A stretch of DNA of 20,000 nt, from IMG/VR virus record IMGVR_UViG_3300021399_000142. The stretch is one strand, 5' to 3'. This document shows, one piece after another, positions 1 to 20,000 of the stretch. The notes under the pieces are model-generated. The model was not told the DNA's origin. It did no database searches and saw nothing but the letters and a program-made list of their open reading frames with translations. The position numbers and the translations under genes are program-made. Each line of letters begins with the position of its first letter. The stretch's first letter is position 1. Source of the stretch: an uncultured virus (IMG/VR IMGVR_UViG_3300021399_000142). Lineage: Duplodnaviria; Heunggongvirae; Uroviricota; Caudoviricetes.

Positions 1-376
1 TGACAGTCTTTTCAATGCCATCTATTAAAAACTCATATTCAGTTTTAGGAATTGCAGAAATTACCATATCCGCAAGGTCATACTTTTCTATTTCATCGTA
101 TAATGCTGCGGGGTCCGCCTTATCTTCTTCAGAGAACTCAATTCCTGGAGCATAGGCGTAGACAATTTCCAAAGTAGTATAAACATCCATCTGCACAGGA
201 TTAGCAAAATGATATTCGTTCTGAGCTACCTGCTGTAAAACTGCGGTAATTAATTTGAGTTTTTCATTAATAGAGAGATACTGTTTAACTTCAATCTCTT
301 TATCATTAATTTTAATCACCTTAATCTTAAGGGGTTGTTCTTTTTTAAGGTCATTAAAAGCTATATTCTCTATCAT
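1..376 (-). CDS. Partial CDS running off the left edge; phage tail-region protein, possibly a tail assembly chaperone
   Basis: Not in the ORF track because its stop lies outside the window. ATG at 376 follows AAAAGGAGG, and the frame MIENIAFNDLKK...EIEVKQYLSINEK...FLIDGIEKTV stays open to the edge. It has its own promoter at 408-436. Function is inferred from position only. Confidence 0.75.
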   Translation of the reverse strand, partial: MIENIAFNDLKKEQPLKIKVIKINDKEIEVKQYLSINEKLKLITAVLQQVAQNEYHFANPVQMDVYTTLEIVYAYAPGIEFSEEDKADPAALYDEIEKYDLADMVISAIPKTEYEFLIDGIEKTV

Positions 377-407
377 AATAGTTCCTCCTTTTATCTCTAT
401 TATCTAT

Positions 408-436
408 AGTATAACAAAAATTTTTCTAGTTGTCAA
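408..436 (-). promoter_or_regulatory. SigA/sigma70-type promoter
   Basis: Minus strand TTGACA (436-431), 17-nt spacer ending TGT, then TATACT (413-408). Confidence 0.85.
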
Positions 437-1497
437 GTTTTTGATACGAAAGAAATATCTTTTAATATTTTATTAACAACAATATCATCTATTGTTGTAT
501 CAACCGCTTTACCAGTCGTGTCTATAAACATTTCAGTTAACATGCTTTTTAATTGCGCTCCATCTGAAATCGTTAAAACATTTTTTAATTTTTTAATTTG
601 ATTAAAAATTGTATAATAATCCATTAAATCAGCACCGCTAGCTTTAATTTGGGTATTTGTGTAGCTATTATCTCCGCCTTTAAAACCGATAACCCTATCA
701 TAAGATAAATTTTTAGTAAAAAATAGCTTTTTTGTTAAATCATAATTAAAAGTAATTTGTTCATCTGAAGCATCGCTTCCAGCTTCATACAAAGACGTAT
801 CTAAACCTTCAATTATGTGTCCTTTATTAAACTGCTGATACCTACCTTTTTTATTCCATAAATTAGTTGGAGTTTTATTTACTTCACTACCATATTGTTC
901 AATTATGGAACTATGTACCATAAAACCATATGTATATCCTGGTTGCATATCTTTAGCCATTATTGAAGTATATAATTTATTAAACGCTGATAAAAAAGCC
1001 TCTTCTTGTTCTGTGTGCTTTATTTTTTTAGCTAAAGTATTTAAAGAGGTAGAAATATTAAAACCTTGTTCTATTCCATGACTTGAAGTTATCTTTAAAT
1101 ATTGTATTATTTCTTCTTCAGATAAAGAAACCATAGCTACAGTTCCTTCCTTAGTCTCTACATAATATCTATAATTCACAACAGAACTTCCAGTAACATA
1201 GGCTCTAAAATTTTGTAAAAGAAGATAACCCTTCAATAATAGCTGTCGCTTTTTAATGCTGCCTCGTTGGAAACTATAAATTGTTTCTTCTTTACCTTTA
1301 GAATTTATATAGGTTTTTTCAATTAATAAAAATTCTTGCCCTATTTTATCAAGCTCAGTTAATAATTTTTGTATATCAACAGATACTATTTTTTGACTAT
1401 CTTTTACAAAAATATCGGCAACTTCATTTACAATAGCTTCTATTTGTTTATCTTTACTTCGTGATTGAGAAAAAAGATTTGGAGTTTTACTTACCAT
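433..1497 (-). CDS. Hypothetical protein, 354 aa; possible C-terminal PD-(D/E)XK-like fold
   Basis: Long ORF with RBS AAGGAGGAG. The C-terminal pattern NKGHIIEG...GGDN...QIKA resembles an E..D..QxK nuclease motif (inference). Confidence 0.75.
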   Translation of the reverse strand: MVSKTPNLFSQSRSKDKQIEAIVNEVADIFVKDSQKIVSVDIQKLLTELDKIGQEFLLIEKTYINSKGKEETIYSFQRGSIKKRQLLLKGYLLLQNFRAYVTGSSVVNYRYYVETKEGTVAMVSLSEEEIIQYLKITSSHGIEQGFNISTSLNTLAKKIKHTEQEEAFLSAFNKLYTSIMAKDMQPGYTYGFMVHSSIIEQYGSEVNKTPTNLWNKKGRYQQFNKGHIIEGLDTSLYEAGSDASDEQITFNYDLTKKLFFTKNLSYDRVIGFKGGDNSYTNTQIKASGADLMDYYTIFNQIKKLKNVLTISDGAQLKSMLTEMFIDTTGKAVDTTIDDIVVNKILKDISFVSKT

Positions 1498-1514
1498 CTT
1501 CTCCTCCTTTCAAT

Positions 1515-1548
1515 AAAAAATAGGGCGGCAGTCAACCGACCACCGCCC
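1515..1548 (-). terminator. Intrinsic terminator after the major tail gene
   Basis: Minus strand GGGCGG-TG-GTC-GGTT-GAC-TG-CCGCCC followed by TATTTTTT. Confidence 0.8.
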
Positions 1549-1610
1549 GCATTTTTATAATTTTAAGCCAAATCAATGACTTTAACTATTAGCCTTCAGC
1601 TATGCTTATT

Positions 1611-2876
1611 TTAGTTTCCAGATTGTGTTTCAGTTTTACCACTTTCACCTGGTGTTTCAGAATTAGTTGACTGAACTGCTGTAAAAGTAGGTGTATCAGT
1701 TGCAGGTTTTGTTGTATCACAATCCATGCACTCATCTTCTTCACCGCTAATACTAAGAATCTGAATATCGCACATTGTCTTCTTATCACATCTTGTGATA
1801 GTATAACCAGGGAATGCATCCATAGTGAAATTGAATGTACTTGGGTCACCAGAAGCCGCCATAGTAAATGTGAAACCAGACTGAACCTTTACTTTAGGGA
1901 AAGTAATGTTAGCAGCAACGTCCTTACCTGTTGCTTCATCACGGAATAATGTTTGTGCTTCAACGTAGAAGTATCCACCGAAGTCTTCAGGTCCAATAGT
2001 AATTGTCTGAACACTATTTGTCATAGCAAGATAGAAATCAACGATAACTGTCTTACCGATTGCTGATGCAGGAACCTTAAGAGTTGCAGGAGCATTAGCA
2101 GTAACTGTAATAGCTTCTGCAATGTCATCTACCTCTAAAAAGTCCTCAGCTCTGCCAGCAGAGCCAATAACAGTTGCATACATAGGAATGCAATCGCAAA
2201 TTAAAAAGCTTGTAGCATTATCGAGACCTGTTTCTTCTTTAAGGTCATTTAATTCAATTTCAATACCACCTTTAGTAGCGTCGCCAGTGATAGTACCAAC
2301 AGTCTTTTCAAGAGTAACGTGTACACGTGCACTCTCACCAACAGCATGGTTAATTAAACCAGCGCCAGAAAGAACTGCAAGACCCATAGGAGACATAAGA
2401 GCGTCTTCTACAGTAAAAGTCATTGTCTTCTCACCTTCCCAAGCGAGCAAACGAGCATAACCTCTACCACCCTGTGCATAAACAGTTGTAGATGCCTGTT
2501 CAAAGTTAGAAGTTCTAGCTGTATCAATCATAAATACAGGCTGATACTTCTTGAAAACTTTGTTACCAACCTTCTGGTTGTTAGCTGCTGCTTTGAAGGT
2601 TACATCGCAAATTTCTCTTCATAATATTTAATTAATATTATGGACTATCTCTTATAATTACTCTAGGTAATTATATACCCATTTCGATTTACATACCAAT
2701 AGTAAACCTACATAATCTATTAAGATTATTAGTCTCTACATCGCGAGGTGTCGTTAACGCCCCATGACTCGGGATTCTCACTTTAAGTGCATTCCCCGAT
2801 AGCCACTCTTATTAAATGACCCCAGTGGTTGCTGGATAGGGTATATTAGTGCGAGATTATTCACACCAAATTTCAT
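1611..2876 (-). CDS. Major tail (tube) protein, spliced: exon 1 2876-2863 plus exon 2 2619-1611, 340 aa
   Basis: Strong RBS AAGGAGGAAAATTAAAT precedes ATG 2876. Joining GT|A gives MKFGVREICDVTFKAAAN...PVFMIDTA, in frame with track ORF 1611..2531. Tube-like motifs VYAQGGRG, WEGEK and FTMAASGDPSTFNFTMDAFP are present. A terminator follows. Confidence 0.8.
2620..2862 (-). mobile_element. Group I intron (IA-like), 243 nt, no internal homing endonuclease ORF
   Basis: P1: exon UUGGUGU pairs with intron GCACUAA, with a U.G pair at the splice site. P3 AUAUACCC/GGGUAUAU; P4 UCGGG/CCCGA; P7 elements GAGACUA and GAUAGUCC; two hairpins between P7 and P3'; P8 AUAAUUAC/GUAAUUAU; P9 CAUAAUAUU/AAUAUUAUG ending in the terminal G at 2620. 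Removing it restores the reading frame. Confidence 0.9.
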
Positions 2877-2902
2877 ATTTAATTTTCCTCCTTAAATTTT
2901 TC

Positions 2903-3700
2903 TTAATTAAAAAATTTTTGAAATTTATTTCTCTTTCTTAATAAAAATAATTCAGGATTATTTTTATACATAAAAGAGTAAAGTTTTAAAGAATCTTTTT
3001 TTCCAAAACGAATTGTTCTTGAAGAAGCATCATAACTGCCACCTTCTACCTTAGCTTTTTCTTTTAAGATTCTTAATAACTCGTCTAGAAATTTTTTACT
3101 ACCACAACAAAAACTTGTATTTATTCGATTATTTTTTATTAAACAAACACATCCATCTCCATCAAAATACCCTCTAATAAAATCAGATAAATACTTTTCG
3201 GGAATAATTGTAGTAGGAAAAGTTAAAGTCAAACTTTTTTGTTCGGAACCACCTAAATTAATTAAATCATCATAAATGACCTTACAACAAAAATTAATTC
3301 TTGATGCTTGCCTATCTACATAATCTTGAATAGGGCCTTCATACTTTAATTCTTCAGCAAATTTTTTTATGATATATTTATCTTTATTTTGTACTGTAAT
3401 ATCAAACATCTTCCCGCCATAAATACATCCATCTGCATACCAGAATCCTAACATATAAGCCATATTAGGTGTCCAAGTTTTAAAATAATCTTGATTTATA
3501 TGCCACTTTCTACCGTTTTGGCTCTGAATTTGACTTTTTTCTATTTTAGATATTTTTTTTATTCTTTTTCCATTATGATAACAAAAAGAATATATTTGAT
3601 TTTTACTGTATTGAGAACCAAAAAACTCAACCCATTCTGGCAAGGTTTTACTCTCACTCTGAGATAAGAGAATCTCCTTGTGTTCCGGTGTTATTGGCAT
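2903..3700 (-). CDS. Free-standing double-motif LAGLIDADG homing endonuclease, 265 aa
   Basis: Two LAGLIDADG helices, YMLGFWYADGC and FIRGYFDGDGC. Start moved from 3757 to ATG 3700 (MPITPEHK), which follows AAGGAGG. Confidence 0.9.
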   Translation of the reverse strand: MPITPEHKEILLSQSESKTLPEWVEFFGSQYSKNQIYSFCYHNGKRIKKISKIEKSQIQSQNGRKWHINQDYFKTWTPNMAYMLGFWYADGCIYGGKMFDITVQNKDKYIIKKFAEELKYEGPIQDYVDRQASRINFCCKVIYDDLINLGGSEQKSLTLTFPTTIIPEKYLSDFIRGYFDGDGCVCLIKNNRINTSFCCGSKKFLDELLRILKEKAKVEGGSYDASSRTIRFGKKDSLKLYSFMYKNNPELFLLRKRNKFQKFFN

Positions 3701-3732
3701 AGCACACTTCCTCCTTAAAATTTTGCAAAATA

Positions 3733-4470
3733 TTAGGAATGGATATCTTCCATCCAATTCTTTACTTCTTCCATATCTTTTGCTCCCGCCATTTTCGCAT
3801 GAACGTAAATATCAAAATCTTGTTTCAATTTAAAACGTTCAAATTCATCCATTATTTGATAAACAGTATATTGCATTAACTCATTCATATCTTTTTGCAA
3901 TCCAACTGCTAAGATAGAAGTATAACGACTAAACAAATTTACTTTCTGTTCTTCGCCCTTCATACTAGCAAGTTTCTGTTGCCTCTTTTTAAACTTTTCT
4001 GCAATCTTGTTGGCTAGGGCATCCGCGGGATTGTATCTACCCTCATCACCACCCATACCATTTAAACAAAATATTTGACGAACTATATCCTGGAATTCGT
4101 CAAAGTTATATTCATTGATACTTGACTCGAAATTTTCTAATTGAAGAAGTATTTTATCTTTATTTATTTTAACCTCTGCGTTTGGAAACATAAGGGTTAA
4201 AACCAACATTGCGTCAGTTTTGTGCTTAGCACTTTCCGCACTATTCATTACTGACATAAATATATTAAAATTGCTTTGATTCTCTAATCCACTTTTGTCC
4301 TGCATATTTAGATTATCTTTATTAAACAAGAGAAAACGAGAGCCAATATGAAAAGCTTCCTCTCCAATATAAGCAATTTCATTTAGGCGGGGTTGGTGTA
4401 TTGCACATCGCCCCATCCTAAATGGAATATCGTTTCCTGATAATAATAATAATTCATCTAACTGCCCCAT
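3733..4470 (-). CDS. Phage protein in the head-tail/tail module, 245 aa
   Basis: Long ORF tightly packed in the structural operon, with RBS GGGGAG inside the end of the upstream gene. Function by position only. Confidence 0.75.
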   Translation of the reverse strand: MGQLDELLLLSGNDIPFRMGRCAIHQPRLNEIAYIGEEAFHIGSRFLLFNKDNLNMQDKSGLENQSNFNIFMSVMNSAESAKHKTDAMLVLTLMFPNAEVKINKDKILLQLENFESSINEYNFDEFQDIVRQIFCLNGMGGDEGRYNPADALANKIAEKFKKRQQKLASMKGEEQKVNLFSRYTSILAVGLQKDMNELMQYTVYQIMDEFERFKLKQDFDIYVHAKMAGAKDMEEVKNWMEDIHS

Positions 4471-4476
4471 TTAATT

Positions 4477-5070
4477 TCACTCCCCTTCGATAAGGTCATC
4501 ATTACCGTGGGTCGCGCTATACATTAAACAATAGCCAGATAAATTTTGATTAAGAACAATTTCATTACAGCCTAAAAAGTTTAAAGTTCCAATTCCAGAT
4601 AACTTTGTATCATTTAAAATACCATCAATATATCCCGCAATCTTAAGCGGTCTTACGGCAAATCCTTCTAGATCCCAATAATCTGTATGACAAATTATAT
4701 CAATTTCAATAGTACAATCTCTATAATAGTCATTTTCAGGATTAGGAATAAAATTATCAAATGTAATCAAGATATAAGATTTAACATCTTCATTTTCTCC
4801 CATTGCTAGCTTAGGACTTGTTTTAATATATTGTTGTTTTCTTAAGTCTGCAATTGAAGTTTCTTTAATCTTCTTATTGTAAATAGGATTAGTTTTAGCA
4901 GATTCCAATAAACAATCTTTAGTATTGATTAAAAGCAAGCGTTTTAATTCATCACTATAAGGTCTACTATCTACAAACAGTTTCTTGATAATTGTTTCTG
5001 CATCTTTCTCACAAGAGAGAAAAGAAGAGCGAAACTTACCAACAAAGCCATTCATCTTAGAACCTCTCAT
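4477..5070 (-). CDS. Putative tail completion/terminator-type protein, 197 aa
   Basis: RBS AAAAGGAGG. Lies between the head-closure genes and the major tail gene. Function inferred from synteny. Confidence 0.65.
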   Translation of the reverse strand: MRGSKMNGFVGKFRSSFLSCEKDAETIIKKLFVDSRPYSDELKRLLLINTKDCLLESAKTNPIYNKKIKETSIADLRKQQYIKTSPKLAMGENEDVKSYILITFDNFIPNPENDYYRDCTIEIDIICHTDYWDLEGFAVRPLKIAGYIDGILNDTKLSGIGTLNFLGCNEIVLNQNLSGYCLMYSATHGNDDLIEGE

Positions 5071-5092
5071 ATATATATCCTCCTTTTATCTC

Positions 5093-6049
5093 TTAAAACG
5101 ACTGAACTATGATTTCCTGTTCTACTACAGCGCCATCATCACTTTGATATGTTAAAATAAACTTTGTAGGTTTTCCTGTCAAAATTTCTAAAACACACGA
5201 AGTTGTCGTCGTTGAACTAATTTTTACTTTATTAGAGTTTACTGCCCATTTACCAGTGGTTAATCCAACAATAGAATAAGATAAATCAGTGTCATAGCCA
5301 TATACAGTACGCGGGCCGTCGATATGAGGCTGCTCTTTATTTGGCTCGTCTGGAACAGGGCTAATCTCAGCATCTTCCATCGGATTATCGTTCCATTCAT
5401 CTAAATAAACATCAATTAAAGACTGACTTGAGTATTTATCTGTAGCTACGACTTTCCAATTATGATACTCTTCTATGATTTCTCCTGTATCTACATCTGG
5501 ATAGGTTAATTTGATTTTAACTACTTGATGTCTAGTAAAAAACTTTATTGTCTGACTATTTTTAATAACCTTCAAAACCAAAGAATAATTAAGATTGTTG
5601 AAGGATATTTGATGTGTAGTTTGCCAATCTGTAGAGATCTCATTTGGACCTCGACCAACCGCCCAATAAGTATTTCCGTCTATATCTATTTCATAATTAG
5701 CACGAGTAATAGTGCCTCTAAAATAGGCTTCTTCTGTATGTTGCTGTAAATCAACCATCCAGAATGCTTTTGTTCTATCCCACCAAAATACAGTTCCTTC
5801 CTGCACGCCAGCATCAAAATCAATTGATAAAATTTTTTTATCATATTCTTCTGTGAGGCGGGAAGGGTTGATTAAACAACGCCACTTACGTTCTTTTTCT
5901 TTACCTTTGTCAAGTGTTATCCATTCAGCTTGATAACTTGAACGCAAGGCACCTTGGAAACTTTTGTATTTACCTGTGACGTTACGACCATCCGCCCTAT
6001 CATATCCAAGATACCCCACTCTTTTCTTCATTCTGTCTAAACCAGACAT
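5093..6049 (-). CDS. Putative head-closure/neck protein with beta-rich C-terminal domain
   Basis: Long ORF. The likely start is ATG 6049 (MSGLDRMKKR), overlapping the upstream stop; the track start is 6079. Function by synteny. Confidence 0.65.
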   Translation of the reverse strand: MSGLDRMKKRVGYLGYDRADGRNVTGKYKSFQGALRSSYQAEWITLDKGKEKERKWRCLINPSRLTEEYDKKILSIDFDAGVQEGTVFWWDRTKAFWMVDLQQHTEEAYFRGTITRANYEIDIDGNTYWAVGRGPNEISTDWQTTHQISFNNLNYSLVLKVIKNSQTIKFFTRHQVVKIKLTYPDVDTGEIIEEYHNWKVVATDKYSSQSLIDVYLDEWNDNPMEDAEISPVPDEPNKEQPHIDGPRTVYGYDTDLSYSIVGLTTGKWAVNSNKVKISSTTTTSCVLEILTGKPTKFILTYQSDDGAVVEQEIIVQSF

Positions 6050-6351
6050 GATTTTAACTGCTTTAACAAACCTAAGCACTCAAAAATTAACTTTCTGAAA
6101 GCAAGATAATCTTCTGTGTTCGTAAGAGTTGTTAAAGCCTCCATTTTGCAAAGTAATGAGAATAAAATTGTTTGGTCGCATTTTAACATTTTACTCATTC
6201 CGCCTACTTCCAAAATTAAATTATGAAGAGGTGTTTCCCAGTCACCGCCCTCTTCTCGAAAAGGAAGTAATTTAAAAACTTGATTAATGATGCGGTCGAG
6301 GTTATCGCAAACCGCATCATTATCAATCTCTATATTGTATTTTAAAACCAT
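6037..6351 (-). CDS. Small phage protein, 104 aa
   Basis: Overlaps both neighbouring genes, consistent with translational coupling. Confidence 0.7.
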   Translation of the reverse strand: MVLKYNIEIDNDAVCDNLDRIINQVFKLLPFREEGGDWETPLHNLILEVGGMSKMLKCDQTILFSLLCKMEALTTLTNTEDYLAFRKLIFECLGLLKQLKSCLV

Positions 6352-6928
6352 AAGTTGGCTCGCTCATAATCGATGCCATGGTAGACTGGATTTCCCCATT
6401 AGACATTCTTATTCTTCTTTTGTAAAGTCTTTGCAAATGCAAACAATCTGACTTGTGTGCATCAATTAAAACTTTTAGTTTTGCCATATGATTAGCTTGA
6501 GAAGTAAATTTAAAATCACTACCAGAATACTTTAAGCGGGTATTCTCTGTAGTATCAAGCTGTTGACCTAACCATCCTATAACCATATTTAATGCAATAA
6601 TATCAATCTCTTCTCTTGTAAGTTCGATATTAAAAGTGCCGCCTACCCATCCGTAGGCGGCAACTTCTTTACCATCACTTTCTACCCCGCAGTACTCTCC
6701 TAAATACCCCCAGGCACCTTCCTCATAATCGAACAAGTCGAAACGAGGAAATTCAAATCTCGAAAGATTATTTAATAATAAATCCTGTAACATCAAGAAA
6801 GTATCTTCTTCAGTAAATTCTAAATCTGTAAACATATCATCTGTGATGTGTGTAAAAAATGCATCATATATAGTACAAAATGAGGTTGGGTTATTTGGAT
6901 CTCTTTTCATCTCTGTTAATTCGCCCAT
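6323..6928 (-). CDS. Putative head-tail adaptor, 201 aa
   Basis: RBS GGGGTAAGG. Second gene after the capsid gene, with C-terminal motif YSGSDFKFTSQANH. Function by synteny. Confidence 0.65.
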   Translation of the reverse strand: MGELTEMKRDPNNPTSFCTIYDAFFTHITDDMFTDLEFTEEDTFLMLQDLLLNNLSRFEFPRFDLFDYEEGAWGYLGEYCGVESDGKEVAAYGWVGGTFNIELTREEIDIIALNMVIGWLGQQLDTTENTRLKYSGSDFKFTSQANHMAKLKVLIDAHKSDCLHLQRLYKRRIRMSNGEIQSTMASIMSEPTYGFKIQYRD

Positions 6929-6946
6929 ACCTTACCCCACTTTCTT

Positions 6947-7555
6947 TTACTTATTTTTGTTAACCACTTTATATTGAGGAACCTGAGCGGCTGGCTGTGT
7001 CTGAATTGGAGTTGTACGACGTGTTTTTCCTTCTGCTACAGGAGTAGAATTCTCTGTCTTAACTCTTCTTTCTTTCTTAGTGACTTCTTTCTGCTCATCT
7101 TCCGCGTTCATAATATGATTTACATTAATAGCATTATTTATATTAAAACCAGTTACTTCTGTGATAATATCACGTTTTCTAATATCAGGAATTTCTTCCT
7201 TAACTGCAATATCTTTACAAAGTTCAATAGCGCCCTCTGGAGCGAAATCTAAGAAATCTCTTAACTGGTCCATTGTTCCACTTAATAGTAAATTACGAAT
7301 ATCATTTTCTGTATAATTATATTCAGGCTCAACTTTCATATTCAAATATTCAAGAGCTGACTGACTTTCAACTACGAATAAGTCATTGAGAGTATAATCA
7401 CCGCCTGGTTGATACTGTAATTGCTGTAATTCTTCTAAGGGAATTCTTTTTGTTTCGCCTGGCGCGAAATTTCTCCAGATACCACGATCGGGAATTGAAT
7501 ACCCTGTAAAACCATTATTTCTATTTCGTACTGAAATTAATTCTTTTCCATCCAT
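6947..7555 (-). CDS. Phage protein downstream of the major capsid gene, 202 aa
   Basis: RBS AAAAGGAG and a charged, low-complexity C-terminus. Confidence 0.75.
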   Translation of the reverse strand: MDGKELISVRNRNNGFTGYSIPDRGIWRNFAPGETKRIPLEELQQLQYQPGGDYTLNDLFVVESQSALEYLNMKVEPEYNYTENDIRNLLLSGTMDQLRDFLDFAPEGAIELCKDIAVKEEIPDIRKRDIITEVTGFNINNAINVNHIMNAEDEQKEVTKKERRVKTENSTPVAEGKTRRTTPIQTQPAAQVPQYKVVNKNK

Positions 7556-7582
7556 AATTTTTACTCCTTTTATCTCATTATA

Positions 7583-7627
7583 TAAAAAGATTGGGGAAGA
7601 TAAAATATCTTCCTTTTATCTTCCCCA
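7583..7627 (-). terminator. Intrinsic terminator after the major capsid gene
   Basis: Perfect 14-bp stem TGGGGAAGATAAAA/TTTTATCTTCCCCA (7592-7605 with 7614-7627), followed on the minus strand by ATCTTTTT. Confidence 0.8.
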
Positions 7628-7657
7628 TATTCTTTTATCTATACCTAATTAACTAAA

Positions 7658-8701
7658 TTATAAGTTTACAGCTCTCTTAAGACTTGTATTCTGATATACG
7701 CAAATTGCGTTAGAGAATACAGCACGAACTCCGACCTTCTTGTAAATCTGAATCTCACGAGAACGATCATAGTTGTTATATTCATCAACAATTGTACCGC
7801 CTTCAAGAGCAATCTTAACTGGCTTCTCTGCGCCTGTAGGGATAATATAAGCAAATGAAGGATCAATTACCTTAACAGTGTTTGTTTCATCTTCATAAGA
7901 CTGAGGAAGAACAACAACTGAATGTCCCTTATAACTAGCGAGATAACCACTGTTCCATCTCTGATTTCTCAATTCATCAGAAACCCAACCAGAGTCAGGA
8001 ACGATAGTTGCAGCAAACTCAAATGTACAATAGATAGTTGACTTACCACTACCATAAGCATCAGCAATACCAATAAGTCTATCCATTTCCTTCTCAACAA
8101 AAGTAGTCTGAGAACTCTTGTTTGCAGCCTGGATGTTGTTAATAGCACCACGAAGCTGCTTCTCGATCTCAACATAGATGCAAGCATCAAGACCTTCAAG
8201 AACAACGTCAAGTACGTCTGCGAAATCTACACGACCATCAAGGAATTCCTCGAATCCGATAGCTGCAGCGCCACCGATGGCGTTAGTCGCTACTTCATAG
8301 CTCTGTCCATCAAGCTTGAATACTTCATATAAACCAGCGAGACCTACTTTACCGATAAACTGCTTAGCACGTCTGCGTGAAGCCTGAGTGATCTTCTGAG
8401 TGAAGATAGGCTTGTCACCTTGATTAAAAGTCTTAATCTCAGCAAACTGAGAGTAGCTTTCCATAACACGTGCAGGAAGCACATCATCAATAGTCTCTTC
8501 CATTAAACTAAATACTGTATTCTTATTTTCTCTGTAAAGAGAATAAGTACCAGCGATCTCCTTAAACTCATCACGAAGAGTTTCCTGTAATTCAGCATAG
8601 CTAAATTTCTTATCTCCAAAGCTGTAAGCAACAGGAGCAGAAGAATTAGCATGAGCTACAGTCTTCGCTAACTTGAGCATATCATTATACTGTAATGCCA
8701 T
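7658..8701 (-). CDS. Major capsid protein, 347 aa
   Basis: Size, position after the protease/scaffold and decoration genes, strong RBS GAGGAGG and a downstream terminator. Confidence 0.8.
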   Translation of the reverse strand: MALQYNDMLKLAKTVAHANSSAPVAYSFGDKKFSYAELQETLRDEFKEIAGTYSLYRENKNTVFSLMEETIDDVLPARVMESYSQFAEIKTFNQGDKPIFTQKITQASRRRAKQFIGKVGLAGLYEVFKLDGQSYEVATNAIGGAAAIGFEEFLDGRVDFADVLDVVLEGLDACIYVEIEKQLRGAINNIQAANKSSQTTFVEKEMDRLIGIADAYGSGKSTIYCTFEFAATIVPDSGWVSDELRNQRWNSGYLASYKGHSVVVLPQSYEDETNTVKVIDPSFAYIIPTGAEKPVKIALEGGTIVDEYNNYDRSREIQIYKKVGVRAVFSNAICVYQNTSLKRAVNL

Positions 8702-8722
8702 TTTAATTTTCCTCCTCTATTC

Positions 8723-9394
8723 CTACTGTACTCTCTGAAGCTTAAGACCAGGCTGTCCATCAGGCATTGTATAAACCTTTACAACTACCCAAACCATGCC
8801 TGTAAGAGTCTCACCTTGTGCTGCAGTTACTTTTTCTAACTGGAGAGTCTTAGTGTCTGTATTTTTCTTTGGCTGAAGTGTATCACCGACAGCATAAACA
8901 TTATTACCTGTGAGTATCTTTACCATATTTGTTGTATAAACATCACCAACATTAGTCTTTAAAAGACGTGGTGCAATACCATCCATTCGATATGGATATT
9001 CTGTATGACCATTTAATGTATGTGATTCACCATTCTCAGTCCATGTTGCTGAAGCATTAACACCAGTTGTTTCAGCGCCATCTCCATAACCTGCAGTAGC
9101 AGCTTGAGATGTAACATAGTTGTCACCAACACGAATCATTGCGAAATCCTTATAAGATGTTCTCCAGAAAGGTTCGTATAATTTAATTTCGTTGAATACG
9201 AGCATAGGTTCTGCCATACCAGTAGAATCATCCGCAACAACTTTACCACTTGCATAATCATAGTACATGAATTCTCCGTTTTGAAGAACCTTTACATTTG
9301 TATCAAGTGGAAGACTTGCGTAAATCTGTCCAGTTTTCTGAGCAGATAACTGATTAGGCTCTACCTGTCCATAGCCATTTCTTGTAAATGCCAT
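8723..9394 (-). CDS. Putative capsid decoration/head structural protein, 223 aa
   Basis: Lies between the protease/scaffold and major capsid genes. RBS AAGGAGG; begins GYGQVEPNQLSAQKTGQIYASLP and ends YTMPDGQPGLK. Confidence 0.7.
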   Translation of the reverse strand: MAFTRNGYGQVEPNQLSAQKTGQIYASLPLDTNVKVLQNGEFMYYDYASGKVVADDSTGMAEPMLVFNEIKLYEPFWRTSYKDFAMIRVGDNYVTSQAATAGYGDGAETTGVNASATWTENGESHTLNGHTEYPYRMDGIAPRLLKTNVGDVYTTNMVKILTGNNVYAVGDTLQPKKNTDTKTLQLEKVTAAQGETLTGMVWVVVKVYTMPDGQPGLKLQRVQ

Positions 9395-9409
9395 AATATT
9401 TAATCCTCC

Positions 9410-10828
9410 TTAATTATTGCGGTTTCCATGATTTTCTACTGCCTTTAACCAAGCGGGAAGGTCTTCACTTTCAACGCTATGAAGATTAAAGGTTACAGCA
9501 GGGTTCTGTTCCGCCTCAGAATCATTGTTTTCAAAATTAACTTTCTTTCTTACACAAATAACAGAAAGTTTTGCTTCAATATCATCTAAAGAATATTTAG
9601 ACTTATTGTCGATAACTTCTTTTTTATCCTCATCAGAAAGCATATAAAACTGTGCGATAAGAGCATCTTTCTCTTTGTCTTCAACTGCCTGCTTAAACGC
9701 AAGTAATTCTGCATTCTGCTGCTCTAAAGAAGCATATTTTTCATTGAGTTCATTAAATTGCTGCTCAAGTGCGGCGTATTTTTCTTCAGCCTCTAATTCA
9801 TTTTTAGTAGGTTTTTTCTTTTCGTCGTCTTCCTTGGCATCATCTTGACTATCATCATTGGCGCCATCTTTTTGGTCTTCTTCATTGTCGCCATCTTTTT
9901 CTTTAGTCTTAGTGAACTCCTCTGTATTATTTTGATTTTCAGTGCTTACCTGTTGTTCATTTGTGCCCTGTTCTGCTAAAGAATTTTCTGTAACAACAGA
10001 AGTATCTTCCGCAGGAGCTACTTCAGGTGTCTCTGGAGTAGGATTCTCCATAGTCATCTGTGTAGCAGGAGCATTATTCTCAGGAGCCTGAACATCATTG
10101 TCCAAAGTTACCATTGAATTTCCTCCTTGTTCCTTTAATGAAAAAGTAAGCTCTTTCAAATCTTGCATCATACTGAATAGAGTAGATGTAAATTCATTCG
10201 CTTTTAATGTAAAGCTAGAACTTACTTCTGGAGCTGTTACTGAAGAACCCTCAAAGCAAGGTTCTACGTCTTCTCCTAAAATACACAACTTAGAAAATAT
10301 CGCGTCATTTATTATAAAAAATTCGATACCGCGATTATTGTCTGTTGACCAATGGCCCTTTAATGTTTTTTCATCAAGTTCCATTGAATGTGGACGGCCT
10401 TCATTTATGATTTTCTTAGCTTCTTCATATTGCTCTGTCCATAAATAGCCTTCACACATGAGGTACTCACGGAGTACCTTATTCCCGAATTCATCGGTAT
10501 CCTCAAATTCTTTGAACCAAACTTTTGTATTGATGTCTACAAAACCATACGGCTTAGTTAAACAATTAAATCTTAACCCGTCTCCATCAATAATCATTTG
10601 GTCTCCATGGTCACCAAAATCTTCCTTTTTATTGCTGTAATATCCAACAATAGGTGTACCAGGAAGAGTTTGAGCCATATCCATAGCTACTTCTTTAGTA
10701 ATGTAACTACGATTGCGGTTTTCGCCAAGATATAAAACCTTGACTTCGCACTTTGAAATTAGAGGACTAATTGAAGTTATGTTGATAAACTCAGGAGACT
10801 TTATAGTAGCTATACTAACACCACTCAT
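9410..10828 (-). CDS. Prohead protease-scaffold fusion, 472 aa
   Basis: Follows the portal gene. N-terminal globular domain with candidate catalytic His (GDHG) and Ser (HSMEL), then an acidic low-complexity linker and a coiled-coil C-terminus typical of scaffolds. Confidence 0.75.
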   Translation of the reverse strand: MSGVSIATIKSPEFINITSISPLISKCEVKVLYLGENRNRSYITKEVAMDMAQTLPGTPIVGYYSNKKEDFGDHGDQMIIDGDGLRFNCLTKPYGFVDINTKVWFKEFEDTDEFGNKVLREYLMCEGYLWTEQYEEAKKIINEGRPHSMELDEKTLKGHWSTDNNRGIEFFIINDAIFSKLCILGEDVEPCFEGSSVTAPEVSSSFTLKANEFTSTLFSMMQDLKELTFSLKEQGGNSMVTLDNDVQAPENNAPATQMTMENPTPETPEVAPAEDTSVVTENSLAEQGTNEQQVSTENQNNTEEFTKTKEKDGDNEEDQKDGANDDSQDDAKEDDEKKKPTKNELEAEEKYAALEQQFNELNEKYASLEQQNAELLAFKQAVEDKEKDALIAQFYMLSDEDKKEVIDNKSKYSLDDIEAKLSVICVRKKVNFENNDSEAEQNPAVTFNLHSVESEDLPAWLKAVENHGNRNN

Positions 10829-10839
10829 CGTAGTCCTCC

Positions 10840-12462
10840 TTAACTCATTGATTCTCTATTTTTGATTGTTTTCTCTGATTTTTGGTCATCTGCTAATTCC
10901 TTGCGGCCGGCGCCCTCACTATCAGAACTTACTTTCGATTGAGGGTTCCCGCTTCCCGCCTTACCTGTAATACGATTGAGAGTATCACCATTCATAGTTG
11001 AACTCATAAGCGGAGGAATGAATACATTAACTAAATCTAAAATATCATTTTCAAAGAACGCATTGGCTAAAATACTGCTTTGACTCTGACCTAACGCAAT
11101 CTGCGGTAAGAACTTAGAATAACCAAGTTGAGTCTGCTCTTTATAAAGCTTAGCTAATTCTTTATAATTATAAATTGTGGTAGTCAAAAGTTGAACTTTA
11201 TATTCTACCTTTTTCTTATTATTGAATGGAAGAATTAATTCATTTAAAAATTCTTCGAATTGAAGTAACATATTATACATAGTTGCTTCATCATTCAAAA
11301 TTGATTTTTCCAATGCAATATTACCATCGGTATTAAATTGCATTTGAGATACACCAGCCTCATTATATAACTGACGTTCTACTCTCGCTAAATCATCGGC
11401 CTGAGAATCCGCTTTAGACGCATCCATATCTTCTACTTCAACATCTGCGAAAGTAGTTAATACATCAACACCAATTGCTCGACTAAGCATTTGAACTGCA
11501 TTATTGTGTAATTGCTGCGCTTCTTCAACATCAAATATTAATTCACCATTTTTATCTAGCGGCATTTTTTGCACAACTATCTTGAGTAATCTTTGCATAG
11601 TCTTTTTCTTATCTAAAGCTTGTGCCTCATCCAAATCAATTATAAGAGGAATAACAGAAATAAAAGCTGGGTAATCTTCACCATTTGCTGTAAACTTAAC
11701 TGTTTGCTTAGGGTCTAGGAGATACCAACCTGAAGTGTCACCAGCAAATTCTGGTGGTAACTTACCTTGTTTGTATAACATATAACCTTTAGAGAATTCA
11801 GCAGGGAATAATTTTAACACCCTCATTTTTTGAGTAGTATCTCTAAATTGGTTATCAAAGTACTTCATGTTGAACTCAACCGCTGGCTTTTTTCCATAAT
11901 TAAATCTACTTCTACAATAATCAACAGGGAGCTGTTGTAAAACAACGCCATCTATTGTTTCAACCTTGTATCCGTAGTAAGCGCCATTAAGTAAAACATC
12001 AAGAGCAATTTCACCAAAAGTTTTCTTTACCCCAAACTTATCAAGTGTTGTAATTGAGTCGTAAAAACCTTTCAATATTTTATCCTTCTTCATTGTTTTA
12101 TCATCAATCACATATGGAGTAACGAACCAATCGTATCTATACATAAAAGCCATATATCTCACAATACGACTATAAATACCGCTAATTCTATAAAAGAAAT
12201 TGCTTACTTCTCGCATTGTTTTTAAATCATAATTATCAATAGCTTTAAGTACAGTGCCTTTGTCTGCTAATCTAGGATTAGTTTTTCTTAGCGCTCCTAA
12301 TTTAAGAATAGCATCATCAAGAGTTTTTGCACCAACTTTGATTTTATTAAAATCAATAGGCGGCAACCCTTGATAACCAGTAGGTTGACTAAAGTTGGCA
12401 TCTTGTTGTCCTGCAATAATATTAAAACCCTTTGAGTGGATTTCTTCAAGTCGATTACGCAA
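10840..12462 (-). CDS. Portal protein, 540 aa
   Basis: TTG start after AGGAGG. Size and position between terminase and protease; ends IPPLMSSTM...GAGRKEL. Confidence 0.8.
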   Translation of the reverse strand: MRNRLEEIHSKGFNIIAGQQDANFSQPTGYQGLPPIDFNKIKVGAKTLDDAILKLGALRKTNPRLADKGTVLKAIDNYDLKTMREVSNFFYRISGIYSRIVRYMAFMYRYDWFVTPYVIDDKTMKKDKILKGFYDSITTLDKFGVKKTFGEIALDVLLNGAYYGYKVETIDGVVLQQLPVDYCRSRFNYGKKPAVEFNMKYFDNQFRDTTQKMRVLKLFPAEFSKGYMLYKQGKLPPEFAGDTSGWYLLDPKQTVKFTANGEDYPAFISVIPLIIDLDEAQALDKKKTMQRLLKIVVQKMPLDKNGELIFDVEEAQQLHNNAVQMLSRAIGVDVLTTFADVEVEDMDASKADSQADDLARVERQLYNEAGVSQMQFNTDGNIALEKSILNDEATMYNMLLQFEEFLNELILPFNNKKKVEYKVQLLTTTIYNYKELAKLYKEQTQLGYSKFLPQIALGQSQSSILANAFFENDILDLVNVFIPPLMSSTMNGDTLNRITGKAGSGNPQSKVSSDSEGAGRKELADDQKSEKTIKNRESMS

Positions 12463-12494
12463 TGAGACACCTCCTATTACTCTTCCTATTAAAT

Positions 12495-12523
12495 ATTATA
12501 ACAAAAATTTAGTTCAATGTCAA
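12495..12523 (-). promoter_or_regulatory. SigA-type promoter for the portal/head operon
   Basis: Minus strand TTGACA (12523-12518), 17 nt, TATAAT (12500-12495): perfect consensus. Confidence 0.85.
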
Positions 12524-12556
12524 ATTTCACTAATTTAATGTTTAATAATTCAGTTT

Positions 12557-12922
12557 TTAGTATCCTGCAGCCTTCATAATATAATCATAGTCCATTATCG
12601 CCTCGTCCCAATAGGGAATACAAATCAATGTAATACCATGCTCTGCACAATACCTTTTCTTTTTGGCATCATTATGTTTTTGCTGGTACAAACCTCGCGC
12701 TCCGCCAAATTTTGACTTAGCCTCATAATGTTGAATACCTTGAAATTCAATTAAAAAATCAAGATTTCCGTCATCATCAAAAACTGCAAAATCAAATCTT
12801 AGCTGCTAAAGAGGTCTTCCACTTTCAGCGATTAAATCTGAGAAACTATACTCTTCTTTAAAATTTAATCCAGCTGCATTTAAAATATCTTCAATTTTTA
12901 TTTCTCCTCTGGAAGATCTCAT
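12557..12922 (-). CDS. PD-(D/E)XK (Vsr/DUF559-like) nuclease with one in-frame TAG at codon 39; recoded gene or recent pseudogene
   Basis: Absent from the ORF track. ATG 12922 follows AAGGGGGTG. The 122-codon frame reads MRSSRGEIKIEDIL...SGRPL*QLRFDFAVFDDDGNLDFLIEFQGIQHY...NDAKKKRYCAEHGITLICIPY...AAGY-TAA. The FDF and IEFQG motifs are intact; the TAG is at 12808-12806. Confidence 0.85.
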
Positions 12923-12937
12923 TTACTCACCCCCTTC

Positions 12938-13056
12938 ATGAAAGACCATTCTAGTCTTTCATCTGTGATAGGAGAGACTCCCGCAGTTTGTTGTTCTCCT
13001 ACACAACATGCTTAAATATAAGATTAATGAAGCTTGCTCTCACGGAGGCGAGAGCA
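12938..13056 (-). other. Structured non-coding element: three stems upstream of the nuclease gene
   Basis: Stems at 13056-13035 (9 bp), 13005-12964 (UGUG-UAGGAGA/UCUCCUA-U-CACA) and 12962-12938 (11 bp); the last abuts the RBS. Confidence 0.55.
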
Positions 13057-13146
13057 TTATCTCAAAAAATTAGCTATTCTTTTGTTACCTTCACTAAATA
13101 TAATAAAATTTTTATAATTCTCTTTTACCTAGTCTGTCCAAAAATT

Positions 13147-15791
13147 TTATGAAAAGAACATCATATCTGCTATATTAAACTTCTTACGTTTTCGTTTTCG
13201 CTCTTCTTCCTTCTTAATGTATAAAAGTCCATATACAAAAGCAGAGAATTTATCCTTTTTAATACTTCTATTACTTTGTTTAAGAAGAATATTAACACCT
13301 TCATTCTCCTCCACAAGATTCAACATCTGTGCCTTTAGAACAGAAGTAAGAACAAAAGGACGAAGATATTCATTTCTCTGGTCAGCGTTCATATTCTGCC
13401 CAACTTTTGTCTGTATTAACTTAGCTTTTGCGGCAGACTCGTCTATTAAGAACTTGACCTTACCGCTCGACATTTGAGTCTGAGCATAAGAATAGGCTTC
13501 TGTATTAATAGGAGCATTAGCTTTAATTAGATACATGGCATTTTCTTCTACACCTGGGCCTTTTATTTTCTTATAAAGTTCTGTAGTATCTTCTGCGGTT
13601 CCACCTTCTACTCCGAATGGCGGCAGACTATCTCCAGTTTCTGGATCTACTTGTCCCTTCGTCATAAAGTCGATAAGACCAATACCCAGGCCATTGGCAT
13701 CTATAGCTAGCACCCGCGCCTTATACTTATAGTATAATTTTTTTAAATTAATCGCTTGTACTTCAAAGTCTTCTGCTTCATATGTATAAATATTAACTAA
13801 CGTTTTTAAATCTGCTCCTTGCGGTTGTGGGGTAGCTTTAAATACACAAACCTCAGTCGTACACCCAATCCTGCCCACATCGACACCAAGTACATAATAG
13901 GCTGTTTTTGACGACCTTCCGCTGTACTCATATTCAGGTTGTAACAATACTCGATGTTTATCAAATTTCTCGGCAGAATAAAAAGCGTTTTCTACATCTC
14001 CACTCCAAATGCTTCTATATTCACGATCAAATGAATCATCATTATATGTACCAGAAATTTTAAGCTGATCTACAAAGTCTTCATCCAAAAGTCCTTCTTT
14101 AACCGGCGTTTCAAACGTACCTCCCATTATCATAGCCTGGTCTGGCTCAATAATACTCTGGATTAATAACTCCACAAGCTTGGTATATGCAAACGAATTC
14201 TTCCATCCAGCTGTTGTTATATATACTTGACTTTTGTTAACAACTTCCTCATTATGTCTTGTGCCATCTGGGAGTAATCTATTAACATTAGTTGTAGGAA
14301 TTATTACTTCGTTAAGTATATCGCCATCGATTAGGACACATTCTTCCATCAAACCGCCTGTTCGTCTTTGTCCTCTGGAACTCTGTCTTGCTGCTAAAAT
14401 GTCAATTGTAGAACCATTCTTAAATACATATTTTACATCATCTTTTGATTTCTTAGATACACCTCTATCCCAATTAATCTCATTATTAAGAGGAGGTATA
14501 AGAGTGCATAATTCTTCAATCTTTGCAATAGTAATACTTGCCGCCTGTTCCTTGCCTCCAGTGGTTACGAATAAATGTGAACCAGGATAGAGTATTGCTC
14601 TCAACATAAGAACTAACATCGAGAGAAAAGATTTACTATATGCCATAAATATTCGATATAAAACGCTACTTTTATATCCGTTTTTATAAAACTGCTTTAT
14701 ATTTCTATAAAGATTAGACTATATCACCACCCTCTTTAAAAGATATAAAAAAGAGGGGACTACTTTTTCGAGTAGGCTTCTACTCTACTCCTTTTCAGGA
14801 TAGTCGTTGAACTTTATTTATAAGAGAATGTTTTTCTTTCCGCTTTACCTAGCGGAGTGTTAATATCTTTTGTTAAGTATTTCCATGTTTCTTTTCTTCT
14901 TATTTTAGCTATAAAACTTCTTACAGGTAATCCAGTTATTTGACTTATTTCTTTATCCGTATATTTATTTGTTTTTAATAATTCAATTACTGTTATAGCA
15001 TCTTTTTCAGTATAATGGTTAAAATTTGTACCTTCTCCATTCAAGTAATCGAAATTAGTTAAATGATTTTTAATACTGTGATCTATATTTTGTTTTGGGG
15101 TTACCCATTCAAGATTCTCTAAATTATTATTAGATTTATCTCCATCTTTGTGATTTACTTGCAATTCATTTTGATTTTTAATAGGACTAAAAGCCATTAA
15201 TACCAATCTATGAACACTCTTTAAAGTTGTGCCACCGCCTATTTTCATTAAACTAACTCTATAATATCCATTATTTTCTTTTTTCCACGAAATAATATTA
15301 CCTGTATTTTTATTGATTATTTTGCCCTCATCATTAATCCAATAGCAATCTTTGATTTCAGGGCAAAGCTCACAAATTTGCTTTTCCATAAAAAATTCTC
15401 CTTATAAATCTTAGCTGCTGATTGCCCTCGGCTTTACGTTAGGGGGTCCCAGCAATTAAGTAGTTTTCCTTTAAATATATTACTATATTTACCCCGCCCA
15501 TATTTAACGGGGGAACGTTGCGTACACGTATCTATGTCGTATTACAATTCTTAAGAATATTCTCTGATAAAAATAAAAATGAAAATTTTTAGGGTTATAA
15601 GGATTTTCCTCTCCTTCCGCATACTCATGATTATGCAGTAAATAATCAATTAATAAATCCGGGTATTCTCTGAAGAAAGCGATTAACTGTCTTAATTCAT
15701 TTAATTGCTCTTTAATTCGTTCCTCGGATAAGCCCTGCTTCAAGCCGCTAGAGTGAGAAGCGGATATTTCTAATAAATTTGCTAAACTCAT
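13147..15791 (-). CDS. terL: Terminase large subunit, spliced: exon 1 15791-15507 plus exon 2 14643-13147, 593 aa
   Basis: Joining gives YATFPR|AYSKSF (Walker A-type). Also present: RGQRRTGGLMEE (Walker B region), YITTAG (coupling motif), and LGVDVGR, IDANGLG and KDKFSA (RNase H-like nuclease domain). Confidence 0.92.
14644..15506 (-). mobile_element. Group I intron (IA-like), 863 nt, with an HNH ORF in the P6 region
   Basis: P1: exon CCCCGU pairs with intron GCGGGG (U.G at the splice site). P element AAUUGCUGGGA, Q element GCAAUCAGCAGC, R element UUCAACGACUA, S element GAUAUAGUCUA; P3 ACUACUU/AAGUAGU; P9 CUUUAUA-GAAA-UAUAAAG; terminal G at 14644. Confidence 0.93.
14814..15389 (-). CDS. Intron-encoded HNH homing endonuclease (I-HmuI-like), 191 aa
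   Basis: HNH motif VHRLVLMAF...QVNHKDGDKSNNNLENLEWVTPKQNIDH, a C-terminal HTH-like segment and RBS AAGGAG. Confidence 0.92.
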   Translation of the reverse strand: MEKQICELCPEIKDCYWINDEGKIINKNTGNIISWKKENNGYYRVSLMKIGGGTTLKSVHRLVLMAFSPIKNQNELQVNHKDGDKSNNNLENLEWVTPKQNIDHSIKNHLTNFDYLNGEGTNFNHYTEKDAITVIELLKTNKYTDKEISQITGLPVRSFIAKIRRKETWKYLTKDINTPLGKAERKTFSYK

Positions 15792-16996
15792 TCGGCATTT
15801 GCATCCTCCTTTCCAATTCTATCATCTTGCGCAATGTCTTGCTCAATAGCTTCTTTGAACTCAGTATAATCGTCATCTTTAAGCTCGACATCCTCCAATC
15901 CCATAGCGAGAGCTTCCGCGCGGTCTTTTCTCATTTGGTCAGCCGCTTCTTTATTCTTCAAATACTGCTCTATTTCTTGGGCTAAAGATTTGTCTTCATA
16001 AATCAAAGATTTATTATATCTCTTTAAATCTGCGATAACAGCATCAACGATATCATGATCGGCCTTAATTTCTAATCTAGGTATCTGTCCGCCCTCTTTC
16101 TCACAATAGGCAACTAACTGTCCGGCAGAATCAACAAAATCTGCTTTATCCGCCTTATTCTGCGCTTCCGTGAATTTAGCGGCCTTCATCATAGCATCAT
16201 ATACTCTAGATAATTTCTGATAAGTATCTACATCCCCGCAGTCGATCGCCTGATTCATTTTAAGACTTGTCTTACAGATCATTTTGAGGGTATCAACACG
16301 AGCAGCTCCTTGAATATCAAATGTATCCATAAATTCATTATAAAGCTTCTCAAGGGCTACCCACTCATCCGCCTTATATAGACGCCCCCATTTAAGAGCT
16401 AAATAGATTTTATCTTCTTCTGTTAAATTTTCCGTTACATCTGGAATATCTACCTGTTCAAAATTACTCCCAATAGGATAAGAACTATCATTTTTTAATT
16501 GGGTTGGGTTATTAAAATCGATTTTAGGTTGCGGAGCTTCGATTTGTTGATAAGTCATCCACTGAGCATCAGTAATCTCGCCACGTTCATGCGCTTGCCG
16601 CATCTCTTCCATCTTTTGTTTTACAATCTCTTCAGGTTGTCCTAGTTGTCTAGCTTGAGCTTCCGCCTTTTCTTTGAGTAGTTCAGTATCTGCCCAACTG
16701 TAATCTTTCCATTGTTTTAATTTCATCTTAGACAGATACTTGCCAAATACACTCATACCTGTTATTTTATATGGGTCTTTTTGATATGCTCTGTCTCGAA
16801 GAGTATTCCATTCCGCCTCAATATAAGGAACATCAAATTTTTCTAAGAGCCAAAGGAAAGTATCTGGCTCCCAGTTATTGATGTGCATGGTTAGACAAGC
16901 TTTACATAACTCGCATTTTTCTCCATTTTTATAAGTGTAAAAATTGGTTGAACCCATCGTTTTTCCGCATTTTTGACAATAATGCTGATCAGTCAC
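15788..16996 (-). CDS. Zn-finger protein, putative terminase small subunit, 402 aa
   Basis: GTG start after AGGAGGAG. N-terminal CQKC...CKAC; its stop overlaps the terL start (ATGA). Function by synteny. Confidence 0.6.
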   Translation of the reverse strand: MTDQHYCQKCGKTMGSTNFYTYKNGEKCELCKACLTMHINNWEPDTFLWLLEKFDVPYIEAEWNTLRDRAYQKDPYKITGMSVFGKYLSKMKLKQWKDYSWADTELLKEKAEAQARQLGQPEEIVKQKMEEMRQAHERGEITDAQWMTYQQIEAPQPKIDFNNPTQLKNDSSYPIGSNFEQVDIPDVTENLTEEDKIYLALKWGRLYKADEWVALEKLYNEFMDTFDIQGAARVDTLKMICKTSLKMNQAIDCGDVDTYQKLSRVYDAMMKAAKFTEAQNKADKADFVDSAGQLVAYCEKEGGQIPRLEIKADHDIVDAVIADLKRYNKSLIYEDKSLAQEIEQYLKNKEAADQMRKDRAEALAMGLEDVELKDDDYTEFKEAIEQDIAQDDRIGKEDANAE

Positions 16997-17014
16997 TTAA
17001 TTCTCCTCCTATTC

Positions 17015-18181
17015 TTATTTTCTTCTAGCTTTTGCTGCCTTATTTCGACATTCTTTACAAATACTGTAAAATTTATCTCGACTTGTATTATTTTTAGAAA
17101 AGAATTTATTATGAGCTAATTTAATTTGTCCACAGCGGGAACACTTTTTCCAATTTCCAAGTTCTTTAAATGTGTAATACCATTCAAGATAATCGATTTC
17201 CGCCTGTTCAGAAATTAATTTTGGAATTTTATTTCTCCATAAAGAAGAAATATATTCAACGCTATGTTTAATGCCGAATTCTTCTTCTAGTAACTTTTGT
17301 ATTTCAAGATTAGTTCGTTCATCAATTTTGTATAAAACTAATTTATAATACATTGGGTATTTATATTTTAAGGCTCTTTCTATGAGATCCTCAAAATCTA
17401 CAAGCATCCACTTCATATCTGAACCAAGTTTATTCCAGGTTTCTAATTTTAATCCAGTATAATTACACAAAAGAGCAACTATGTGGGCTGGGTTGTAGAA
17501 ATTAATCAAACCGGTAGAATGAACATTGCCTTCTTCGTCGATAAATCTCTCTTCACCCAAATCAAGTTTTGCTAATGTTCTTGTCAAATTCTTTGAATAC
17601 ATAGGTTGTTTAAATGCGTTTTTAATAACATATTGATCTTGACGCATTTCAATAACTTGTTTTTTTAAAAGAAACTTTTTCTTCCCTGTGGCGGTTTTCG
17701 CTTCCGCCTCAGTCGCCTCAATTGATTCTCTTAATTCTTTTAGTCCAGGAATAGTTTCTAAGTCCTCTTGGGTAATTTCTTTTTTAGGATCAAGAAGAAC
17801 ATTTTTATCATTTGTTATCATATTATATATGCCATCTTCACCATTTTCAAGTTTACCTACTAAACCTTCATAAGAGGTCTCCCGCTTGTTTACTGTCACT
17901 AATCTATTTTCTGTCAATATTTTCTTTTTCTTTCGTTCTTCTTTATCTGCTGCATAAACTATATAATCCGCAAGTTTTTCTAAATAGTTTGGGGTTAATC
18001 TTTCTGAAGGAGTTTTTGCTATGATTTCATTGACTTTTGCGACTCTTTTCTCAGGCGTTTCCAATGTCCAATCCATTTTTATATAACCAGGATCATCTTC
18101 AGTAGTAGCTCCTTCCGCTACCTCTTCAAACAAATCGTCTTCCGTCTGCGGAAAGGAGTCATTATTTAAATATTTTTCCAT
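17015..18181 (-). CDS. Putative DNA-binding regulator with an HTH-like segment and C-terminal Zn ribbon
   Basis: Start moved to ATG 18181, 9 nt after AAGGAG. TNLEIQKLLEEEFGIKHSVEYISSLW is HTH-like; CSRC...CKEC lies at the C-terminus. First gene after the promoter at 18254-18282. Confidence 0.65.
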   Translation of the reverse strand: MEKYLNNDSFPQTEDDLFEEVAEGATTEDDPGYIKMDWTLETPEKRVAKVNEIIAKTPSERLTPNYLEKLADYIVYAADKEERKKKKILTENRLVTVNKRETSYEGLVGKLENGEDGIYNMITNDKNVLLDPKKEITQEDLETIPGLKELRESIEATEAEAKTATGKKKFLLKKQVIEMRQDQYVIKNAFKQPMYSKNLTRTLAKLDLGEERFIDEEGNVHSTGLINFYNPAHIVALLCNYTGLKLETWNKLGSDMKWMLVDFEDLIERALKYKYPMYYKLVLYKIDERTNLEIQKLLEEEFGIKHSVEYISSLWRNKIPKLISEQAEIDYLEWYYTFKELGNWKKCSRCGQIKLAHNKFFSKNNTSRDKFYSICKECRNKAAKARRK

Positions 18182-18253
18182 ATTCAAATTCTCCTTTATT
18201 TATATTTATATTTTAAGATACAAAAATACTTCTTGCATCCCTCCTATATTTAT

Positions 18254-18282
18254 AGTATACCAAAAATTTTTTCTCTTGTCAA
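18254..18282 (-). promoter_or_regulatory. SigA-type promoter heading the packaging operon
   Basis: Minus strand TTGACA (18282-18277), 17 nt, TATACT (18259-18254). Confidence 0.85.
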
Positions 18283-18323
18283 GGGCAGAGTTGATTTTTA
18301 ACGAAAGTTGACCACACTTTATT

Positions 18324-18352
18324 TTGACATTTATAAAAATTTTATATATAAT
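18324..18352 (+). promoter_or_regulatory. SigA-type promoter, divergent, with no convincing downstream CDS
   Basis: TTGACA (18324-18329), 17 nt, TATAAT (18347-18352). Confidence 0.75.
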
Positions 18353-18407
18353 TAATATATAATAAAAAACAAAAGGAGAAATGGCGGGAGGGGTGAGAGT
18401 TTATCTT

Positions 18408-18485
18408 TCGTTTTTTAAATTCAAAAATAATTTGGAGAGTTTTTTCTCGTTTTTTGAATTCAAAAAATAATTTGGAGAGTTTTTT
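18408..18485 (+). repeat. Tandem direct repeat, 2 copies of about 39 bp
   Basis: TCGTTTTTT(A/G)AATTCAAAAA(A)TAATTTGGAGAGTTTTTT at 18408-18445 and 18447-18485. Confidence 0.9.
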
Positions 18486-18587
18486 GAGCAGCCAAAGCCT
18501 TTTTACAAAATCAAATCGAAAAAATCCTGAAATAGGTGCCCCCTATACACATGTTGTGAATACTCTGTAGAGCAACTGATTTTTCAT

Positions 18588-18620
18588 CGGCGCGCTGGCA
18601 GACGTAGCGCGCCGTATTTT
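18588..18620 (+). terminator. GC-rich hairpin, possible terminator
   Basis: 9-bp stem CGGCGCGCT/AGCGCGCCG (18588-18614) followed by TATTTT. Confidence 0.55.
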
Positions 18621-18680
18621 ACTTAGCAAAAGAGCTTGCAACTTTTCTTGTTTAAGAAAGTGCCATCCTATCATAATACT

Positions 18681-18709
18681 ATTATCCCACAACTGGCACG
18701 ATTTGTCAA
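18681..18709 (-). promoter_or_regulatory. Possible leftward SigA-type promoter
   Basis: Minus strand TTGACA (18709-18704), 17 nt ending TGG, then GATAAT (18686-18681). Confidence 0.5.
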
Positions 18710-18792
18710 TAGACAAATTGCACAAAAATTTTTTCTATTTTTTGTACACTTTTATCATTGATAAAATTTGTCAATAGGTAAATTGTACAAAA
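18701..18792. repeat. Two 27-bp direct repeats with internal dyad symmetry
   Basis: ATTTGTCAATAGACAAATTGCACAAAA (18701-18727) and ATTTGTCAATAGGTAAATTGTACAAAA (18766-18792), 24/27 identical. Confidence 0.8.
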
Positions 18793-18845
18793 TTTAATAC
18801 ACAATCTTTGTGCAAAATGCACAATGGGAAAATAGTAAAAAAGAG

Positions 18846-18874
18846 TTGACAAAAAGCGGAAACCGCTGTATAAT
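18846..18874 (+). promoter_or_regulatory. Consensus SigA promoter (early-type)
   Basis: TTGACA, 17 nt, TATAAT; the spacer contains the dyad AGCGG-AAA-CCGCT. Confidence 0.9.
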
Positions 18875-18902
18875 AAGTATTAGAAAGAGAGGTAATAAAA
18901 CT

Positions 18903-19262
18903 ATGAATGAACAATATCAAATTACATGGGGTAGTAAGAATAATGAAACTATGAATAAGCAATATCAAATTACATTAATGAGTGAGAGCAATAAATACAG
19001 ACCTGTTTCTACTATTGTTACTTGTGAAGAAATAGATTTAACAAATAAAGAAGCTAAAAAGAATTTAATTATTGAAGGTACTAAGAAGATATGCATCAAG
19101 CGCTATTGGGGTAAACGTGAGCTTAAACTCTATGGATACACAAAGGCAAAAGTTAGAGAATATGATAAGGAAAAGATAGAACAAGAGAACAAAGAAAGAT
19201 ACGAAAGAATAAAAGAACAGCATTATCAAGATGGAAGTTGGAAAAGACCAAAAAATAAATAA
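18903..19262 (+). CDS. Small basic hypothetical protein, 119 aa
   Basis: Start moved from 18810 (upstream of the promoter) to ATG 18903, which follows GAGAGGT. An alternative in-frame ATG lies at 18951. Confidence 0.8.
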   Translation: MNEQYQITWGSKNNETMNKQYQITLMSESNKYRPVSTIVTCEEIDLTNKEAKKNLIIEGTKKICIKRYWGKRELKLYGYTKAKVREYDKEKIEQENKERYERIKEQHYQDGSWKRPKNK

Positions 19263-19280
19263 AAAAGTTCGCCAAAAGGG

Positions 19281-19309
19281 TTGACAATAAATAACCATTT
19301 TGATATAAT
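19281..19309 (+). promoter_or_regulatory. Consensus SigA promoter (early-type)
   Basis: TTGACA, 17 nt ending TGA, TATAAT. Confidence 0.9.
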
Positions 19310-19358
19310 AAGTATGTAGTTAAGACAAGACAAGAATAAAGAAAAGAGGTATTTAAAA

Positions 19359-19544
19359 ATGATTATTAATAATAAACCAGATTATGCAGATGATTATGAA
19401 TTTATAGTAGCAAGGAAGTGTGATGATGGAGAATATTGGTTTTGGGGTGCTTATAGTGATGGTTCTAGAGCAGAACAAGCAGCATCTGAACTTAATAATA
19501 GTATAATTATTCACAATGTGAGAATTCAAGGAAAAAGAAAATAA
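19359..19544 (+). CDS. Small hypothetical protein, 61 aa
   Basis: Own promoter and RBS AAAGAGGT; contains the motif EYWFWGAY. Confidence 0.8.
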   Translation: MIINNKPDYADDYEFIVARKCDDGEYWFWGAYSDGSRAEQAASELNNSIIIHNVRIQGKRK

Positions 19545-19562
19545 AAAAGTTGTCAAAAGGGG

Positions 19563-19591
19563 TTGACAAAAAGAACCCCTTTTGATATAAT
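19563..19591 (+). promoter_or_regulatory. Consensus SigA promoter embedded in an inverted repeat
   Basis: TTGACA, 17 nt, TATAAT, overlapped by the 12-bp inverted repeat TCAAAAGGGGTT (19553-19564)/AACCCCTTTTGA (19574-19585). Confidence 0.9.
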
Positions 19592-19641
19592 AAGTTTGTA
19601 ATCAAGATAAAACAAATTAAAGAAAAAGAGGTATTTAAATT

Positions 19642-19830
19642 ATGGTAGAATTAACTTATTACATTGAGAACACATTAGCATTAGAACTTGCACTTGAAAA
19701 TATATCTGATAGAATTCCATGTTTTGTAACAAGAGAATATATCGAGATGAATTATTCAAAAATCACTATTCAGGCAAGAATAGAAGATTTCAATTCTATT
19801 GATGAAGTATTTTCTTTATTAGGTTGTTAG
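19642..19830 (+). CDS. Small acidic hypothetical protein, 62 aa
   Basis: Own promoter and RBS AAAGAGGT. Confidence 0.8.
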   Translation: MVELTYYIENTLALELALENISDRIPCFVTREYIEMNYSKITIQARIEDFNSIDEVFSLLGC

Positions 19831-19839
19831 TTGTTAAAA

Positions 19840-19861
19840 GTGGGCGATAAAAATCGCCCAC
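19840..19861. terminator. Terminator-like hairpin
   Basis: GTGGGCGAT-AAAA-ATCGCCCAC just after the 19830 stop. The U-tract is only on the minus strand, so polarity is uncertain. Confidence 0.6.
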
Positions 19862-19877
19862 AAAAAATAAAAAGCAC

Positions 19878-19906
19878 TTGACATAATAAACAAAAGGCAT
19901 TATAAT
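19878..19906 (+). promoter_or_regulatory. Consensus SigA promoter (early-type)
   Basis: TTGACA (19878-19883), 17 nt, TATAAT (19901-19906). Confidence 0.9.
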
Positions 19907-19944
19907 TAATATATAATCAAGATGAAGAAAAGAGGTATTTAAAA

Positions 19945-20000
19945 ATGAAAGAGAAAGATCGCATTATGGTTGTTGGTATTATTCTTATTATTATTTATTT
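19945..20000 (+). CDS. Partial CDS, probably a small membrane protein
   Basis: ATG 19945 follows AAAGAGGT; the hydrophobic start MKEKDRIMVVGIILIIIY runs off the window. Confidence 0.65.
   Translation, partial: MKEKDRIMVVGIILIIIY

Follow-up and report, generated by a model that had tools for sequence, protein, structure and literature searches.

Recurrent short inserts in a phage packaging-module nuclease gene suggest that ribosomes hop over a break

Natural translational bypassing has been described in very few systems: T4 gene 60, a yeast mitochondrion, and the terminase of Streptomyces phages. In PMC10732093, UUA-led bypassing is described for 7- and 10-nt inserts in the gene encoding the terminase of Streptomyces phage phiHau3 and two prophages; with UUA replaced by UAA, mass spectrometry (MS) in E. 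coli showed bypassing. A 2016 review defines a stop-hop as 9 nt decoded for one residue and states that natural in-frame stop-hops were not then known (PMC5009743).

We analyzed a 20,000-nt stretch (the window) of an uncultured tailed gut phage, in which a nuclease gene between terminase and portal is interrupted by a short insert beginning with TAG. Related phages carry other inserts at the same junction; judged from their sequences, these recurrent breaks, with the rest of the gene intact, suggest that ribosomes may hop over the break. The observation suggests a variant of phage translational bypassing that we did not find in print: our literature search, which covered texts rather than the supplements where such alleles could be tabulated, found no report of the nuclease gene or its inserts.

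The nuclease gene and the insert in the window

A large tailed phage's packaging and head module makes up the window, with all genes on the minus strand. The gene for a Vsr-like (PD-(D/E)XK fold) endonuclease (12557..12922, −) lies between the main piece of the terminase large subunit gene upstream (13147..14646, −; phrog_2, E 1e-14) and the portal gene downstream (10840..12462, −; phrog_2739, E 4e-78), an order also found in Enterococcus phage H1. It runs from an ATG at 12922 to a TAA ending at 12557, 121 codons plus the stop compared with 118 residues in insertless relatives, and is preceded by a G-rich putative ribosome-binding site (12926..12938, −). Its single internal stop is a TAG at codon 39. 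The preliminary description, which gave no strand and had noted an open frame with a good ribosome-binding site and one lesion, was accurate here. A predicted promoter in the nuclease-portal interval (12495..12523, −), with a 12/12 match to the σ70 consensus and the TG of an extended −10, would uncouple portal from early termination in the nuclease gene, shielding it from polarity.

The terminase large subunit gene is split by an HNH/NUMOD4 gene (15504-15791, 14814-15389, and 13147-14718, all −); this interruption is probably an intron, and Rfam gave no match in the window, the interruption included. In relatives the terminase is often interrupted as well, at a variety of sites. The terminase-nuclease gap (12923-13146, −) is 227 nt versus about 65 to 135 in most relatives; near 13037-13056 it contains an inverted repeat, the loop of which is different in locus L001, a relative that also bears an insert. 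Elsewhere in the window, a 223-aa gene (8723-9394, −) ends in TAG in frame with the next gene, such that readthrough would fuse it to a 347-aa capsid-like gene (7658-8701, −), and a free-standing LAGLIDADG-like endonuclease gene lies among the tail genes (2903-3757, −).

The predicted structure of an insertless homolog, P0001 (pLDDT 94), has a restriction-endonuclease-like fold. It aligns with Vsr endonuclease (PDB 1cw0; Z 10.9, rmsd 2.6, 105 residues aligned) and with the I-Bth0305I catalytic domain (3r3p; Z 10.5, rmsd 3.0, 94 aligned) at 13 to 17% sequence identity, and a Foldseek search with the nuclease model returned no match at E ≤ 0.001. On this model, the nuclease belongs to the Vsr/I-Bth0305I branch of the PD-(D/E)XK fold. 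Unlike Vsr and I-Bth0305I, it is a stand-alone 118-aa domain, fixed between terminase and portal. E7, D41, E56, and H62, which we take to be the catalytic residues, are invariant among 44 aligned homologs (of 120 listed); so is Leu38-Arg39-Phe40-Asp41-Phe42. Leu38-Arg39 start the strand bearing the Asp, after a short hairpin loop, and the break falls at the strand start.

Read on the coding strand, the junction is CCT CTT TAG CAG CTA AGA TTT GAT TTT, as first reported. The 5′ segment (codons 1 to 38, ending G-R-P-L; 12809..12922, −), whose 38-aa product is on record (P0121) on 10 contigs, ends with the Leu codon CTT (12809..12811, −), the proposed take-off codon. The 9-nt insert TAG CAG CTA (12800..12808, −; its exact limits may slide by a few bases) comprises the amber codon (12808-12806), which is the sole in-frame TAG among the window's 19 genes, and ends in the Leu codon CTA (12802-12800), the proposed landing codon at +9 from CTT. 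The 3′ segment, from Arg-Phe-Asp-Phe to the stop (12557..12799, −), holds the invariant Asp, Glu, and His. The three extra codons are missing from all 120 listed proteins (of 3457 matches) and from 79 of 80 viral loci compared (of 462). Insertless relatives read P-L-R-F-D-F at the junction, as the preliminary description had proposed, and we found no homolog with three sense codons there, which would have meant a nonsense mutation. By these alignments, the window's TAG is part of an insertion, not a nonsense change.

The 80th locus, L001, has the same 9-nt insert with one base changed (12804), so that the insert is not unique to one genome. Because this ∼96%-identical phage (95.9% over 4994 nt, no gaps, 204 other differences over 5 kb) carries it too, the insert is unlikely to be an assembly error; other assembled contigs over the window's insert agree but give little independent support. 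Run X1 may be the window's own source, X5 extends just 23 bases past the insert on one side and lists variants matching those of L001, so that it may not be independent, and the RNA run X20 barely reaches the site. Outside the insert, the window and L001 differ at seven sites in the gene, all synonymous and six of them downstream of the TAG (synonymous:replacement 6:0; P = 3.7e-5, or 1.3e-3 with a transition-only null). Recent inactivation and assembly error, both offered earlier as alternatives, are unlikely. Of the three outcomes named earlier as refuting the bypass reading, we observed none.

A small hairpin, UUAG-CAG-CUAA, had been described for this segment. It is not supported: the predicted fold of the 31-nt context (−1.1 kcal/mol, z +1.46) lacks that stem, 197 of 200 shuffles fold at least as well, and against an expectation of 0.89, the window contains two copies of the palindrome TTAGC-N-GCTAA with at most one mismatch. 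A z of −2.7 was obtained for one 150-nt stretch of the window, but insert carriers and noncarriers, taken as groups, do not differ (no RNA structure enriched in 9 carriers versus 60 insertless alleles; P = 0.23 to 0.49). Conserved RNA structure was rejected as a common signal, since none is found across the carriers compared.

Recurrence of inserts at one junction

Thirteen phage sequences carry seven different inserts of 4, 7, 8, or 9 nt at this junction: the 9-nt insert (window and L001), TAGC (L087, L090, L222, and L347), TAGT (L346), TAGA (L093), CCCTCGC (L088), TAGCCGA (L092, L099, and L220), and the 8-nt TAGCTAGC (L221); the TAGT and 8-nt types are single contigs each. They came from scans with the flanking codons fixed and 1 to 30 extra bases unconstrained, which gave 6 matches among viral, 9 among metagenome, and 3 among genome-bin sequences, with some contigs in common, and from a pattern of Arg plus any stop, which gave five matches, two of them new and all with TAG. 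The count excludes duplicate contigs and near-copies (L089, L097, L101, and records filed twice). No in-frame sense insert was found at the junction in the scans leaving 1 to 30 extra bases free. Carriers are rare (1 of 118 loci among the matches listed in a junction-blind scan; 2 of 79 in another). Of 22 short database proteins, nine have their last residue precisely at this junction (G-R-P-L or G-R-P-L-R), a pattern that contig ends can mimic. All 13 carriers have 79 to 80 open codons from the junction to the homologous stop, with no further lesion. A group I intron remnant or long insertion was also considered and rejected: none occurs among the 118 loci listed for an upstream-only pattern.

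Independent phages do carry stop-containing inserts here, which had been named earlier as a sign of support. Twelve of the 13 inserts begin with TAG; random inserts begin with any stop 7% of the time. The codon just before the insert is CGA in 10 of 13 carriers versus 6 of 168 unique insertless alleles, and the Leu codon is CTT in 12 of 13 versus 38 of 168 (the parsing pattern excluded 20 of 287 sequences). Neither codon was constrained in the scans, except in the one requiring Arg plus a stop.

Database proteins P0129, P0131, and P0134 are 62-aa forms ending Gly-Ile-Gln-His, two of them on 17 to 18 contigs of up to 139 kb, and may mark another recurrent break site; when viral contigs were scanned for a break after Gln-His, no match was obtained. 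P0169, from a more distant lineage, has a C-terminal frame starting ...L-F-D-S-R-F-D-F, the +1 reading of the TAGCCGA type. Carriers L222, L220, and L221 were binned with Methanobrevibacter or Bacilli, bin labels that are not host evidence.

On a 126-row portal tree, the distribution of carriers needs seven changes, five of them forced by starred branches (five to seven separate places), and a single carrier clade is rejected (p-AU 3e-8; 10 carriers held together in a 34-row portal subset). The nuclease-gene tree without the junction also needs seven changes, of which two only are forced; in it, the window's allele is sister to insertless L002. All 4 rows of one starred portal clade (L093, L222, L087, and L090), with a depth of ∼0.8 substitutions per site, are carriers, and the inserts of L220 and L221, which are sisters, measure 7 and 8 nt, respectively. 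Downstream of the junction, pN is far below pS in three deeper carrier pairs, and synonymous:replacement counts are 23:7 for L087 versus L090 and 3:0 for L092 versus L099. Together with the 6:0 of the window and L001, these counts bear out the purifying selection that had been named as a sign of support. For L087 and L090, however, dS is 0.095 upstream of the site and 0.93 downstream, a sign of recombination, and some of the selection signal could therefore be inherited from intact alleles. Taken as comparative sequence data, these results indicate that the carriers comprise more than one lineage and that their nuclease genes are not freshly inactivated.

The genetic code was examined in G001, a record near-identical to the window (99.9% over 11,968 nt) that adds 25.7 kb of tail genes. 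No gene in G001 is interrupted by TAG, frames of 1834 and 3122 codons included; the window's phage thus has one in-frame TAG in about 45 kb, and two other window genes end in TAG. Because no other TAG interruption occurs in the 19 window genes or G001, the phage uses the standard code, and genome-wide TAG recoding was rejected for it. In the alignment, the window's TAG faces a 3-residue gap rather than a column of conserved residues. Among Leu codons, the window uses TTA most often (221 times). No CUA tRNA occurs in the window, G001, or G008, fragments that lie outside the tRNA region, and one is present in relative G005; a search for the phage's own tRNA region found only relatives at 47 to 56% identity. 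Pyrrolysine, raised earlier as a possible reading of the TAG, gained no support: a "tRNA-Pyl(cta)" called by ARAGORN in G002 is tRNA-Arg(UCU) read out of register and is two bases away from the G003 Arg(tct). By portal, the closest named relatives are Phass-1 (39.6%) and Enterococcus phage EF1 (32.4%), and by this kinship the host is likely a member of the Bacillota; the Phass-1 host is predicted as Clostridia in PMC10607447.

Relatives also vary in their use of TAG within the nuclease gene. In L015 (match 3001-3354), one TAG, and no other, stands at the invariant Trp position of P-Y-W, and the G005 tRNA cluster (L337:4263-4355) holds a CUA-anticodon tRNA adjoining and resembling tRNA-Trp; TAG=Trp suppression is a candidate second way of making the nuclease gene conditional. 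L311, L313, L315, L317, L322, L327, L332, and L333 have in-frame TAG mostly on Glu columns, and L092 on Gln columns; by these alignments, TAG appears to have more than one meaning within the family. In G002, the genome of carrier L090, a Leu-type tRNA (L254:7542-7617) has an apparent 8-nt anticodon loop where its G003 counterpart is normal; it could be a +1 suppressor or a decayed copy.

Proposed routes to a full-length nuclease

We think it highly probable that the full-length protein is made by recoding. With modest confidence, we favor a ribosomal hop as the route, and we likewise infer which tRNA takes off and what the insert is for. In the proposed mechanism, the nuclease gene is alive, and short translational bypassing would carry the ribosome from the last sense codon to the triplet just before the resume codon; in the window's allele, tRNA-Leu would leave CTT and land on CTA, restoring P-L-R-F-D-F. 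Most ribosomes would probably terminate, giving a 38- to 39-aa fragment. With the insert in place, the packaging operon would yield less of its DNase, because any of the recoding routes should be inefficient. Protection of the conserved site from a homing endonuclease, by analogy with T4, is another candidate purpose; no homing endonuclease common to the carriers was found in 1.3 to 3.6 kb of upstream flank of 10 of them.

The inserts displace the frame by +1 (4 and 7 nt), +2 (8 nt), or 0 (9 nt). With all three frames represented, we found no single translational mechanism other than a hop that fits every allele, and in our enumeration of routes only the hop restores the invariant strand. Four-base decoding of UAGN, considered as a general model, fits several types but hits TAA in the window's allele; a +1 slip at CUU-C fails the 8- and 9-nt alleles and L346, whose Leu codon is TTG. 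The landing triplets would be CTA for CTT (window), AGA for AGA (TAGA), CGA for CGA (TAGCCGA), and CGC for CGA (L088). A landing that shares the first two bases and restores the exact family sequence thus exists in four of six types enumerated (null, 0.065 each), a statistic inflated because tandem-duplication inserts such as that of L093 give matched codons for free. The expectation that the inserts are bounded by matched codons therefore stood for four of the seven types; the other three give AGC or AGT after CGA. In these (TAGC, TAGT, and TAGCTAGC; 6 of 13 sequences), AGC or AGT is the only landing for CGA, a two-of-three match at best, and in the 4-nt types the landing triplet overlaps UAG and so must begin with AG. 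By wobble rules, an inosine anticodon would pair with AGC and AGU at two of three positions. Two carrier genomes encode a tRNA-Arg with anticodon ACG, and in the 4-nt types a CGA-reading tRNA-Arg would pair with AGC/AGU. The L088 insert (CCCTCGC) puts no stop after the take-off codon and contains an ordinary CCC-U +1 slip site, and carriers L092, L099, and L347 are TAG-recoded phages, in which UAG need not stall the ribosome.

If these alleles are considered together, a bolder proposal can be made tentatively, though we judge it somewhat less than probable: a minimal amber-hop cassette evolved at least five times at the same codon of one core phage gene, without RNA structure and over 4, 7, 8, or 9 nt. 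Among its forms would be a natural in-frame stop-hop (the window) and +4 hops in which tRNA-Arg(ICG) leaves CGA and pairs with AGC/AGU at two of three positions, no better landing being available when it overlaps UAG; the cassette would tune the packaging nuclease to release-factor or tRNA status and provide a natural allelic series for take-off and landing rules in Bacillota ribosomes.

Each allele might instead make the protein without a hop, by UAG readthrough or +1 frameshifting, an explanation of the whole set that we consider unlikely. In the window, a suppressor or near-cognate tRNA would read UAG and add three residues to the loop; the 4- and 7-nt alleles would shift +1 at a stalled CGA-UAG, at CUU-C, or at CCC-U and gain one or two residues. 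The +1 frame is indeed open through every 4- and 7-nt insert, AGC and AGT are synonymous for Ser in it, and the family includes TAG-recoded phages. But none of these routes serves all four lengths (4, 7, 8, and 9 nt): in the window's allele (L085) a +1 shift leads to TAA, and only +2 would serve the 8-nt allele. Frameshift products would also replace the invariant Leu three residues before the Asp, and harmless extra residues would predict in-frame sense inserts, of which the scans found none. For the window's allele alone, where our data do not separate the two, amber readthrough is a possibility to be taken seriously, if a doubtful one. The product with extra loop residues is predicted to fold well (pLDDT 91), the TAG=Q model keeps the strand register, and the loop is one or two residues longer in 5 of 110 parsed distant homologs (of 150). 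L015, with its TAG at the invariant Trp and its CUA tRNA beside and resembling tRNA-Trp, falls in the window's 19-row starred portal clade. Weighing on the other side, TAG is not sense elsewhere in the window or in the 37.7-kb G001, and the tRNA clusters of two TAGC carriers contain no amber suppressor.

Dead alleles, which we regard as improbable, would account for the inserts as shields of a conserved site from a homing or defense nuclease, spread by short gene conversion, with the downstream sequence looking selected only through functional insertless ancestors. L220 and L092, from different lineages, share an identical ∼27-nt core with background identity outside it, the dS contrast between the two sides of the site in L087/L090 points to recombination, and homing endonucleases are frequent in the neighboring terminase; in T4, according to bioRxiv 2022.08.31.505936, the insert protects against MobA. 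The lack of any further lesion in the 13 carriers is hard to reconcile with this explanation, as are the 0.8-substitution-deep clade, which has no insertless member among the rows sampled, and the gene position kept from the window's relatives to phage H1. Among carriers, the terminase interruptions vary in site and size, the flank available for L090 has none, and noncarriers have them too; dead alleles would also leave the bias toward TAG and CGA unexplained. If the insert were removed before translation, with phage or host enzymes cutting and rejoining the mRNA or with the DNA frequently deleted between short repeats in some members of the population, neither frame nor codon matching would matter, and several inserts are flanked by 2- to 4-nt repeats. 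Still, the inserts share no structure or boundary sequence, Rfam matched nothing in the window, the contigs examined (which drop rare variants) include no deletion form, and we know of no bacterial intron this short; we rate removal as very improbable. Separate translation of two halves that complement each other is scarcely credible, as is an assembly error at the window's TAG. The 38-aa half has been annotated on 10 contigs, but no in-frame ATG, GTG, or TTG lies between the TAG and the catalytic Asp, and the split would cut a β-hairpin; L001 shows the insert in a second assembly that differs at 204 other positions over 5 kb.

One junction thus offers seven natural inserts in all three frames, each fitting a 30-nt reporter cassette, so that hop, readthrough, and frameshift are separable by one MS experiment. 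If ribosomes do hop here, genes with a short stop-containing insert can be functional although annotation pipelines class them as pseudogenes, and elaborate signals are not required for bypassing to arise repeatedly. Under the rival reading as well, it would be unusual for leaky decoding to have converged repeatedly on one core-gene codon.

Comparison with known systems

The Streptomyces phages are similar: short inserts interrupt a packaging-module gene at a conserved junction, and only a small share of relatives carries them. There, too, the insert begins with a slow codon, and the same argument from junction conservation applies; the Streptomyces-type gap of 7 to 10 nt at an invariant junction has its counterpart here in gaps of 4 to 9 nt next to invariant Leu38 to Phe42. 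The nuclease inserts begin with TAG (12 of 13) or CCC, unlike the hungry UUA of the terminase inserts; they come in lengths of 4, 7, 8, and 9 nt, in all three frames and at least five lineages, without supported RNA structure, and in probable Bacillota hosts.

T4 gene 60 (bioRxiv 2022.08.31.505936; PMC5009743) likewise has a take-off codon followed by UAG, and the T4 gene 60/MobA cassette also appears repeatedly at one site of a conserved gene. In T4 a matching codon precedes the resume codon; the nuclease types vary in this and often lack identical take-off and landing codons, with two shared bases in the window (CTT and CTA), identical codons in TAGA and TAGCCGA, CGA and CGC in L088, and only AGC or AGT in three types. 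The T4 gap is 50 nt, in a topoisomerase gene, whereas the nuclease gaps are 4 to 9 nt, and we found no take-off stem-loop at the nuclease junction. No linked homing endonuclease shared by the carriers was found within about 2.4 kb upstream. They are members of neither the T4 gene 60 class nor the Streptomyces phage class.

TAG-recoded gut phages (bioRxiv 2021.08.26.457843; Phass-1, PMC10607447) belong to the same broad group, and several relatives of the window are recoded, but the window's single in-frame TAG aligns to a gap rather than to a Gln column; the word "bypass" does not occur in the main texts of these two sources. The preliminary description had called CUU-UAG-CUA a classic E. coli stop-hop context; that label does not fit, because 12 nt, not 9, would give one residue here, with one sense codon between the stop and the landing codon, unlike in the synthetic stop-hops. 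Like those stop-hops (PMC5009743), the window's allele has matched codons around a stop and a low expected efficiency, and its in-frame hop would mimic readthrough while giving a shorter product.
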